Positions 1 to 58,575 of a DNA stretch of 58,575 bases are shown here, one piece after another. The stretch spans positions 1 through 58,575 of the forward strand of contig JAUWTD010000001.1 in the NCBI GenBank assembly GCA_030609775.1. The letters run 5' to 3'. Origin of the DNA: Candidatus Altiarchaeota archaeon. GTDB taxonomy: Archaea > Altiarchaeota > Altiarchaeia > IMC4 > QMZM01. The translations under genes and the position numbers were made by a program. Position 1 is the stretch's first letter. Each line of letters opens with the position of its first letter. The notes beneath the pieces were generated by a model that saw only the letters and a program-made list of their open reading frames with translations, was not told where the DNA came from and made no database searches.

Positions 1-193
1 AACCTGAACCTATACCCAAGTTATATTCTGGTTCTGACAAGTCTAGTTCTTCAAAAAAGATTTTATCTAGATTATGTGAATAATGCTGCCCAGTATGTAA
101 AATAAAATATTCCAAACCTTTTTTACATTCTCGTATTAGGGGGGACATTCTTATTATCTCTGGACGGGTTCCTAAAATTATTGCTATTCTCAT
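1..193 (-). CDS. UDP-N-acetylglucosamine 2-epimerase, N-terminal part (continues past window edge)
   Basis: Own minus-strand translation from the ATG at 193: MRIAIILGTRPEIIRMSPLIRECKKGLEYFILHTGQHYSHNLDKIFFEELDLSEPEYNLGIGSG. The GTRPEII-M-P and HTGQHY motifs are typical of this family. It is truncated, so it is absent from the ORF track. Confidence 0.7.
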   Translation of the reverse strand, partial: MRIAIILGTRPEIIRMSPLIRECKKGLEYFILHTGQHYSHNLDKIFFEELDLSEPEYNLGIGSG

Positions 194-200
194 TTTTCCA

Positions 201-1343
201 TTACACCTCATAGATAGGTTCATACGCTTTTGCTATTGTATCCCAAGTATACCTACTTTTAATTAAATTCTCACCAATTTTTGATAAACGTCCAACTAAG
301 TCTTTATCATTAATTAATTTGATTATTGCATCAGATAATCTCTTTTCATTCTTTGGTGGAACCAGCAAAGCAGTATCCTTGAAATGATCTTTAACTCCAG
401 GGAGATCTGTTGCCACCACAGGCAAACCAAAATACATTGCTTCAAGTATTGAAGTAGGTAATCCCTCAGATAGGGAAGGTAAAACAAAAATATCTGCACA
501 TTTGTATGCACTTATTAACTCCATGCCTGAGAGTGAGCCAGTGAGAGTTACATGATCAGTTATTTTTAATGTATTAATTAACTGCTTGGTTTTATCTAAG
601 AAATCACCATCCCCAACCAATACAAGATGAATATCCTCTTCAGTGTTCATACGTACCAAAGGAATAGATTTTAATAAGTAGTCTATACCTTTCCGTTGTA
701 TAACTTGACCAACAAATATAATTACTTTCTTCCCAGCTAATCCATACGTCTGGATGAAAGCAGTATGATCACGACTTTCAAAATTCGAATTTAATTCAGA
801 TAATTTCTCTAAATCAATGGCATTAGGGAGTACATTTATTTTATCAGTATCTATCCCAAAAGAGGATACATATTGCCTATCTGAAGAAGATAAGGTTATT
901 ATATGATCCACAGTCTCAAAAATTTTTCTTCCAATAGTCTTATTATACTGCCGTTCTATCCAATCAGATAGTTTACTGCCGAATATTAGTTGCCCATGGC
1001 ATGTTAAGATTAAGGGCACATCAGTTCTCCTCCGGAAATAAGCTGCGACCATGGCAGCAAAACTGTGTTCATTATGAGTATGTACTATATCAAATTCTTT
1101 AATTTTCTTACTCAAACGAAGTAGATCAGGGACTATTGGATTTCTAAGAGGTCTCGCTAAACATTTATATCGAGTAACTGTTATCCCATCAATGATTTCT
1201 TCACTTTTACTTTGGGGAAAATTCGCTGTCGCAACATGAACCTCATGACCCATCTCCACAAGATATTTACTTAAATTATGGATATACCTCTCCTGACCAC
1301 CAACATACGGAGAAAAATATGGAACAATTTGCAATATTTTCAA
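201..1343 (-). CDS. Glycosyltransferase, GT4 (GT-B) family
   Basis: 380 aa. The N-terminus MKILQIVPYFSPYVGGQERY and the C-terminal EGLPTSILEAMYFGLPVVATD (E-x7-E region) are typical of GT4 enzymes. Confidence 0.8.
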   Translation of the reverse strand: MKILQIVPYFSPYVGGQERYIHNLSKYLVEMGHEVHVATANFPQSKSEEIIDGITVTRYKCLARPLRNPIVPDLLRLSKKIKEFDIVHTHNEHSFAAMVAAYFRRRTDVPLILTCHGQLIFGSKLSDWIERQYNKTIGRKIFETVDHIITLSSSDRQYVSSFGIDTDKINVLPNAIDLEKLSELNSNFESRDHTAFIQTYGLAGKKVIIFVGQVIQRKGIDYLLKSIPLVRMNTEEDIHLVLVGDGDFLDKTKQLINTLKITDHVTLTGSLSGMELISAYKCADIFVLPSLSEGLPTSILEAMYFGLPVVATDLPGVKDHFKDTALLVPPKNEKRLSDAIIKLINDKDLVGRLSKIGENLIKSRYTWDTIAKAYEPIYEV

Positions 1344-1370
1344 ACAAAATCACCAAAATAACTCTACTAA

Positions 1371-1715
1371 CTAAAGGTCACCCTTCTTCTTAGGATTATT
1401 AAGCGCCTCCTCTCTTACAATGGCGCGTATCTTTTTTTCGTTTTTCCTCATGAAATCATGTTGATAGAAAAGCAACGCAAAAGTCGCCATGAAAGCAGTA
1501 ATCATAAAAAGATTCATCAAATCCATAACACCCAGAGGATTCAGGAAATACCTTGCAGCCTCCGGAAACAAAACCAGTCCCAGGAAAATAATCCATATAA
1601 TCATCCAGAAAACGAAGTCGGTTTTCGGGTAATCTCCTCTTCGATAGAAAAGAAACGTGAAATAACTCATCGCTAATCCAAAGACTGCACCCAAGATCTG
1701 TATACCTGCAATCAT
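1371..1715 (-). CDS. Small multi-pass membrane protein, DUF2304-like, partner of the adjacent GT2
   Basis: 114 aa with about 4 hydrophobic helices and a basic C-terminal tail. It lies 1 nt downstream of a GT2 gene, the usual DUF2304 context. Ends in TAG. Confidence 0.45.
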   Translation of the reverse strand: MIAGIQILGAVFGLAMSYFTFLFYRRGDYPKTDFVFWMIIWIIFLGLVLFPEAARYFLNPLGVMDLMNLFMITAFMATFALLFYQHDFMRKNEKKIRAIVREEALNNPKKKGDL

Positions 1716-1716
1716 C

Positions 1717-2373
1717 CTACTTTGTGATCCTCCACCAGAGCATACTTAAAAAAATCCGGAGTCCGTCGACGACTGTGGTGCCTTTATAGTTACCATGATA
1801 AACGGTTTCAATGGAGAGTTCTTTATGGGCTAAACCATGGCGAGCCGCATTCGCGATCATCTCGGCTTCCGCTCGATAATCATGAGAACCCCACTTTAGT
1901 TTCTTGTATGCGTCCCGGGTAAAAACCCTGAACCCCGACTGAGTGTCTCCAATATGAATCCCGAAGAGCAGACGAGTCGAGGTGGTGAGCCACCAGTTCC
2001 CTGCGCGAAGAATGAAAGGCATGTCCGCGTTCAATTGTCTGGAACCGAAGACAATATCCAGGTCCTCGTTCCTGAGGGCGTCAAGGAAACGAGGAATATC
2101 CGCAGGATCATGCTGATTATCTGCATCCAAGGTCACAATGACTTCAGCACCCTCTCTTAAGGCAGCTTCGATGCCGGTCACCAAGGAAAAACCTTTATGC
2201 ATGTTAATACTATGCCGCAAAACCACATCAGCCGCACCCGCGTTAACGAAGGTGCTGTCACGGGAACCGTCGTCTACTACGACCACAGAATCCACGTACT
2301 GTTTCGCGTCTTCTACGACCTGAGCAATCGAACCCTCCTCATTATGAGCGGGAATTACAGCAACAACCTTCAT
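1717..2373 (-). CDS. Glycosyltransferase family 2 (dolichyl-phosphate sugar synthase-like)
   Basis: 218 aa with VIPAHNEE, VVVDDGSRDST and LDADNQHDP (DxD region) motifs of GT-A/GT2 enzymes. Ends in TAG. Confidence 0.8.
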   Translation of the reverse strand: MKVVAVIPAHNEEGSIAQVVEDAKQYVDSVVVVDDGSRDSTFVNAGAADVVLRHSINMHKGFSLVTGIEAALREGAEVIVTLDADNQHDPADIPRFLDALRNEDLDIVFGSRQLNADMPFILRAGNWWLTTSTRLLFGIHIGDTQSGFRVFTRDAYKKLKWGSHDYRAEAEMIANAARHGLAHKELSIETVYHGNYKGTTVVDGLRIFLSMLWWRITK

Positions 2374-2649
2374 TTTCTATTTTAGTATCCTCGACAACCA
2401 TATAAAAAAAATGTATCAAAAAAATAGCAGATAACTGAATAAAATATGGATTAAGATTATATAAATTGAGTATGTTTATACTTTTTCCGTTAAAACAAAA
2501 CAACAACAAAAACAAAAAAACGTGATACTCCGGATAGTTTCTGAACTTCACATAGGTTACCACCACCACAAATTATTCCAGAAAAAAAACTGCCAACACA
2601 CACAAATACCTAAGTTTTCCCTGATTTTTCCTCACAGCATTATATAATC

Positions 2650-2742
2650 GACCTGCCTTTTGTTACAACAGGATATCACGTATCTTCATCACATCCCCGT
2701 CTGTTGGATAATTATGTTTCATTTCAAAAACTAAAATATTTG
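2650..2742 (-). pseudogene. Remnant of a hicA toxin gene 5' end plus its upstream region
   Basis: Aligns with 10042-10165 (intact hicA start and promoter region), apart from an internal deletion of about 29 nt. The remnant reads ..VMKIRDILL-stop, against MNVMKIRDILKIIK in the intact gene. Confidence 0.6.
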
Positions 2743-3005
2743 GTGTGGTCCTTTTATTGACTAAACTTGGGTACCGCCTAACCCCTCCAAAAAGATCCAA
2801 TCATATACTCTGCGTTATAGACACCCCCCGATAGGGTTATGAGAGAAGATAAAGGTTTTAAAGGGTGACCTGCATTAGGTTTAGGATTAAATATAGGTCC
2901 AATCTAATGTATTACTAACGTATTGTACGCACATATAACACCCAAACTGCACCCACATATACATGCAAACTGCAACCACTAATTCTCAAAAGAAACATTA
3001 TAACA

Positions 3006-4067
3006 ATGAAAAAAACGAAAAAAACATCAGAAAACACAGGTCACACAGACAAGGTCCTCCAAAAAAAATGGGGCGACGTTAAAACAGAGAAAGAAAAAAT
3101 AGAGAAAAAATTAGACCAAATCACCGGATCAATCAAAGACCTAAGCGGACACAAAGAAAAAATAGAGAAAATAAAGGACAACAAAAAAAGAAAACACAAA
3201 CACGGAGAAGAAATAGATTCATGGATCAAGGGGGAAAAAGGCATAAAAACAAGAGAAGACCCGACAATAAAAGACATCCGACGGATGAGCACGACGACAT
3301 TATATGTCACATACATTCTATTAGTGTCAGCCGAATTAATGATGCTCTACGATGTAGGGTTAGGTATCATAATCCACTCAGTCACGCTTCTAGGGCTTGC
3401 GGCAGGATCAACGACAGCATACAAACGCCAAATCAATTTAGAACATAAACTATCCAATAAATACATTGATGCAGCAAACCTGCTTAAAGCACTTATGCTG
3501 CTCCCGTTAATTCGGATATTTGCGTTCACTATGCCGCTTATGTTCTTTAGGAAAATATATTGGTTCCTATTGATAAGCATACCTATGCTGATAGCAGTGA
3601 TAATACTTTCAAGAAACCTCAAACTCAAAAAAGAAGAAATCGGGTTAATCTGGGGGAAACCCGGCATACAAATCCCCGTTATATTATGCGGGATACTGTT
3701 CGGGTTCACAGAATACCTGCTGCTAAAACCTGCACCAATGATAGACTCACTAAACCTAGTAAATATACTAGTGCCTGCAATCATCCTCATAACCTTCACC
3801 GGATTCACCGAAGAACTCATCTTCCGAGGAATCATACAAACCATATCAACAAAAATATTCGGAGCAGTGAACGGAATACTGTATACAAGCATAATATTTA
3901 CGGCCATGCACGTAGGGTTTAACTCAATGCCTCACATGCTATTCGTCCTATTAGTGTCAATATTCTACGGCACAGTATTCTACAAAACCAAAGCACTAAG
4001 CGGAGTAATATTATCCCACGGATTAAGTAATGTTATACTACTCCTGGTAGCGCCATTTGTCATATAA
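3006..4067 (+). CDS. CPBP-family intramembrane glutamic endopeptidase (CAAX protease-like) with a Lys-rich N-terminal extension
   Basis: 353 aa. Motifs occur in order: TEELIFRG (EExxxR), FTAMH (FxxxH) and SHGLSN (HxxxN/D), within a multi-pass membrane region. The first ~100 aa are K/E-rich. Confidence 0.75.
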   Translation: MKKTKKTSENTGHTDKVLQKKWGDVKTEKEKIEKKLDQITGSIKDLSGHKEKIEKIKDNKKRKHKHGEEIDSWIKGEKGIKTREDPTIKDIRRMSTTTLYVTYILLVSAELMMLYDVGLGIIIHSVTLLGLAAGSTTAYKRQINLEHKLSNKYIDAANLLKALMLLPLIRIFAFTMPLMFFRKIYWFLLISIPMLIAVIILSRNLKLKKEEIGLIWGKPGIQIPVILCGILFGFTEYLLLKPAPMIDSLNLVNILVPAIILITFTGFTEELIFRGIIQTISTKIFGAVNGILYTSIIFTAMHVGFNSMPHMLFVLLVSIFYGTVFYKTKALSGVILSHGLSNVILLLVAPFVI

Positions 4068-4076
4068 AAAAAAAAA

Positions 4077-4346
4077 TCAGATATATAATACTTCAACTAC
4101 ACGATACAGGGTAGTAACAAAGAAGATAAAGAACAACGGATAGATTGCTATATCTAACGCAGAAACAAAATGCCCGTGATGGGATACATTATCTACAGTA
4201 TCATCTGCGCTGGCCGTGCTAAGAAGCTCCCTCATGATAAGTGCTATGACTAACACAACCGTGACCACGCCATTAAATACAAGAAAATCCGAGACAGAAA
4301 CCGCCTCAACCATCGCACCAGTAGCCGGCGTAATAGTGAACATCAT
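4077..4346 (-). CDS. Hypothetical small membrane protein
   Basis: 89-aa ORF with two hydrophobic segments that fills an otherwise empty gap. No recognisable motif. Confidence 0.3.
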   Translation of the reverse strand: MMFTITPATGAMVEAVSVSDFLVFNGVVTVVLVIALIMRELLSTASADDTVDNVSHHGHFVSALDIAIYPLFFIFFVTTLYRVVEVLYI

Positions 4347-4466
4347 AATATTAAATATAATATAAACAATACATAAAAGTTACAGAGCATATATTGAACA
4401 ATATGCCAATATATAACAACCTAAAACAGAATAAATAGTATTAAGGCAAGGGGTGGCCTAGAGACT

Positions 4467-6644
4467 ATGCAAAAAACATTAATTCTAATATTTTCTTTGA
4501 TATTGTTACTGCAAACAAACACTGCAGAAGACAGCTTCCAGCAGAGCATAGACGAAATCGGTTTACTGTGGACATATAAAGCAGGAGACAGCATAACCGC
4601 CCAGCCCACGGTCGCAGACATAACAGGAGACAACCGAAAAGAAATACTCTTCGGATCATGGGACGGCAAACTATACACACTAGACACAGACGGAAACATG
4701 CTGTGGACCTACCAGACAGGGAACAGCATAAGCAGCCAGCCCACGGTCGCAGACATAACAGGAGACAACCGAAAAGAAATACTCTTTGGATCATGGGACG
4801 GCAAACTATACACACTAGACGCAGACGGAAACACCCTGTGGACCTATGAAACATGTGGACGCATAACCAGTCAGCCAACTATACTATACCCTGCCGCCGA
4901 CCCAGTCCACAACCAGAGAATGGAGATAATATTCGGATCATGGGACGGCAACCTATATGCATTAAACGCCCAAGGAGAAAAAACGTGGAGCCATGCAACC
5001 TTAGGAGAGATAGAGCACAGGGCAGTTGTTGCAGATGCAAACTATGATAAACGAATGGAAGTAATATTTGAATCAAATGACAACAGCATATATGGAGTAG
5101 ACCACCTCGAAGAAAAAACATGGACCTACCAGGCAGACAGCGACATAGTGTCTGCTCCGGTGATTGAAGATTTAGATAATAATGGAAGAAATGAAATAAT
5201 CATCGGGTCACGGGAGGGAGGAATATATTGTTTAGACTACAGCGAATACGAAAAACAAACCGGCACAAAATGCACGATGCTTAAATGTGTTCCGGAATAC
5301 ACTACTTATGCATCAATCACGCAAAGATGGAATCACCGAATAGAAGAAGAACAGATTGATTCATTAACGGCAGCAGACCTAGACAACGACGGACAATTTG
5401 AGATAATCTATAGCATGATACACTGGGACCGCCACATAATCGACCAAGGCATCCGCATACTAGACAAAAACGGAGACCTCATAAAAAAATACACAACCAA
5501 CGGACGCATAACTGCTCAACCAGAGATTGCAGACCTAGACGGAGACGGATTCCCTGAAATAATCACTGGAACAGACCGAGGCATAATATACATACTAAAC
5601 GCTGCAGGAGATGCCCAGTGGAGCTACAAGATAGATGCACCAATCAAGGCATCACCTATAGCTGCCGACCTAAACGGCGACGGCGCACTAGAAATAATCG
5701 TAGGCTCAGATGACGGCAGACTCTACGTATTCAGCTCAATTAAGGACTCAGACGGAGATGGACTACGGGACTGTGTAGAATACCTGATGGGAACCAACCA
5801 AACAGAATACGACACAGACGGAGACGGACTAAACGATTCAAGTGACCCGCATCCAATAGAACACGAACTAACACTAATAGACTCAGACCAAGACGGACTA
5901 AACGACTACGAAGAAGGGATACTTAGAACCAATATATACAGCAGTGACTCAGACGGAGACGGACTAAACGATTCAAGTGACCCGCATCCACTAAAACACG
6001 AATTAACATTCATTGACTCAGACCAAGACGGACTAAACGACTACGAAGAAGGGATACTTGGAACAGATACACACAATAGTGACACAGACGGAGACGGACT
6101 AAACGATTCAAGTGACCCGCATCCACTAAAACATGAATTATCATTCATTGACTCAGACGGAGACGGAGTAAACGACTACAAAGAAGGAATACTTGGAACA
6201 GATATACATAGCGGTGACACAGACGGAGACGGATTAAGTGATTCAGTTGACCCGCATCCACTAGAAGATGAATCCATAATTGTGCTATATCGTAGTGGAT
6301 CAAGTAATCCAAAACAAAACGACTCAGATGGTTTGCCGGTGATACTTTTTGCAGCAGGTATGATGGGGTTAGTGATGGTTGCAAGAAAACTAGAAGAGGA
6401 TCCGTCGGTTGCAGAGATGATGCACATAACCCAGAACATAACGAAAACAAAAAAAGAGTTAAGGAACATAGAAAAAAAACTAAACGAAGAAAAAAGAATA
6501 CTACTAGAAAAATACCATGACATAGGTAGAGTAGAGGACTGGCTAAGAGAATTCGACGCAGACATAGAAAAAGAGGTCCATAAAATACTTTTAGAAGAAA
6601 AACTGATGGCGTGGGATACCCTCGTTTGTGAAGAAACCACATAA
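4467..6644 (+). CDS. Large surface protein: signal peptide, PQQ/FG-GAP-like beta-propeller repeats, thrombospondin-type-3-like Ca-binding repeats, TM helix, cytoplasmic coiled-coil tail
   Basis: 725 aa. Repeated motifs are SQPTVADITGDNRKEILFGSWDGKLYTLD..DGN.LWTY and ADLDGDG.PEII.G..DG.IY. There are four DxDGDGLNDSSDPHP units. A late hydrophobic helix (LPVILFAAGMMGLVMVA) is followed by a K/E-rich tail. Confidence 0.7.
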   Translation: MQKTLILIFSLILLLQTNTAEDSFQQSIDEIGLLWTYKAGDSITAQPTVADITGDNRKEILFGSWDGKLYTLDTDGNMLWTYQTGNSISSQPTVADITGDNRKEILFGSWDGKLYTLDADGNTLWTYETCGRITSQPTILYPAADPVHNQRMEIIFGSWDGNLYALNAQGEKTWSHATLGEIEHRAVVADANYDKRMEVIFESNDNSIYGVDHLEEKTWTYQADSDIVSAPVIEDLDNNGRNEIIIGSREGGIYCLDYSEYEKQTGTKCTMLKCVPEYTTYASITQRWNHRIEEEQIDSLTAADLDNDGQFEIIYSMIHWDRHIIDQGIRILDKNGDLIKKYTTNGRITAQPEIADLDGDGFPEIITGTDRGIIYILNAAGDAQWSYKIDAPIKASPIAADLNGDGALEIIVGSDDGRLYVFSSIKDSDGDGLRDCVEYLMGTNQTEYDTDGDGLNDSSDPHPIEHELTLIDSDQDGLNDYEEGILRTNIYSSDSDGDGLNDSSDPHPLKHELTFIDSDQDGLNDYEEGILGTDTHNSDTDGDGLNDSSDPHPLKHELSFIDSDGDGVNDYKEGILGTDIHSGDTDGDGLSDSVDPHPLEDESIIVLYRSGSSNPKQNDSDGLPVILFAAGMMGLVMVARKLEEDPSVAEMMHITQNITKTKKELRNIEKKLNEEKRILLEKYHDIGRVEDWLREFDADIEKEVHKILLEEKLMAWDTLVCEETT
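4601..4825 (+). repeat. Near-identical 90-nt stretches at 135-bp (45-aa) period inside the propeller region
   Basis: ccagcccacggtcgcagacataacaggagacaaccgaaaagaaatactct..ggatcatgggacggcaaactatacacactagac occurs at 4601 and again at 4736. Confidence 0.85.
5811..6270 (+). repeat. About 3.4 tandem copies of a 135-bp (45-aa) unit encoding DTDGDGLNDSSDPHP..IDSDQDGLNDYEEGILGT
   Basis: The unit starts gac(a/t)cagacggagacgga at 5811, 5946, 6081 and 6216, an exact 135-nt spacing. Confidence 0.9.
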
Positions 6645-6698
6645 AAAAAACAGACAGTATTTATATAATGAACAACAATATATTACGTTGATTAAAAA

Positions 6699-7232
6699 AT
6701 GAATAAAAAAATAAGAACCATAGCCAGTTTAATGATCATAATATTGATTGCAGGCATCGGAAATGCTACCAACTTCGAATTTGTATTAGAAACAAGACTA
6801 ACATCTGACGGTAACTATGAAGCCGTAGACAAATTCAACATCAATGAAGACGTATACGCATACGGAGACGGTTTTAAAGGCATAAAAAAAGAGGATTATC
6901 CATGGAAAACACTTGATGTTTACATCGTCCCCGTCAAATATGACTGGGCCGACGGAGATGATATAACAGAACACGGGGTCATTAACGTTGAAACATTCAA
7001 GAAAAGTGACTTCAACAAAAACCATAACCTGATGTGGGAGAGCCCGCTCAAAACAGGGAAATTTGATGTAATCGTCGACGATAACCGGGATGGGATATAC
7101 AACAGCACAACTGACGCAGTTGACAGCGCAACCTCTTATGGTTTCGAAGTTGTCCCGGAGTTAGGCACCATGACCTTGATGGGTTTAGGTTTGGCTTCAA
7201 TGATAGGATACATTAAAGTACGCAAACCCTAA
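6699..7232 (+). CDS. Secreted protein with a PEP-CTERM-like C-terminal sorting signal (putative exosortase/archaeosortase substrate)
   Basis: 177 aa with an N-terminal signal/TM segment. The C-terminus VVPELGTMTLMGLGLASMIGYIKVRKP has a VPE-x motif, a hydrophobic helix and a basic tail. The sortase-like gene starts 16 nt downstream. Confidence 0.65.
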   Translation: MNKKIRTIASLMIIILIAGIGNATNFEFVLETRLTSDGNYEAVDKFNINEDVYAYGDGFKGIKKEDYPWKTLDVYIVPVKYDWADGDDITEHGVINVETFKKSDFNKNHNLMWESPLKTGKFDVIVDDNRDGIYNSTTDAVDSATSYGFEVVPELGTMTLMGLGLASMIGYIKVRKP

Positions 7233-7247
7233 AAAAGGGATAAAAAT

Positions 7248-8057
7248 ATGGACTACAGCAAAGCCATAATTATCCTGCTTTTATCCTTATTTTATCTACC
7301 AGTATTCTCTGCATTAACCAGTTCCTGGCAAATAAACCCCTACTACAGCCACGGATTCCTTGTACCCGCAATATCTGCTTATTTCATCTGGAAAAAAAAG
7401 AATCTGTTAAAGTACGCGGATCAGGATTTCGGTTACGGGACAAAGATACTTGCAGCCGGATTAGCTCTCTATGGAATAGGGATACTCTACAAGTCACTGT
7501 TTTTGACAGGGTTATCTTTCATAATCACGTTATCCGGGCTGATTACGTGCTTTTACGGGAAACCCGTGCTACGTAAGCTCATGTTTCCAATAGGTTTCCT
7601 GTTATTTATGATCCCGCTGCCGTTCATAGACTACCTAAGCTTTTATATGCAGTCACTTACAGCTTTTTGTTCAGCAACAATACTGCAAACAGTAGGGATA
7701 CCAGTAACCACCACCGCATCCCAGATACGCCTAGAAAATATGTTTTTTGTGATAGGTGAACCCTGCAGCGGAATGAGGACACTGATATCACTTCTTGCAG
7801 TATCTGCAGTCTACATATACCTTATTGAGGGAAGCCTCGGGAAAAAACTTATTTTATTTCTGAGTGTTTTCCCGGCAGCCGCCGCCGCCAATATTTTAAG
7901 GGTGTCTTCCATATTAGTGATAGCCAATTATTATGGAAGAGACGCCGCCATGACGTTATTCCATGATTTCTCCAGCCTGATTTTGTTTTTACTTGCATTC
8001 ATGTTCTTAATATTATTCAGTAGGTGTATAGGATGCTCAAATCCCAGGAATATATAA
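7248..8057 (+). CDS. Exosortase/archaeosortase family protein
   Basis: 269 aa, multi-pass. It has the N-terminal YYSHGFLVPAISAYFIWKKK, the candidate catalytic Cys in GEPCSGMRTL, Arg in NILRV and His in FHDFSS, in the order expected for the family. Confidence 0.75.
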   Translation: MDYSKAIIILLLSLFYLPVFSALTSSWQINPYYSHGFLVPAISAYFIWKKKNLLKYADQDFGYGTKILAAGLALYGIGILYKSLFLTGLSFIITLSGLITCFYGKPVLRKLMFPIGFLLFMIPLPFIDYLSFYMQSLTAFCSATILQTVGIPVTTTASQIRLENMFFVIGEPCSGMRTLISLLAVSAVYIYLIEGSLGKKLILFLSVFPAAAAANILRVSSILVIANYYGRDAAMTLFHDFSSLILFLLAFMFLILFSRCIGCSNPRNI

Positions 8058-8812
8058 CAGTAATAGGCCTGTTTCTGCTTGTAGGAGCATGCATCATACT
8101 ATTATCGACACCCGAAGACATATTCTCCAACATGATGGTAATAGACGTCAGCCGAACACATAAAACACAATACGAGATGCTTGTGACAACCATCTTCGAC
8201 TTCAAAAACACCGAAGAATTAAAGAACCTACCCAAAAACATCAGCGGACTACATTCACGAAACATAGAGACTACTAAAACAGAACAAAAAATGGGCGCCA
8301 TAATGAAGAGAATGTACAGCAACAGCACCGACGGCGTATTATTCATGATATTATCCAGTGAAAACATGAGCGCATTCCACAACCTAGAAATATGTTACGG
8401 AGGCCGATGGAATATCACAGAAAACGATGTCACACCCATCAAGATACGACGACTAGGAGAGGCAGGATTCCACAACATACACGTAAACAAATTCATCACC
8501 CAACGAGGAAACCTCGAAATGGTTGTATTACATTGGTTCATGTGGGAGGGAGGGATCATCCGAAACGAAAAAAATTATGTGCTACTACAGGTTGCAGCAC
8601 CCATTAAGGAAAATAAAGAAGAAACAATAAACCTAACAAAAAAATTCACCTCAGACTTCTTCCTCAGAGTCTATAAGCCCGTAACTAAATCAGAGATCAT
8701 CGGAAAACAACTGATAAACAAGTATGGGTTATTGGGCGTATTCATAGATATATTATTTATCCTATTACCCGCATCCATGATATTCAACACAAAAATAATC
8801 AAACAAAGATGA
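8024..8812 (+). CDS. EpsI-like exosortase-associated protein (N-terminal TM plus extracytoplasmic domain)
   Basis: 262 aa. It overlaps the sortase gene by 34 nt, so the start is uncertain. FHNLEICYGGRWNI resembles the H-x-P-x-x-C-x-x-G-x-G-W core of the EpsI family. Confidence 0.5.
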   Translation: MYRMLKSQEYITVIGLFLLVGACIILLSTPEDIFSNMMVIDVSRTHKTQYEMLVTTIFDFKNTEELKNLPKNISGLHSRNIETTKTEQKMGAIMKRMYSNSTDGVLFMILSSENMSAFHNLEICYGGRWNITENDVTPIKIRRLGEAGFHNIHVNKFITQRGNLEMVVLHWFMWEGGIIRNEKNYVLLQVAAPIKENKEETINLTKKFTSDFFLRVYKPVTKSEIIGKQLINKYGLLGVFIDILFILLPASMIFNTKIIKQR

Positions 8813-9648
8813 CCAAAAAGATTCCATTAGACCTATTGATAGTATCGGCGACAGTGATAGCAACAATCCTTTTCGTGCTGGTGCCGCCGCTAAATGAAAC
8901 ATTCATCAGAACATTACTTGGATTAGTTACAGTACTGTTCCTGCCCGGGTACTCGCTAACCTGCGCATTATTCCCAAAGAAAAAAGACCTAGACGAAATA
9001 GAACGAATCGCGTTAAGCTTCGGGTTAAGCATAGCAGTAACCCCGCTACTAGGACTAATCCTGAATTACACACCCTTTGGCATACGGCTGACACCCATCC
9101 TAATCACCCTCTGTGCATTCACAATAGCCTGCACCATAACAGCACACATAAGACGAATGAAAGTAGATGAAAAAGAACGATTCAACCCGTCTTTTAAGTG
9201 CAAGATACAGATGCCAGAAAAAAAAATAGACCAAATACTCACAATCATACTAATATGCTCCATCCTGGCATCAATAACCGCCGTAGTATATGTGATAATC
9301 ACACCAAAGCAAGGGGAAAAATTCACAGAATTCTATGTACTCGGACCAGGAGGAATGGCATATGACTACCCTAGAAACATGCAAACAGGCGAAAACACAA
9401 CCGTGATTCTGGGAGTGGTAAACCATGAATACATACAAACAGGTTACTTGATCCAGGTGCTCTGGGAAAACTTAACAATAAAGCAGATACCAATTCAATT
9501 AGACCACAACCAAACCTTTGAAAGAAATGTAACGGTTGCTCCAATAGAAAACGGAACACAAAAACTCCGATTCATACTATACAAAGAAAACCTAACCGAA
9601 GCATACCGGACACTACACCTCATAATTGAAGTAACAACTGAAGTATAA
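8809..9648 (+). CDS. DUF1616-like archaeal membrane protein
   Basis: 279 aa. FLPGYSLTCALFPKKKDLDEIERIALSFGLSIAVTPLLGLILNYTPFGIRL matches the conserved DUF1616 N-terminal block. ATGA overlap with the upstream gene. Confidence 0.6.
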   Translation: MTKKIPLDLLIVSATVIATILFVLVPPLNETFIRTLLGLVTVLFLPGYSLTCALFPKKKDLDEIERIALSFGLSIAVTPLLGLILNYTPFGIRLTPILITLCAFTIACTITAHIRRMKVDEKERFNPSFKCKIQMPEKKIDQILTIILICSILASITAVVYVIITPKQGEKFTEFYVLGPGGMAYDYPRNMQTGENTTVILGVVNHEYIQTGYLIQVLWENLTIKQIPIQLDHNQTFERNVTVAPIENGTQKLRFILYKENLTEAYRTLHLIIEVTTEV

Positions 9649-9694
9649 TCATGTTTCAACAATTTGTAGATAGAGTAAAAATTGAGTTGATGTT

Positions 9695-9907
9695 TCACCG
9701 GACAGCCACATATTCAGCAAAGGCGTGTGGTGTGGGGACAGGCAAGTTATCCTCGATCAGTCCATGTACATGCATTTCAATCGCTTCATATATATTTTGT
9801 TCGACTTCTTCATGAGTCACACCAGTTGCTATGCAACCTGGCAGGTCGGGTGAGTACGCTGAATAATTTTCCTTTATCTTTTCAATAACAACAAGAAAAC
9901 GGTACAT
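9695..9907 (-). CDS. hicB: HicB-family antitoxin (UPF0150 fold)
   Basis: 70 aa. FLVVIEK..ENYSAYSPDLPGCIATGVTHEEVEQNIYEAIEMHVHGL is the typical HicB N-domain. It lies 3 nt downstream of hicA. Confidence 0.75.
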   Translation of the reverse strand: MYRFLVVIEKIKENYSAYSPDLPGCIATGVTHEEVEQNIYEAIEMHVHGLIEDNLPVPTPHAFAEYVAVR

Positions 9908-9910
9908 AGT

Positions 9911-10120
9911 TTATTTTACCTCCTTTTTATTTAATTGTGCTTGTTTTAAAATACTGTTTAATGTGCCAGGTGCCAAATCATGGCTTGGATGACCTGCAAT
10001 AGTCACCCTACCCTGCTTGGTGGGATGTTTGTATTGCCGATGACTGCCTTTTGTTACAACAAGATACCAACCATCAGCTTTTATTATCTTGAGGATGTCA
10101 CGTATCTTCATCACATTCAC
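9911..10120 (-). CDS. hicA: HicA-family mRNA interferase toxin
   Basis: 69 aa. The pattern IRDILKIIKADGWYLVVTKGSHRQYKHP...VTIAGHPSHDLAPGTLNSILKQA is the canonical HicA (YcfA-like) pattern. Confidence 0.8.
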   Translation of the reverse strand: MNVMKIRDILKIIKADGWYLVVTKGSHRQYKHPTKQGRVTIAGHPSHDLAPGTLNSILKQAQLNKKEVK

Positions 10121-10812
10121 ATCTGGTGGCTATTATATTTTTCATTTCAAAACTTAAATATCTGATAAATCCCCTCTTGAAATGTTTTCATGCGTCTTCG
10201 GTTAAGTCTCTGAGGTTGTTTTCAGCAACTTGGGTTTAGGATTGGAATGTATGTCTTTTATCGGGAATTTACCTGTTCAGGTATAATTTTAACTGGAAAA
10301 TCAACAGTTTTAAGCGCATCGAAATAGCATAACACATATATTGGTCAACGGAGGTGGAAACCGCATTTAAGCACTCATGCACCACACAAGCCGTACCCTT
10401 AATCGAAGACCAATGAATCCCATTCATATGTATTTACACTCCAAATCAAAATTGTAAGTAATCAGGTAGGATAGCACAGTTATTTATTTATTTTAGACTA
10501 ATTCTAAATAGGATACATGTGAACATGTGGTCAAAATGTCAACAGATTATAAACCTTGACCAGATATCAGAGAAAATAGACACATGCGTAAAAAGATTTC
10601 GGCATAATATTAGCTGCTTTCAATTACACAATACACCCAATACGGACCAGCATACAGTTCGTCAGCTACAGGAATCGTAAAGAATTCTGCAGCAACATGA
10701 AAACTAAGCTATATTACACAGGATAAATAATGCCAAAAAAGAAGAGGGGACATATAAAAACAATTACAGTCACCGCGTGCAGATTTAGCTATAAGCCAAA
10801 CAAAAAAAAAGA

Positions 10813-12692
<1,880 letters not shown>

Positions 12693-12695
12693 CTT

Positions 12696-13325
12696 TTAAG
12701 TCTCTATTGTAGAATCAGGCTTAGGCTGACACTCCAACAAACCCTCAACACAAACCTCATAACGTTCACAACGATCCTCAATCGCCAACCTCTCCCTTGT
12801 CTTACACATAGCATCCACCGTCCCAGAATCAGCACAATAAGGTATGACTGTAACCCGCTCAACAAAAGAAAAACCCTCACGAAAATCCACACTACATCTA
12901 TACGAAATATTCACATCACCACACATCCCAGTTACACACTCACCAAGAAGAGTTGTAGAGGTAGTGGTTGTTGTAGATGTAGTGGTTGTTGTAGATGTAG
13001 TGGTTGTCGCATCCGAACAAAAACCATCCTCACACCTCATACCCATATTCCTACAGCTCACAGCCTCAGAAACAACAAAATTACCTTCACCGCAAAATAC
13101 CTCAATTAACTGATCAGAGTTCAGACAATAATCCTCTTCAGAAACAGACACACCCTCACTAGAAAACCCGGAGACAAAACCCTTAACAAGATAATCCCTG
13201 CCAAAATCAGAGTCACTGCACAAAAGAGTCGAAGACGAAGTCGTCGTAGATGAAACACCCTCATCCTGATCCACACAACCACAAAAAACCAAGACAACAC
13301 AAAATAAAACCAAGAACCGATACAT
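12696..13325 (-). CDS. Secreted Cys-rich lipobox protein with poly-Thr/Ser linkers
   Basis: 209 aa. Signal peptide ending in LVFCGCVD, the linker TTTTSTTTTTSTTTTTSTT and many paired Cys. It lies 3 nt upstream of ftr. Confidence 0.6.
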   Translation of the reverse strand: MYRFLVLFCVVLVFCGCVDQDEGVSSTTTSSSTLLCSDSDFGRDYLVKGFVSGFSSEGVSVSEEDYCLNSDQLIEVFCGEGNFVVSEAVSCRNMGMRCEDGFCSDATTTTSTTTTTSTTTTTSTTLLGECVTGMCGDVNISYRCSVDFREGFSFVERVTVIPYCADSGTVDAMCKTRERLAIEDRCERYEVCVEGLLECQPKPDSTIET

Positions 13326-13390
13326 AAAAAGATATACGAAACCAAGAAATAAAAGATATTACATATATATCTTATATATTTAAAAAAACA

Positions 13391-14812
13391 ATGAATGATA
13401 TAGTGGACTACAAACAGATAGAATGGAGTCGATACATGATAGCAGCAGCATTTATAGCAACACTATTTCTCAGCTCATGCTGCATTGAAATACCCCAGAT
13501 ACCTCCAATATTTGGAGAAAAAACAACAACCACACACGTAACCACAACCACGGAAATATCTGCAACCACAACAACCATAATCCAGTCAACAGACACCAGT
13601 ACAACAAGCCTCCGGCCACTCCCAACGACAACAACTACCATATATGATACCACGTACCATCCTACATTGGTTTCACTCGCACTAACAACCTACGACTATC
13701 ATGCATATGAGAATCCTGAGGTAAAAATACATGCAGAATACATTACCGAAGGCTGCGAAGATGATGAATGCAGACTATTTAGGATACATGAATATGCAAT
13801 CGACAACTTCTATTACAGAAAAAACGAAACCCAGGAAGACACCGAATGGCGGCCAGACACTGTAGGGGAATTATTAACCAAAAGATATGGCATGTGCACC
13901 CATTTCGCAGCATACTACTACAACTACCTTAAATCACTTGGCATAGAAGCACACGTAGTCCTCGTACCTGAGCACACATACACCTTATCTTGCAACCCCA
14001 ACATAACAAGACTACAAAGATACATAGAAAATGACTCCGACTTTAAAGAATATGTAAAAGACCATATCTTCCCAAGCTTCGAATTTGATATGAACGGTGC
14101 ATTCGACAAAACATGCATCCACCTAGAAGGACCAAGCGCCACAAAAGGTGCATACAGGTACCCTGGAGAATACTACGAGGAAACAAAATTTGTTGAAAAC
14201 CAAAACTACTTTATCAACCCAGAAACCGGAGACTGGGAATTCTTCAATAAAACAGACGTCAAAATAGAAGAACCCAGAGCACTCCTCCAACGCAACTACT
14301 TCTTTGAGATGGGAGAAAACAGCCGGATAACCTGGAAGATGGTAAAAACCAAGAAAAGAATCGACGGAGGATTAGACTACGACTTCGCAGCTAAAGACGT
14401 GAAGATGTCAACAAGATACGGGTACGCAACATTCACAATGCCCGAGTTAACCCGATTCGACAGGGTAAGAGTCAACATAACAATCAAGTCAACCAACCCC
14501 CTCTTATTTTACACACTACAGGAGATAAACCAACTCGACAACTTCATATATTTCATAGAAAACAGATACGCCTCAATAAAAGATTGCGAAGAAAAAACCG
14601 ACTGGTGGAGAATAGATGAAATACCAAGAACAGGAAGCCACTCATACGAATTTGATTACATACGATCCTGTAGCCACGCAGAAAGCGTAACATACTTAAG
14701 CAAAGAATGTTTAATTCCAGACGCAGGGAGAAGAATCTATGTCATCCACAATGAAGGACTATTTAAGACAAACCAAGTCAACATCAGCATAAAATACCTG
14801 GAATTCTTATAG
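13391..14812 (+). CDS. Membrane-anchored transglutaminase-like (Cys protease fold) protein with a poly-Thr stalk
   Basis: 473 aa with an N-terminal TM and a long T-rich linker. YGMCTHFAAYYYNYLKSLGIEAHVVLVPEHTY resembles the G-x-C-x-x-FA...GI.A..V...H core of transglutaminase-like domains. Confidence 0.5.
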   Translation: MNDIVDYKQIEWSRYMIAAAFIATLFLSSCCIEIPQIPPIFGEKTTTTHVTTTTEISATTTTIIQSTDTSTTSLRPLPTTTTTIYDTTYHPTLVSLALTTYDYHAYENPEVKIHAEYITEGCEDDECRLFRIHEYAIDNFYYRKNETQEDTEWRPDTVGELLTKRYGMCTHFAAYYYNYLKSLGIEAHVVLVPEHTYTLSCNPNITRLQRYIENDSDFKEYVKDHIFPSFEFDMNGAFDKTCIHLEGPSATKGAYRYPGEYYEETKFVENQNYFINPETGDWEFFNKTDVKIEEPRALLQRNYFFEMGENSRITWKMVKTKKRIDGGLDYDFAAKDVKMSTRYGYATFTMPELTRFDRVRVNITIKSTNPLLFYTLQEINQLDNFIYFIENRYASIKDCEEKTDWWRIDEIPRTGSHSYEFDYIRSCSHAESVTYLSKECLIPDAGRRIYVIHNEGLFKTNQVNISIKYLEFL

Positions 14813-15607
14813 ATTCAATTCAACTACTTCAGGCATCATCCTCTTATGCTTGCTGCCATCTACACGGGAACATATGCTCCTTACAAGATCTATGCTAAGA
14901 TCTAATTCAATTGCTGTTTTCTCTACAGAATAATTGCACTCAGAAAGAAGATACAGTATCTTATCTATGAGATCATAGACAACTCCAAGCTCACCTTCAT
15001 CAGTCTGACCCTTCCATAACCCTGCAGAAGGCTTCTTCTCAATAATACTTTCAGGCACACCAAGATACTTAGCAAGCTGCCTCACCTGAGTCTTATATAA
15101 GTCACCGATTGGCTCAAAGTCACAGCCCCCATCCCCAAACTTAGTCAAATAACCCAAGAGAAGCTCAGTCTTATTGCTCGTACCTAAAACAAGCCTACCT
15201 TCAAGATTCGCCAAAAGATAATTAAACACCATCCTCACACGAGGCTTAATGTTCGCAAGCGAAAGTTTTTTATCCCCCTCATCGAATTCAACCCATGGAA
15301 ACCCCTTCTTTACAGAGTTTGCGACTTCATCAATCTCAATTATAGAATAGTTAACACCCAGAGAACAAGATAAATCAATTGCATCCCGGATATCCACTTG
15401 CTCAGTCACATCCACCTCAGGCATAATCAAAACATGCGAGTCCACAACAGCAGATGCAAGCTTCAAAACCACAGCAGAATCAATGCCGCCACTCAATGCA
15501 ACAACCACTCCCTTAGCGTGGCTTACATCTACAAAAGACAATATAGCAGACTCAATTGTTTCCTTACAGTACTTCAACTGATCACGCGTAAGATCCATTT
15601 TTCCCAT
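14807..15607 (-). CDS. nadE: NAD+ synthetase (ammonia-dependent type)
   Basis: 266 aa with the PP-loop ALSGGIDSAVV and LGTSNKTELLLGY.TK.GDG, typical of NadE. Confidence 0.85.
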   Translation of the reverse strand: MGKMDLTRDQLKYCKETIESAILSFVDVSHAKGVVVALSGGIDSAVVLKLASAVVDSHVLIMPEVDVTEQVDIRDAIDLSCSLGVNYSIIEIDEVANSVKKGFPWVEFDEGDKKLSLANIKPRVRMVFNYLLANLEGRLVLGTSNKTELLLGYLTKFGDGGCDFEPIGDLYKTQVRQLAKYLGVPESIIEKKPSAGLWKGQTDEGELGVVYDLIDKILYLLSECNYSVEKTAIELDLSIDLVRSICSRVDGSKHKRMMPEVVELNL

Positions 15608-15608
15608 T

Positions 15609-16028
15609 TCATTCTCCTAAAACCTGTAAAACAATCTCTCTTTGCCTATGAGAGGTGTCAAGGTTTATGACAATAATCTGCTGCCAAGTCCCGATAACGA
15701 GTTTCCCGCCGACAAACGGAACAACAAGAGACGTACCAATCAAGGTAGAGCGAATATGACCTCTGCCGTTGTCATCATGCCAGGTCTTATGGTGTTCATA
15801 ATCTATGCCAGAGGGAGCAAGTCGCTCCAATGCAGGTATAATATCCTTTTTGAGACCTGGCTCATATTCAATAGTTGAGATTGCACCAGTCGAGCCAACA
15901 GAAAAAACAGTTACAATCCCTTCAGATAGACCTGTTGCAGAGACAAACTCTTGAACTATCCCGGATATGTCGGCCATATCCCCATCTGCTGCAAGATCTA
16001 CAAAAATCCTCTTGGTTTCCACAGTCAT
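15609..16028 (-). CDS. YjbQ/UPF0047 family protein (secondary thiamine-phosphate synthase-like)
   Basis: HHKTWHDDNGRGHIRSTLIGTSLVVPFVGGKLVIGTWQQIIVINLD is the family signature. The start is set at MTVETKR (16028) because the longer ORF overlaps the upstream gene. Confidence 0.75.
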   Translation of the reverse strand: MTVETKRIFVDLAADGDMADISGIVQEFVSATGLSEGIVTVFSVGSTGAISTIEYEPGLKKDIIPALERLAPSGIDYEHHKTWHDDNGRGHIRSTLIGTSLVVPFVGGKLVIGTWQQIIVINLDTSHRQREIVLQVLGE

Positions 16029-16029
16029 T

Positions 16030-16896
16030 TTATAACACCTTTGCACACTTATTGTTTGTGTTAGCTTCAATAATACGCCCGTCAAACCCCTCCCACGAAA
16101 CCTTAAGTGCCTCAATATCATCCTCTACCAATGCAGCGACCGCAGGACCCGTACCACACAAACCAGCCGCAAGGGCACCAGCCTCAAGAGCAGCTAACGC
16201 AATGCTTGGATCCTGATTCAGGGTTGATGAATACAGCACACCATTAAGATTCATTGCAGAATAAATATTTCCCTTCAACGCCTCACCCCACGCAACACTT
16301 ACTTCATTTGCAAGAAGCTTCACCCGATCCACGTCGACTCCTGCAGTATAGGTCTTTTGTTCAGGAACAAATAAAAGAACCTTACAAGACTCCATCCTAC
16401 CTGATTTAAGAATTATCCTCTTAGTATTATCTGTTACCACAAAACCCCCAAGGTAAGAGGCTGACGCATCATCAAATGCACCCGTTATCGTAACACCTGC
16501 CTTAACTGCTGCATTAACACCCAACCCAATCAACTCCAAATCACCGGGCTTACAGAATTCAGGATGCTCTTTAAGAACAGCATCAACAGTTTCAAGAACA
16601 ACCGCATTCGCTGCCGCACTACTACTCTTAAGACCCCTTGCAACAGGAATATTGCTTTGGGTCTCAATATTTATGCCGTAGTCAACGCCAAAATAGTTAA
16701 ATACCTCACTAGAACACAATTCAATAAGGCGAGTATCTTCACCTGCAAAATCCTTAATCTGTGCATGCACCACACCCGAATCATTCAACTCAACTGACGC
16801 CTTCGTCTCCAAATCTATGCCAAACGCCGCACCCTTCCCGGTTGCTATCGCATTAACTATCGTCGCCGCACCATAGCTTACTGCCTTAGACTTCAT
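16030..16896 (-). CDS. aroK: Shikimate kinase, archaeal GHMP-kinase type
   Basis: 288 aa. YGAATIVNAIATGKGAAFGIDL and the GHMP motif IPVARGLKSSSAAANAV match archaeal shikimate kinases. Confidence 0.8.
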   Translation of the reverse strand: MKSKAVSYGAATIVNAIATGKGAAFGIDLETKASVELNDSGVVHAQIKDFAGEDTRLIELCSSEVFNYFGVDYGINIETQSNIPVARGLKSSSAAANAVVLETVDAVLKEHPEFCKPGDLELIGLGVNAAVKAGVTITGAFDDASASYLGGFVVTDNTKRIILKSGRMESCKVLLFVPEQKTYTAGVDVDRVKLLANEVSVAWGEALKGNIYSAMNLNGVLYSSTLNQDPSIALAALEAGALAAGLCGTGPAVAALVEDDIEALKVSWEGFDGRIIEANTNNKCAKVL

Positions 16897-18470
16897 TCAT
16901 CTTCACCAATACGCATAATCTTCTTTAATACTTTCAGTTCATCCTCAAGCGCTTTATCCTTATCTTTTCTTCTCATAATCTCTTTCTCTTTTTCAATGAT
17001 CTCTTTTTCTATTTCAACAACCTCATGCCCGAAATACTTAACAAAACAACCGATTAACGCAAGGATAGGGAATATCTCCAACCTACCGGCAATCATCTGA
17101 AATATTAAAACTAGCTTAACTATTAGAGATTGAGACATGATATCTATCGTAGAAAAACCCACATTACCTTGAGCCGAAACCGAAAGAAGAAGCGCATCCT
17201 GCAACTCTACACCACCATCGGCGCCCACACCCCAGGCTATAATAGAAAACGTACCGAAGAGAATCAACACAACATATATAAAAAAGAATAACGCAATGTT
17301 TCGCAACTCCTCACCCGAGAACACATTCTTTCCAACCTTGAAGGGAAAAACCGCCGACTCAGGGAGAGACAACTTCTTTATAAACCATCGAATCGCCCCG
17401 GATAACACACCCACACGAATTAGCTTCAACCCCCCGGCAGTTGACCCGGCTCCTCCGCCAACCAACATCAAGATGATTACGAGAAAAATCTCAGAACCAT
17501 GAAGACCATCCAGAATACCCAAGTGGTAGCCTCCAGTAGTAATCGAGGCTATAATGAGGATTATATTCCTATGCAATGAATCCAAAAAATTCCCTCCATT
17601 AGTTAAGGAAGCTGCCATAAAGAAGATAAGGGAAAAAAACATAATCCAGCAACCGAATCTAATCTCAAGATGACCAAAAAACTTCTTAAGATTCCCTGAA
17701 AGCAACACATAATCAAGTGTGAAAGGGATCGCCGCCAAGATAAGGAAAACAAGGATCACAATCTCGGCTAAAGGGGTTATGTTAATGCCCCCGACAAGCG
17801 AAATAAAACCACCCGTAGAAAGGACACTCATCATCGTAGACAGAGCATAAAGAGGAGACATATCAAACAACCATAAAAGGATTGCACCGGTAAAAGTATA
17901 GAAAAGATATATCCTCAAAATAATCTTTGTCGTATGATCAATACTGGGCACAATCCTTTCACCACCCTCCACCCGGTAAAGAAACACAGTTGACATACCA
18001 CCCCGCGCAAGAAGAGAGAGAAAGATAACAATGATACCAAGCCCACCAGTCCACTCCATCAGTGTTCTTGAGAATACAAAACTATGCCGATATGACGGAG
18101 AATCAGGACTCAACTGCTCTTGAGAAAAAACAGTCAAACCAGAGGTAGTATAACCTGAAACACCCTCAAAGTAGCCATTCACCATAACCTCAAAAAAGCC
18201 CCCCTCAAACATCTGGAAAAACGGTATAACACCAATAAGAGGGAGTATGAGCATACTCAACGCAATAAGAAACATAGCACCCCTAAAATCCAGATGCTCC
18301 CTTGGATGATGCATAAAAACCATGCCAACAGACCAAAAGACAATAATCCTAATAACAAGCATCAAGATAGGCTCATGATAATACAGTGCCACAGGTACAG
18401 GTAAAAAAGACAATACCCCGCTGACAACAAGAAACACTCCAAGGTACCAGGATACCTTCCGTATATCCAT
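16893..18470 (-). CDS. trkH: TrkH/KtrB-family K+ uptake membrane protein with a charged coiled-coil C-terminal tail
   Basis: Multi-pass protein with repeated pore-loop motifs (GYTTSGL, STGGF, TTGGY, AQGNVGFS). The start is set at MDIRK (18470); the ORF-track start at 18539 would overlap gatB. Confidence 0.75.
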   Translation of the reverse strand: MDIRKVSWYLGVFLVVSGVLSFLPVPVALYYHEPILMLVIRIIVFWSVGMVFMHHPREHLDFRGAMFLIALSMLILPLIGVIPFFQMFEGGFFEVMVNGYFEGVSGYTTSGLTVFSQEQLSPDSPSYRHSFVFSRTLMEWTGGLGIIVIFLSLLARGGMSTVFLYRVEGGERIVPSIDHTTKIILRIYLFYTFTGAILLWLFDMSPLYALSTMMSVLSTGGFISLVGGINITPLAEIVILVFLILAAIPFTLDYVLLSGNLKKFFGHLEIRFGCWIMFFSLIFFMAASLTNGGNFLDSLHRNIILIIASITTGGYHLGILDGLHGSEIFLVIILMLVGGGAGSTAGGLKLIRVGVLSGAIRWFIKKLSLPESAVFPFKVGKNVFSGEELRNIALFFFIYVVLILFGTFSIIAWGVGADGGVELQDALLLSVSAQGNVGFSTIDIMSQSLIVKLVLIFQMIAGRLEIFPILALIGCFVKYFGHEVVEIEKEIIEKEKEIMRRKDKDKALEDELKVLKKIMRIGEDE

Positions 18471-18513
18471 CTTTAAAAATAATGGAATAGTATTAAATAA
18501 CCTTAAGATCTTT

Positions 18514-19884
18514 TTACAGTCGACCCTTAAGAAGACCAATGACTGTTTTAATGTCCGCCCTCCCCTGCATCCTTTGCATCACATGACCTATCAGAAAATT
18601 CAGTGCCTCATCCCCCCCATTCTGATAGTCCTGGGCTGCTCCAGGATTCTTTTTGATAACATCCTCAATAACAGAAGATAACTTATCAACTGCATGGACC
18701 ATACCTAAACCCTCATCAGTAACCACCTTCAGGGGACTCTCCCCTGAGTCAATAACCCTCTCAATTAGTTTCTTACCCGTACCTTGAGTTATCTTACCAG
18801 CATTAACAAGATCCAATACCTCTACCAGAATCCAGGAATCAAGCTTTGACTCAGAAAGCTCCACCCCACGATAATTCAACTGCCCGAGAACCTCCCGGCA
18901 AATCCAGTTAGCAGCCATCAGAGGATCAATCTTATCTGCAACAGCCTCAAACAGATCAGCTATATTCTTATCCTTCACAAGAATATCTGAATACTTATCA
19001 GGCAATGCATACTTCACCTTAAGCCTTTTTTTACGTATCTGCGGAGTCTCAGGTAAAGGCACTGCAGTGATGAATGCACCCTCAAAGAACAGAGGGGGAA
19101 TATCAGGATCAGGGATATAACAGTAGTCTTCTGCAGACTCTTTAACCCGCATAGGTGTCGTCACCATAGATTTTTCGTTGAAACCACGAGTCTCCTGGAT
19201 CACAACCGCCCCCCGCTTACACATATGCTTTTGACGTATGACCTCATATTTTATGGCCTTATACGCACCCCGAATAGAGTTGATATTCTTGATCTCAACC
19301 TTTGCACCACCCTCAATAGAAATATTCACATCCATCCGGATAACCCCGCCAACATCAACAATACGTTCAGTATACCGTAAAAGATTCAACAAATCTTTTA
19401 AGAAACTGCGCACAGCCTCAGGAGACTTTAAATCAGGAGCGGTAACGATTTCAACCAAAGGAACACCTGAACGATTATAGTCAACCCTACCAGATAATAA
19501 ATCATATCTGCCAGGATCTTCTTCAAGATGAATCTCCCAGATACCCACACCAGAAAAACTGCCATCAACCCCGAAAGGCTCCGATGTCCTCTGGTAACCC
19601 GAAGGCAGATCAGGGTAATTATAGTGTTTCCTTTTAACAAAAATATTTTTAGAGCCTATACTACAATCCAACAAACGCGTTATCATTAAAGCAGACTCAA
19701 TTGCAAGACCATTCACCGGAAAAGTCTTTGCACCAGGCATCCCAGTACAAATTGGACAAATATTTATATTCGGCTGATCTGTTTCATAATAGTTTGTAAA
19801 GCAATCACAAAAAAGCTTCTGCTTTGTTTTCAAAGGAACATGAATTTCCAGGCCAATCAATACATTAGGTTCCACTCCACTCAT
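18514..19884 (-). CDS. gatB: Aspartyl/glutamyl-tRNA(Asn/Gln) amidotransferase subunit B
   Basis: 456 aa with GLEIHV.L.T..KLFC.C, CPICTGMPGA, YNYPDLP.GYQ.. and the C-terminal GatB/Yqey-like tail. Confidence 0.85.
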   Translation of the reverse strand: MSGVEPNVLIGLEIHVPLKTKQKLFCDCFTNYYETDQPNINICPICTGMPGAKTFPVNGLAIESALMITRLLDCSIGSKNIFVKRKHYNYPDLPSGYQRTSEPFGVDGSFSGVGIWEIHLEEDPGRYDLLSGRVDYNRSGVPLVEIVTAPDLKSPEAVRSFLKDLLNLLRYTERIVDVGGVIRMDVNISIEGGAKVEIKNINSIRGAYKAIKYEVIRQKHMCKRGAVVIQETRGFNEKSMVTTPMRVKESAEDYCYIPDPDIPPLFFEGAFITAVPLPETPQIRKKRLKVKYALPDKYSDILVKDKNIADLFEAVADKIDPLMAANWICREVLGQLNYRGVELSESKLDSWILVEVLDLVNAGKITQGTGKKLIERVIDSGESPLKVVTDEGLGMVHAVDKLSSVIEDVIKKNPGAAQDYQNGGDEALNFLIGHVMQRMQGRADIKTVIGLLKGRL

Positions 19885-19949
19885 TTTAATTTATTGGATA
19901 CATATAGATTTAACACCCATTAGATTATATCTTCGAAATAAAACAATAA

Positions 19950-20933
19950 ATGCTAAAAATGAATCTACTCTTCAACCTATCAGGGGAACACCCCCTACTT
20001 CCAAAAGCAGAAATATTCGCAACACTCGAAGGAGAAGACATAGCTTATACTATATCTTCTGAGAACATACAAGAAAGAATCATAATCATGGAAGTAGAAA
20101 CAGAAAACCCAGAATTCATAAACCGACTGGCTATGACAAAAAAAGTCGGCGAATTCATAGGCACCTCCAAAAACTTTGAAGAAATTGCACAAAAAATCCA
20201 AAAAAAACTAATAAACGGAAGCTTTGCAATCGGAAACGGATCACAGAGCATTAGAGAAAACCTGGGAAAAGAGATCTGGAAACTCGGATACGGAGTCGAC
20301 TTACTTAACCCGAAATCAAGCATCCTATGCTTTAAGGATGGAAAAATAGGATATGACATAGCAATTGAAACACCCCTCAAAAGAGACTTCAATGAAAGAA
20401 GACCACATAAAAGACCCTGCTTTCATCCAACCTCCATTGACCCTAAGATTGCAAGAGTGCTTGTGAACCTGGCAAGGATTAAAAAAGGAGACACAATACT
20501 CGACCCATTCTGCGGCACAGGAGGAATACTGATCGAAGCAGCTTTAATAGGTATGATAACACTTGGCTGCGACATCTCAGAGGAAATGGTTGAAGGCTGC
20601 ATAAAAAACATGAGAAACTATAACCTAGATTGCAAGATAATAAAATGCGACGCAATGAACATAGACAGAATAGATGATGAACTCGACGCAATAATAACCG
20701 ACCCACCATACGGCAGATCATCATACATAACAGACAAAAACAAGGAAAGATTCTACTCAGAGTTCATTACTTCAGCCGCAAAAAAGCTTAACACAGGGAA
20801 ACATCTTATACTAACTATGTCGGACTCGATAAAATTAGACCTCAACAAAGAAGAATTCAAGCAAATAGAAGAATACACGATATATGTCCACAAAAGCTTA
20901 ACAAGAAGAATACATGTACTCAAAAGAATATAG
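19950..20933 (+). CDS. THUMP-domain tRNA (guanine-N2)-methyltransferase (Trm11/TrmG10-like)
   Basis: 327 aa. N-terminal THUMP-like region, then the SAM motif ILDPFCGTGGILIEA and the catalytic TDPPYG. Confidence 0.75.
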   Translation: MLKMNLLFNLSGEHPLLPKAEIFATLEGEDIAYTISSENIQERIIIMEVETENPEFINRLAMTKKVGEFIGTSKNFEEIAQKIQKKLINGSFAIGNGSQSIRENLGKEIWKLGYGVDLLNPKSSILCFKDGKIGYDIAIETPLKRDFNERRPHKRPCFHPTSIDPKIARVLVNLARIKKGDTILDPFCGTGGILIEAALIGMITLGCDISEEMVEGCIKNMRNYNLDCKIIKCDAMNIDRIDDELDAIITDPPYGRSSYITDKNKERFYSEFITSAAKKLNTGKHLILTMSDSIKLDLNKEEFKQIEEYTIYVHKSLTRRIHVLKRI

Positions 20934-20987
20934 AAAAAAATAGATTCTTTATTTTTCTTTGCATACAAATAATATAATTGATTTAAG

Positions 20988-22682
20988 ATGAAAGGTTCTG
21001 AAGCAATCATCCGATCCCTTGAAGAAGAAAACGTAAAGCATATCTTCGGGATTCAAGGCGGGGCGATTATGGAGGTCTACGACGTACTATACAACAACAA
21101 AAACATAAGACACATATTGATGAGGCATGAACAATGCGCAGCACACGCAGCTGAAGGCTACGCGAGAGCAAGTGGAAAAGTCGGCGTGTGTATGGCAACT
21201 TCAGGACCAGGCGCAACAAACCTAGTGACAGGTATTGCCGACGCACACATAGACTCAGTTCCCATTATTGCATTAACCGGGCAGGTTCCAGTCCACCTGA
21301 TAGGCAACGACGCCTTCCAGGAAGCAGACATCATAGGCATCACAATGCCGATAACAAAACACAGCTTCCAGATAACTGACCCAGACAAGATACCCTCAAC
21401 AATCAAGGCAGCCTTCAAGATAGCGTCAACAAGAAGACCCGGACCAGTTCTCATAGACCTACCCAAAGACATCCAACAAAGTAAACTAAAGAATAGATTC
21501 AAATACCCTGACGACGTGAAACTACCCGGATACAAGGTAGTGGAAAGCGGAGGACACCCACACCAGATAAATGAAATTGCAAAGACACTTATGAACGCAG
21601 AACGTCCAGTAATCATCGCAGGAGGAGGCACCATAATATCGAATGCAAGCAAAGAATTATACAAGCTTGCAGAATCACTAAATATTCCGGTTGCAACAAC
21701 ACTCATGGGCAAAAGCAGCTTCCCGGAAGACCACCCCCTCGCATTGGGAATGGTGGGAATGCATGGAAGAAAAACCGCCAACCTCATGGTTACAGAATCA
21801 GATATTTTATTCGTTATCGGAATGAGATTCTCTGACAGGGTTACATCCAACATAGAATGTTTTGCATCCAACGCAAAAATAATCCATGTAGACATCGATC
21901 CCTCAGAAATAGGGAAAAATATAAGCGTAGACATACCGGTTGTCGGAGATGCAAAACTAGTCCTCCAAAACCTCTTAAAAACCATAGACGTAGTGAAAAC
22001 AAAAAAGAAAACCCAATGGCACAACAAATTCAAAGCATTCAAAAAAGAATATGCGCCATTATACGACTACGACAACATCCCGATAAAACAACAAAGCGTG
22101 ATAAAGGAACTTAACAAAATCATCAACGACAAAACAATAATAACAACAGAGGTTGGGCAGTGCCAGATGTGGGCCGCACACTACCTAAACATGAAAAACC
22201 CAAGAACATTCATATCCTCAGGCGGATTAGGGACAATGGGCTTTGGCTTCCCTGCCGCAATCGGAGCAAAGGTTGCAAAACCAGACCATACAGTAATAGA
22301 CTTAGGCAGCGAAGGAAGCTTTATGATGACAGGACAGGAGCTTGCCACATGCATAGTCGAAGACATACCAGTCATAGCACTATTAATGAACAACAGATAC
22401 CTTGGAATGGTAAAACAATGGCAGGACCTCTTCTATGGAAAAAGAAGATCCCACACATACCTAGGCGAAGTACCTGACTTCACAAAATACGCCGAAGCAT
22501 TCAACGCAAAAGGAATAAAAGTAGAAAAACCCACAGAAATAAGATCAGCCCTTATTGAAGCAACAAAATCAGATAAAGCATGCATCATAGATATCATAGT
22601 AGATCCAGACGAACACATCTTACCAATGGTCAAACCAGGAGGCAGACTGGATAATATGATAGAATCCAACTACACCAAATAA
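20988..22682 (+). CDS. ilvB: Acetolactate synthase large subunit (ThDP-dependent)
   Basis: 564 aa with HEQ.AAHAAEGYARASGKVGVC.ATSGPGATNLVTG, LGMVGMHG and the ThDP motif GLGTMGFGFPAAIGA...GSEGSF.M...EL. Confidence 0.9.
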   Translation: MKGSEAIIRSLEEENVKHIFGIQGGAIMEVYDVLYNNKNIRHILMRHEQCAAHAAEGYARASGKVGVCMATSGPGATNLVTGIADAHIDSVPIIALTGQVPVHLIGNDAFQEADIIGITMPITKHSFQITDPDKIPSTIKAAFKIASTRRPGPVLIDLPKDIQQSKLKNRFKYPDDVKLPGYKVVESGGHPHQINEIAKTLMNAERPVIIAGGGTIISNASKELYKLAESLNIPVATTLMGKSSFPEDHPLALGMVGMHGRKTANLMVTESDILFVIGMRFSDRVTSNIECFASNAKIIHVDIDPSEIGKNISVDIPVVGDAKLVLQNLLKTIDVVKTKKKTQWHNKFKAFKKEYAPLYDYDNIPIKQQSVIKELNKIINDKTIITTEVGQCQMWAAHYLNMKNPRTFISSGGLGTMGFGFPAAIGAKVAKPDHTVIDLGSEGSFMMTGQELATCIVEDIPVIALLMNNRYLGMVKQWQDLFYGKRRSHTYLGEVPDFTKYAEAFNAKGIKVEKPTEIRSALIEATKSDKACIIDIIVDPDEHILPMVKPGGRLDNMIESNYTK

Positions 22683-22693
22683 GCCATCAACCA

Positions 22694-23155
22694 TCAAGTA
22701 TCCAGAGTTATGTTAACATCATACCCTGAGAGAACAAAATCATTAGGATCCACTGAATTAAAGACCAGCATATAATAACCTTCACCACAGATTCCGCCAG
22801 AACAGATATCTTCATCCGCCGAAGCAGTCATATTAGCCTTTGTAACCGCATATATGTCAGTTGCGGAGCTGCCTACAGCCAAACGAATACATACAACCTT
22901 ATCCTGTATTGAAAGAGTCTCAACATTAGTAGGTATACGGACACCTGCAGGGATCTTTGAAGGATGCCCGTGAACATAAATAAAATCAGCCGACTGTTTT
23001 ATATCCTGAACCGCCCGATAAGCAGTATCCACATCAATCTGCACTCCAGATGTCGAAACAAGAAAAGTCGAAATGTAAAGAACCGCCGCAAAAATAATTA
23101 AAGACAGACCAAGCATGGTCATATACTCCAACGAAACCTGCCCCTTATCTTCCAT
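22694..23155 (-). CDS. Archaeal type IV pilin-like protein (class III signal peptide)
   Basis: MEDKGQVSLEYMTMLGLSLIIFAAVLY has the KGQ-x-S-x-E prepilin-peptidase-type site followed by a hydrophobic helix. The start is set at MEDKGQ rather than the longer ORF. Confidence 0.65.
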   Translation of the reverse strand: MEDKGQVSLEYMTMLGLSLIIFAAVLYISTFLVSTSGVQIDVDTAYRAVQDIKQSADFIYVHGHPSKIPAGVRIPTNVETLSIQDKVVCIRLAVGSSATDIYAVTKANMTASADEDICSGGICGEGYYMLVFNSVDPNDFVLSGYDVNITLDT

Positions 23156-23313
23156 TTTTATAAAACAAACCAGATGAATAAAGATATTATGAATGCAGAT
23201 ATAAATACTTTTATCAACTATCAAAGTATTTATACTCTACCCTCATATGTATATACCACATCAGACCACCATAAACCGTTTAGGAAAGGAGAAGACAACA
23301 GACAAAATAGGGG

Positions 23314-23568
23314 GTGCACAAGATAATGGAATATGAAACCATCACAACAGAATACCTAGATTATGGGAGAAACAAGTTTCTGGAACTATCCAAAAAGAAA
23401 CCGCTCCCAGACGGCAATATATTTTTAAACCTATCTAAAGGATACTATACACCAAACGGAGAGAGAAGATACCAAAAAGGCATTGGTTTCCCCAACGACA
23501 CAGAATTTGTAAATCAGCTAATCGATAAACTAAACAGAATACACAAAGCACAGGATATTGAAATCTGA
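23314..23568 (+). CDS. Hypothetical protein
   Basis: 84-aa ORF in an otherwise empty gap. No confident motif. Confidence 0.35.
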   Translation: MHKIMEYETITTEYLDYGRNKFLELSKKKPLPDGNIFLNLSKGYYTPNGERRYQKGIGFPNDTEFVNQLIDKLNRIHKAQDIEI

Positions 23569-23632
23569 AAGAACCAATGGCTACCCTCCCCCCCATCGGT
23601 TCACATAATCTCTCCGACATTCATTTTAATGA

Positions 23633-24019
23633 CTACATATGTTCTAATGCTATGGCTTTCAGAATATCCGAATTAGATACCATACCAACAAGCTCACCGT
23701 CCACCATAACAGGAAACCTTCGTATATTGGTTTTCGCCATAAACCGAGCTATCGTTTCCACACTCATATCAGGAGATATCGCCATCAATGGCTCAGAGCC
23801 CACCTCATGGACTTTTACCTCACGCGGATCCTTACCGTAAGCAATCACTTTATTTATTATATCCTTCCGGGTTACGATCCCATATACCCCCTGTTCATCC
23901 TCTTTTTCAACTATAAAACTTGTCACACGCCTTTCAACCATCTTAATCATAACATCCATAACAGAAGCATCCCTTCCAATAGACATAATTCCCCGAGTCA
24001 TAATCTCATTAGCATTCAA
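23633..24019 (-). CDS. CBS domain-pair protein
   Basis: 128 aa with two CBS repeats (IMTRGIMSIGRDASV.DV...M....V.SFIV and ..PLMAISPDMSVETIARFM....IRRFPVM.DGELVGMVS.SDILKA). Confidence 0.8.
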   Translation of the reverse strand: MNANEIMTRGIMSIGRDASVMDVMIKMVERRVTSFIVEKEDEQGVYGIVTRKDIINKVIAYGKDPREVKVHEVGSEPLMAISPDMSVETIARFMAKTNIRRFPVMVDGELVGMVSNSDILKAIALEHM

Positions 24020-24094
24020 TTAAATCACCTAAATATTCTAAGAAATAGTTAAGATATAGGTTAATTAATAAATAAATCATTTTCTCATGTCAGA

Positions 24095-24394
24095 TTAAAC
24101 ATCCACCCTTCGCACAGTCCCAGGACGCACATTCTTAAACCACAGCTTTGAGCCACCAGATGTTTCAGTCTTACGAGCCACCATTAGCTTCACCAAGGCT
24201 GCTTTTATCTTCACCAGATCCTCTTTATTTCGGGTCTCTAGATATTTCAGGAATTCATTATAGAGTAAGTGAAGTTCCAGGTCATCAACATACCTCTTAG
24301 AGAATTTATCTAAAGCAGCGTTAACATTATCCATATCTTCCTGCTCTAAAATAAGACATATGTTTTTAATTACATAATGACTTGCAAGAACCAT
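24095..24394 (-). CDS. Hypothetical protein directly downstream of atpD
   Basis: 99-aa ORF, same strand, 20 nt after atpD. Helical and charged, with no recognisable motif. Confidence 0.35.
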   Translation of the reverse strand: MVLASHYVIKNICLILEQEDMDNVNAALDKFSKRYVDDLELHLLYNEFLKYLETRNKEDLVKIKAALVKLMVARKTETSGGSKLWFKNVRPGTVRRVDV

Positions 24395-24413
24395 CTTATT
24401 ATTTACCTACTAA

Positions 24414-25064
24414 TCAAGCACTCTTTTTTTTCTTCTCACGCTCTTTTTTAGACTTCACCATCTTCAAACGAACAAAACTCTCCCGCTCCATCTCCTCCAG
24501 ACGCATCTTTATATATTTGTGAGTATTATGCAAGCGAGGAATCATTACATACTCGAGGGCACTCACCCGCCGCCTCGTCTTCTTTATCTCTTCGCCGAGT
24601 ATGGAAAGAGTCCCCTCTTTTTCAACGAGATCGAGAATCTGCTCAAAAGCCAACTCAAAATCATCAACAGACTCATCAAGCTTTGAAGACGTGAAAGCAA
24701 GATCATATCTTTCCTTTGAACCTTCCGCTTTAGAAAACTCGATCTGAGGAACCTTAACACCCAAGATATTGCTAAAGGATATATCTATACTTCCAATTTC
24801 AGGAGCAGAAGAAGAAATGGATTGAACATTATCCAGAGACATACGACCCGACGCCGCTACAACATTATCATAAGCACGCTGCATTGTTTCTGTGAGCGCC
24901 TCACGCGGACCCCGGGCCTGATCAACCATCTTTAGAAACTCAGTCATCAAAGAATCCCGCTTCTCCTTTAATAGCTTATGCCCTTTACCTGCAAGAACAA
25001 TCCTCTTATTTATCTCAAGAAGCTCCATCCGGGTGGGATGAATCCCATCAACTATATCCGCCAT
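24414..25064 (-). CDS. atpD: A-type (V-type) ATP synthase subunit D
   Basis: 216 aa with PTRMELL..K.R...A.KGHKLLK.KRD.L, typical of subunit D. It follows atpB. Confidence 0.85.
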   Translation of the reverse strand: MADIVDGIHPTRMELLEINKRIVLAGKGHKLLKEKRDSLMTEFLKMVDQARGPREALTETMQRAYDNVVAASGRMSLDNVQSISSSAPEIGSIDISFSNILGVKVPQIEFSKAEGSKERYDLAFTSSKLDESVDDFELAFEQILDLVEKEGTLSILGEEIKKTRRRVSALEYVMIPRLHNTHKYIKMRLEEMERESFVRLKMVKSKKEREKKKKSA

Positions 25065-25067
25065 CTT

Positions 25068-26441
25068 CTATTTATTATAGTATGCCTTGATGAATTTCGG
25101 ATCAATCCGCTTCAAATCCCGTTCAGGCAAAACAGACAAAAGATCCCAGCCCAACGTAAGAGTATCCTCAATAGTTCGGTCATCTGCAGATCCCTGATTT
25201 ATAAACTCCGATTCAAAACGTTCAGCAAACTCAAGGAACTTCAAATCCCGCTCAGTGAGAGCCTCCTCACCAACCACGGCAACAAGATCCCTTAAATCCC
25301 TGCCTTCAGAATATACTGCATACATCTGATTACTGACATCCCGATGATCCTCACGAGTCCGGCCTTTACCAATACCCTGATTCATAAGCCGGGAAAGACA
25401 CGGCAAAACATCTATGGGGGGGAAAATCTCCTTCATATGCAATTGCCTACTCAAAACAATCTGACCCTCAGTAATATAGCCTGTAAGATCAGGAATCGGA
25501 TGAGTTATATCATCACCAGGCATTGTAAGTATCGGAATCTGAGTAATACTCCCCGGTTTTCCTTTAATCCGGCCTGCACGCTCATAACTCATAGACAGAT
25601 CAGTATACAAGTAACCAGGATAACCCCGCCTGCCAGGAACCTCCTCCCTGGCAGCAGACACCTCCCTTAAGGCCTCACAATAGTTCGTAAGATCTGTTAA
25701 AATAACAAGAATATCCATACCCTTCTCATATGCAAGAAACTCCGCAGTAGTTAAAGCAAGCCGAGGAGTGATTATCCTCTCAATTGTCGGATCATCCGCC
25801 AGATTAATAAAAGACACAATCCGCTCTAATGCACCAGTCTTCTCAAACTCGCTTCTGAAAAAATGGTATTCACCAGAGGTTATGCCCATAGCCGCAAACA
25901 CTATAGCAAAGTCACCTTCTTTTCCAGGAACCTTCACCTGCCGGGCAATCTGCGCAGCAAGATCATTATGAGGAAGACCTGCAGCACTGAAAATCGGCAG
26001 CTTCTGACCCCTGACAAGGGTATTCATTCCATCAATCGCACTTACACCAGTCTGAATAAACTCCTTGGGAAAATCCCTTGAAGCAGGATTCATCGGATAA
26101 CCCTCAATGTTCCGCCTATCCTCCGGGATAATCTCAGATTTCCCGTCAATAGGTCTTCCGGCGCCGTCAAATATCCTGCCAAGCATATCCACTGAAACAG
26201 ATATCTTCATAGTCTCACCAAGAAACCGGGCTTTAGTATTCTTAGTATCCAAGCCGGTTGTTCCCTCAAATACCTGAACCACGGCCTTATCAGTCATAGC
26301 ATCCAATACCTGGCCAGTTTTCCTCTCTCCTCCAGCGGTCTCTATCTCCACCACTTCACCATAACTGATATTACGCACATTATCCACAATCATCAGTGGC
26401 CCGGAAACCTCAACCACACTCGTATATTCTTTAACTACCAT
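25068..26441 (-). CDS. atpB: A-type ATP synthase subunit B
   Basis: 457 aa with [15 protein letters not shown] and the [14 protein letters not shown] motifs of regulatory subunit B. Confidence 0.9.
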
Positions 26442-26443
26442 CT

Positions 26444-28195
26444 TTAATCACCCGTCCTCTCCTTAAATTGGTCAATATCCTTAATAATTCCCTTGAATTC
26501 CTCATCAAACTTGTCCTCAGGTACATACTTCATCTTAGCTATACGATCCACTACACCCAGCCTGCTGATTTTTGCAGGATCCATTCCAGCATCTAACGCA
26601 GTTACAGCCCCCGCATAAAAACTGCGGATCGCAGAAAGCATCTTATACTGTTTTTCTAGAGAACAATACGTATCAACATCATGGAATGCATTCTGCTGAA
26701 GGAAATCCTCCCTTATCATCCTTGCAACATCCAAAATAATCCTCTCCCTCTCAGGCAACGCATCAGGACCAACAAGCTGCACAATCTCCATGAGCTCGGA
26801 TTCCTTCTGCAGGATAGTCATGGCCTCAACACGCATCTCAAACCAATCCTCTGCAACCTCCTTCTTAAACCACCCGGTTAATTCATCCAGATACAACGAA
26901 TAAGACGTAAGCCAATTAATGGACGGAAAATGCCTTCGGTCAGCAAGCTTCGCATCCAAGGCCCAGAATACATGCGTTACCCGCAAGGTATTCTGAGTTA
27001 CAGGCTCAGAGAAGTCACCGCCCGGAGGAGAAACCGCCCCAATAACAGAAATGGAACCAAACCGATCCTCACTTCCCAAGGTAACAACCCTGCCAGACCG
27101 CTCATAGAATTCCGCAAGCCTAGAAGCAAGATAAGCAGGATAACCTTCTTCACCCGGCATCTCCTCAAGCCGACCTGAAATCTCCCGCATAGCCTCAGCC
27201 CACCGGGAGGTTGAATCAGCCATCAAAGCAGTATTATAACCCATATCCCGGTAGTATTCAGCCAAGGTAATCCCAGTATAAACCGACGCTTCCCTTGCAG
27301 CAACAGGCATATTAGATGTGTTCGCAATAAGACACGTCCGCTCCATTAACGGAAGCTTAGTCTTAGGATCCTCAAGATGAGGGAACTCATCAAGAACCTC
27401 AGTCATCTCGTTTCCGCGTTCACCGCAGCCAACATAGATGATAACCTCTGCATCAACCCACTTCGCTAACTGATGCTGAGAAACCGTCTTACCCGTACCA
27501 AAACCACCAGGTATGGCAGCAGTACCGCCTTTAGCAAGAGGGAAAAAGGTATCAAATATCCTCTGCCCACTTATGAGAGGAATATTACACTCAAGCTTCC
27601 TCTTAAATGGCCTCGGACGCCTTACAGGCCACACCTGCATACCCATAATATCATGTTCTTTTCCTTTGTCGTCTTTCAGAACGCATACAGTTTCAGTTAC
27701 ATTAAATCTACCATCCTCTATGTGCTCCACAATACCAGAAACCCTATGCGGCACCATGATCCTGTTAGTGATAACCTCGGTCTCTTTGACTTCGCCGATT
27801 ATATCACCTGCCGAAAGCATGTCACCAACCTTGACCTTCGGAACAAAATCCCACTTCCGGACTTTGTCTATTGAAGATACGACAACACCCCTCGTAATAA
27901 AATCCCCTACCTTATCCTTTATCAAATCCAACGGACGCTGAACACCATCATAAATAGACTTAAGAACACCCGGACCAAGCTCAACCGAGAGCGACCTACC
28001 TGTAAGATCCACAGGCTCCCCCGGAGTTAACCCCGTAGTATCCTCATAAACCTGAATAGATGCAGTATCCCCAACCAATTTAATGACCTCACCAATCAAC
28101 CTATCTTCACCAATCTTGACTAGTTCATACATCATACTTCCACGCATTCCTTCGGCCTCTACCAACGAGCCGGCAATTCTTGAAATCTTACCCAT
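26444..28195 (-). CDS. atpA: A-type ATP synthase catalytic subunit A
   Basis: 583 aa with Walker [21 protein letters not shown] and [26 protein letters not shown]. Confidence 0.9.
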
Positions 28196-28197
28196 CT

Positions 28198-28530
28198 TCA
28201 GCCTCCTTCTTGTTTATCTGATTTATTTGACGTTATTTCAAAACCTACAGTATCTTTTATCAACTTACTTATTATATCTCCGCCACCGCCACTCCTATCA
28301 GGAATGCCGACCACGAGCTTCCCTGAAGACCGTATCTTGTCTATACATTCCTCAGCACATATATAAAGCTCATTTGTAACGACGATAATATCTGCTTTAT
28401 TTTTTATATCATTCAACACATCTATGATGTTTTCAGGGGTTGCAGTATATACATTCTTGACGCCTGCCAAACCAAACCCTGTTACAACGAGCTCATTACC
28501 TACCAGATACAGTTGAGTCATTCTCTCCAA
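28198..28530 (-). CDS. atpF: A-type ATP synthase subunit F
   Basis: About 105 aa with [16 protein letters not shown], in the position between atpE and atpA. The start is uncertain (MERM or MTQL). Confidence 0.7.
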
Positions 28531-29074
28531 ACAGGATAGACACCACCTCTGGCTTGATGGTTGCCTTAAACTGCTTCAACCTACTCTCCAAAGTATTATC
28601 TATCCTCAATGTTTTATCTTTACTAATTACAACGACGCCGAAATCACCTAAATCAGCAGGTTTCGCCCCATCCAAGAGACCAACATATTTCTTATCAACA
28701 AGAATAACAGGATCATCAATACTCCTCATCCCTTCATCAGCCAGATTCCGGAGTATATGCTTTTTCTCACTGTCACTAAGATTCCGTATAATATCCCCTG
28801 CCTCCTGAAACACCTTATCAAGAAGCTTATTCTTCTCTGAACTAATAATCGCCCTAACCTGTGTATTAGCATCAGCCATAATTCTCTTGCGAACAAGCAC
28901 TATCTCAGCTTCACCTTCCTTTTTCACCTGATCCGCCTGCACCCGCGCCTTCTTTTTGATGCCTTCTTTAATCGCCTTAATCTCTTCTTCCATCTGAGAA
29001 TTAATCTTCTCAAGATCATCTTTACAGTCTTTCCGAATCTTGGCCTCTAATTCCTGTAAACCGATTTCAATCAC
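28496..29074 (-). CDS. atpE: A-type ATP synthase subunit E
   Basis: 192 aa. Long K/E-rich N-terminal helix plus a C-terminal globular part (VLVDKKY..L....GVVV.SKD....IDNTLESRL). Confidence 0.75.
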   Translation of the reverse strand: MIEIGLQELEAKIRKDCKDDLEKINSQMEEEIKAIKEGIKKKARVQADQVKKEGEAEIVLVRKRIMADANTQVRAIISSEKNKLLDKVFQEAGDIIRNLSDSEKKHILRNLADEGMRSIDDPVILVDKKYVGLLDGAKPADLGDFGVVVISKDKTLRIDNTLESRLKQFKATIKPEVVSILFGENDSTVSGR

Positions 29075-29375
29075 CTCTAAGCTTTTTCAAAACAAATTGT
29101 ATGGATTCAGCCTCATTTTTGGATGCATAAAGTTGAATCTTGGAAACCTCGGCCTTCCCATTAGCAATTATCTTTTCTGAATCCCTCTTCGCCTCAGACT
29201 TAGCTTTCTCAATTGCCTTAGATACCTCAGTTCTCGCCTTATCAACCTTCTTTTGGATTATCTCACCCCCCTGAGACCTCGTCCCCACAACACTCTGAAC
29301 AGACACTTGCCTTGCATCATCTATCTGCTTCAAAACATCATATTCTACCTTCTTAATCTGGACCAAATCATTCAT
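29067..29375 (-). CDS. atpH: A-type ATP synthase subunit H (peripheral stalk)
   Basis: 102 aa, entirely helical and K/E/A-rich (..KARTEVSKAIEKAKSEAKRDSEKII..). It overlaps atpE by 8 nt at the head of the H-E-F-A-B-D string. Confidence 0.6.
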   Translation of the reverse strand: MNDLVQIKKVEYDVLKQIDDARQVSVQSVVGTRSQGGEIIQKKVDKARTEVSKAIEKAKSEAKRDSEKIIANGKAEVSKIQLYASKNEAESIQFVLKKLRGD

Positions 29376-29427
29376 TTTTAATGTAATAGATTTTATATTA
29401 TTTTCATACCCTATTTATAATATTTAT

Positions 29428-29533
29428 TGTTAATGAATTATAATGTAAATAAATCACAAGATAAAATTAAACTAATAACATGTTAATGAGTTATAATGTA
29501 AATAAATCACAAGATAAAATTAAACTAATAACA
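29428..29533. repeat. Two tandem copies of a 53-bp AT-rich unit in the atpH/atpK divergent intergenic region
   Basis: tgttaatga(a/g)ttataatgtaaataaatcacaagataaaattaaactaataaca occurs at 29428-29480 and 29481-29533, with one mismatch. Confidence 0.9.
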
Positions 29534-29585
29534 TTAAGATTTAAGACATTAAAAAGTTTTCTAATATTTCCTAAGGTTATTTATT

Positions 29586-29651
29586 ATTATTTATAATATC
29601 TGAAGTATAATATCAGAGTACGATAAATTTTAGGCATTATTTATAATATCT
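29586..29651 (+). promoter_or_regulatory. Repeated TATA-like boxes upstream of atpK
   Basis: attatttataatatct is found at 29586-29601 and 29636-29651, and tataatatc also at 29606. A ggaggtga Shine-Dalgarno-like site lies about 7 nt before the atpK ATG. Assigning these as a promoter is inference. Confidence 0.4.
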
Positions 29652-29692
29652 AAAAACACATATAAACATTAAAATAAAATGGAGGTGAACAC

Positions 29693-29914
29693 ATGGCTGA
29701 TACATCCCTAATTACACCAGAATTTGCGGCTGCGCTTACGATGGGCCTATCTGCACTAGGAGCAGGATATGCTATAGCAGCATCAGGTAGCGCTGCTGCT
29801 GCGGCAACAGTAGAAAAACCAGAAGTATTTGGTAAAGTGATGATTTTTGTTGCATTAGCAGAAGCAATTGCTATCTATGGTCTGGTCGTAGCCTTAATGA
29901 TTCTGTTCGCATAA
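29693..29914 (+). CDS. atpK: A-type ATP synthase proteolipid subunit K (c subunit), single hairpin
   Basis: 73 aa with two TM helices, a GAG-rich helix 1 (GLSALGAGYAIAASG) and the carboxylate in VALAEAIAIYGLVVA. Confidence 0.85.
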   Translation: MADTSLITPEFAAALTMGLSALGAGYAIAASGSAAAAATVEKPEVFGKVMIFVALAEAIAIYGLVVALMILFA

Positions 29915-29970
29915 TATAAAAAAAAATGCATGATAGAATAGATTATCTTCTTCTTTTATTATTTTATTTC

Positions 29971-29996
29971 CTCTTTTTTTCTGACTCGTTTTTTTA
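29971..29996 (+). terminator. Oligo-T tracts downstream of atpK
   Basis: T7 runs at 29974-29980 and 29989-29995 lie between the convergent atpK and atpC. Archaeal termination typically uses oligo-T. Confidence 0.4.
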
Positions 29997-30009
29997 ATAA
30001 GAAAAAAAG

Positions 30010-31053
30010 TTATGCCAGCATTACAAGAGTCTCCTCAATCTTCTCTGAAGGCAACGTCCCAGCTATACCAACACAGATGGATTTAAGATTTTGTATCTCC
30101 AACTCCTTAAGAGTCATATAACCAAGTATAAAGCCAAGTCTAAACGGATGCTCGATCATAATATTCTGACTCTGCTTAGCAAGATAAGCCTTAAGAGCAA
30201 GCTCAATAGGCAGAAGCGAGTTTGTTTTCTCGTACTTGTCTGCCGCATCCTCCAGAATGGGGCCATATACGGTAGATGACAATTTTTTCAGGGTCGCAGC
30301 CGCATCCACCGCAAGATACCTGTCAAGTGAACCGAGATGATACCCATCTGATGGAATAATAAATCTACTATCATCATACCCACGAGAAACAGCCCTGAGA
30401 AGTATCATGATATTTGCCACCTCAATTTCCAACGCAACCAACATAGACGCAGTCTTCTTATCTGCACCCTTGAGATGCCCAACCGCATTCTGCAACTCAG
30501 AGAAATAATATTGATCCAACGCAACCAATACACCTAAAAGATCAGGGGAATCAGGCATAAACTTATCCAAACCACTATATCGTCCAAGCACAGCAGAGAT
30601 GATTTCCTCGACTGAAAGAGTACTCAACCGCGAAATAAACTCCTCAGTATCAACCCTGAACACACTGCCAGCATCCGCAAAAGGCAAACTACTGTCGATT
30701 TCATCCGACGTCAACCCACCTGCCTGCGAATTAAGGATTAGTTTTATCAGCTCAAACTCATACTTTCTTGAGATCACATCAAACAAGGGCCTACATTTAG
30801 GAGGACACAACATAAACACTTTATTGACTGCCCGGATAAGATCCATACCCAAACACATCCCAACCTTATGAACATCTACCGTATCCAACCCAGATAAAAC
30901 ATCACCATAATAGGTCTGCTTCAAAGACATGACAAAATCATCAAGGCTTTTTACCCGCGTCAACGCCCCAAACTCACCCTCACTAAGCAGAAGACTGCGC
31001 ATAACCTTCACCCGGGTGTTTGAATACGCATAGGTTACTACACTCATTTTCAA
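30010..31053 (-). CDS. atpC: A-type ATP synthase subunit C (V-type d-like)
   Basis: 347 aa with an N-terminal YAYSNTRVKVMRSLLLS pattern. Helical, with the size typical of AtpC. Confidence 0.75.
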   Translation of the reverse strand: MKMSVVTYAYSNTRVKVMRSLLLSEGEFGALTRVKSLDDFVMSLKQTYYGDVLSGLDTVDVHKVGMCLGMDLIRAVNKVFMLCPPKCRPLFDVISRKYEFELIKLILNSQAGGLTSDEIDSSLPFADAGSVFRVDTEEFISRLSTLSVEEIISAVLGRYSGLDKFMPDSPDLLGVLVALDQYYFSELQNAVGHLKGADKKTASMLVALEIEVANIMILLRAVSRGYDDSRFIIPSDGYHLGSLDRYLAVDAAATLKKLSSTVYGPILEDAADKYEKTNSLLPIELALKAYLAKQSQNIMIEHPFRLGFILGYMTLKELEIQNLKSICVGIAGTLPSEKIEETLVMLA

Positions 31054-31131
31054 GACTTTTATTAAGCAAAATTCTTATTTATTATATTAAACAATATATT
31101 ATATTCCATTCTATAAATTTATATAGCAAAA

Positions 31132-33162
31132 ATGTTTAAGCCGTTGCAGATGAAGAAAATCAGGATTCTTATAATAGACAACTACTTAGACAAAGTAATG
31201 AATATGCTCGGCAAAAAAGGAGCATTACAGATAACAAAAGTAGAGGAAAGCGAAATTAAACCACCTGAAAGGAAAAAAATCATTGAAGGCTACTCTAACC
31301 TACTGAATAAGATAAATGTAATCACAGACATTCTCGGCATAGAGGACATAGAGGACAGAGAAACTAAAACCCTTCTTCAGGAGAAGCCAACAGAAGAATA
31401 TTTAGGAGAGATAGAGGAAACAATTGAGGAAATATATAAAGAAACTAAACCAATCGCAGAAAAATTAGGGAAAATAAAAGACGAGAAGACAACACTTGAA
31501 GACCACATAATTGCATTAAATGCCTTAGACAAAATAGAAGTTGATACAGACTGGCTTGGGGTCTCAGATTTCATGTACACAACCTCAGGATTCATAAACC
31601 CAAAGAACATAGATGAACTCACAACAAGACTAAACGAGATAACAAAAAAACAATGCATCATACTCACTAAACCAGAAAGCCTGCCAGAAAACAAAAACAT
31701 AACAGTTATCGCAACATTAAAACAGTATCAACATGATGTAGAAGGCATCCTCAGAGGACTGAGATTTGAAACACTAAACATCACATACAGAAACCTTGAT
31801 GAAATAGAAAAAAAGCTCAAAATAATCAATAAAGAAGAGAAAAAACTCCACAATGATTTAGAAAAAATAAAATACGAACGATTTAATGACATACTTGTAG
31901 CAAAGGAGATAACAGAGATAGAAAAAAACACACAAAATAGCATAATAAACTTCGGGAAAACCCAGAGAGTATATGTACTTGAAGGATGGATCCCCGCAAA
32001 GGAAGTCGATCCAGTGAGTAAGGAAATAGAAGAAATAACAGAAGGATGCAACCTAATCCAAACAAATGAACCAAATAAAAAGGATGACGTCCCAGTATCC
32101 TACAATAACCCGAAAGCAATCAAACCATTCGAAATCGTCATGGACATGTTTGGTCTGCCAGCGTACACTGAAATAGATCCGACACCTATCATGGCAATAA
32201 CGTTCCCCTTGTTCTTCGGCCTTATGTTCGGTGACGTTGGACACGGAGCAATATTCGCACTCCTCGGCTTAGGCATCATATACAAAAAGAGAGGAAACGA
32301 ATCAATGTGGAAAATAGGGATGCTCCTATTCTACTGCGGGATGGCGGCAGTTATCTTTGGTTTCATGTATGGGAGCTTCTTTGGCGACGAAGAAATGCTA
32401 CCACACACATATAAGGAACTAGGTATCGGGCACGCTGTTGAAATAGAACACAACGGACATATTGAGGAGATTTGGGTCCTCTGGATGAGCCCACCACACC
32501 AGATGATGGATATGATTGGTATAACACTCCTCTTCGGCGCAATACATATGGTTATAGGGCTTATAATGAACGTCATAAACAATTTAATTGAATCAGGATC
32601 AGGCACACTGATACAATCCATATCAAAGGTGTGGTTCCTTATCGGAGAAGTTGCAGTGATAGCAGTAGTATTCCCCTTCCCCATCCCCTTCTTCAGTTCA
32701 ATGAAGGATACCGTTCCCCTGGCAAACATACTGTTAATAGGTCTGGCGATACCCGGAGCAGGCATACTGCTCAGCGAACTAACCCATGCACTGCACGATT
32801 TCAGCATAAAAAAGTTTATAGGAATAACATTAAACGGATTATTCGAAATCTTTGAACTATTCTCAATGTTCTTAAGCAACACCATCTCATACAGCAGACT
32901 CCTCATCCTCGCAGTAGTCCACGCAATGATGATGACGGCAATCTATAAAATAGCAAACATGGAAGCATTATCAGGTCTATTCATAGTAAGCTTATTAATC
33001 ATAATAGGTGGAAACATACTAGTACTCGTCCTTGAAGGATTAGTCGTCTTCATCCACACAATCAGGCTACACTTCTACGAATGGTTCACGAAATTCCATA
33101 GATCAGGCGGCATCAAATACGCACCATACATCGTCGAGAGAAAATACACTGAACTAAACTGA
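31132..33162 (+). CDS. atpI: A-type ATP synthase subunit I (a subunit)
   Basis: 676 aa. Cytoplasmic coiled-coil N-half, then a membrane C-half with EIDPTP....FP.FFG.MFGD.GHG and LSNTISYSRL..L...H. Confidence 0.85.
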   Translation: MFKPLQMKKIRILIIDNYLDKVMNMLGKKGALQITKVEESEIKPPERKKIIEGYSNLLNKINVITDILGIEDIEDRETKTLLQEKPTEEYLGEIEETIEEIYKETKPIAEKLGKIKDEKTTLEDHIIALNALDKIEVDTDWLGVSDFMYTTSGFINPKNIDELTTRLNEITKKQCIILTKPESLPENKNITVIATLKQYQHDVEGILRGLRFETLNITYRNLDEIEKKLKIINKEEKKLHNDLEKIKYERFNDILVAKEITEIEKNTQNSIINFGKTQRVYVLEGWIPAKEVDPVSKEIEEITEGCNLIQTNEPNKKDDVPVSYNNPKAIKPFEIVMDMFGLPAYTEIDPTPIMAITFPLFFGLMFGDVGHGAIFALLGLGIIYKKRGNESMWKIGMLLFYCGMAAVIFGFMYGSFFGDEEMLPHTYKELGIGHAVEIEHNGHIEEIWVLWMSPPHQMMDMIGITLLFGAIHMVIGLIMNVINNLIESGSGTLIQSISKVWFLIGEVAVIAVVFPFPIPFFSSMKDTVPLANILLIGLAIPGAGILLSELTHALHDFSIKKFIGITLNGLFEIFELFSMFLSNTISYSRLLILAVVHAMMMTAIYKIANMEALSGLFIVSLLIIIGGNILVLVLEGLVVFIHTIRLHFYEWFTKFHRSGGIKYAPYIVERKYTELN

Positions 33163-33179
33163 CTGAAAAAATAAAAAAA

Positions 33180-33377
33180 TTGAAGTCAAAAAACGAGGTA
33201 TTTAACACAAGCCTGATGCTCGGCGTAGAATTTGCTTTAATAACCATAATCTTTATCTTCTCAGGATTCTACATAGGATCCCTGATCAATAAAACCGCTA
33301 CAGCAGTGTGCACAGTCACAGGAGCCACCCTCGGATTCGCCATCGCATTACGCAGACTAATCAAAAAAGTAGAATAA
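33180..33377 (+). CDS. Small two-TM membrane protein after atpI (AtpZ/AtpI-like assignment is tentative)
   Basis: 65 aa with a TTG start, 17 nt after atpI. It has two hydrophobic helices and a basic tail. Confidence 0.4.
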   Translation: MKSKNEVFNTSLMLGVEFALITIIFIFSGFYIGSLINKTATAVCTVTGATLGFAIALRRLIKKVE

Positions 33378-33582
33378 AATAGTTTTTCTGTTTATTTCAA
33401 TTAAAAACATTAAACAATCTTTTGACTCAGGAATCATGTTTAATGTATCAACTGATGCCTGCGCTTCCAACCTACCAGGTCCATCGACATCGACATCACC
33501 GCCATCAGAATAGATTACTGTATTAATTTTAGGGTTGATGCTATTATCCCCTAAGACCTTAGCATAAAATTCCAGATACTCC

Positions 33583-33690
33583 AAAAATCAACAACTCCAC
33601 CCTGAAGGGTGGAGTATGAACTTACAAAGTCGGCAATTAGGCATTCATCTGCGGCTTAAAAGCCGCAGTATTCTGCCGACTTTGTAATAA
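33583..33690. repeat. 108-nt double-hairpin element, copy 1
   Basis: 100% identical to 40641-40748. Hairpin 1 is ctccaccc-tgaa-gggtggag (33595-33614). Hairpin 2 has a 12-bp outer stem acaaagtcggca/tgccgactttgt, an internal loop and an 8-bp inner stem ctgcggct-taaa-agccgcag (33624-33685). Confidence 0.9.
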
Positions 33691-34033
33691 ATCAGAGCCA
33701 ATTTCAAACCCTCTGCGCCTGATGAATCTTAAGCCCCACCGGATCATACCAGTAAGAATAATCCCCTTCCAACTCAATAGAACCCAATCGATTCAACAGT
33801 AATGAAACCAGACGCCTGATTACTAACTAAACCCACCTCACTAGGACAACTTAACTCAAGCTTGATCTCTCTTCTCCCTTCAGTTAAGGGCACTAGAGTA
33901 GACCAGATCCACCTGATTTGTATCTTTTGTATCTTCGCCTATATCTTTGGTATCCGCGCAACCAGATAACAGAATACTTGAGGTTAACAAAACCAAACAA
34001 CAAAATAGATTAAATTCCCTTCAAGAAATCATC

Positions 34034-35635
34034 TTAATCTTTAAGCATCTCCTCTAAAATCTTCGCATACGCAGGCCGAGTCACAAAGACACCAATCAAG
34101 ACACCTGCTATCGTCATGAAGGCAAATCCTTTAAGTGCCTGAATCGAAAACACTGGAAGCATCACAGCTATTGTTGTTGCCGCCGCAGTAAAGATGATGA
34201 AAAACGCCCTCCTGATTTGATTAAGCACACTCACAACCTTCTTTTTTTCTCCCTTACCTCTCTTTATCAGCTCATCAGTGATGACAATCTGATCATCAAC
34301 ACCAGTACCTACAGCAGCAATTATTCCTGCAATCGCAGGAAGATCAAGCTCCCAGTTTATTATCGCAGCTATTCCAAGGACGATGAGTATCTCAGAAAAT
34401 CCAGTGATTAGTGTAGGCACAACAATAAAGAGCGCCCTATACCTTAAATAGATTGCTAATGCCACAGTAAAGATTGCAATAATGCCTATTATGAAACTGT
34501 ATCCAAGGAATTTCTCACCGATAGATGCAGGAAACTCAGATTTGGATTCGACAACTGCTTTTACCGGCAGGTTCCCGGAACTAAGCAAAATCTTATTCTC
34601 CTCACTTGCCTCTATTGCCTCCTCAAGAGTTAAGGCGCTGCCAGATATCTGAGCATTATACTTACATTGAGTACATGGATCACACCGCAGATTAGGTGAC
34701 GACTTCAACCCCAATATGTCAAAAATCCATTCACCATAATCCCTATCATCCCTCGGCTTCCGCTCAGTTGAAAAATTATATTCCTCCAACTGATTCCGGA
34801 CAGCTTCAGATACCTGAACTTCATCTGCTGCAATTATTATCTTATGATAGATATTATAATCTGCTAATATTTCAGGATCCACCGTATTGTTTTCGATTAC
34901 AAGCACAGGAATCAGGGAACGGTTCTCTACTATCCTAATATAGGAATCAGACTCCATATCATCCTCATTCTCAGTTAACTCATCAAGAATATTATATGTT
35001 GCCTTATTCATGACAATAAAGGTATTTTCCGGACGATCCACAAACATGTCAATTGGCTTACCTCTCTTATCTCCTCCAACCTCGCAGAATTTTTCTCCGC
35101 CAGACCTTGTTAATCTAATAGAAACATACCAATTATAAGGGCCCCCACCACTTATACCGCTGCCCTGCGGACCAAGATCAATGCTGACATCTGATCCATG
35201 GATAGCTAATTCACCATCTATCCTCGCCTCAAACCTTGCCTGCTGCTTTAATATATTCTCAATTGCCTCAATCTCCGCAGGGGATGCGCTCGCCACCTGT
35301 ATCAAGATATAACGCTCACCCCAAGGCCTTACAGGAATATCCCTCAAACCCATAGAATTCAAACGCTTCTCTAAGATATTCTTCTCGATTTCAAGAAGAT
35401 CAGATGAAAGAGTATTATTTACAGGCTCTTCAAGCCTAAGCTGAATTTGAGTTCCCCCTGCAAAATCAAGCCCATAATCTAGGCCGTTTCCGAACCCAAT
35501 TCCCAAGGGTTCATTTGCACGCTCTTTGTTTAGTGGAACCACATTAAAGACACATACTAAGGAGATGAAAATTAAGACTGCCAGTAGGATTATCCTCCAA
35601 CTCCGTAAAAGATTCCTTATTTTAGATTCCATCAT
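34034..35635 (-). CDS. secD: Protein-export membrane protein SecD (archaeal, large extracytoplasmic domain)
   Basis: 533 aa. N-terminal TM, GLDFAGGTQIQL, a large loop, then a C-terminal 5-TM block with GTGVDDQIVITDE. It lies downstream of secF, as in archaeal secFD operons. Confidence 0.75.
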   Translation of the reverse strand: MMESKIRNLLRSWRIILLAVLIFISLVCVFNVVPLNKERANEPLGIGFGNGLDYGLDFAGGTQIQLRLEEPVNNTLSSDLLEIEKNILEKRLNSMGLRDIPVRPWGERYILIQVASASPAEIEAIENILKQQARFEARIDGELAIHGSDVSIDLGPQGSGISGGGPYNWYVSIRLTRSGGEKFCEVGGDKRGKPIDMFVDRPENTFIVMNKATYNILDELTENEDDMESDSYIRIVENRSLIPVLVIENNTVDPEILADYNIYHKIIIAADEVQVSEAVRNQLEEYNFSTERKPRDDRDYGEWIFDILGLKSSPNLRCDPCTQCKYNAQISGSALTLEEAIEASEENKILLSSGNLPVKAVVESKSEFPASIGEKFLGYSFIIGIIAIFTVALAIYLRYRALFIVVPTLITGFSEILIVLGIAAIINWELDLPAIAGIIAAVGTGVDDQIVITDELIKRGKGEKKKVVSVLNQIRRAFFIIFTAAATTIAVMLPVFSIQALKGFAFMTIAGVLIGVFVTRPAYAKILEEMLKD

Positions 35636-36762
35636 TTATTGATTTCTCTAAGGGATTTCCGTATGTTAAGCTTACCCCCTTTCTCCTCCACATACCATTT
35701 AAGTATTCCCGCATTCATCATCCAGGTTGTTGCCAGATCACCGACTAAACCAATCAACAAAACCGATGCAATACTTGTAAGCAACGCTATCTGAAAGATA
35801 AATGTCGACACAACAAGGATAACTAACATGACAGATAGGGTTGTTCCAGTCATAGTCAAACCCGTTTTCATCGCATTATTTATGCGATCATCCACCGTAC
35901 CGGTTTTATTTCTTAATACCCTTGTCGTCAACAAGATATCTGAATCAACAGAGTAACCGACAAGCATAAGCAACGCCACAAGAGATGCCGGCTCAAGCAC
36001 AATCCCAAAGAGACTCATACCACCTAAAGCAATCAATGCATCACATGTTCCTGCAAGGAGCACTGCAAAAGAAGGAACAAAATCCCTGAACGCAAAAAAT
36101 ATTACAGAAATAATCAAAAGATACGCAACCACAACCGCACCTTTGCCCTGCTTCCAGAAGGTCGCACCAAGGATTTCGCCAACAGGCTTAATGTTTATGT
36201 TCTTCTTCTGTAACTCCAACGTAAAGTCTTCAACAAGATAAAAATCAAGCGCACTGTGAAGTTTCTGCTCATCCAAATCAAATCCATCAATCTCCAACAC
36301 ACCCAATGCTTCATCGAAACTGACATCAGCAGTAAAACGGGATGCTATCTTGTCCTGGATATCCGCAGGGACATCCCCCCCAACATCCACTACAACAGAA
36401 TCGATCTCATAGAGGCTGCCAACATAGGGTAGAATAGTTAACTTAAACACCTCCTGATCGATCTGGCTTGTTGTTATGATCGTAAGCTTGGTTTTGCTCG
36501 TCAACAAATCCTTGCCAGAATAGACCTCCAAATCCTCAAGACCTAATGATGCCAACTGCAAAGTCAACTCATCAACCTCACCAGAAGTCAATGCTTCCTC
36601 CGGCACCACCTCAATCCAGGTACCCCCCCTAAAATCAATCCCCAACGGGATCCCATGAACACAGACAAGAGCAACGGAAAGAAGAGTTAAAATTATAGGG
36701 AAAACCATAAGAGTCTTATAATTAACTCGCCTAATAAGTTGAGAATACATATCATCAAGCAT
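35632..36762 (-). CDS. secF: Protein-export membrane protein SecF
   Basis: 376 aa with GIDFRGGTWIEV and a C-terminal TM block with VGYSVDSDILLTTRVL. 4-nt overlap with secD. Confidence 0.7.
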   Translation of the reverse strand: MLDDMYSQLIRRVNYKTLMVFPIILTLLSVALVCVHGIPLGIDFRGGTWIEVVPEEALTSGEVDELTLQLASLGLEDLEVYSGKDLLTSKTKLTIITTSQIDQEVFKLTILPYVGSLYEIDSVVVDVGGDVPADIQDKIASRFTADVSFDEALGVLEIDGFDLDEQKLHSALDFYLVEDFTLELQKKNINIKPVGEILGATFWKQGKGAVVVAYLLIISVIFFAFRDFVPSFAVLLAGTCDALIALGGMSLFGIVLEPASLVALLMLVGYSVDSDILLTTRVLRNKTGTVDDRINNAMKTGLTMTGTTLSVMLVILVVSTFIFQIALLTSIASVLLIGLVGDLATTWMMNAGILKWYVEEKGGKLNIRKSLREINK

Positions 36763-36836
36763 GTAAGTATTTTACAATATTTGCATAAAAATCAGACCTT
36801 AAACCAGTTTAAGTAAATCAATCCTAATTAATTGCG

Positions 36837-37304
36837 GTGTCTAAAAAAAAAATGTTTAATAAAGTAGTTATCGGAGGAACCTTTAACAAGATACATAAAG
36901 GCCATGGAAGAATCCTTAAAGCAGGCCTTACACTTGGCAGATCCACGATTATAGGTCTGACATCGGATGATTTCGCATCAAGATTCAGGATCGAAAAAAT
37001 CACTCCCTATAAGGAAAGGGAAAAAAACCTTGAAAAAATCCTGGATTCAATGGAGAAACCATACAAAATAGTTGAGATAAAAGATACATACGGTATTGCA
37101 ACAATAGACCCTGACCTTGACTGCATAGTAGTTAGCGAAGAGACCCTGCTCAGGGCAGAAGAAATAAACACAATCAGATTCAAAAAAGGCCTCGATAAAT
37201 TAACCATAGTTGTAATGCCTCTCGTGCTTGCAGACGACGGAAAACCTATCTCAGGCAGCAGGATAAACTCCGGTGAAATCAACGGCGAAGGCAAACTTAT
37301 ATAA
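36837..37304 (+). CDS. Phosphopantetheine adenylyltransferase, archaeal cytidylyltransferase-like type
   Basis: 155 aa. VVIGGTFNKIHKGH is the (H/T)xGH nucleotidyltransferase motif, and the size and pattern match archaeal PPAT. Confidence 0.7.
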   Translation: MSKKKMFNKVVIGGTFNKIHKGHGRILKAGLTLGRSTIIGLTSDDFASRFRIEKITPYKEREKNLEKILDSMEKPYKIVEIKDTYGIATIDPDLDCIVVSEETLLRAEEINTIRFKKGLDKLTIVVMPLVLADDGKPISGSRINSGEINGEGKLI

Positions 37305-37318
37305 AGAAAGAGTATACT

Positions 37319-38026
37319 ATGAAACCTCAGCTTTCAAGGATATTGATTTTCCTTGGAATCGCCTCTATTCTATCATTCACCCTATTTTCTATCATACTCT
37401 ACGTCTTCTTTAACCCGACTGCAACAACTACAACAACTACAACATCAAATACTACAACAACCACAACAACAACCAGCACCACGACACCGACTACGACAAC
37501 AACCAGCACCACGACACCGACTACGACAACAACCAGCACCACGACATCGACCACCCGACCTATTGAATGCGGATCGAATATAGACTGCGGGGAAAAACAC
37601 TATTCTGGAACATATTTCTGCAACAAGGAGGTTATCTCACTTATGGAATGCACCCCAAAATGTGTTCACGGCATTTGCAAGGAAAAATGCGTACCCAAAC
37701 CAATAGACCAATGCGGCAGAAACGAGACATGTATACCAGGTAGAAGAGCCTGCATAAAAGATGATGAATTCGAGAATGTGTCATCCTTTATTGAGATAAG
37801 GTATGGTGAATATGCCATATCATATAAACACCAGTTCAGGTTAAACTACACAGTCTACATATCAGAATATGAGATTAGTGCAGTGCTCGTAGATGTGATA
37901 AAACCTGGTGGAAAAGAAGAGCAGACACTCATCAAATGGGAGAGGGATACAATAATAGATGACATAAAAATAGGGCTCTATGCAATAAAGAGTACATCAG
38001 TTATCCTCTGGATACAAAAAACGTAA
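37319..38026 (+). CDS. Membrane-anchored or secreted protein with a poly-Thr stalk and a Cys-rich domain
   Basis: 235 aa. N-terminal TM, about 50 aa of T/S/P, then a CGSNIDCGEKHYSGTYFCN...C..KC..G.C...C module. Confidence 0.55.
   Translation: MKPQLSRILIFLGIASILSFTLFSIILYVFFNPTATTTTTTTSNTTTTTTTTSTTTPTTTTTSTTTPTTTTTSTTTSTTRPIECGSNIDCGEKHYSGTYFCNKEVISLMECTPKCVHGICKEKCVPKPIDQCGRNETCIPGRRACIKDDEFENVSSFIEIRYGEYAISYKHQFRLNYTVYISEYEISAVLVDVIKPGGKEEQTLIKWERDTIIDDIKIGLYAIKSTSVILWIQKT
37463..37555 (+). repeat. Three tandem copies of a 30-nt unit encoding TTTTTSTTTP
   Basis: aaccagcaccacgaca(c/t)cga occurs at 37471, 37501 and 37531, an exact 30-nt period. Confidence 0.85.
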
Positions 38027-38072
38027 ACTATTTTAAGCATGCAGGAAAAAGAATGATATAAACAAAAAAAAA

Positions 38073-38810
38073 ATGGAAAGAGTAAAAACAGGGATAAAAG
38101 GTTTAGACGAGCTTATAGGAGGGGGCGTGCCTGAAGGTTCAAGTGTTTTGGTTGCAGGATCCTGCGGCACAGGGAAGACAATAGTTTCTTTGCAATTCTT
38201 ATACAAAGGTGCCCTTGCAGGTGAACCTGGAGTGTATGTTACCTTTGAGGAGTCAAAGAAGAAGACGATAACACAGTGCCAACAATTTGGATGGGACATA
38301 GAGGAATTAGAGAATAGAAACCTATTTGACATCTATGTTGTTGATACAGATGACTTAGATGAGGTCCTGGCCAACATAAGAAGCAAGGTAGATAAGATAA
38401 ACGCAAAGAGACTCGTCATCGACTCATTAACGATGATGATGGAACATGGCACGATATATAGGTCAAGGATATCAAAGGAAGTAGGTAAACGAGAAAAAGA
38501 AAAGGTTAAATCAAGATTCCCTATGAAAGGATTCGAAGTCACTAGAAGAGACATATACGCAGTAGTAGGTGAGATAAACAGCCTTGAAACCACATCCTTC
38601 CTAGTGTCTGAAGCAGGTGACGGAGGAGAATATATTTCAAGAGACACAATAAGCGAATTCGCATGCGATGGAGTAATCCAGTTAACCATCAATGAATTAG
38701 GCGGCGAAATAGAGAAACTTCTCTCAGTCAGAAAACTAAGAGGAACTGAAATAACCATGACTCTTTCACCTATAAATTTCACAAAAACCGGAATAGAGAT
38801 CGAGGAATAG
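38073..38810 (+). CDS. Single-domain KaiC/RecA-superfamily ATPase
   Basis: 245 aa with GIKGLDELIGGGVPEGSSVLVAGSCGTGKT (Walker A), YVTFEES and Walker B RLVIDSL. This is the typical archaeal KaiC-like (COG0467-type) layout. Confidence 0.8.
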   Translation: MERVKTGIKGLDELIGGGVPEGSSVLVAGSCGTGKTIVSLQFLYKGALAGEPGVYVTFEESKKKTITQCQQFGWDIEELENRNLFDIYVVDTDDLDEVLANIRSKVDKINAKRLVIDSLTMMMEHGTIYRSRISKEVGKREKEKVKSRFPMKGFEVTRRDIYAVVGEINSLETTSFLVSEAGDGGEYISRDTISEFACDGVIQLTINELGGEIEKLLSVRKLRGTEITMTLSPINFTKTGIEIEE

Positions 38811-38811
38811 G

Positions 38812-39210
38812 ATGGCAGAGGATAGATTCGATCAAATTCACAGAATCCTGAAGAGGCTTTATGACGAACACGACGACATAGACGCGTGCATGGTCGTCAG
38901 AAAAGGCATGGAAGGGGTTATTATGTTCCCTGATGATTTCATAGACAAGATCTCAACAATCTGGGATCCCTTAAATGATATAATAAACAAACTAATGGAG
39001 ATCATCTCAGATAATGTGATGTACGGAATAGAGAAAACATATATGGAGGTATTTGACTACGGCATAATATTCCATACAATATCTATGTCAGATACGTCAC
39101 TTGTTACATTCATCAGCAAAAACACAGACAATGAAACCATAGACACCCTCTCAGGAAAACTCAAAGATATTATCGAGGCCAAAAACAGAATCCAAGAGAT
39201 AATTGAATAA
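38812..39210 (+). CDS. Small cytoplasmic protein, Roadblock/LC7 (MglB)-like (tentative)
   Basis: 132 aa, starting 2 nt after the KaiC-like stop. The alternating pattern IDACMVVRKGMEGVI ... YGIIFHTISMSDTSLVTFI fits the Roadblock alpha-beta-alpha layout. Judged by eye only. Confidence 0.4.
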   Translation: MAEDRFDQIHRILKRLYDEHDDIDACMVVRKGMEGVIMFPDDFIDKISTIWDPLNDIINKLMEIISDNVMYGIEKTYMEVFDYGIIFHTISMSDTSLVTFISKNTDNETIDTLSGKLKDIIEAKNRIQEIIE

Positions 39211-40663
39211 AAAAAAAATGATAAATATGAAAAGACTCGTTCTTGTTCTTATATTTTTGTCTCTGATAATACCCGTATCGTCTTTTGACTACGTTGATGA
39301 AAAGAGGAATTTGCCTGCAGTAGAAAGTGAACTTATGAAGTATTTCTGCAAGGATGTAAGAAATAATAAAGAATGCAATATACCCTCTCAATGGGCTGAA
39401 GACTTCTGGGGGGTTTGCTGCGGAGGATTATGCAACAGCTTTACAAAGGATTGCAGGCATTCAGTCAACAGCGAAGTATCCCTCCTTGATGTCATGGTAA
39501 AACTACCCTGCAAAGATGCAGGCACAGGAGATAGATGTGACATACCAGACGAACTCAGCGAAAAATATAATTTATGGGGCATCTGCTGCTATAATAAATG
39601 CAATTACTGGGAGGAAGAATGCAGCGGAGGCTATGAACCAGATTATAGGAAAGACGAAATAGGCTATGATGAGAAAATACCCTCAGAAGAGGAAATCGAG
39701 AAGGGATTAAAGGTATTAGCCATATTCTCATGCGTAGGGGTAAAAGATGATGAACCATGCCAAATAGATGACAGGCACCTAACAGAAGAATTTAACCTGT
39801 TTGGAGTATGCTGCCTAGGCAAATGCCATTTCAGAAGCACAGAATGCACCCCCGAGACAAATGAAACAACACCGGATTTAGTCATAATCGGAATGGAAAT
39901 ATATCCCGGGGATTTAAGCAATACACTGCAGATAAAAGAAGTCAAAATAACAATCCAGAATCAAGGTAAAACAGCAACAACAAACAGATTCTGGATTGAA
40001 TTACTGAAAGACTATGAATCTGCACCCACCACAAAAGAGATAAAAAACACTCTTGACGCAGGTGAAGATATCATCATATCATTCTACGACCTGCAAGCAT
40101 ACAAAGAACCCGGAGAATACATACTAACAGCCACCATAGACTCAAATCCATCATCCTTAAAAGACAACCTAATCAAGGAAACAGATGAAACCAACAACAA
40201 AGCCACATTGAGGATATTTATCGGCGGAACAATCAAAACAGGAACCCAACCCAAAGAAAACACAGACACCCCACCATTGTGCGGCGATGGACACTGCGAA
40301 GAAGACGAAAAAAAAACGTGCCCTACCGACTGTGACACCCAAGAAGATGAATCCAAGGAATCACCCCTACCTGCATTAATAATCCTTGCCCTATTCTTTG
40401 CTGTTTTCACATACTTCCGAAGATTAAGGAAATCTTCTCACGACCGAAAACAACAAAAACAACAGATGAAAGAATTAATAGACGAGAAAAAAACCATAGA
40501 GGAAATGATAACACTTGCAAAGAAAAAATACCACAAAAGAAAAATAGACGAAGAAAGCTTCAAAGAAATCATTAAAGAAAACCAAAAAAGACTAATAGAA
40601 GTAGAGACAAAAATTGAGAACAAAAGAAATAATTCAATGAAAAAATCAACAACTCCACCCTGA
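39203..40663 (+). CDS. Single-pass membrane protein: 3 Cys-rich modules, a CARDB-like domain, TM helix and cytoplasmic coiled-coil tail
   Basis: 486 aa, overlapping the upstream gene by 8 nt. There are three copies of C-x6-7-C-x-I-(P/D)...(W/F)G(V/I)CC..(K)C......C. PDLVIIGMEIYPG...ITIQNQG...ETDETNNKATL is CARDB-like. TM helix LPALIILALFFAVFTYF is followed by a K/E-rich tail. The last ~7 codons and the stop lie inside the 108-nt element. Confidence 0.65.
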   Translation: MNKKKMINMKRLVLVLIFLSLIIPVSSFDYVDEKRNLPAVESELMKYFCKDVRNNKECNIPSQWAEDFWGVCCGGLCNSFTKDCRHSVNSEVSLLDVMVKLPCKDAGTGDRCDIPDELSEKYNLWGICCYNKCNYWEEECSGGYEPDYRKDEIGYDEKIPSEEEIEKGLKVLAIFSCVGVKDDEPCQIDDRHLTEEFNLFGVCCLGKCHFRSTECTPETNETTPDLVIIGMEIYPGDLSNTLQIKEVKITIQNQGKTATTNRFWIELLKDYESAPTTKEIKNTLDAGEDIIISFYDLQAYKEPGEYILTATIDSNPSSLKDNLIKETDETNNKATLRIFIGGTIKTGTQPKENTDTPPLCGDGHCEEDEKKTCPTDCDTQEDESKESPLPALIILALFFAVFTYFRRLRKSSHDRKQQKQQMKELIDEKKTIEEMITLAKKKYHKRKIDEESFKEIIKENQKRLIEVETKIENKRNNSMKKSTTPP

Positions 40664-40748
40664 AGGGTGGAGTATGAACTTACAAAGTCGGCAATTAGGC
40701 ATTCATCTGCGGCTTAAAAGCCGCAGTATTCTGCCGACTTTGTAATAA
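40641..40748. repeat. 108-nt double-hairpin element, copy 2
   Basis: Identical to 33583-33690. It lies exactly between the convergent genes 39203..40663 and 40751..41839, and the stop codon TGA of the former (40661-40663) is in the hairpin-1 loop. Confidence 0.9.
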
Positions 40749-40750
40749 CA

Positions 40751-41839
40751 CTACTGCAACCGAGCCCTGCACAAGTATGCAGATAATATGGACGCAATAA
40801 TCAGAGCACCCACTATTGAAGAATATATTGAAAAAGTAAGGATACCCGACTCATAACCGAAGACCGCTACAATAATCCCTATAGTCATGTTGGTGTTTAA
40901 TAAAGCAGCACTATATCTTGCATTCTGTGGAAAAACAAATCTGCCTGCGATGTATGTTCCCACATACCTTGAAACAAAACACACTATAAGAAAAACCAAC
41001 AACAAAGGCAGATTCCCGATAAGCGCCAATAGATTAATCTTTAAGCCAACAGAGAAAAAAAATATCGGAGCAAAGAAACCAAAAACCATACCTCGGAGCT
41101 TCATTTCCAGATTCTCGTGCTGAACAACAATTCCCGAGGTTATCATACCCATCAAAAACGCTATCATAGCAGACTCAAAACCCGCCCGCTCAGAGACAAC
41201 TGCAACCCCCAGAATCAGGAGGAGAATGATCTTGAATTCAAATTCTGCAACATTTCCCCTATAGTGCTTAAATATCTGCCCACCCAACAAAGGAAAAACC
41301 TTGGCGAACACAAAAAGCCCGATAACAAGTAAGATGATAAACTCAGGGTGAGGGGTGAAAAACACACCCAACATAGACATGGTCATAAGCTCGGTTATCA
41401 TGGCCGCTGAAAGAATTATCATCTTGTTTTCAGTCATAGCACCAGTCTGCTTCAATATAGGATAGATTATTGCAATCGATGTCGTCGACAATGCTATTGA
41501 TGTGATAAGGGTTTGATCAATGTCCATGCCCAAAACATAATGTGAAAGAACAAAAACCGAGACAAACGGAAAGACAAAAGCAAAAGACCCTATCAACAAA
41601 CTGGGTTTAAATCTCTTTTGAAGCTGATCCAGATCAATCTCTAATCCAGCTACATACATGAGGATAAGGATCCCGATATCAGCAAGAACCGTGATGATCA
41701 CACTATCATCCAAATGCAAGAAATGCTGCGCGAGCATACCTGCAAGAAGCTCAGCTATCGCTGTTGTGAAACCCAATTCAAGGGCGATAAACCCGCTGAG
41801 TACTATAAGCGTACTCATGATAATAATCTCTTCTCTCAT
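40751..41839 (-). CDS. Cation:proton antiporter (CPA1/CPA2-type Na+/H+ exchanger family)
   Basis: 362 aa with about 11 TM helices. AELLAGML....L, ADIGILILMYVAGLEIDL and F.APIFF...GL motifs are typical of the Na_H_Exchanger family. Confidence 0.7.
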   Translation of the reverse strand: MREEIIIMSTLIVLSGFIALELGFTTAIAELLAGMLAQHFLHLDDSVIITVLADIGILILMYVAGLEIDLDQLQKRFKPSLLIGSFAFVFPFVSVFVLSHYVLGMDIDQTLITSIALSTTSIAIIYPILKQTGAMTENKMIILSAAMITELMTMSMLGVFFTPHPEFIILLVIGLFVFAKVFPLLGGQIFKHYRGNVAEFEFKIILLLILGVAVVSERAGFESAMIAFLMGMITSGIVVQHENLEMKLRGMVFGFFAPIFFFSVGLKINLLALIGNLPLLLVFLIVCFVSRYVGTYIAGRFVFPQNARYSAALLNTNMTIGIIVAVFGYESGILTFSIYSSIVGALIIASILSAYLCRARLQ

Positions 41840-42765
41840 TTCAGTCTCTGGATAAATGCAGTTATCATAAATGGCAGAATAAGTGTGGCATCACCATAGA
41901 TGGTCACATATTCAGCCCCTTCATTCACCTTACTCCAGGATATGGCCTCCTTAACCGTCGCCCCGGAGAGGCTGCCATCAAACTCCTGCGCAGTTGTCAC
42001 ATAGACCGCATAATCCAAACCACCCCTGAACTGATTCCACCAGATGGTATGATGCTTCGAAATCCCGCCGCCAATAATCAACGCACCAGTTTTCTTTGAC
42101 TCAAAAACAATATCAGAGAGCTTCTGCTCATCCGAAAAAAGATCAATTTTCAGGTCCCGGTGATTCTGCCAGAAAAACCATAGCTGCGATCCAACCGCAC
42201 CATCCATGACCCCGGGAACAAATATGGGTATCTTATTCTTCCACGACCAATAGATAATTGAGCTCTCCTTATTCTCTTCATCTTCCAGATGCCTTCCAAT
42301 CTCCCATATAAACTCATGGAATGAAAACTCCTTCTTCTTTGAATACACTGCCTCAATAATCGGCTGAAGTTTCTCCTCGATTACGACACCATAACTCTCA
42401 TTAGGCACCAATACATTACCAAGTCGGTTGATGCCGCTCTTATGCAGTTCACAGTCATCTAACCCAAAGCTTCCATGATAATAACTCGCCCACACCCTTG
42501 CAAGATCATGATCCAGGGTCCCTGTGGTTGTCACCACAACATCAGTTAAACCCCTTCTCACAATCTCTTTTATAATCCCCCGGGTCCCTGTAGCAATCAA
42601 ACAAGCAGGAAAAGACAAAAAACGTGTGCACTCCACCTGACTCATCCGCTCAAGTATGTCAACGCCCACACCTAATTTCTTTGCAGTGAAGCCTCCAGAC
42701 AAATACATCTCACGAACGAGCTCATCAACAGTCTCCTTTACCTCAATATCCTTAACCTGCTCCAT
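41836..42765 (-). CDS. dys: Deoxyhypusine synthase
   Basis: 309 aa with GGFTAKKLG, TGTRGIIKE, VVTTTGTLDHDL, IGGGISKHH and EAISWSK motifs collinear with DHS. Confidence 0.85.
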   Translation of the reverse strand: MEQVKDIEVKETVDELVREMYLSGGFTAKKLGVGVDILERMSQVECTRFLSFPACLIATGTRGIIKEIVRRGLTDVVVTTTGTLDHDLARVWASYYHGSFGLDDCELHKSGINRLGNVLVPNESYGVVIEEKLQPIIEAVYSKKKEFSFHEFIWEIGRHLEDEENKESSIIYWSWKNKIPIFVPGVMDGAVGSQLWFFWQNHRDLKIDLFSDEQKLSDIVFESKKTGALIIGGGISKHHTIWWNQFRGGLDYAVYVTTAQEFDGSLSGATVKEAISWSKVNEGAEYVTIYGDATLILPFMITAFIQRLK

Positions 42766-42907
42766 TTATCCTACCCCACACATAGATTAAAAGAGTATCT
42801 AGAATACTATTCTAGGAGAAAACAATTATATATACCATACATTTTTTTAGACATATCCCCTTCTTCAGGATTTATATCAAGCATCTGAAATAGATAATAC
42901 TCAACAG

Positions 42908-43492
42908 ATGAATAGAATGAATTTTATGAAAAAATTCCGGGATCTTCCAATAGAAGAGAAAATAATTCTTTTCACCTTATTAACCTTCATACTTCTTAGT
43001 ATCGGCTTTTTGTTTGAATTAGATGCTATCAGAGAACTATTAAAAAAATATGGGATCAGTGGCTTATTCTTTGTGTCAGTTATAGGGTCTACAATTTTTC
43101 TGGTTTTCCCAATAGAGGGCGTATTCCCTTTCTTTTTGGCAGCAGATATCGAGCCGGCAATAATAGTAGGTATTGCAACAATCGGGTCCCTGATTGGAAC
43201 AAGCATCAATTACGGCCTAGGTTTTGTAGGCTCAGGGATCATAGAAAAAAAAATAGACCATGAAAAAATGGAGTCTGCCAGAAAAATGATGAACAAATAC
43301 GGATGGATAGGCCTCTTCTTGGTAATAGCCATACCCTCACCCATACCAATACCCATTGATCCGATAACAGTCCTACCCGGGATTATGAGAATGAATTATA
43401 TAGAGTTTATTATAACAGTAGCCGCTGCAAAAATTGCGAAGTTTACATTATATGTCGCAATATTTCTAGGGATCATCGGAAGCTTATTCTAG
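42908..43492 (+). CDS. DedA/YqaA-like (VTT domain) membrane protein
   Basis: 194 aa, multi-pass. The loop GSLIGTSINYGLG and the PIPIDPITVLPGIMRMNY re-entrant-like segment resemble the YqaA/DedA family. Confidence 0.5.
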   Translation: MNRMNFMKKFRDLPIEEKIILFTLLTFILLSIGFLFELDAIRELLKKYGISGLFFVSVIGSTIFLVFPIEGVFPFFLAADIEPAIIVGIATIGSLIGTSINYGLGFVGSGIIEKKIDHEKMESARKMMNKYGWIGLFLVIAIPSPIPIPIDPITVLPGIMRMNYIEFIITVAAAKIAKFTLYVAIFLGIIGSLF

Positions 43493-43523
43493 ATTATTTA
43501 CGCTTGCATCCAAATAGATTAAC

Positions 43524-44003
43524 ATGATCCCTAAAAAAATAACTGCAATCGCCGTAGGGTCAATACTCTACGCATCATTAAACTGGATAATAGTCTTAGG
43601 GCCAATCATAGCAGGGTTTGCTTCCGGATGGATCCTCAAAGATAAAAAAATAAAAAACGGATTCAATACAGGTGTTACATCAGCCCTGCTTGGTTTCTTA
43701 ATCATCATAGGGTTCATGGATGTAACCGGCATAGAAATCACCAGCTTCACAGATGCCTTAGTCTTCTGGATGTTCATAGCATGGAATCTTCTAGGTTTCA
43801 TTCTATGTGGAATCGGAGGAGCATTAGCTTCAATGTTTGTCGAACCCATAATATTATTTAAGGAACTTAGAAAACCCAAAAGAGAAGAAACCGGGGATGA
43901 AGAGATTACCGGAGAAACATATGTTATCTGCCCAGCCTGCGGATACAGCAACCTAGAACAAGATGAATACTGCAGATCCTGCAAAACAAACATTATGGAA
44001 TGA
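43524..44003 (+). CDS. Membrane protein with a C-terminal zinc ribbon
   Basis: 159 aa with 4 TM helices, then CPACGYSNLEQDEYCRSCKTNI (CxxC-x11-CxxC). Confidence 0.5.
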   Translation: MIPKKITAIAVGSILYASLNWIIVLGPIIAGFASGWILKDKKIKNGFNTGVTSALLGFLIIIGFMDVTGIEITSFTDALVFWMFIAWNLLGFILCGIGGALASMFVEPIILFKELRKPKREETGDEEITGETYVICPACGYSNLEQDEYCRSCKTNIME

Positions 44004-44613
44004 AATCGATGTAAAAGAAGAATGGGTAGGGCTCCCCGGAAAAAAACCTAACCCCTTAGCTAAGGCCTTAAAAGATAACCTCATACTGCTTGAAATCTGT
44101 ATACTATCCTTTGCGATAGGTGTTGTACCAGGATATATCATGTTCGATGAAAGCTCAGCAATGATGAATCCCATAATAGAGAACATCAAAAACGAGATCG
44201 GCTTAGATAGATCAGGCTTTAATCTTGCTGTTAAAATATTCTTCAACAACACAAGAGCAAGCCTCATAATGCTTGTGAGCGGAACTCTGCTCTTTGTCCC
44301 GCTCCTTATCCTGATGGTTAACGGATTTTTCATGGGTTTCGTCCTCAAGGCTTTCCTCAACAAAGGACACAGTATTCTTGCATTTATATTGGGCATCCTC
44401 CCCCACGGAATATTTGAGTTACCTGCAATATTCTTGTCCGCTGCATTAGGCATCAGGATAGGCTTATCCTACATACTCCCAAAAAACAACCGAATCATAG
44501 AAGTAAGCAATAGCATAAAAACAGCAGCAAGAGTCTATGCTATGCTAGTGCTCCCTCTTCTGCTTCTATCAGCGTTCATAGAAGCATATATCTCAATAAT
44601 GCTGATTTCATAA
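43963..44613 (+). CDS. SpoIIM-like (DUF95) membrane protein
   Basis: 216 aa. FFNNTRASL...VNGFFMGFVL...ILPHGIFELPAIFLSAALGIRIG matches the stage II sporulation protein M family signature. 41-nt overlap with the upstream gene. Confidence 0.65.
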   Translation: MNTADPAKQTLWNEIDVKEEWVGLPGKKPNPLAKALKDNLILLEICILSFAIGVVPGYIMFDESSAMMNPIIENIKNEIGLDRSGFNLAVKIFFNNTRASLIMLVSGTLLFVPLLILMVNGFFMGFVLKAFLNKGHSILAFILGILPHGIFELPAIFLSAALGIRIGLSYILPKNNRIIEVSNSIKTAARVYAMLVLPLLLLSAFIEAYISIMLIS

Positions 44614-44682
44614 ACCGCCCAAAAAAAAAATATTTTTTATTTGCCCGAACCAATAGAATAAATAAAAAAAAAAATCCTGAAA

Positions 44683-45096
44683 ATGGAAATAAACGGAGAT
44701 AAAACCCAAAGAAAGAAAAACAAAGGTAAAATGCTCCCCCCAAGAAAACTAAAAGACATAAAAACAGAGGTAGGTGAAGACACACATACCCTACTTAAGA
44801 ATATCAAAGTTCCAGAAGAACAAAACACAAAAATCAGTCAGAAGACACAGCAAACATCTTTAAGGGTAGGAAACCCTGCAAAAAAACAAGAACAAAAAAA
44901 GAAACACCAAAAAGAAGATATCCCTGAATCAAAGATAATAAACGTCAAAAATATTCCAGACACAAACCAGCTAACAGAAGTCAAAGATTTTAATGAACTC
45001 AAAAAGATAGAAAAAACATTCAAATTCATCAACTGCTATGAAGATAAAATACAGAAAATATATTTTGTAGGTAATTACTTCTACAGGATAAGATAG
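44683..45096 (+). CDS. Hypothetical Lys-rich protein
   Basis: 137-aa ORF, highly basic and low-complexity. No motif. Confidence 0.3.
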   Translation: MEINGDKTQRKKNKGKMLPPRKLKDIKTEVGEDTHTLLKNIKVPEEQNTKISQKTQQTSLRVGNPAKKQEQKKKHQKEDIPESKIINVKNIPDTNQLTEVKDFNELKKIEKTFKFINCYEDKIQKIYFVGNYFYRIR

Positions 45097-45102
45097 GCGA
45101 CT

Positions 45103-45552
45103 ATGAAAAACAATATGCTTACTATAGGGCTGATCTGCCTAATATTGTTAAACACCGGATGCATAGACAGAGAACAGTTAATAGACTATATGAGGGGCAG
45201 AGAACCTCTTCCTGAGTCAACAACGAAAACAACAACCACAATAGCCACAACAACATCATCTACAATAATCGAAGAAACAACCACAACATCAACCGCATCA
45301 ACAACTACATCAACCACAACAACACTCTTCAAGGATGCGATATGTGAAGGAAAATGGGGCCAAGTCGACAAAGACCGATGTTACCTGAATCTTGCAAACG
45401 AAAAGATGGATTCAACCATATGCGAACGAATAAAACAAAAAAGCCAGATAGATGACTGCTACTATGGAGTAGCCCTTATAACAGAAAACCGTACACTCTG
45501 CAACAAGATATTAGAAGACCGCCAAAGAGAACGCTGCTTTGAGTTCCTGTAA
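45103..45552 (+). CDS. Lipobox/poly-Thr protein with three C-x2-I...C-Y repeats
   Basis: 149 aa. Signal ending in LLNTGCID, a T-rich linker, then DRCYLNLA...ICERI......DDCYYGVA....LCNKI.....ERCF. Confidence 0.55.
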   Translation: MKNNMLTIGLICLILLNTGCIDREQLIDYMRGREPLPESTTKTTTTIATTTSSTIIEETTTTSTASTTTSTTTTLFKDAICEGKWGQVDKDRCYLNLANEKMDSTICERIKQKSQIDDCYYGVALITENRTLCNKILEDRQRERCFEFL

Positions 45553-45561
45553 AAAAAAAAA

Positions 45562-46059
45562 CTACCGAATCTTTGAAACAACAAGATAACATCGATCCTG
45601 CGTATCTTCACAAACTATTTTTTCACATAATAAAATATCGTCTCCAGATTGCGCAACACTTAGATAACAGCTGTCTCGATAAAAATCATCCTGGATTCGT
45701 TCACATATCTTGGAATTAAGCCCAGCTACCGCAACCAAAACATAGCATTCCTCCAGATTATCCGGTTCAACTAAATCACAGACGTTTAGGTCTTTCTTTG
45801 CTGCGGCAACACCAAAATAACACCAATCTCTCTGCCTGACATCATTTAAGCTACTGCAGGTTTTAGTATCCCCCATAGTGTTCCCAACACGAACATAACA
45901 CCACTTCGCCATAGACTCCAGTTGAATCTTATCACAGACTGACACATCCCCTTGCCTCACAGCGGCACTGAATCGATCATAATCCACATCACTTCCACGG
46001 TCTACGCAGCCACTAAATAAAAGCATGAAAACAACTACAAAGATATAATGTTTTCTCAT
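45562..46059 (-). CDS. Lipobox protein with five C-x2-(I/L/V)-x5-8-C-Y-x2-V-A repeats of about 26 aa
   Basis: 165 aa. Signal ending in LLFSGCVD. Repeats are VCDKIQ..WCYVRV, CSSLND..WCYFGVA, CDLVEP..ECYVLVA, CERIQD..SCYLSVA and CEKIV..RCYLVV. Convergent with its paralogue-like neighbour. Confidence 0.55.
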   Translation of the reverse strand: MRKHYIFVVVFMLLFSGCVDRGSDVDYDRFSAAVRQGDVSVCDKIQLESMAKWCYVRVGNTMGDTKTCSSLNDVRQRDWCYFGVAAAKKDLNVCDLVEPDNLEECYVLVAVAGLNSKICERIQDDFYRDSCYLSVAQSGDDILLCEKIVCEDTQDRCYLVVSKIR

Positions 46060-46094
46060 AGTAAGATATGGGATAGATTAATAAATAAAAAAAG

Positions 46095-46310
46095 CTATTT
46101 AACCTCTTCTCCCTGCTCAATAGAGTAATCCTTGCTCAGATCCTCTTTATCCTCTTTTTTAAAGATTTTATAGTAGAGGCCGACAATTGGTTCAAGCAAA
46201 AAATCAGAGACACCAACCAATAAACCAAAAACACTTAAAAAAGAACCAATCAAGAAAAAAAGAAGGGAAAAAAGAATAAGGAGAAATAGCCCTAACAAAA
46301 CCTCATCCAT
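46095..46310 (-). CDS. Small two-TM membrane protein
   Basis: 71-aa ORF, 6 nt downstream of the AIM24-like gene. Hydrophobic N-half and acidic tail. Confidence 0.35.
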   Translation of the reverse strand: MDEVLLGLFLLILFSLLFFLIGSFLSVFGLLVGVSDFLLEPIVGLYYKIFKKEDKEDLSKDYSIEQGEEVK

Positions 46311-46316
46311 TTTTAA

Positions 46317-47006
46317 CTATCTTTTAGCTGGAAGATAGGGTATCAGCCTCCCTGCAAGATTAGGTAAAGGCATTGACTGCAGCCACACGTTTCCAGGTCC
46401 GCGCAGGTCTGCGAGAAATAAACCTTCTCCGCCAAAAAACATGTTTTTTACTCCTTTAATGCGGGTGATATCAAAGTTCACTGAAGGCTCCAATAACGCA
46501 ATATGTCCCGGATCAACCTTCAATACCTGACCCTCTTTTAGAGTGTACTTTGTAATCTCACCTGCAAGCTCCATAAACACCACTCCTGGACCTGTGACCT
46601 TCTGCATTATAAATCCTTCCCCTCCAAACAATCCTGCGCCGAGTTTTTTCCTTAAATGTATTTCGAGTTTAACTGAGGATTCCGCGCACATGAAAGCATC
46701 TCTTTGAGCTATAATTGTTTGGCCTTCAGCTAACTTCATATCTATGATCTTGCCGGGGAACTCGTTTGCAAACGCAATCATGCCCGTGCCGCTATTACAT
46801 GTATACGTAGTCATAAACAAGGATTCTCCTGCAAGCATCCTGCCTAAACCCTTCACAATACCGCCTTTAGTATCGGTCGCCATACTAATATTAGAAGACA
46901 TCCAGGACATGCCGCCTGACTCAGTATAAACCGATTCTCCTTCCGAAAGCTCAACATCAACAACCTGCAACGTCGTACCTCTTATCTTATACTTCATTTT
47001 TAGCAC
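46317..47006 (-). CDS. AIM24/TIGR00266-family protein (DUF124)
   Basis: 229 aa with MKYKI.GT.LQVV.VEL..GESVY.ESGGM.WM, LFGGEGFIMQKV.GPG.VF and FFGGEGLFLA.L.GPG.VWLQS, typical of the family. Confidence 0.75.
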   Translation of the reverse strand: MLKMKYKIRGTTLQVVDVELSEGESVYTESGGMSWMSSNISMATDTKGGIVKGLGRMLAGESLFMTTYTCNSGTGMIAFANEFPGKIIDMKLAEGQTIIAQRDAFMCAESSVKLEIHLRKKLGAGLFGGEGFIMQKVTGPGVVFMELAGEITKYTLKEGQVLKVDPGHIALLEPSVNFDITRIKGVKNMFFGGEGLFLADLRGPGNVWLQSMPLPNLAGRLIPYLPAKR

Positions 47007-47137
47007 ACCAATTATCGTATTATCTAGAATAAAGACCTATCACCTATATAAATACAAATATATGTCTTCGGGCATATCAAGAATTATTTATAAGGTTGAA
47101 GGCCATAAGTAAATGAAATAGATTATAGTAAATTATA

Positions 47138-47722
47138 ATGAAAAAACTAATTGTTGTTGCCCTGCTTTTATTGGTTTGCGGATGCATAGGAGAAGAAAAA
47201 ATCGTATGCAATAAACCCTACATACAGGTCGGAAGGGATTGTTGCCTGGATACAAACGATAATAGGATATGTGATATACACGAGGCAACCACCCCAACCC
47301 CAACCACAACAACCACAACCACCACAACAACCACAACAACCACAACAACCACAACAACCACAACAACTACTTTAGGGATTCCTGAATCCTGCCTGGATGC
47401 ATTCAAGATAGTAAAGGAACACCCATACATTGATTCACTAGTTGAAGACAATAGATGTGATCCCTTCACATGGGATAGGGTTGGTCCGATGATCCGATTA
47501 AAGGATTGGACAATTGTTGAGTGCTCAGAGGGAGGAGTAGATAAGGATTTTTGTATGGACTCTCAAATAGGTGAAAAAGCAGGTGAAAGCGAAAAAGACG
47601 ATATAAGGAGGCTGTTTGGAAGAGAACTAGGAGACTTCTATGTCTTCACATACCAATGTGATATCATATCGCGTTTTACATTATTTTTGGATTCAGATAC
47701 TTTAGAGATGGCCAACCTTTAG
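47138..47722 (+). CDS. Lipobox/poly-Thr secreted protein, tandem paralogue 1
   Basis: 194 aa, beginning MKKLIVVALLLLVCGCIGEEKIVCNKPYIQVG, with a run of about 26 Thr/Pro residues. The C-domain is shared with 47762..48283. Confidence 0.6.
   Translation: MKKLIVVALLLLVCGCIGEEKIVCNKPYIQVGRDCCLDTNDNRICDIHEATTPTPTTTTTTTTTTTTTTTTTTTTTTTLGIPESCLDAFKIVKEHPYIDSLVEDNRCDPFTWDRVGPMIRLKDWTIVECSEGGVDKDFCMDSQIGEKAGESEKDDIRRLFGRELGDFYVFTYQCDIISRFTLFLDSDTLEMANL
47288..47371 (+). repeat. ACN-codon microsatellite (aca/acc units) encoding the poly-Thr tract
   Basis: acaaccaca-type units are reiterated over about 84 nt. The paralogue 47762..48283 has only 4 Thr at the same point. Confidence 0.85.
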
Positions 47723-47761
47723 ATGAGGGGGGGAAAATAATTCACCAAAAAAAAAAATAAG

Positions 47762-48283
47762 ATGAAAAAATTAGTTGTTGTTGCTCTGCTTTTATTAGTC
47801 TGCGGATGCATAGGAGAAGAAAAAATCGTATGCAATAAACCCTACATACACGTTGGCAGCAATTGTTGCCTGGATATAAACGATAATATGATATGTGATA
47901 TAGATGAGGCAACCACTACAACCATACATGATATGCCCAAATCCTTCCAGGAGGTATTTAGAATAGTAAAGGAACACCCAGATATTGAGTTAATAGTTGA
48001 AGACTATGGCTGCGACCCCTTCACATGGGATAGGGTTGGCCCGATGATACGGATAAAGGATTGGAAGGCGGTTGAGTGCTCAGACGGAGGCTCAGACGAA
48101 GATTTTTGCAGCGACTTTACAAAAGGAGACGACGCAGGTGAAAACGAAAAAGATGACATAGAAAAACTGTTTGGAAGAGAACTTGAAGACTTCTATGCCT
48201 TCAGATACCTATGCAAGGAGAGAGTGGAACTGGTAGTATTCCTAGACCCCTCTACAGGAGAAATAGCCACATTGAGACAATAA
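47762..48283 (+). CDS. Lipobox secreted protein, tandem paralogue 2 (short Thr tract)
   Basis: 173 aa. The N-terminal 30 aa are nearly identical to paralogue 1, and the C-domain is collinear (IVKEHP.I...VED..CDPFTWDRVGPMIR.KDW..VECS.GG.D.DFC). Confidence 0.6.
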   Translation: MKKLVVVALLLLVCGCIGEEKIVCNKPYIHVGSNCCLDINDNMICDIDEATTTTIHDMPKSFQEVFRIVKEHPDIELIVEDYGCDPFTWDRVGPMIRIKDWKAVECSDGGSDEDFCSDFTKGDDAGENEKDDIEKLFGRELEDFYAFRYLCKERVELVVFLDPSTGEIATLRQ

Positions 48284-48538
48284 ATTCCACAATTGCAGAG
48301 TAAGAGATTACCCACAAAAAAAAAAAAATGTAAACAGATCATAAACACAACATACAACCAATCATCGCCAAGGCTTGATGACACCAAAATATAAAAAAAA
48401 AGGTTAGTGTAAACAGATAGTATCATCGTTAACGTTTGATGACACCTAAAATAAAACAGAATAATAGAAAAACTGTTGCAGTGGGGCTAAGCGACAGCGT
48501 ACGCCCCACCTGTTTTGATCAAACTTTTCTTAAAAGTT

Positions 48539-48622
48539 TGCGGGGGAAGGGATTCGAACCCTCGAAGGTCTACACCACAGGATCTTAAGTCCTGCCCCTT
48601 TGGCCAGCTAGGGTACCCCCGC
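48539..48622 (-). tRNA. tRNA-Leu (anticodon UAA), class II with a long variable arm
   Basis: Reverse complement: gcgggggta-ccct-agctggccaa-aggg-g-cagga-ctTAAga-tcctg-tggtgtagaccttcga-gaggg-ttcgaat-ccctt-cccccgc-a. The 7-bp acceptor stem, GGTTCGAATCC T-arm and 84-nt length fit. No CCA is encoded. Confidence 0.85.
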
Positions 48623-48706
48623 AAAAGAGGAAATTGAATTTTTTTTTGATTGAATGTGATTTGTTTTGGGGATGCAACACCTTTTTCTAAAGGGGGTTGC
48701 AATCCA

Positions 48707-48737
48707 GCCCCTTTGGTCAGCTAGGGTACCCCCGCAA
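48707..48737 (-). other. Partial duplicate of the tRNA-Leu 5' portion (nt 1-29 plus 2 upstream nt)
   Basis: gcccctttgg(t/c)cagctagggtacccccgcaa at 48707-48737 versus 48594-48624: 30 of 31 identical, offset 113 nt. Beyond it the sequence diverges and no 3' half follows. Confidence 0.8.
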
Positions 48738-48980
48738 CCCGCGAAATCGGTTGACGTTTTGTGTCCGTCTTTGCCTTTTGGCTCGACAAGACTGTTTTCG
48801 AGGTTGTGTTCTTATAATATAGAGTTCGCATTAAAAAACGGGGAAACAAGAGCAGGGAGGCATGAAATCTGCGGCTTTAGTTCACCTGTTTTTCTGAGTA
48901 GAATATATCAGAGAAGATGATCGAAAAGGAGAGATAAAGATAGGGAAAAGAATCTCTGCAATTCAACTCACTGCTCCGGG

Positions 48981-49033
48981 AGATGGCCGGAGAGTGGGAG
49001 GGCTATGGTCTCGACGGCGAGGATGAGAAGGCA
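48981..49033 (+). repeat. Degenerate direct repeat Y, copy 1 (left of the AbiE module)
   Basis: agatggccggagagtgggagggctatggtctcgacggcgaggatgagaaggca versus 50756-50807 agatggcaggcgaatggcaggccatgaccacgacagcgaggatgagaaaaca. Roughly three quarters identical, with one 1-nt indel. Confidence 0.6.
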
Positions 49034-49076
49034 GGTAATGAGTGGGGTGGGGGATGGATGAATGAATAAAGGCAAG

Positions 49077-49133
49077 TTATATACTTGTAATTTAAATTAT
49101 ATGTATATACATTTTATATACTTATGATTTAAA
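49077..49133 (+). promoter_or_regulatory. Two 20-nt direct repeats immediately upstream of abiEi (candidate operator/promoter)
   Basis: ttatatacttgtaatttaaa (49077-49096) and ttatatacttatgatttaaa (49114-49133), the latter ending at the ATG. The function is inferred. Confidence 0.4.
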
Positions 49134-49763
49134 ATGAGTTACGCCTTGTTAGTCAAGAAAATAGAACGAATGGGGGGAAAATACCTCACCCGAAAAGAGC
49201 TGAAATCGTTCACAGACGAATTAGGTTTAGGTTATCGTCCAGCCATAGGCTACCTGAACACATACAAATACATTATAAGGATTATTCGAGGGATTTTTTA
49301 CGTCAAAACCATTGAAGAACGAAAACTAGATGCTCTGAAGATAAATTATCTCGAAGCCATAAAGGAGGCTTTAATTATGAAGAAGGTTAGTAACTGGTAT
49401 TTCGGACTCGAAACAGCATCCTCCCTAAATAATCTAACCCACGAATACATTCCAACAACATCTGTTATATCTGATACCCTCGGCAGGCCTAAACCATTTG
49501 AGATATTGGGCCATAAAGTCAAGTTCATAAAAGTGTCAAAGAATCTCTTCGGTTTTGGGGTTGTTAAGGGAGATATTCCCTACTCCGACCCAGAGAAAAC
49601 AGTCCTTGACATGATATACCTCGGCAAATACAATAGTCTAACAGAAGCAGAGATAATAGGCAAGATCGCTGACTTGACAAAATATTGCTCCAAAGAAAAA
49701 ATGGAAGCCTATGCCGACAAGTATCCGAAGTCGGTGAAAAAGGTTTTGGAGAAGCTAAAGTGA
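49134..49763 (+). CDS. AbiEi-family antitoxin / transcriptional regulator
   Basis: 209 aa. N-terminal wHTH-like region with LTRKELK...Y.....YL...YIIRIIRGIFYV (the l.Ri.RGvY pattern). Directly followed by an AbiEii gene. Confidence 0.65.
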   Translation: MSYALLVKKIERMGGKYLTRKELKSFTDELGLGYRPAIGYLNTYKYIIRIIRGIFYVKTIEERKLDALKINYLEAIKEALIMKKVSNWYFGLETASSLNNLTHEYIPTTSVISDTLGRPKPFEILGHKVKFIKVSKNLFGFGVVKGDIPYSDPEKTVLDMIYLGKYNSLTEAEIIGKIADLTKYCSKEKMEAYADKYPKSVKKVLEKLK

Positions 49764-50683
49764 AAGTAACAAAAGAACTGGTTGATTATCTGGCAAGTAA
49801 GGCAGACGTCAAACAGAGGGAGCTGATAGAAAAAGACGCATACCTCCACCTGCTATTGAAAGAATTAAACTCAGACGACCACTTCAGGAACAATTACGTG
49901 TTTAAGGGTGGAACCTGCCTAATAAAGTGCTATATAGGCTACTATCGGTTCAGCGAAGACCTTGATTTCAGCTACATACGACAAGAAGATTTCAAAGACA
50001 AATCCGAAAAAAAGATACGGAAACAATTATCTGAGGAAATAGGTGAGTTCACAAGGAAACTGGAGAGAATAACCGATAGAATAGGTATCGACTTCAAGGC
50101 GCACAAGGAAGACCCCCACTACATTGAATTCGGCGGCAGCAACAAGTTCGTCACATTCAAATTATGGTACACCTCCATTGAACTGAAAACCACACAGTTC
50201 ATAAAGATACAAGTCAACTACGTTGAAAAATTCAATTATGCATTCAAAACCGTGGAGGCGAAAAACATCCTCACAGGAATAGATGCCAAGGAATTCAGGT
50301 TCCTGTACCCGGAAGCTGCAGAAACCCTGCTGAAAAACCCTAAGGTCAAAGCATATGATATAAGAGAGATACTAGCCGAAAAAGTAAGAGCCATTCTCAC
50401 AAGACAAGGAATAAAAACCAGGGATTACGTCGACATTTACATGATACAGGAACACACCGAATTCAAGCCAGACGAGATGAAAAACACGATACTTGAAAAA
50501 ACAGAGTTCATGCTCAGATACGAAAAATACCAGAGGAACCTGCTAAAAAAAGTCGAAGAAGAACCAAAATACCGGCCTGGCGAAGAAGAAAGACTGATGA
50601 TCAAACCACTGGATAAATACTTCCCTCATAAAACAAAGAAACTAGAAAAACTCATACATGAACTCGCAAACCAACTGGTGTAA
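49760..50683 (+). CDS. AbiEii/AbiGii-family nucleotidyltransferase toxin
   Basis: YVFKGGTCLIKCYIGYYRFSEDLDFSY is the family signature (FKGGTAL...RfSeDlDF). The start is placed at GTG 49760, a GTGA overlap with the abiEi stop. The ORF-track ATG at 49685 is an alternative. Confidence 0.8.
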   Translation: MKVTKELVDYLASKADVKQRELIEKDAYLHLLLKELNSDDHFRNNYVFKGGTCLIKCYIGYYRFSEDLDFSYIRQEDFKDKSEKKIRKQLSEEIGEFTRKLERITDRIGIDFKAHKEDPHYIEFGGSNKFVTFKLWYTSIELKTTQFIKIQVNYVEKFNYAFKTVEAKNILTGIDAKEFRFLYPEAAETLLKNPKVKAYDIREILAEKVRAILTRQGIKTRDYVDIYMIQEHTEFKPDEMKNTILEKTEFMLRYEKYQRNLLKKVEEEPKYRPGEEERLMIKPLDKYFPHKTKKLEKLIHELANQLV

Positions 50684-50755
50684 AACATCCAGTTACCCTA
50701 ACACACAGTGGAAACCTTAGCAGTAAAGCCTCGCCTTTTAGTATGATGCTTCAGA

Positions 50756-50807
50756 AGATGGCAGGCGAATGGCAGGCCATGACCACGACAGCGAGGATGA
50801 GAAAACA
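50756..50807 (+). repeat. Degenerate direct repeat Y, copy 2 (right of the AbiE module)
   Basis: See 48981-49033. Confidence 0.6.
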
Positions 50808-50905
50808 TACAAGGGGGGATAATGGAAAAGGAGAAGGAAAGGGAAATAATGAGGCTTGAAAGACTATAGAGGGAGCAGTATCTGAGATAGATCGACTTAG
50901 GGTTA

Positions 50906-51394
50906 TTAATGGATGTTTTTGATTCTTTTCTGCAGGTCTTCTCTGATATCTTGTGTCTCTTTTTCAGTTATTTCAGCGAGGATCGTTTTGCATTTCAAAT
51001 GGAAGTCCAAAGCGGCATCAGTCATCTCTTCGCGTGTTTTGTCGTCTAAGCCGGTCTCACAATAGTATTGAGCCTCTATTCGAGCAGAGCAGGAGTCTTC
51101 AAGAAGCCTTATCTCGTCAGCGGTGAAGTGTTTGCTCAGGTAGACCTGCATAAATTCCAACGTACAGGAATGTATCTCACATTTGACGCCCAACCTCATG
51201 AGTATCGCATACAAGCTAAAATACATCGCGTAGTAGCTGGATGATATCTCCCATTCCGGATTATCTGCGTTGGCTCGCATAGACGCAAGAGCATTCTCCG
51301 CCTTTACGAGATACGCACGGCTCAGGTTTTCACTTAATTTCACAAGCTCCATGCCCCTCTTCTGCCTCAGACACCACCGTATCTTATCTGCCAT
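50906..51394 (-). CDS. HEPN-domain protein (toxin partner of the upstream MNT)
   Basis: 162 aa, all-helical. A..A..SM......EW.ISSSYYAMYFSLYAIL...G.....H and SARIEAQYY (the R-x3-a-x-Y HEPN variant). 11-nt overlap with the MNT gene. Confidence 0.65.
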   Translation of the reverse strand: MADKIRWCLRQKRGMELVKLSENLSRAYLVKAENALASMRANADNPEWEISSSYYAMYFSLYAILMRLGVKCEIHSCTLEFMQVYLSKHFTADEIRLLEDSCSARIEAQYYCETGLDDKTREEMTDAALDFHLKCKTILAEITEKETQDIREDLQKRIKNIH

Positions 51395-51980
51395 AGTAGT
51401 CGCCTAACACAAGCTCCAGGTACTCTTCCGTGCCTCGCAGGATGATGTGATCTGAAACCACCTCCCTGATAAAAATGTCCTTCTCCTTCAACGCCTCCCT
51501 GAAGTTTTCCCTACTCATCTGCTTGACGTTTAAATCCATGCCATAAAGTCTGGCTGCTTCCCTGAGTTTAAGGGCATTATATTCCCCTGCAACGAAGACA
51601 TCCAAGTCAGAATCCTTTTTCTGGATCCCTTTAGCATAACTACCAAACACCATAACTATCCCGCTGAAAAACGAACTTGTCTTGGAGAAGACTTCCTTGA
51701 CCCTAAGGTTCCCTTCCAGAAAACATAGAGTTCGCGCGTTCTCCACACCCAGAAGGAACCGCCGAGTCTTCTCCAGGTCATCGAAGCGGAGCCTGAACTC
51801 CTTATTCTTGCCGACTGTGCTGCTCCTAAGGAAACCCTCATCCTCCAGCCGGTTAAGTACGTTGGAAACAGTTTTCTGATTAAGCCCGCTAGCCTTAGCT
51901 ATGGCGCTGCCATAGTAGCTGCCGCTTAAATCACGTACAAAATGCTCCATCACCTGCAATACAACACCATTAAATAACAT
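51384..51980 (-). CDS. wHTH-fused minimal nucleotidyltransferase (MNT antitoxin-type)
   Basis: 198 aa. N-terminal wHTH (IAKASGLNQKTVSNVLNRLEDEGFL), then VMVFGSYAKGIQKKDSDLDVFV (the GS-x-a-x-G...D-x-D motif). Confidence 0.75.
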   Translation of the reverse strand: MLFNGVVLQVMEHFVRDLSGSYYGSAIAKASGLNQKTVSNVLNRLEDEGFLRSSTVGKNKEFRLRFDDLEKTRRFLLGVENARTLCFLEGNLRVKEVFSKTSSFFSGIVMVFGSYAKGIQKKDSDLDVFVAGEYNALKLREAARLYGMDLNVKQMSRENFREALKEKDIFIREVVSDHIILRGTEEYLELVLGDYYGR

Positions 51981-52046
51981 CTTACTTACATAAGTATAAG
52001 ATTACTACAATAAAAAAAACAACAACAACCAAAAGGTTAGCATCAT

Positions 52047-52119
52047 ACACAATGTTATCATTCAATAAAGCGTGAATTGATTCTCGGTCGCGTGTACGGC
52101 AGGGACAGAAGCAGGGTAT
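52047..52119 (+). repeat. Direct repeat X, copy flanking the 3' side of the Fic gene
   Basis: The core gtgaattgattctcggtcgcgtgtacggcagggacagaagcagggtat (52072-52119) matches 53529-53576 at 44 of 48 positions. Weaker similarity extends about 25 nt upstream (acacaatg..attcaa). Confidence 0.8.
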
Positions 52120-52179
52120 TTCACTGCAAGATAAAAGAATCTTTTGAAATAAAGAGTGAGAGCGGGCGTAGGAGCGAGG

Positions 52180-53376
52180 TTATTGAGTGTGTGTTTTTAT
52201 GTGTTTTTGCATGATTTTTTTGTGTTCGCTGTTGCAGAATTTTATGAATTCCATTGAGTCGGTATTTCTCGCCTCTTCAAGCAGGTTGAAATACTGGTTT
52301 CTTTTATCAGGGTCATAGGCGAACAGAGGCAGATTTTTCTTTAACAGTATCCATGAGTGTAAGAGCCGGGCCATTCTGCCATTTCCATCCTGGAAAGGGT
52401 GTATGCTAACGAACATCAGATGCGCCAGGGGTGCGATAAACAGGGGATTTGATGTAGCGTATTTTCTAATGAAATTTATTAACGCTTTCACTGCCGAATC
52501 CACAACCTCCCTTGAATCAGGCGGCTTGTGTGCTGAACCTATAATCCGTTTCCTGCCGTAATAGTATTCTCCCAGCTTATCCACCAGATTGTTCATGAGT
52601 ATAGCATGCAACGCCAAAAGCTTCTCTTCAGACACATCATCTTTTGAATACTGGAGTAATCTCTCCAATGCCTTCTCTGTATTCACTATCTCTATCACCT
52701 CATGAGGGGTTAGTTTAACTGGCCGGTTCTCCAATACTTTTTGAACATCCTCTTCGATTGCCGTATTCCCTTCAGTTACTGTAGTAGAATACGTGTGCAG
52801 CCGGATCAAGTCTTGCATCAGCTTCTCAGAATGCACCTCAAACATAGGTTCTAAAGGATGTTCTTTTTCATATTCGCTGAAGCTTAATTCCAGATGGTTT
52901 ATGTAGTAAAGTGTGTGGTCGTTGATATTAACCTCCAAAATCAATGGTTTTTCTTTCACTTTACTCAAGAAACCGTTTTCTAATAGTATGTGAACATACC
53001 TTAGTGTCGTGGGCTTCGACTTTTTCAGTTGACCCATCAGATCATTTAAGGTTTTCTTACCATCCAGGACTGCACCAAATAATGTGGAAACTCCCTTACC
53101 TAAGAGAATGTTGTAGTCCCTGTTCTTGAGGATACTCCAATAAATGAAAGCCAACATATCCCACAAACGAGAGTTATCGGCGTTAACCTCCAAAAGACCG
53201 CACTTCTCTAGGACATATCTTTGATTTTTTAGAACCCGTATCCGCGCATAGACTAGTCCACTAGTTATTTTCTCAAATCTGGCGTCACCCCTAACCAATT
53301 TGATGAAAGATTCTCTGTCAATCTTGCCTGCATGACATAATTTCAACAAAACATCGTATTCAGTTAATTTAACCAT
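52180..53376 (-). CDS. Fic-family protein (AMPylase-type motif) with a long N-terminal wHTH-like region
   Basis: HPFQDGNGRMARLL is the canonical HxFx(D/E)GNGRxxR Fic motif. The start is set at ATG 53376 (MVKLTEYD) because a TATA-like tttaaata box at 53403-53410 would overlap the GTG at 53400, which suggests a leaderless mRNA. Confidence 0.8.
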   Translation of the reverse strand: MVKLTEYDVLLKLCHAGKIDRESFIKLVRGDARFEKITSGLVYARIRVLKNQRYVLEKCGLLEVNADNSRLWDMLAFIYWSILKNRDYNILLGKGVSTLFGAVLDGKKTLNDLMGQLKKSKPTTLRYVHILLENGFLSKVKEKPLILEVNINDHTLYYINHLELSFSEYEKEHPLEPMFEVHSEKLMQDLIRLHTYSTTVTEGNTAIEEDVQKVLENRPVKLTPHEVIEIVNTEKALERLLQYSKDDVSEEKLLALHAILMNNLVDKLGEYYYGRKRIIGSAHKPPDSREVVDSAVKALINFIRKYATSNPLFIAPLAHLMFVSIHPFQDGNGRMARLLHSWILLKKNLPLFAYDPDKRNQYFNLLEEARNTDSMEFIKFCNSEHKKIMQKHIKTHTQ

Positions 53377-53498
53377 ACCATGATATATTAAAGAAAACAC
53401 ATATTTAAATACAATTATCTGCTATAAAATACCAAAAAATTTTACTATAGTAAGGTATAATAACATTTTTAACAATTACAGAAAACCCGATAAAAAAA

Positions 53499-53576
53499 AC
53501 ACAATGATTCAAAAAAAAATGAAAAGCTGTGAATTAATTCTCGGTCGCCTGTACAGCAGGGACAGAAGCAAGGTAT
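53499..53576 (+). repeat. Direct repeat X, copy flanking the 5' side of the Fic gene
   Basis: See 52047-52119. Confidence 0.8.
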
Positions 53577-53624
53577 GATTTATTCTGTTAAATAAATGCG
53601 TCGCCAAATAAATAATTGATACTA

Positions 53625-54692
53625 ATGGAGTCCAAGATAAGGGAATTAATTGATTCAAGCCGGAGGGTGATTTTAGATTGCTGTCTTGAGAATGGGGCTA
53701 TTGTTGCTGCGAATTGTGTGAAACCCTATTATCCACGTGATGTGAAAAACTATTTTTATGTGTGGCCAAGGGATGCATCCTACACGTGCATGGCAGCAGA
53801 TGTTTTAGGTTTAGATGATGTAGCTGAGAGATTCTTTGATTGGATTATAGACCGAGCCGAAGGATGGCAGGAAACGGGTTTACTTTATGAAAAATATTAT
53901 CCCAACGGATTAAAGGCTTTAAACCGGTTCCAGCCAGACCAGACCGGGACACTGCTTTACGCTGCAGGCTGCCACTTTAAAGATAAAAAAATGCCTGACA
54001 GATACAGGAAACTGGTTACTGATTCGGCTGAAGGATTATGCCGAGTATGGAATAAAGACCACTTCACAGAAATTACAAACGATTTATGGGAGGAAAGGCT
54101 GACGTTCCCCGACCTCAAAGAAAACTTCTCTTATTCTCTTGCAGCGTGCATAGGCGGCCTGATATCTGCAGACCAGATACTTCCCAATGAGAGATATGTG
54201 AGAACCGCAGACGAGATGAAGAAGACATTATTGGATAATGCAGAGGAAAAAGGTTTTTTTCAGCGGTCTTTTGGCAGATTAGATGATGCGAGAATAGATG
54301 CCAGCCTTTTAGGGGTGATATGGCCTTTTAGGGTGGTTGATGCAGATAATCCCTTAGCTAAACAGACTGTAGGATTGATCGAAGAAAAACTCGTCAAAGA
54401 TTATGGAGTCTATAGATACGAGAACGATGAATATGATGGATGGATCCTTGAAGGATTACATAGAAACAAAGGCGCCGGATTCTGGCCTCTTCTAAATTAC
54501 TGGATGAGCACTATATTAAATATGATGGGTGAAAAAGAGAAGGCTAAGAGATACTATTGGAAGGCTGCAGAATCATCAAGTGAATACATACCTGAACAAG
54601 TATTTGATAACAGAATACAGAAATCAGTATGTCCCCTGTGCTGGAGCCATACGATGTTTGTTCTAGCGTCAAAGGAGCTTGAGTTAATATGA
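53625..54692 (+). CDS. Glycoside hydrolase family 15-like protein (glucoamylase-related catalytic domain only)
   Basis: About 355 aa with YVWPRDASYT, NDLWEER and YENDEY.G......GAGFWPLLN.WM, consistent with the GH15 (alpha/alpha)6 domain. Confidence 0.7.
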   Translation: MESKIRELIDSSRRVILDCCLENGAIVAANCVKPYYPRDVKNYFYVWPRDASYTCMAADVLGLDDVAERFFDWIIDRAEGWQETGLLYEKYYPNGLKALNRFQPDQTGTLLYAAGCHFKDKKMPDRYRKLVTDSAEGLCRVWNKDHFTEITNDLWEERLTFPDLKENFSYSLAACIGGLISADQILPNERYVRTADEMKKTLLDNAEEKGFFQRSFGRLDDARIDASLLGVIWPFRVVDADNPLAKQTVGLIEEKLVKDYGVYRYENDEYDGWILEGLHRNKGAGFWPLLNYWMSTILNMMGEKEKAKRYYWKAAESSSEYIPEQVFDNRIQKSVCPLCWSHTMFVLASKELELI

Positions 54693-55423
54693 TATGCGAC
54701 TTTGAGTTAAGTGACAGGGTTAATAAGGATATAGGCGAGAAAAAAATCATCTCTATTGTGTGTGAATGCAGCATAGAATACAGTGGACGATCAAAATCAC
54801 AGATAGGGACAGGACACCGCATAATATTGATTAAACAGGATTCCACCTTACTGATACATGGATTATCAGGGTATAAGCCCATAAATTGGATGAGTCCGCC
54901 GATGGAAACTGTAGCAGAATTCAGCGAGGAACTTCTGTTATACAGCCAGAGGACAAAAAAACCCTTTGAAGAGATGAGGATAAGGGTCCATAAGGTGCTG
55001 AATTATCAGGCATATTCAGACCTAAGAGATGGAAGTAAGCTTTCTGTAACACACACAGAAAAGGATCTGCAGGATTACCTAGTCAAGAATCAGGAATTGG
55101 TGCATCCCAGCTTCCGGCTTAGGAAAGCAGAATATAGCACACCACTTGGATACTTTGACTTATATGGCAAGGTAGGTGACACCTATGTTGTAGTTGAGTT
55201 AAAGGCTGAGAGGGCAGGGTTACCTGCCGCATTACAGATTAAGAGATACACTGAATGGCTCAAAGAGCATGTGAATCCTGCACGAGGGATCCTCGTAGCC
55301 CCAAGCATAACACCAAATGCTATGCTAATCCTCAACAAAGCAGGGATAGAATACAAAAAAATAGATATAAAAAAAATAGAAGTCAAACATAGAAAAGAGA
55401 AAACACTCAATGAATGGTGCTAA
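54689..55423 (+). CDS. nucS: Endonuclease NucS/EndoMS
   Basis: 244 aa. N-terminal beta-domain, then YFDLYGKVGDTYVVVELKAERAGLPAALQIKRY (RecB-like D...E-x-K core). ATGA overlap with the GH15-like gene. Confidence 0.85.
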   Translation: MICDFELSDRVNKDIGEKKIISIVCECSIEYSGRSKSQIGTGHRIILIKQDSTLLIHGLSGYKPINWMSPPMETVAEFSEELLLYSQRTKKPFEEMRIRVHKVLNYQAYSDLRDGSKLSVTHTEKDLQDYLVKNQELVHPSFRLRKAEYSTPLGYFDLYGKVGDTYVVVELKAERAGLPAALQIKRYTEWLKEHVNPARGILVAPSITPNAMLILNKAGIEYKKIDIKKIEVKHRKEKTLNEWC

Positions 55424-55431
55424 AAAAAAGA

Positions 55432-55992
55432 TTAGATTACTGCACCAATCTCTATAATAGCCTTCTTTGTTTTTTTGGCTGCCTGATCTACATCATCACG
55501 TGTTTTAGCCCCGGTTATTATCAGTTTCCCGGATCGGAAGACAAGCATTACAGTTTTTGGCTCAGCTAAGGAGAACACTAGACCAGGGAACTGCTCTGGC
55601 TCATATTCCGTATTATCGCATTCCATTGCAAGAATATCCAAATTAACAGTCATTTCCATATCAGCTGATGCAACAATATTCTGAACCTTGACGTCGGGTT
55701 CTTTTTTGACTATTATACCTCCTTCAGCAAGCTTCTCTTTTAACTGCACCACAGCCGCCTTAATGTCTTCTTTAGATCTTGCACCTGCACAGATTATCTT
55801 ACCTGAACTGAAGATAAGCATCGCCATCTTAGGATTTTTTATCCTGTAAACCGCACCAGGAAACCTATCAGGATTATATTCTAGACCTTTAACTGTCGTA
55901 GTGAATTCCTTCATATCTATCTTTTGATCTATTGTTACTGCAGAAACCATGTTCTCAATCTTAGGTTTAATCCCCATTTTCATACGCCTCAT
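55432..55992 (-). CDS. tbp: TATA-box binding protein
   Basis: 186 aa with two direct repeats (IENMVSAV..EYNPDRFPGAVYRI..PK.A.LIFSSGKI.CAGA and VQNIVASA..EYEPEQFPGLVF.L..PK...LVFRSGKLIITGA). Confidence 0.9.
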   Translation of the reverse strand: MRRMKMGIKPKIENMVSAVTIDQKIDMKEFTTTVKGLEYNPDRFPGAVYRIKNPKMAMLIFSSGKIICAGARSKEDIKAAVVQLKEKLAEGGIIVKKEPDVKVQNIVASADMEMTVNLDILAMECDNTEYEPEQFPGLVFSLAEPKTVMLVFRSGKLIITGAKTRDDVDQAAKKTKKAIIEIGAVI

Positions 55993-56047
55993 ACATAAAT
56001 AGAATTAAAGCACAAAACTAAAAGAATCAGTTTTTTAAACAAAAAGA

Positions 56048-56869
56048 TTATATTGACATTACAATGTCATCTATCTGTTTCTTATCCCACCGGAGAAAGT
56101 AGTCTTGGTTGCGTGGCATCCAGCCTTCTATGATCATGTATCCATCATATGGATTCAATGCATGTATGAATTTTTTGAAGTCTATGTTCCCAAGACCGAT
56201 AGGTAGATGATCATCTACGCCAGTGTTATCGCTGATGTGAACGTGCGCAACATAATCCTTTAGCTCCTCTGCAAAATGGTCAGGGCTTAAGCCGGTGGTG
56301 TTTGCGTGTGCAGCATCCAGACAGATTTTGAAGTGATCAGAGTCAACAAGATTACATATATAAAGTATCTCCTTTATGTGGACACACAATGCTGTCGGCT
56401 TTGATGATATATTCTCCATGCAAAGCTGGACGCCAAAGTCTTCTGAAATCTCAGCTAATCTCTTGAAGTTTTTGGCCATTATATTCAGGATACGGTCTTT
56501 GAGGTATTTCCTTGATGCCAGATGACCTGGGTGGACTACGACAATATTAGAGTTAAGATAGTTTGCAGTCTCAATGCATTCAGATATCTGGTGCATTACC
56601 TCTTTTCTAACCCCTAGATTTAGTGTAGCCAAGTTTAGGTCATGGTAGGGTGCATGCAAGGACACACCAATATCCAGGGTACTTAAGGTATCATAGATTT
56701 TCTCTTTGGTCTCCTTTGCCTTCAATGTCCCCCAACCTTTAAACAACGGGCTCTGGCAATGAATCTCTGCGCACTCAAACCTAAGATCATCTGCTAGATG
56801 CGACAGAACATATTCAATATCCAGTTTTTCATAGTCCCAGAATATCTGGGTTGAGATGCCAAGTTTCAT
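56048..56869 (-). CDS. Sugar phosphate isomerase/epimerase (xylose isomerase-like TIM barrel)
   Basis: 273 aa with the HAPY, VVVHPG, LCMEN, DAAHAN and HISDN ladder typical of the AP_endonuc_2/TIM-barrel family. Confidence 0.7.
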   Translation of the reverse strand: MKLGISTQIFWDYEKLDIEYVLSHLADDLRFECAEIHCQSPLFKGWGTLKAKETKEKIYDTLSTLDIGVSLHAPYHDLNLATLNLGVRKEVMHQISECIETANYLNSNIVVVHPGHLASRKYLKDRILNIMAKNFKRLAEISEDFGVQLCMENISSKPTALCVHIKEILYICNLVDSDHFKICLDAAHANTTGLSPDHFAEELKDYVAHVHISDNTGVDDHLPIGLGNIDFKKFIHALNPYDGYMIIEGWMPRNQDYFLRWDKKQIDDIVMSI

Positions 56870-56875
56870 TTAAAT

Positions 56876-58117
56876 TTAAACCTTTAATGTCATCAATGGT
56901 TGAAGTTTTGCAACAGGAGTAGCTAGATCATATTCCATGACTTTTTCTATCACACTGTTGCCCCTGTAGTCAAATGGAAGCGCACGAGGGTTCATAAGTA
57001 TCATCTCCCCGAAACTGGAAACACCTCTTTTAGCGGTCTTACTTATGTCAGATACCTTAGAGATAGGTTTGGTATCACTTAGGATGAAGTGGTTGCCAAT
57101 CTTGGTTCTAACAACTTTTATGTTAGAGTACTGTAGATTAATCGCATAGCCTCCGCCGTGCGGGAGAATGTTTATGTTCTTTAAACCATCAGATAATCCA
57201 ACTGCTTCAGCGCTCTTGTCGAATCCGGTCATACCTAAAACATCAGAGGATAGATTCTCTTTTCCCTTAAAGATATAGACAGGGTAATCCCATCTAAGCG
57301 CTACAGGAAATAATGCTTCCCCGGGAGGATAGGATTTATCCATGGTGTCATGGCAGCCTAACCTGATCTCGTTTTTTGCAAATAAACCCTGGTGAGTTAT
57401 GTTAGATAGGATCTCACAGTCGCCGAGTACGGCCTTTGCGAGAATCTCCCTGCGCTTCTTTGAAAACTCATCAAATTCCAGCCATCTGCGATAATATTCT
57501 TTAGCATCCTGCCCATCTAGAATAGATATCCTGCCAAGGGGTGTGTTAACCCATTCACCATCCTCTTCAATAGTATAGAAATATTCTTTCTTTTCTTGCG
57601 CAGAACCATGCAAGATAGCGTATCTGCCGTCCTCAGGCATCAGTTCAGCTACTTCATGTGAGACACCTAGAGGCTTATAAAACTCAAAAAAATGATTCCC
57701 TTTACCAAAATCAGGGGTTAATCTAACATCGTCAAGATATAACTCAGATTCCTCAACCGCAACAGCGCGCTCAATCAATTCCTCATTTGAGGGCATATCA
57801 TCCAATCTCACAAGAATCATCCCACAACTATTGGGTTTAAGCTCAGGGAAAAATATGCCTGAATCAGGCCACCTTATCACCGCACCATAGCCAAACCCGC
57901 TGTTCCAGCGTTTAATGTTCCGACTTATCGTAGCGTCCGGACCGAAAACAGAATAGACATCTGGGCTGTCTAATGCATAGATCATCTTCCCTATACCATA
58001 ACGCATATTCTCATAAGACAATGCAGAGGAGAGATCCCGTAAACCCAAAGAAAAAATCCTCTGTCCACTAAAATCAAGCAACATCTTATCAGACATCTGG
58101 CTTATTTTCGTTTCCAT
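56876..58117 (-). CDS. Divergent RtcB-superfamily protein (function unknown)
   Basis: 413 aa. Collinear weak matches to RtcB blocks: GFGYGAVI (GYGFPIGG), NSCGMILVRL (DINCGVRL), GKGNHFFEF (GSGNHFLEV), AILHGSAQ (MVHTGSRG), ITHQG (VAHNIG), LPHGGGY (CHGAGR) and AKLQPLMTLKV (ARMRPIGVAKG). Confidence 0.5.
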   Translation of the reverse strand: METKISQMSDKMLLDFSGQRIFSLGLRDLSSALSYENMRYGIGKMIYALDSPDVYSVFGPDATISRNIKRWNSGFGYGAVIRWPDSGIFFPELKPNSCGMILVRLDDMPSNEELIERAVAVEESELYLDDVRLTPDFGKGNHFFEFYKPLGVSHEVAELMPEDGRYAILHGSAQEKKEYFYTIEEDGEWVNTPLGRISILDGQDAKEYYRRWLEFDEFSKKRREILAKAVLGDCEILSNITHQGLFAKNEIRLGCHDTMDKSYPPGEALFPVALRWDYPVYIFKGKENLSSDVLGMTGFDKSAEAVGLSDGLKNINILPHGGGYAINLQYSNIKVVRTKIGNHFILSDTKPISKVSDISKTAKRGVSSFGEMILMNPRALPFDYRGNSVIEKVMEYDLATPVAKLQPLMTLKV

Positions 58118-58172
58118 TTTTTCTATAGAGTATTTCTGAATATATTACCTCTTCAGAGTATAATAATAAAGG

Positions 58173-58575
58173 ATGTATATACTCATAGATGAAAAAGGCA
58201 GACACTATCTAGTAAAAGGCACAGCAGATGTCCACACCAATTATGGAGTTATTAAGGTAGATGACTTAAGAGAAGAGAACATAGGCAAAGAGATAGAAAG
58301 CCATATGATGCGAAAATTCTTTCTTCTTAAACCAGGGATAGTTGACTTCATAGATAAGGCAAAGAGGGGGCCACAGACTATATCACCTAAGGATTACGGG
58401 ATTATTGCAGCACATACGGGAATACATTCAGGCAGCAGAATCCTTGATTCAGGAACAGGGTCAGGTGTAATGTCTATGTTTCTTGCAAACATCACCTACC
58501 CTGAAAAACTCATAACATATGATATACGCGAAGATTTTGCAGCAATCGCAAAAGAAAACTTTGAAAAAGCAGGTT
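58173..58575 (+). CDS. trmI: tRNA (adenine-N1)-methyltransferase TrmI/Gcd14-like, N-terminal part (runs off window)
   Basis: Own translation: MYILIDEKGRHYLVKG...FLLKPGIVDFIDKAKRGPQTISPKDYGIIAAHTGIHSGSRILDSGTGSGVMSMFLA. The beta-N-domain, the R.PQ.I.PKD motif and the SAM motif D.GTGSG match the family. Confidence 0.7.
   Translation, partial: MYILIDEKGRHYLVKGTADVHTNYGVIKVDDLREENIGKEIESHMMRKFFLLKPGIVDFIDKAKRGPQTISPKDYGIIAAHTGIHSGSRILDSGTGSGVMSMFLANITYPEKLITYDIREDFAAIAKENFEKAG

Follow-up and report, generated by a model that had tools for sequence, protein, structure and literature searches.

A perfect 108-nt repeat in a Candidatus Altiarchaeota genome is very probably a transposase-less miniature of the IS200/IS605 type

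Two sites in a 58,575-nt stretch of DNA from Candidatus Altiarchaeota archaeon (contig JAUWTD010000001.1; this whole stretch is called the window) carry the same 108-nt sequence, and the question arises as to what kind of element can be present twice without a single difference. The copies at 33583-33690 and 40641-40748 lie in the same orientation, 7058 nt apart, and are identical at 108 of 108 positions, with identity extending 0 nt beyond either end and with unrelated flanks, just as had been described in an earlier note on this DNA. Given such length and perfection, a chance origin of this repeat within 58.6 kb is impossible, and the recent mobility proposed in the earlier note accounts best for the lack of any difference between the copies. 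The termini of the element are not inverted copies of each other and no target-site duplication is present at either copy, and hence the remark that it is not a classical MITE, a class defined by terminal inverted repeats and target-site duplication, was correct. The absence of both is exactly the trait of single-strand transposons of the IS200/IS605 type, which the earlier note had not considered. The repeat can be identified with high probability as a PATE, a miniature IS200/IS605 element in which a left and a right end are joined without a transposase gene. Its kind of mobile DNA is already known and fairly ordinary; the element itself is new, and it is very probably not a new small RNA gene.

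Folding of a 126-nt stretch around copy 1 gives an MFE of -51.1 kcal/mol on the plus strand and -55.6 kcal/mol on the minus strand, corresponding to z = -7.9 and z = -7.5, respectively, against 200 dinucleotide shuffles. Two hairpins make up the structure. One is the GC hairpin, with 9 bp (ctccaccc-tgaa-gggtggag and an additional A-T pair); the other is composite, its 14-bp outer stem being separated by internal loops of 13 and 5 nt from an 8-bp inner stem that closes a 4-nt loop. The layout, loops and inner stem drawn previously thus stand, and the outer stem, given there as 12 bp, is extended to 14 bp. On the minus strand the GC hairpin is succeeded by TTGTTGATTTTT, and a simple scan also flags this arrangement as terminator-like.

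The order of these parts becomes meaningful on the window minus strand, which corresponds to the transposon top strand for both copies. It reads TTAC, 15 nt, a left-end (LE) hairpin, a right-end (RE) hairpin and a 10-nt tail, which is the layout of an IS200/IS605 element without the transposase gene, the complete sequence being ttATTAC / aaagtcggcagaata-CTGCGGCT-ttta-AGCCGCAG-atgaatgcc-taat-tgccgactttgtaagttcata-CTCCACCC-ttca-GGGTGGAG-ttgttgattt-tt. Each copy consists on this strand of the left-flank motif TTATTAC (33684-33690 in copy 1), a transposable unit of about 99 nt and a final TT. The TTAC within this motif (33684-33687; copy 2, 40742-40745) adjoins the left end and is the presumed target and left cleavage site. 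What had been called the inner stem is the LE subterminal hairpin CTGCGGCT-TTTA-AGCCGCAG (33649-33668; copy 2, 40707-40726), with GAATA before and ATGAATGCC after it, and what had been called the GC hairpin is the RE subterminal hairpin CTCCACCC-TTCA-GGGTGGAG (33595-33614; copy 2, 40653-40672), with CATA before it. Both hairpins (ATA-CTGCGGCT-TTTA-AGCCGCAG and ATA-CTCCACCC-TTCA-GGGTGGAG) have an 8-bp stem and a 4-nt loop and point in the same orientation. The right-end tail TTGTTGATTT of 10 nt (33585-33594; copy 2, 40643-40652) is the presumed right cleavage region. Full-length ISs inserted at different sites have their end at TTGTTTATTT, 10 nt past the hairpin. The TT at 33583-33584 probably belongs to the flank. 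The outer stem is formed between TTACAAAGTCGGCA (33674-33687; copy 2, 40732-40745), comprising TTAC and the first 10 nt of the left end, and TGCCGACTTTGTAA (33622-33635; copy 2, 40680-40693), located immediately 5' of the right-end module. A unit of about 99 nt is too short for a transposase, and its sole internal ORF has 23 aa.

Relatives of the element were found in two scans. When a genome collection was scanned with the GC hairpin 20-mer, mostly unrelated bacteria were returned. Two archaeal MAGs were also among the matches, one of Candidatus Altiarchaeota with a short homologue (L004) and another with a longer homologue (L084). The mostly bacterial matches later turned out to be informative, since the hairpin is a recurrent IS200 end: according to tblastn, Methanoperedens (L028), an actinobacterium (L040) and AT-rich contigs (the L097 group) have it just downstream of tnpA, and its presence at this place in unrelated archaea and bacteria identifies it as a recurrent IS200 right end. 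As a separate observation, an Andersenbacteria MAG (JBBDZC01) contains the same 20-nt hairpin at 11 loci (including L002, L015 and L021), and in the three loci that were read it forms the centre of a longer palindromic repeat. The second scan, of metagenomes with CTCCACCCNNNNGGGTGGAGTAT, found L092, L109, L093, L104, L116 and L119, and in addition a group (L098, L099, L111 and L120) in which a different sequence follows the hairpin.

In L099 of this group, the sequence past the hairpin is the 3' end of an opposite-strand gene encoding a 158-aa IS200-type transposase (Pfam Y1_Tnp, E = 4.7e-38). Read in the tnpA direction, this IS is ttcATTAC / aatcacgcaaggata-CTGCGACC-ttta-GGTCGCAG-aggaattgcg ... 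tnpA ... caaata-CTCCACCC-ttta-GGGTGGAG-ttgtttattt, with the same 15-nt spacing from TTAC to the left hairpin and the same 10-nt tail as in the window element. Homologues of its TnpA include an 'IS200/IS605 family transposase [Candidatus Altiarchaeota archaeon]' with 79% identity and a hypothetical protein of Altiarchaeales IMC4 with 61% identity. Five further full-length ISs with the same ends belong to the clade of the L099 TnpA (L128/129, L130-133, L134-136, L137 and L138), of which that represented by L130-133 occupies three insertion sites; the full-length relatives come from metagenome contigs and Candidatus Altiarchaeota MAGs. The LE module of the window element is 73-76% identical to those of the tnpA-bearing ISs L099, L128 and L130, and its RE module is 67-87% identical to those of three full-length ISs, the value of 87% being that for L099, whose RE stem is identical. 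TTAC is invariant in 10 of 10 aligned miniatures and in all six full-length ISs examined, and it precedes the left hairpin by 15 nt in the window element and in the ISs alike. IS200-type elements from Altiarchaeota and from related metagenomic archaea (L099, L128, L130, L137 and L138) share with the window element homologous LE and RE (67-87%), TTAC, spacing and tail, but they are about 660-750 bp long, carry a gene for a Y1 transposase of 154-160 aa and do not have the long outer stem. All TnpAs of this clade that were looked up are from assemblies other than that of the window.

Besides these full-length ISs, gene-less miniatures with the layout of the window element are represented by L092, L084, L004/L109, L093, L104, L116 and L119, among which L109 is the same locus as L004, and L092 is a near-identical copy with different flanks from an independent metagenome. 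The search for further copies that had been recommended has revealed a wider family in metagenomes and MAGs. A covariance model, R1, was built from ten miniatures and scores the two window copies at 119-120 bits (119.9 bits for copy 1, minus strand), and it also matches the left ends of full-length ISs. Apart from these two, R1 found no copy in the 58.6-kb window, and the syntenic Altiarchaeota contigs L123-L127, which total about 88 kb, gave no copy either. Given a long enough piece of DNA, the miniatures prove to be multicopy. Four miniature copies are present on the 10.8-kb contig L104 (1109-1225, 2199-2311, 8012-8115 and 8728-8835) and three on the 11.4-kb contig L093 (372-472, 10474-10565 and 10570-10783). 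These contigs, with 49% and 54% G+C, respectively, represent dense miniature clusters with two subfamilies side by side; the long subfamily has an insert with GGAGGTG, and two of the L093 copies are in tandem, 4 nt apart by model coordinates. Some relatives end in GTAATG at a start codon; a function as plus-strand 5' leader was nevertheless rejected, as they precede unrelated genes and as no gene lies downstream of either window copy. A viral origin was likewise dismissed: one scan for viral patterns came back empty, and the other gave the single locus L121, judged unrelated by inspection.

Covariation, which the earlier note had suggested examining, is indeed present. In the alignment of the ten miniatures, 91.8% of cells contain standard pairs, and changes on both sides are observed in 12 pairs, as compared to 5.9 +/- 1.3 in shuffles (none of 500 reaching the observed value) and to 1-4 when partners are slid. 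All three helices are kept by compensatory changes, including the outer stem (helix 1), in which 6 of 14 pairs have changed on both sides, and the LE hairpin (helix 2). Non-Watson-Crick cells, when read on the minus strand, comprise eight G.T and two A.C, both of the latter in one truncated copy, and such a wobble bias toward the minus strand is as expected if the hairpins matter on the transposon top strand. In the outer stem, which is 12-14 bp long, the left terminus with its TTAC is base-paired to the segment that adjoins the right end, and this stem is kept in a compensatory manner across miniature subfamilies whose stem sequences are unrelated. It is found among miniatures only, since full-length ISs do not exceed shuffles in their long-range LE-RE pairing. 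One may speculate, with considerable reservation, that this miniature-only stem is an adaptation, either as a single-strand clamp that would juxtapose the ends for a TnpA acting in trans or mask the cleavage site, or as a host-selected RNA 3'-end or terminator module.

The closest described counterparts of the window element are the PATEs. They were defined in Haloquadratum as elements that neither have inverted terminal repeats nor duplicate their target, that are too short for a transposase and whose palindromes, located near the termini, are related to those of the IS605 type; some are present in near-identical, 'homogeneous' copies (PMC3119063). Geobacillus stearothermophilus has PATE-like elements as well (PMC10055086). 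All PATE traits that were compared at the sequence level are found in the window element, namely lack of terminal inverted repeats and target-site duplications, mutually similar subterminal palindromes near both ends, ends homologous to those of Y1 ISs, asymmetric geometry with TTAC and insufficient length for a transposase. The PATEs of Haloquadratum walsbyi and Geobacillus resemble it in being gene-less, in lacking inverted repeats and duplications and in having near-terminal palindromes related to IS200/IS605 (PMC3119063; PMC10055086), and they also share a conserved short oligonucleotide at the left boundary and 'homogeneous' near-identical copies. Unlike them, the window element resides in a Candidatus Altiarchaeota host, has as its partner an IS of the IS200 type with tnpA only, not of the IS1341/tnpB type, and possesses the long covarying stem that joins the left terminus to sequence adjoining the right end. 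The most widespread archaeal IS family is IS200/IS605, and the highest median IS content of any archaeal phylum has been reported for Altiarchaeota (PMC13343696).

Several observations are less readily accommodated by the PATE assignment. No tnpA was found in the 58.6-kb window, the left and right hairpin stems differ at three of eight positions, and a long outer stem is not among the known requirements of IS200/IS605 ends. Moreover, identity of the two copies includes a TTA that precedes TTAC and a TT that follows the tail. A 4-nt target alone does not predict this, and it implies either a target preference longer than TTAC, as it suggests, or slightly different boundaries. Across elements, the left flank loosely follows TTNATTAC.

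The mechanistic model of such 'peel and paste' transposition in the IS200/IS605 family is IS608 of Helicobacter pylori, whose TnpA acts on the top strand alone: subterminal imperfect palindromes are bound, and insertion takes place 3' of TTAC without duplication (PMC3201880). In IS608, TTAC lies outside the IS, 19 nt from the foot of the left hairpin, and the right cleavage site is 10 nt 3' of the right hairpin (PMC3201880). The window element is alike in its TTAC at the left end, 15 nt (19 with TTAC) to the left hairpin, a 10-nt tail and strand-specific structure; it differs in having neither tnpA nor tnpB and in its unrelated hairpin sequences, so that this comparison is one of sequence geometry. 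By analogy with IS608, a Y1/HUH TnpA encoded elsewhere would bind both subterminal hairpins, which would form on the top strand only, that is the window minus strand, when the DNA is single-stranded. On the left side, this TnpA would cut 3' of the flanking TTAC, and on the right side about 10 nt 3' of the right hairpin; the element would leave as a single-stranded circle and be pasted 3' of another TTAC with no target duplication. Both the mobilisation in trans and the exact cleavage positions are thus carried over from IS608, and the two perfect copies would reflect recent transposition into two gene-end regions of the Candidatus Altiarchaeota genome.

The surroundings of the two copies can be compared with those of relatives. 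The 7 kb between them contain secD/secF, a cytidylyltransferase-like gene, a gene for a Thr-rich protein, a KaiC-like ATPase gene and a CARDB-domain membrane protein gene, with the same synteny in relatives, and the two repeats are therefore not borders of an island; attL/attR sites of an integrated element were ruled out on the same grounds, since the genes between the copies are conserved housekeeping genes. Copy 2 lies between two convergent genes. One of them is an antiporter gene on the minus strand, with the stop codon at 40751-40753, 2 nt from the end of the copy, whose closest homologues are 65-69% identical at the protein level, those with a named source being from Candidatus Altiarchaeota. 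The other is the CARDB-domain membrane protein gene on the plus strand (39203-40663), which reads 23 nt into copy 2 and stops at a TGA in the loop of the GC hairpin. At the position of copy 2, the relative L126 has no spacer at all, its antiporter and CARDB genes being 0 nt apart; the nearest relatives are 65-69% identical at the protein level. The CARDB protein aligns with its L126 orthologue up to about 12 residues from both C-termini, and hence the insertion of copy 2 replaced the extreme tail only. The right-end hairpin and T5 on the minus strand may end the antiporter transcript, as a side effect. Copy 1 lies within a gene-free gap of 656 nt (33378-34033) that is bounded by secD and by an ORF for a small membrane protein (33180-33377), to which a 75-aa protein of L126 is related. 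A pseudogene disrupted by copy 1 was rejected as well, because the 201-aa membrane-protein gene found at the same position in L126 has left no detectable trace in the window.

Among the alternatives to a PATE, the one favoured at the outset holds that the minus strand encodes an RNA serving the host, that is a structured small RNA or a 3'-UTR module with its own terminator, possibly exapted from a transposon relic and stabilising or terminating the mRNA upstream of it. The very stable fold, the covariation in all helices, the bias of wobbles in favour of the minus strand, the T run past the GC hairpin, the beginning of copy 2 only 2 nt past the stop of a co-oriented antiporter gene and the restriction of the outer stem to miniatures would all suit such an RNA. 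However, identity stops at the element ends and no upstream sequence is shared, and hence there is no common promoter; copy 1 is 343 nt away from the nearest co-oriented gene, and TnpA substrates are equally expected to exhibit a top-strand wobble bias. An Rfam search, as had been advised, matched no family: with Rfam 15 at gathering thresholds over the whole window only tRNA passes, and permissive local searches gave best matches of 20.7 and 16.2 bits versus thresholds of 55 and 45, so that a known RNA family can be set aside. Archaeal termination is not known to need hairpins, which we count as a further argument against this reading. Homology to the transposon ends explains both hairpins together with their spacing, and the proposal of a small RNA with its own terminator, given hairpins homologous to IS200/IS605 LE and RE, no shared promoter and no Rfam match, is not upheld. 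It is needed for none of the observations, and we regard a host-serving RNA as improbable.

About as hard to maintain is the view that the repeat is a domesticated REP/BIME-like sequence served by a RAYT (TnpA-REP) and not an IS-derived miniature. REP/BIME and RAYT systems do resemble it in that short GC-rich palindromes are recognised by relatives of Y1 transposases (PMC2817692; PMC8266576), and in a Dehalococcoidia MAG (DATDPC01; L050, 6851-7291) a short Y1 tnpA-like ORF lies between inverted GC hairpins (…GGGTGGAGCATGGG / CCCATGCTCCACCC…) identical to that of the window element. Together with more than 25 hairpin-bearing contigs of this MAG, this locus looks like a REP/RAYT system using the same palindrome. 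REPs are, in contrast, single hairpins of high copy number in alternating orientation, with a RAYT gene flanked by inverted REPs, whereas the window contains a two-ended unit at low copy, with only two copies in 58.6 kb and none in syntenic relatives. Its LE and RE hairpins are in direct orientation with the asymmetry of a true IS, alternating REP arrays are absent, and its ends match tnpA elements that have direct LE and RE at several insertion sites; inverted flanks are seen only at the unrelated L050. A REP/RAYT origin is accordingly given very little weight. Finally, assembly duplication, or identity produced by gene conversion between unrelated spacers, would account for the perfect identity, but with both copies inside one contig with unique, unrelated flanks, a near-identical copy with other flanks in an independent metagenome (L092) and a wider family in existence, it is most unlikely of all.

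The weak echo of the element noted earlier at about 48860 is merely an 11-nt exact match, and with an E of about 1 such a match is due to chance. On the minus strand at 48703-48737, the first ~35 nt (5' half) of the tRNA-Leu(TAA) gene (48538-48623) are repeated with 94% identity about 80 nt upstream, and a hairpin GGATTGCAACCCCC...GGTGTTGCATCC follows this repeat. No matching 3' half or T-arm was found elsewhere in the window, and the region folds no better than shuffles; a split-tRNA half, an integration-site remnant and a pseudo-tRNA are possible readings of the repeat. Near the tRNA gene, local duplications (47130-47654 versus 47754-48209, and 52072-52119 versus 53529-53576) of 77-92% identity are probably paralogous genes or domains. 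An AT-rich spacer (32% G+C) contains, at 29428-29533, a 53-nt unit twice in tandem with 98% identity. At 37405-37564, 45213-45331, 47275-47380 and 13523-13607, threonine codons (ACA/ACC) form runs that cause many spurious direct-repeat families; the first run encodes the Thr-rich stretch of the ORF at 37319-38026.

For annotation, the repeat should be labelled a non-autonomous IS200/IS605 element of the PATE type and not a candidate small RNA, and the alignment and covariance model can be used to annotate its family. It records recent transposon activity in an Altiarchaeota genome and illustrates how insertions reshape gene ends, since copy 2 provides a surface-protein gene with its last 8 codons and the TGA stop while lying 2 nt past the stop of the antiporter gene. 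The clamp stem specific to miniatures poses a small, testable question on how gene-less single-strand transposons are mobilised, and, should the tentative proposal of a clamp or an RNA module prove true, it would constitute a design principle that has not been described for PATEs.

What the first reader, a model, noticed from the sequence alone, without database searches (positions are those of the whole stretch)
38073..40663. Translationally coupled KaiC-like ATPase, Roadblock-like protein and Cys-rich/CARDB transmembrane protein: candidate envelope-linked signalling module
Three genes are packed with a 2-nt gap and an 8-nt overlap. The first is a single-domain KaiC/RecA ATPase with Walker A GSCGTGKT and Walker B RLVIDSL. 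The second is a 132-aa protein whose alternating pattern resembles Roadblock/LC7 (MglB-like) regulators. The third is a 486-aa single-pass protein. Its exterior has three novel-looking Cys modules plus a CARDB-like domain, and its cytoplasmic side is a K/E-rich coiled coil. KaiC-like ATPases have been proposed as archaeal signalling hubs, and Roadblock proteins normally partner small GTPases. I do not recognise an ATPase/Roadblock/receptor-like trio as a characterised system. The cluster is preceded by another Thr/Cys-rich surface protein (37319..38026) and lies within the 7-kb interval bounded by the two copies of the 108-nt element.
Basis: partly seen in the sequence, partly recalled or inferred. 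Interest (0 to 1): 0.65.

Follow-up and report, generated by a model that had tools for sequence, protein, structure and literature searches.

The report
KaiC ATPase–Roadblock pair with receptor-like neighbour
An uncultured cold-seep archaeon carries a tightly coupled gene pair, a KaiC-type ATPase plus a small Roadblock-fold protein, that is conserved across several archaeal phyla and sits beside changing sensor or receptor-like proteins, so it looks like a signalling core we found no description of.

Summary
The three ORFs exist, and most of the description holds.

**Gene 1 (38073-38810)** is a single-domain KaiC-family ATPase with intact catalytic motifs.

**Gene 2 (38812-39210)** matches no Pfam or NCBIfam family. 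With a 35-sequence alignment AlphaFold2 gives pLDDT 91.7, and all 50 listed PDB fold matches are Roadblock/LC7 proteins.

**The conserved unit is the pair, not the trio.**
- All 12 species genomes found with a relative (Altiarchaeota, Aenigmatarchaeota, Iainarchaeota, Micrarchaeota) have a KaiC gene upstream on the same strand.
- The junction is usually stop, 1-2 nt, then ATG.
- No small GTPase lies nearby.

**Gene 3** most likely starts at ATG 39227, giving a 16-nt gap rather than an 8-nt overlap. It occurs only in the closest clade, and relatives carry a conserved TATA box in front of it.

**A link to the pair is still likely.** Its cytoplasmic tail motif (KYHKRKIDEESF...) is its best-conserved part. 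The motif recurs on three other membrane-protein architectures adjacent to KaiC-Roadblock pairs, including 7TM-DUF835 (inactivated KaiC) proteins. It also occurs far from any pair. Other lineages place FIST sensors there.

**Best reading:** a modular receptor/sensor + KaiC + Roadblock signalling system. The pair is well supported, the receptor link moderately supported, and the mechanism inferred.

The parts
38029..38036 (+). TATA-like box (TATTTTAA) about 40 nt upstream of the KaiC start; candidate promoter of the pair
   Evidence: Read from the sequence. An A/T-rich TATTTA-type motif stands at the same place in close relatives (alignment A7). This is inference only; no transcription start data exist.
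38073..38810 (+). Single-domain KaiC-family (RecA-superfamily) ATPase, 245 aa, with catalytic motifs intact
   Evidence: Pfam PF06745 at E 8.1e-57. Solved KaiC structures match at E 1e-46, and PH0284/PH0186 at 1e-33 and 1e-29. In the 14-sequence alignment the Walker A glycines and lysine, the Walker B R-x3-D and K221/R223 are invariant, and the first catalytic Glu (E59) is conserved in at least 90% of sequences.
38812..39210 (+). 132-aa Roadblock/LC7-fold protein from a divergent family with no Pfam match; starts 1 nt after the KaiC stop, with a GAGGA Shine-Dalgarno-like motif inside the KaiC 3' end
   Evidence: No Pfam or NCBIfam family. AF2 with 35 sequences gives pLDDT 91.7 and pTM 0.86. 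All 50 listed Foldseek PDB matches are Roadblock superfamily. A KaiC gene lies upstream in 12/12 genome loci. The junction is conserved.
39227..40663 (+). 478-aa type-I membrane, receptor-like protein (the mechanical ORF starts at TTG 39203)
   Evidence: The start is set by the database gene call and homologue alignment. Hydropathy shows a signal-like segment at aa 5-23 and a transmembrane segment at aa 379-397.
39347..39847 (+). Three 6-Cys modules (aa 41-76, 95-132, 169-207) in the predicted exterior part
   Evidence: Regex and alignment. All 18 Cys are invariant in the five homologues. No Pfam or PDB sequence match.
39869..40207 (+). CARDB (Ig-like beta-sandwich) domain
   Evidence: Pfam PF07705 at E 2.6e-9, 37.6 bits against a cut-off of 22.7.
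40361..40417 (+). Transmembrane segment (SPLPALIILALFFAVFTYF), followed by RRLRK, which fits the positive-inside rule
   Evidence: Hydropathy score 2.05.
40514..40615 (+). Conserved cytoplasmic tail motif LAKKKYHKRKIDEESFKEIIKENQKRLIEVETKI
   Evidence: The tail is 69% identical among homologues, against about 54% for the ectodomains and about 25% for the stalk and transmembrane segment. The motif is shared with membrane proteins adjacent to the pair in L008, L009 and L038. It also occurs elsewhere.
40641..40748 (+). 108-nt structured repeat (second copy at 33583-33690); it supplies the last 7 codons and stop of gene 3 and lies between convergent genes
   Evidence: Absent from relatives. Not part of the module.
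37319..38026 (+). Thr/Cys-rich membrane-anchored surface protein upstream; conserved at this position only in the closest clade
   Evidence: Paralogues occur elsewhere in the same loci, so the adjacency carries little information.

Best explanation
The core is a two-gene cytoplasmic switch. An active single-domain KaiC-type ATPase is translated together with a Roadblock/LC7-fold protein.

I infer that the Roadblock protein, probably a dimer like other Roadblock proteins, binds the KaiC ring depending on its nucleotide or phosphorylation state. It would then either modulate ATPase turnover or act as the read-out adaptor. This would parallel MglB acting on MglA, or KaiB acting on KaiC.

Input comes from interchangeable sensor proteins encoded beside the pair. 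In this organism the sensor is a single-pass surface protein with three Cys modules and a CARDB domain outside the cell. Its conserved cytoplasmic helical tail (KYHKRKIDEESF...QKRLIE) is the likely docking or oligomerisation element that connects it to the KaiC/Roadblock core.

Shown here:
- the family and fold assignments;
- conservation of the pair and of its junction;
- recurrence of the tail motif and of FIST or 7TM-iKaiC sensors beside the pair.

Inferred:
- physical interaction;
- direction of signalling;
- output.
For: 1. Roadblock fold. The AF2 model has pLDDT 91.7. All 50 listed Foldseek PDB hits are Roadblock, MglB, MglC, LAMTOR or Rag C-terminal domains, with E down to 6.6e-6 and TM 0.6-0.77. 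The profile-versus-PDB sequence search gave weak hits enriched for Roadblock proteins: SLM4, 9jue and MglB. JGI names a distant member Roadblock/LC7/MglB.

2. Pair conservation. In 12/12 species genomes from four phyla, and in 5 further contigs, a KaiC gene lies upstream on the same strand, while flanking genes differ. It is directly adjacent in all but L015 and L016, where one membrane-protein gene lies between the two. L038 adds another lineage.

3. Junction. A stop-1/2 nt-ATG junction occurs in 11 of 16 loci, with SD-like GAGGA/GGTGA motifs.

4. No small GTPase. No small-GTPase-like P-loop ORF was found in the 58-kb window or in loci L001-L018.

5. Active ATPase. The KaiC catalytic motifs are conserved.

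6. Sensor neighbours vary:
- a single-pass tail protein follows the pair co-directionally in this clade;
- it is divergent in L008 and convergent in L009;
- two 7TM-DUF835-tail proteins follow the pair in L038, and DUF835 is an inactivated KaiC domain according to PMC5847659;
- a 7TM protein is inserted between the two genes in L015 and L016;
- FIST sensors occur in L013, L017, L018 and L039.

7. The tail is the most conserved region of gene 3.
Against: - No interaction or expression data exist. The metatranscriptomes gave only one 172-nt contig.
- Gene 3 follows the pair only in the closest clade.
- Relatives carry a conserved TATA box in the spacer before gene 3, so it may be transcribed separately.
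- Of 16 metagenome loci with the tail motif, 13 have no KaiC gene on the DNA held. L029 and L034 have one next to the tail protein and L019 a weak match 0.7 kb upstream. None has a Roadblock-family gene. The tail could therefore be a general oligomerisation module.
- Three of four very distant family members (P0045, P0031, P0047) have no KaiC directly upstream.
- Canonical Roadblock proteins regulate GTPases, not RecA-fold ATPases.
Confidence: 0.6

Rival explanations
1. Only the KaiC-Roadblock pair is a functional unit. The CARDB/Cys-module protein is an ordinary surface protein that sits next to the pair through inherited synteny. Its tail is a generic membrane-proximal coiled-coil or oligomerisation element unrelated to KaiC.
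For: - The trio occurs only in one clade whose wider gene order is also conserved, from SecDF through to deoxyhypusine synthase.
- Relatives have a conserved TATA box before gene 3.
- 13 of 16 tail-bearing proteins from metagenomes have no KaiC on the DNA held, and none has a Roadblock-family gene.
- L019 carries a Cys-module+tail protein with no Roadblock-family gene nearby.
Against: - Tail-bearing proteins of four different architectures and three different orientations lie adjacent to the pair: this clade, L008, L009 and L038.
- The tail also ends proteins that carry an inactivated KaiC domain.
- The tail is more conserved than the ectodomain.
- L029 and L034 place a KaiC next to a tail protein.
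Confidence: 0.3
2. The Roadblock protein is a conventional MglB-like regulator of a small GTPase encoded elsewhere. Its adjacency to KaiC reflects co-regulation, not direct action on KaiC.
For: Every characterised Roadblock partner among the fold matches is a GTPase or a scaffold: MglA-MglB, Rag-Ragulator (PMC9481161, PMC10933270).
Against: - No small-GTPase-like ORF was found in the window or in loci L001-L018.
- The 1-nt stop-start junction with KaiC is conserved across phyla.
- The family does not match the Pfam Roadblock model, so it is a divergent branch.
Confidence: 0.07
3. The pair is an accessory of a type IV pilus, archaellum or other surface-filament system, with the KaiC acting like ArlH.
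For: KaiC-family ATPases and Roadblock proteins (arCOG02603) were each reported, separately, as frequent in archaeal type IV pilus loci (PMC4858521). Surface proteins are common neighbours here.
Against: - The ArlH models score far below their cut-offs (59.7 against 215 bits; 4yds at E 9e-7 against KaiC at 1e-46).
- No pilus or archaellum Pfam family appears among the neighbours listed for L001-L006 and L038.
Confidence: 0.03

Closest known systems
MglA-MglB (Myxococcus, Thermus) and archaeal/Asgard Roadblock proteins
   Same: The 132-aa protein has the same alpha-beta-beta-alpha-beta-beta-beta(-alpha) Roadblock fold. It is a small partner protein encoded next to a P-loop NTPase.
   Different: The neighbouring NTPase is a RecA-fold KaiC-type ATPase, not a Ras-like GTPase. 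There is no hit to the Pfam Roadblock model, and sequence identity to solved Roadblock proteins is 6-24%.
Cyanobacterial KaiC-KaiB(-KaiA) oscillator
   Same: A KaiC-family ATPase (E 1e-46 to solved KaiC) is paired with a small protein that could bind depending on KaiC state.
   Different: The ATPase has a single domain of 245 aa rather than a double domain of about 519 aa. The circadian KaiC models score far below their cut-offs. There are no KaiA or KaiB genes, and the partner has a Roadblock fold, not a thioredoxin-like fold.
Archaeal KaiC-centred signalling networks (Makarova, Galperin and Koonin 2017, as cited in PMC5847659), including iKaiC/DUF835 and MEDS fusions
   Same: A stand-alone KaiC-like ATPase lies next to variable sensor proteins. 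In L038 the pair is followed by 7TM-DUF835 (iKaiC) proteins.
   Different: I found no description of a dedicated, translationally coupled Roadblock-fold partner, or of the KYHxRxIDEESF tail motif, in the searchable literature. The 2017 paper itself could not be read.
Ragulator/LAMTOR-Rag (eukaryotes)
   Same: Roadblock-fold proteins connect an NTPase to a membrane-anchored component (fold matches).
   Different: The similarity is in fold and logic only. The NTPase class differs, and no orthology is implied.
ArlH/FlaH of the archaellum
   Same: A single-domain KaiC-like ATPase.
   Different: Scores lie far below the ArlH cut-offs, and there is no archaellum context.

Membership tests
KaiC family ATPase (Pfam PF06745, RecA superfamily) | Sequence match above the curated threshold | tested here: met
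   192.7 bits against a cut-off of 26.6. E 1e-46 to solved KaiC structures.
KaiC family ATPase (Pfam PF06745, RecA superfamily) | Walker A, catalytic Glu, Walker B and Arg/Lys sensor residues | tested here: met
   GSCGTGKT, FEES, RLVIDS and RKLRG are present. The Walker A Gly/Lys, the Walker B R-x3-D and K221/R223 are invariant in 14 pair-associated KaiCs, and the catalytic E59 is nearly invariant. L014 alone has a degenerate Walker A.
KaiC family ATPase (Pfam PF06745, RecA superfamily) | Hexameric ring, ATPase activity and autophosphorylation | not testable with these tools
   Requires biochemistry.
Circadian KaiC (KaiABC clock) | Double KaiC domain, equivalog-level score, and KaiB/KaiA partners | tested here: not met
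   Single domain of 245 aa. TIGR02655 scores 105 against 546 bits, and NF006799 scores 131 against 408 bits. No KaiA or KaiB in the neighbourhoods.
ArlH/FlaH | Equivalog score and archaellum operon context | tested here: not met
   NF052589 scores 59.7 against 215 bits. No arl genes among the neighbours.
Roadblock/LC7 superfamily (MglB-like) | Alpha-beta-beta-alpha-beta-beta-beta fold | tested here: met
   The AF2 model (pLDDT 91.7) has elements H-E-E-H-H-E-E-E-H-H. All 50 listed Foldseek hits are Roadblock superfamily, with probability 1.00.
Roadblock/LC7 superfamily (MglB-like) | Match to the Pfam Roadblock model PF03259 | tested here: not met
   The model does not appear among hits at E<=1 for any of 35 family members. 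One member hits the Roadblock-fold family MAPKK1_Int at E 0.058. The profile against PDB gives only E 0.26-0.64 to Roadblock proteins.
Roadblock/LC7 superfamily (MglB-like) | Cognate small Ras-like GTPase partner, usually adjacent | tested here: not met
   No GxxxxGK[ST]-bearing ORF with an NKxD motif was found in the window or in loci L001-L018. The only P-loop protein that recurs at these loci is KaiC.
Roadblock/LC7 superfamily (MglB-like) | Homodimerisation, and GAP or scaffold activity | not testable with these tools
   No multimer prediction or assay was available.
CARDB domain proteins (PF07705) | Sequence match above the curated threshold | tested here: met
   37.6 bits against 22.7, over aa 223-335 of the 486-aa ORF.
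SHOCT domain (resemblance of the tail, recalled from memory) | Match to a Pfam SHOCT model | tested here: not met
   No SHOCT hit for four tails at E<=10. The tail remains an unclassified motif.
Anti-phage defence systems (PADLOC) | Match to a defence-system protein model | tested here: not met
   Only a 15.7-bit P-loop hit for KaiC, and nothing for the other proteins.

The most novel reading that the evidence does not exclude
The Roadblock-fold protein is a dedicated regulator or state-reader of a RecA-fold KaiC ATPase. It would be the first Roadblock protein found to work on a non-GTPase NTPase. The KYHxRxIDEESF tail would be the docking module through which many different membrane receptors (single-pass CARDB or CarboxypepD_reg proteins, 7TM-iKaiC proteins) feed into this hub. 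Together they would form a transmembrane signalling system specific to DPANN and Altiarchaeota archaea.
Probability: 0.35. Interest if true: 0.75.

Novelty: new variant of a known kind. Interest (0 to 1): 0.55.

Why it matters
Archaeal KaiC-like ATPases are abundant and have been proposed as signalling hubs, but few have a known partner or read-out.

A partner protein that is conserved across phyla and translationally coupled to the ATPase gives a concrete, testable two-protein system. Both proteins are small and soluble, so they can be expressed heterologously even though the organisms are uncultured.

If the Roadblock protein acts on KaiC, the 'Roadblock regulates NTPases' idea would extend from Ras-like GTPases to RecA-fold ATPases. 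This would supply a functional analogue of KaiB for non-clock KaiCs.

The shared tail motif would then identify a set of candidate receptors in organisms that have few recognisable two-component systems. That includes symbiotic DPANN archaea, for which cell-surface sensing is central.

Tried and rejected
- **Family searches on the 132-aa protein.** Pfam and NCBIfam found nothing.
- **First structure model.** AF2 with only 3 sequences gave pLDDT 52 and was unusable, though its topology was already Roadblock-like.
- **First locus scan.** The genome scan with the 35-sequence alignment failed for lack of a conserved stretch. It was repeated with 11 closer sequences.
- **Sequence profile against PDB.** Only sub-threshold Roadblock hits.
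- **SHOCT-like nature of the tail.** Not supported by Pfam.
- **The tail as a marker exclusive to the pair.** Rejected, because 13 of 16 metagenome loci have no KaiC gene on the DNA held and none has a Roadblock-family gene.
- **The 7-kb interval between the 108-nt copies as a mobile cassette.** Rejected. Relatives keep the gene order without the element, and both copies simply sit between convergent genes.
- **Defence-system reading.** No PADLOC support.
- **Cys modules and ectodomain against PDB sequences.** No match.
- **Co-transcription.** Three cold-seep metatranscriptomes from the same study give only one 172-nt contig inside gene 3, plus 60-nt low-complexity matches. This is not informative.
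- **Makarova et al. 2017 (mBio).** Could not be read by DOI, PMC id or PubMed id. Whether it lists a KaiC-Roadblock neighbourhood remains unchecked.
Full report
**Observation**

The window is an archaeal chromosome segment with even composition, about 40% GC. The closest database relatives of its proteins are from 'Candidatus Altiarchaeota archaeon' assemblies. The DNA is found in cold-seep metagenomes.

The three ORFs are present as described. Two details need correction:
- The KaiC stop (TAG, 38808-38810) is followed by one nucleotide and then the ATG of gene 2.
- The 8-nt overlap between genes 2 and 3 depends on a mechanical TTG start at 39203. The database gene call is 478 aa, and all homologues align from MKR/MKK, which is ATG 39227. 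This leaves a 16-nt A-rich spacer.

**Gene 1 (38073-38810)**

This is a KaiC-family ATPase.
- Pfam PF06745 matches at E 8e-57. Solved KaiC structures match at E 1e-46, and the single-domain archaeal proteins PH0284, PH0186 and SSO2452 also match.
- Walker A, the catalytic Glu, Walker B and the RKxRG sensor region are conserved in 14 orthologues.
- It is not a clock KaiC and not ArlH. The equivalog models score far below their cut-offs.

**Gene 2 (38812-39210)**

It matches no Pfam or NCBIfam family.
- A word-indexed search found only two relatives at 61% identity.
- An exhaustive profile search of 1.84 billion cluster representatives found 38.
- With three sequences AF2 was unreliable, at pLDDT 52. 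With 35 sequences it gave pLDDT 91.7 and pTM 0.86.
- All 50 listed Foldseek hits in the PDB are Roadblock-superfamily proteins: Asgard Roadblock, MglB, MglC, LAMTOR, Rag C-terminal domains and MP1/p14. E-values go down to 6.6e-6 and TM-scores are 0.6-0.77.
- Weak sequence-profile hits point the same way. One distant member is named Roadblock/LC7/MglB by JGI.

The Roadblock fold is therefore established. Membership of the Pfam sequence family is not.

**What is conserved**

A scan of one genome per species found 12 loci that encode a relative of gene 2. They come from Altiarchaeota, Aenigmatarchaeota, Iainarchaeota, Micrarchaeota and unnamed archaea.
- In all 12 a KaiC-like gene lies upstream on the same strand. 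In two Iainarchaeota loci a 6-7-TM protein of about 210 aa is inserted between the two genes.
- Five further metagenome contigs of the close clade, plus L038, show the same pair.
- Flanking genes differ between lineages, so this is not plain synteny.
- The junction is stop, 1-2 nt, then ATG in 11 of 16 loci. It usually has GAGGA, GGAG or GGTGA just upstream. This is the signature of translational coupling.
- A P-loop/NKxD motif scan found no small GTPase in the window or in loci L001-L018.
- Among the most distant family members the link loosens. P0045 and P0031 lack KaiC, and P0047 has no KaiC upstream and is followed by a FIST protein.

**Gene 3 (39227-40663)**

From N- to C-terminus the protein contains:
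1. a signal-like segment;
2. three 6-Cys modules, with all 18 Cys invariant in the homologues;
3. a CARDB domain;
4. a short CGDGxC...CPxDC stalk;
5. one transmembrane segment;
6. an 81-aa basic and acidic tail.

It has only four database homologues, all directly downstream of a KaiC-Roadblock pair in the close clade. In those relatives the 33-36-nt spacer contains a conserved GTATATATA about 25 nt before the ATG. This is what an archaeal TATA box for a leaderless mRNA looks like, so gene 3 may have its own promoter. The window has lost this spacer.

**The tail motif**

The tail is the most conserved region of gene 3, at 69% identity against about 54% for the ectodomains and about 25% for the stalk and transmembrane segment. 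The same TM+tail also ends other proteins adjacent to the pair:
- CarboxypepD_reg-ectodomain proteins, divergent upstream in L008 and convergent downstream in L009;
- two 7TM-DUF835 proteins that immediately follow the pair in L038. DUF835 is an inactivated KaiC domain according to Galperin et al. 2018 (PMC5847659).

A metagenome scan with the tail found 16 further tail-bearing membrane proteins. Thirteen have no KaiC gene on the DNA held. L029 and L034 have a KaiC next to the tail protein, and L019 has a weak KaiC-like match 0.7 kb upstream. None has a Roadblock-family gene. The tail is therefore a wider module that is repeatedly, but not exclusively, placed beside the pair.

Other lineages place FIST sensor proteins there instead. 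In L013 and L039 the FIST gene overlaps the Roadblock gene by 4 nt, and in L017 and L018 it lies two genes away.

**Interpretation**

The pattern is a constant cytoplasmic pair with variable sensor or receptor neighbours, which is typical of a signal-transduction core. I propose that the Roadblock protein binds and regulates, or reads out, the KaiC ATPase, and that the receptor tail couples surface sensing to it.

The fold, the family assignments, the pair conservation and the neighbourhood statistics are shown here. Binding, direction of signalling and output are inferred.

The main rival, at about 0.3, is that gene 3 is an unrelated surface protein and its tail is a generic oligomerisation element. 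Less likely rivals are a conventional GTPase partner encoded elsewhere and a pilus or archaellum accessory role.

**Comparison and novelty**

The closest analogues are:
- MglA-MglB, which shares the fold of the small partner but has a different NTPase class;
- KaiC-KaiB, which shares the ATPase family but has a different partner fold;
- the KaiC-centred networks proposed for archaea.

Full-text searches found no paper that links KaiC with Roadblock or MglB or that describes the tail motif. I rate the finding a new variant of a known kind.

**Side issues**

- The 108-nt element has two perfect copies, is strongly structured (z = -9.5) and has no Rfam family. It is absent from relatives.
- The second copy supplies the last seven codons and the stop of gene 3.
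- Both copies lie between convergent genes, and the element does not define a cassette.
- No expression evidence could be obtained.

Noticed in passing
window 33583-33690 and 40641-40748: A 108-nt element in two perfect copies. It has two strong hairpins (RNA fold z = -9.5 on + and -8.2 on -), matches no Rfam family, and is absent from the syntenic loci of relatives. Both copies lie between convergent gene ends. The second copy replaces the C-terminal ...RMKKLEKK of gene 3 with KSTTPP-stop. Loose contig ends in a DNA run suggest further, diverged copies in the same metagenome.
   Followed up: partly
L001 8403-8437; L003 8403-8438; L004 7968-8000; L005 2376-2409; L006 1723-1758: A conserved GTATATATA about 25 nt upstream of the ATG of the CARDB/tail gene in all close relatives. 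It looks like an archaeal TATA box for a leaderless transcript. The window has a shortened 16-nt A-rich spacer instead.
   Followed up: partly
L038 2241-4968; L032 1860-3212; L033 3807-5159: HisKA_7TM + DUF835 (inactivated KaiC) proteins end in the same KRFHKREIDEESFREI tail motif as the window's gene 3. In L038 two such genes directly follow a KaiC-Roadblock pair.
   Followed up: yes
L015 4272-4892; L016 840-1496: In two Iainarchaeota genomes a 6-7-TM protein of about 210 aa, with no Pfam family, is inserted between the KaiC and Roadblock genes.
   Followed up: partly
L013 5274-6563; L039 914-1651; L017 6899-8173; L018 5605-6879: FIST-domain sensor proteins lie next to the Roadblock gene. In L013 and L039 the genes overlap by 4 nt.
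   Followed up: yes
L014 882-1631: The pair-associated KaiC of this genome has a degenerate Walker A (GPPGSLKT) and FQQ instead of FEE, so it may be an inactivated ATPase.
   Followed up: no
window 45222-45324 and 47130-48000: Further Thr-rich coding repeats, plus tandem 170-nt (89%) and 91-nt (74%) direct repeats. These suggest a cluster of paralogous Thr-rich surface-protein genes downstream.
   Followed up: no
window 40221-40392: A 172-nt contig with 2 mismatches, from a metatranscriptome of the same cold-seep study. It is the only trace of transcription found for gene 3, and DNA carry-over cannot be excluded.
   Followed up: partly
L029 1316-3277; L030 350-1386; L031 959-1836: A small syntenic group: an HTH-like protein (seen in L030 and L031), a 169-175-aa TM protein (L029 and L030), then a 169-189-aa tail-motif protein. 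Only L029 has a KaiC gene inserted directly after the tail protein.
   Followed up: no

Follow-up and report, generated by a model that had tools for sequence, protein, structure and literature searches.

A tRNA-Leu(UAA)-linked archaeal defence island as a possible decayed mosaic of successive insertions with duplicated local DNA

How did three toxin or defence modules come to lie side by side between a tRNA gene and a block of housekeeping genes, with long degenerate direct repeats around two of them and no integrase nearby? This question is raised by a stretch of about 5 kb in a Candidatus Altiarchaeota archaeon contig, of which a window of 58,575 nucleotides was analysed. In our reading, to which we give about an even chance, the stretch from tRNA-Leu(UAA) to the GH15 gene is a decayed mosaic of successive insertions at a tRNA-linked hotspot (Table 1). 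The gene content assigned to it earlier (AbiEi-AbiEii, HEPN-MNT, Fic, GH15, NucS and tRNA-Leu) was confirmed throughout by profile matches and a tRNA call. Its description as integrase-less also holds for the window, as recombinase and transposase families are absent from the 30 further ORFs and from the neighbourhood Pfam lists, and the window has no Phage_integrase or SSV-type match. Several of the best hits bear the names Altiarchaeota or DPANN.

Table 1. Features of the locus, with positions given in the window
Feature	Position	Strand	Description and basis
tRNA-Leu(UAA)	48538-48623	-	left island border; ARAGORN; Rfam tRNA 57 bits
Partial tRNA-Leu 5'-half copy	48703-48737	-	33/35 against 48590-48624, E 2e-8
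Relic 1, 187-aa-family gene	48771-49034	+	residues ~46-155; frameshifts, stop codon and internal deletion; last ~90 nt = Y1
AbiE unit	49035-50721	+	palindrome 49078-49109, AbiEi 49134-49763, AbiEii 49760-50683
Relic 2, same 187-aa family	50722-50905	+	residues ~127-181; in-frame stop and frameshift; first ~87 nt = Y2
wHTH-MNT and HEPN pair	50906-51980	-	MNT 51384-51980, HEPN 50906-51394
Repeat X1	52047-52119 (core 52072-52119)	+	apparent outer end of the MNT-HEPN upstream flank
Fic unit	52120-53498	-	wHTH-Fic 52180-53376 and its own conserved upstream region to ~53449-53466
Repeat X2	53499-53576 (core 53529-53576)	+	49 nt upstream of the GH15 start codon
GH15 gene, 355 aa	53625-54692	+	right border, first of the housekeeping block GH15-NucS-TBP; Pfam

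The AbiE pair consists of an AbiEi wHTH antitoxin gene (PADLOC, 2.6e-51) and an adjacent AbiEii nucleotidyltransferase toxin gene (PADLOC, 1.4e-67; Pfam, 7e-31) that overlap by 4 nt, which is the arrangement of a type IV toxin-antitoxin or abortive infection system. A palindrome upstream of AbiEi fits an autoregulatory operator and is a candidate for one. The MNT-HEPN pair matched the Pfam families Polbeta, NTP_transf_2 and a MarR-like HTH, and its MNT protein carries the GSx10DxD nucleotidyltransferase motif (GSYAKGIQKKDSDLD, at residue 113); the match of MNT to the NCBIfam MntA model was far below that model's cutoff. The Pfam match of HEPN was weak and under the cutoff (0.0016); of the Rx4-6H RNase motif that a HEPN toxin of a type VII toxin-antitoxin pair should carry, the only instance, an Rx4H, lies at the extreme C-terminus. 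The Fic protein was recognised by Pfam (5e-16) and as SoFic by PADLOC (1.9e-30), and has the HxFx(D/E)GNGRxxR active-site motif of the Fic/DOC AMP-transferases (HPFQDGNGRMAR, at residue 326). An internal match to [ST]xxxE[GN] (TTVTEG, at residue 198) we take as a sign of self-inhibition rather than of a two-gene toxin-antitoxin system.

The original prediction proposed serial site-specific insertion of single modules, each duplicating its target. The arrival of the modules one by one, two of them flanked by duplicated target DNA, is supported, for Fic and MNT-HEPN by the comparison with other contigs and for AbiE by the anatomy of repeat Y. The closest relatives of Fic and of MNT-HEPN are each found in unrelated surroundings, the homology breaking off sharply at its edges, and the modules have closer relatives than the backbone does: the closest MNT protein is 92% identical and the closest Fic 77% (aa), and the best relatives of GH15, which are non-syntenic, reach at most 69%. 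For MNT-HEPN, the closest contig (L045) has 91% DNA identity to 50897-52031. For Fic, DNA homology in L039-L042, L053 and L054 always covers 52194/52202-53448/53466, the unit boundaries are constant in five contexts, and X is never within this homology. These results support the view that three separately acquired defence or toxin units adjoin tRNA-Leu and that the repeats are duplicated local DNA and not dedicated attachment sites.

The origin of repeat Y became apparent through a small gene family of 187 aa, whose members stand tail-to-tail with the closest Fic homologues in three metagenomic lineages (L039-41, L042/L044 and L054) and whose protein has no match in Pfam, PHROG or PDB. The bracketing of the AbiE pair by Y is real (48972-49029 against 50747-50803, 78% identical over 58 nt, blastn E 5e-7), and the repeat is longer than the ~52 nt first claimed, reaching ~87-91 nt (48944-49034 and 50722-50808) once aligned with homologous 187-family genes. 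In relic 1, tblastn with the 187-aa proteins of L042 and L039 placed residues 127-145 at 48947-49003, with a continuation to 49034 in another frame, and the N-ward part (residues 46-83) scored 52 against a shuffle mean of 23.8, a score equalled in 1/500 shuffles. An ORF at 48666-48920 that runs across the tRNA copy is in part this relic. In relic 2, residues 132-154 were found at 50737-50805 (61%) and residues 161-181 at 50825-50887 (E 1.3e-5), and by blastn 50737-50891 matched L042 at 7818-7665 (E 6e-8) and L054 (E 3e-6). The boundaries of the AbiE unit are the points at which homology to the 187-family gene stops. Judged from these alignments, Y is evidently 187-aa-family coding sequence, namely the overlap of two pseudogene pieces of one small gene that is split by AbiE. 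They support a target-duplication anatomy, in which the gene would run to residue 155, be interrupted by the AbiE insert and start again from residue 127 to its end. As the copies of Y are only 78% identical, they are too diverged for present-day recombination, which means either an old event or an origin of the copies in two separate genes.

The same relics could be the product of tandem integration followed by deletion, which we consider unlikely and yet weighty enough to be followed through the evidence. Related elements with a shared backbone (the 187-aa gene and an X-type leader) and different cargo (AbiE, MNT-HEPN and Fic) would have been placed side by side at tRNA-Leu, and internal deletions would have removed most of the backbone, the repeats being its leftovers and not duplications made by insertion. 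The relics begin at residues 46, 109, 127 and 159, as random deletion endpoints would give, but this history needs more events than one insertion, relic 1 would also have to lose residues 156-187, and the shortness of the relic overlap (~29/187 codons) would be coincidental, with a rough probability estimate of ~0.15. The cargo always abuts the end of the 187-gene, Fic doing so in L039, L042 and L054 and HEPN in the window, where relic 2 ends against the HEPN stop codon; moreover, beyond the HEPN stop the final bases of L045 correspond to the tail of relic 2. A colinear trace of the 187 3' end beside the Fic stop (52154-52179) points the same way but is not significant in a position-aware retest of 52120-52182 against the 3' ends of the 187 family.

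Repeat X has a different source. Its core, which brackets Fic as originally predicted, is 44/48 identical between 52072-52119 and 53529-53576 (blastn against the window, E 4e-13); a three-way alignment suggests that the ~27 nt to its left are homologous as well, but by themselves they do not rise above shuffles. Upstream of MNT in L045 an X-like sequence occupies the equivalent position (local score 66, highest shuffle score 32, ~73% identity), and because it lies in the same place there, X1 can be read as part of the MNT-HEPN flank. The L045 homology stops at most ~7 nt from 52119, the outer edge of X, and at two well-aligned positions at which X1 and X2 differ L045 agrees with X1 and not with X2. 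By this comparison, X is in all likelihood the outermost part of the flank upstream of MNT-HEPN, and X2 a second copy of it on the far side of Fic. For the elements supposed under tandem integration an X-type leader would be expected, but none was found upstream of Fic in L039, L042, L053 or L054.

It is very improbable that X is instead a functional cis element, i.e., an operator or upstream promoter element of the wHTH MNT and Fic genes that is kept by selection and is no scar. On the minus strand X does lie upstream of both MNT (-92) and Fic (-153), with an X-like sequence retained upstream of MNT in L045, and it holds a short palindrome, GAATTnATTC, that is perfect in X2. However, 48 nt of 92% identity with sharp edges are far longer than an operator, and X in L045 is less conserved (73%) than the adjoining unit (91%). 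Furthermore, L046-L052 lack X upstream of MNT, four other contexts lack it upstream of Fic, and X showed neither a significant folding structure nor an Rfam match.

Since X and Y are unrelated and of different origins, the proposal that a single original X...Y segment was split repeatedly has to be given up; the weak X-like (48824-48864) and Y-like (52158-52178) traces that had suggested it score at or below the shuffle mean and are noise. The original prediction was right in recognising no known att or cassette site in the repeats, and neither transposon ends nor attC sites were present at the island. Integrons have been described in Archaea (PMC9668308). That the locus is an integron-like cassette array without integrase (CALIN), with X and Y as attC sites, is scarcely credible: it has single-module toxin-antitoxin or defence cassettes separated by repeats and no local integrase, but Y is coding sequence and X the flank of a unit, the genes are in mixed orientation and they have their own promoters. 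The defining attC features refute it, as there is no R''/R' core pair and no shared hairpin. An attC site has an R'' (RYYYAAC) and an R' (GTTRRRY) core at a spacing of 55-140 nt, with imperfect inverted-repeat arms; no such pair occurs in 48624-53625 on either strand, with 1.3 expected in shuffles, and the single-strand DNA folds of X and Y gave z values of -0.5 to -1.9, with one hairpin at -3.0 that is not common to the other copy. A complete integron has an IntI-type tyrosine recombinase and attI at one end; no recombinase family was found among the island genes, the 30 other window ORFs or the neighbourhood Pfam lists, and a CALIN needs none. The hallmark of a DDE transposon or IS is a transposase, terminal inverted repeats and a short target duplication of fixed length (2-15 bp). 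Such an element was rejected, with no transposase in the window, no inverted repeats at the insert ends and duplications of 35-91 nt that are variable.

Two other Fic contigs likewise contain one gene between repeats of the local sequence, here 44-256 nt long. In L042, three direct copies of the 3' end of the 187-gene bracket a 70-aa gene and Fic, the duplicated stretch being residues 159-186 or 171-184 of the 187-aa gene. In L039, a 256-nt repeat that begins at the 5' end of tRNA-Leu brackets a 227-aa gene, and the duplicated stretch is the tRNA upstream flank. Among ~400 kb of unrelated GH15 loci there were few direct-repeat pairs, and those inspected were paralogues or promoter copies. Other contigs thus duplicate other stretches, with lengths of 35-256 nt, and the "site-specific" part of the predicted insertion is left unsupported. 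The recurrence can also be read as the work of a new machinery that inserts single defence genes through very long staggered nicks, the fill-in giving 35-256-nt target-site duplications, perhaps with the involvement of the 187/134/135-aa putative DNA-binding proteins or of an enzyme encoded elsewhere. We find this improbable. What is duplicated always comes from the local target and never from the cassette, each insert is one gene or operon of 0.6-1.7 kb that ends sharply, the neighbourhood has no known recombinase, and the events recur in three unrelated contigs, clustering at the 187-aa gene and tRNA-Leu; yet they are only a handful, their junctions have no common terminal motif or inverted repeat, the duplication lengths spread sevenfold, and there is no enzyme candidate, the 187-aa protein having no database match. 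Improbable, too, is the more general claim that in a group of uncultured archaea single defence genes may be captured beside this conserved small putative DNA-binding family (187/134/135 aa) and tRNA-Leu(UAA), leaving 35-256-nt target duplications without a cassette-borne site or a nearby recombinase. If the capture reading were true, it would amount to a platform for gene cassettes with a function like that of integrons and an unrelated mechanism.

A 35-nt copy of the 5' half of tRNA-Leu, overlooked earlier, spans the acceptor strand to the 5' strand of the anticodon stem and sits 79 nt upstream of the real tRNA; ARAGORN called no tRNA there, and no tRNA copy was found near the GH15 border. 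Under tandem integration this partial copy would mark past integrase activity, but an integrase remnant is absent. In contigs L039/L040, too, the closest Fic homologue has a tRNA-Leu(UAA), one with an intron, at a distance of ~2 kb. Compared with the window, a 99.8%-identical NCBI contig contains an additional 161 nt at the 3' end of the tRNA, bounded by 87-nt repeats (85/87 identical), and this repeat-flanked indel is a live polymorphism. This sole close relative has an identical island, and neither an empty site nor a circular junction was seen.

The reading that we prefer, successive insertions with scars of local DNA, would begin with the 187-aa-family gene as the oldest recognisable layer, a small gene that in other archaeal contigs is found tail-to-tail with Fic. 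The AbiE unit would have entered its 3' part, duplicating ~87 nt (residues 127-155) as Y, and both pieces of the gene would then have decayed. The MNT-HEPN unit was probably placed against the old gene's end, X1 being the last 48-75 nt of its upstream flank, and the Fic unit between X1 and the second copy, X2. With Y derived from the gene overlap and X from the MNT-HEPN flank, both repeats would be scars of the DNA at each insertion point. The most likely route is a single-crossover (Campbell-type) integration of small circular DNA through a short shared patch, presumably catalysed by host homologous recombination or by an integrase acting in trans. A repeat-flanked unit could be excised by recombination of its repeats as a circle with one repeat, which would be able to enter any genome having that sequence. 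The varying place and length of the duplications (35-256 nt) fit a homology-driven crossover better than a fixed site. The archaeal integrase Int-pTN3 recombines any homologous pair down to 104 bp (PMC5495485). For recombination of the RadA type, patches of 35-90 nt are short. The Fic circle with an X patch that this route requires is hypothetical, as the other Fic contexts showed no X. Elsewhere the 187-aa gene usually has Fic as its partner, which would fit an insertion of MNT-HEPN between those two genes; if so, X2 is left unexplained. For this explanation as a whole, we see the case as evenly poised between right and wrong.

The island resembles the archaeal tRNA-gene integrative elements (SSV-, pNOB8- and pTN3-type tyrosine integrases; decayed, tandem) in its position beside a tRNA with a partial (35 nt) tRNA copy, its direct repeats of tens of nt, its accessory defence or toxin-antitoxin genes and its visible decay. 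Unlike them, it has no integrase gene or fragment, its tRNA copy lies 79 nt away from the tRNA instead of at the far end, its inner repeats are not tRNA-derived, and each bracketed unit comprises just one gene or operon (1.4-1.7 kb). With integron arrays and CALINs it shares repeat-separated single-gene cassettes, often toxin-antitoxin, and CALINs likewise have no adjacent integrase; it differs from them in the missing attC structure and core sites, in repeats that are pieces of local genes or flanks, and in the orientation and promoters of its genes. Campbell-type integration predicts the anatomy observed here, an insert between two diverged copies of a patch that is single in related contexts, as well as repeat-mediated loss, for which the 161-nt polymorphism may be compared. 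Descriptions of it mostly concern plasmids and engineered constructs and not a natural route of archaeal defence cassettes; the patches here are short (35-90 nt) and the circles hypothetical. Finally, as in defence islands and toxin-antitoxin hotspots (AbiE, HEPN-MNT, Fic/SoFic), known families are clustered beside a tRNA with a patchy, HGT-like distribution. Defence islands are mostly described as gene lists, whereas here the individual insertion scars are readable, being long duplications of target DNA.

These readable scars show how the island was constructed, by the separate entry of each unit, with each scar a duplicated piece of the target. One of the targets is the 3' end of a small uncharacterised 187-aa gene, and in another metagenomic lineage this 3' end likewise occurs in duplicate on the flanks of inserted genes. 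Should the pattern not prove to be wider, the locus would be no more than a usual tRNA-gene hotspot of integration in a decayed state. Should it be wider, it would point to a recombinase-independent or trans-acting route for the shuffling of defence genes in small-genome archaea, with a simple search signature, namely a gene between diverged copies of neighbouring sequence.

Between the tRNA-Leu(UAA) and GH15 genes of the window, the AbiE, HEPN-MNT, Fic and GH15 genes that had been proposed from the sequence alone were confirmed with Pfam and PADLOC, with a weak assignment for HEPN. The Fic protein has a canonical HPFQDGNGRMAR motif and the MNT protein a GSx10DxD motif, and the G+C content was modestly higher in HEPN-MNT. 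The window, whose source is an uncultured archaeon, encodes FTR, archaeosortase, V-type ATPase, NucS and TBP, and several of its best protein matches were named Altiarchaeota or other DPANN-type archaea by their sources. The description of the island as integrase-less also held, as neither the island genes nor 30 additional ORFs of the window nor the precomputed Pfam lists for the neighbourhood contained a recombinase or transposase family. In the Rfam scan, the tRNA was the sole RNA gene found. The AbiEi start codon is preceded, at a distance of 25 nt, by an AT-rich palindrome with 18-nt arms (49078-49109), which is a plausible candidate for an AbiEi autoregulatory operator.

Coordinates of the island features and of the 59-nt repeats at GH15 in two comparison contigs
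Feature	Position	Strand	Basis or remark
tRNA-Leu(UAA)	48538-48623	minus	
AbiE unit	49035-50721		between two relics of the 187-aa-family gene
AbiEi + AbiEii	49134-50683	plus	Pfam, PADLOC
HEPN + wHTH-MNT	50906-51980	minus	Pfam; HEPN weak
wHTH-Fic	52180-53376	minus	Pfam, PADLOC
GH15	starts 53625		Pfam
59-nt repeats at GH15, L012	9007-9065 / 11132-11190		
59-nt repeats at GH15, L013	4438-4496 / 6570-6628		

The comparison with related loci showed that Fic and MNT-HEPN move as separate units, which supports the serial insertion of modules that was originally predicted. Their relatives (92% identity for MNT and 77% for Fic, compared with at most 69% for the flanking housekeeping GH15) were located in unrelated neighbourhoods. 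The search for an empty site through GH15 relatives in the species-representative genomes and a set of 5.8 billion proteins returned matches of at most 69% identity, none of which was syntenic. The closest Fic homologues (73-77% protein identity) were found on unrelated contigs (lineages L039/L040/L041, L042/L044 and L054), and each of the three lineages has Fic placed tail-to-tail with a gene of an uncharacterised 187-aa family; in L039-L042, where the contigs reach that far, this gene is followed by paralogous genes of 126-135 aa. The family had no sequence match in Pfam, PHROG or the PDB, its search in metagenome contigs returned only two lineages that were already known, and neither the family nor AbiEii relatives were found in viral contigs. 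The limits of the Fic unit, which comprises the ORF and approximately 70-90 nt upstream, were constant in five contexts (52194/52202 to 53448/53466 in the window) and never included repeat X. In the MNT homologue contigs L051 and L052, the HEPN interior (corresponding to 50984-51368) is swapped for approximately 1 kb that carries a 234-aa methyltransferase-like gene, i.e., a single-gene replacement inside the module.

Repeat Y, which had been reported to bracket the AbiE pair, is real (48972-49029 against 50747-50803, 78% identity over 58 nt, E 5e-7) and grows to approximately 87-91 nt once the homologous genes are included in the alignment. Using tblastn against the window, residues 132-154 of the 187-aa family (FSTMMRKMADEWEAMVETARLRR) matched 50737-50805 with 61% identity and residues 161-181 matched 50825-50887, where the reading frame is interrupted by a stop and also shifts; on the other side of AbiE, residues 127-145 matched 48947-49003 and continued in another frame up to 49034. 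At the DNA level, 50737-50891 matched L042 (E 6e-8) and L054 (E 3e-6). Moreover, residues 46-83 were detectable at approximately 48771-48881 (score 52 against a shuffle mean of 23.8, equalled in one of 500 shuffles). In the multiple alignment, the left relic tracks the 187-aa-family gene to approximately residue 155 and then departs, while the right relic spans from approximately residue 127 to the end of the gene. Y is therefore the region in which two fragments of a single decayed gene overlap, and the AbiE unit separates these fragments; the layout is that of an insertion with a duplication of approximately 87 nt of target DNA. A third relic near the Fic stop (52154-52179) was also considered; it is colinear with L054 but was not significant.

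The core of repeat X around Fic was likewise recovered (52072-52119 against 53529-53576, 44/48 identical, E 4e-13) and has sharp edges. Its proposed leftward extension of approximately 27 nt fared less clearly: a three-way alignment shows GCTTT, TTGAAT and CATTGTGT in a shared order, but the extension tested alone did not rise above shuffles. The closest MNT homologue (92% protein identity) is encoded on contig L045 (ERZ25073490; 1331 nt), whose DNA matches 50897-52031 with 91% identity. Beyond a small indel upstream of this block, L045 has an X-like sequence at the matching position relative to MNT (67-148 against the reverse complement of 52036-52112, approximately 73% identity, local score 66 against a shuffle maximum of 32). 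The homology ends within approximately 7 nt of the X outer edge, and the remainder of L045 matched neither the Fic side of the left X copy nor the GH15 side of the right one. The left copy is therefore the distal end of the flank that belongs to the MNT-HEPN unit. Since the limits of the Fic unit never include X, the right copy is thus a second copy of the MNT-HEPN end on the far side of Fic. In more distant MNT loci (L046-L052, 78-80% identity), X was absent and homology was lost at 52017-52031; a search with an exact 24-base X pattern found nothing in viral contigs or JGI metagenome contigs.

A coding origin of X was rejected, as tblastx gave only noise (best match ELILGRVYGR against the MNT C-terminus ELVLGDYYGR, E 1.6) and the substitutions between the X copies show no coding constraint. 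An A/T-rich stretch upstream of tRNA-Leu (48638-48666) resembles, in inverted orientation, one left of the right X copy (53492-53520; 83% over 29 nt, E 0.003-0.009); this low-complexity similarity is probably due to chance or promoter-like. The weaker X-like (48824-48864) and Y-like (52158-52178) traces scored at or below the shuffle mean. X and Y are unrelated in sequence and origin, and therefore the proposal of an original X...Y segment that was repeatedly split lost its support.

The layout of an insert between repeats of local sequence recurs elsewhere. In L042, a 70-aa gene and Fic are bracketed by direct copies of the 3' end of the 187-aa-family gene, two of them at 5549-5632 and 6249-6328 and the third being the end of the intact gene. 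In L039, a 256-nt direct repeat (87-91% identical) starts exactly where the 5' end of a tRNA-Leu(UAA) with an intron lies and brackets a 227-aa gene, with Fic coming next. The second copy of this repeat adjoins an eight-codon relic of the 187-family N-terminus (MKQSNWKG, 7350-7373) on the strand opposite to the intact copy. The L039 tRNA (5818-5947, corresponding to L040 1706-1838), which was missed by ARAGORN, has an intron of approximately 46 nt after the anticodon loop and exons 95-97% identical to the intron-less tRNA-Leu of the window. L039 and L040 share an identical 11.4 kb on the tRNA side of the tRNA-Leu 3' end and are unrelated on the other side, which reflects either polymorphic integration at the tRNA or a chimera created there during assembly. 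Comparable pairs of direct repeats were few in unrelated GH15 loci totalling approximately 400 kb, and those inspected were paralogous genes or promoter copies. The 59-nt repeats (90% identical) that bracket GH15 in two Woesearchaeota-type contigs are promoter and start-codon regions of paralogous 110-113-aa genes and represent a different phenomenon.

At the tRNA-Leu border, a copy of the 5' half of the tRNA (33/35) that had not been noted previously lies at 48703-48737, 79 nt upstream of the tRNA. The NCBI contig JAIWBX010000063.1, a separate assembly from the same population with 99.8% identity to the window, is longer by 161 nt at the 3' end of tRNA-Leu, and the additional segment is bounded by 87-nt repeats (85/87 identical). 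In this region (window 48463-48549; 4681-4928 in that contig), the additional segment consists of 74 nt and a second copy of the 87-nt stretch, which contains the last 12 nt of tRNA-Leu; the 74 nt seem to be a diverged duplicate of the 74 nt before them, with a degenerate T-arm-like sequence inside. Two copies of a hairpin-like motif, ATCATCGnnAAnGnTnGATGACAC, each followed by an A-rich run, lie downstream of tRNA-Leu (48361-48400 and 48422-48461), a third copy of the motif is found at 4806-4830 of the NCBI contig, and the motif had no Rfam match. Farther out lie tandem lipoprotein-like paralogues (47138-47722 and 47762-48283; 77-89% DNA identity), of which the first has a run of approximately 25 threonines and the second has none. 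The assemblies differ in a cluster beside the tRNA half-copy (48686-48784; three 1-nt indels and five or six substitutions) and in a second one inside the AP-endonuclease gene (56152-56261; seven SNPs within 110 nt), both of which look like recombination tracts. The sequence between them (48785-56151), including the island, is identical in both. An assembly artefact was rejected, because the repeat copies differ from each other (by 8% and 22%) and this interval was recovered without change in two independent assemblies.

The repeats were thus shown to be target-derived, and the original prediction, which was largely right as an observation, stands as regards serial insertion; a dedicated shared insertion site was not supported. 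The duplicated stretch varies between events in place and length (35-256 nt), and no common junction motif was seen among seven repeat-flanked inserts. An attC/integron reading was rejected, as the island has no attC core sites or hairpins; transposon ends were not found there either, and the folds of the repeats were not significant as RNA structure. The best fit is that a small circular DNA would integrate by a single crossover through a short shared patch and might later be excised through the same repeats, with host recombination or a trans-acting integrase as the possible catalyst. An archaeal integrase that recombines any two homologous sequences, down to a length of 104 bp, has been documented (PMC5495485). 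The main rival, in which related elements integrated in tandem and later suffered internal deletions, accounts for the scattered start points of the relics and for the cargo always abutting the end of the 187-aa-family gene, but it requires more events than one insertion. A new staggered-cut cassette process is conceivable, although it is without an enzyme candidate. An insertion of MNT-HEPN between the 187-aa-family gene and Fic fits with Fic being the usual partner of this gene elsewhere, and an insertion of Fic into the MNT flank fits with the X duplication. The island is a decayed defence hotspot at a tRNA gene whose history can still be read; its one less ordinary feature, which recurs in other contigs, is that single-gene units are surrounded by long duplicated stretches of local sequence although no recombinase is found nearby.
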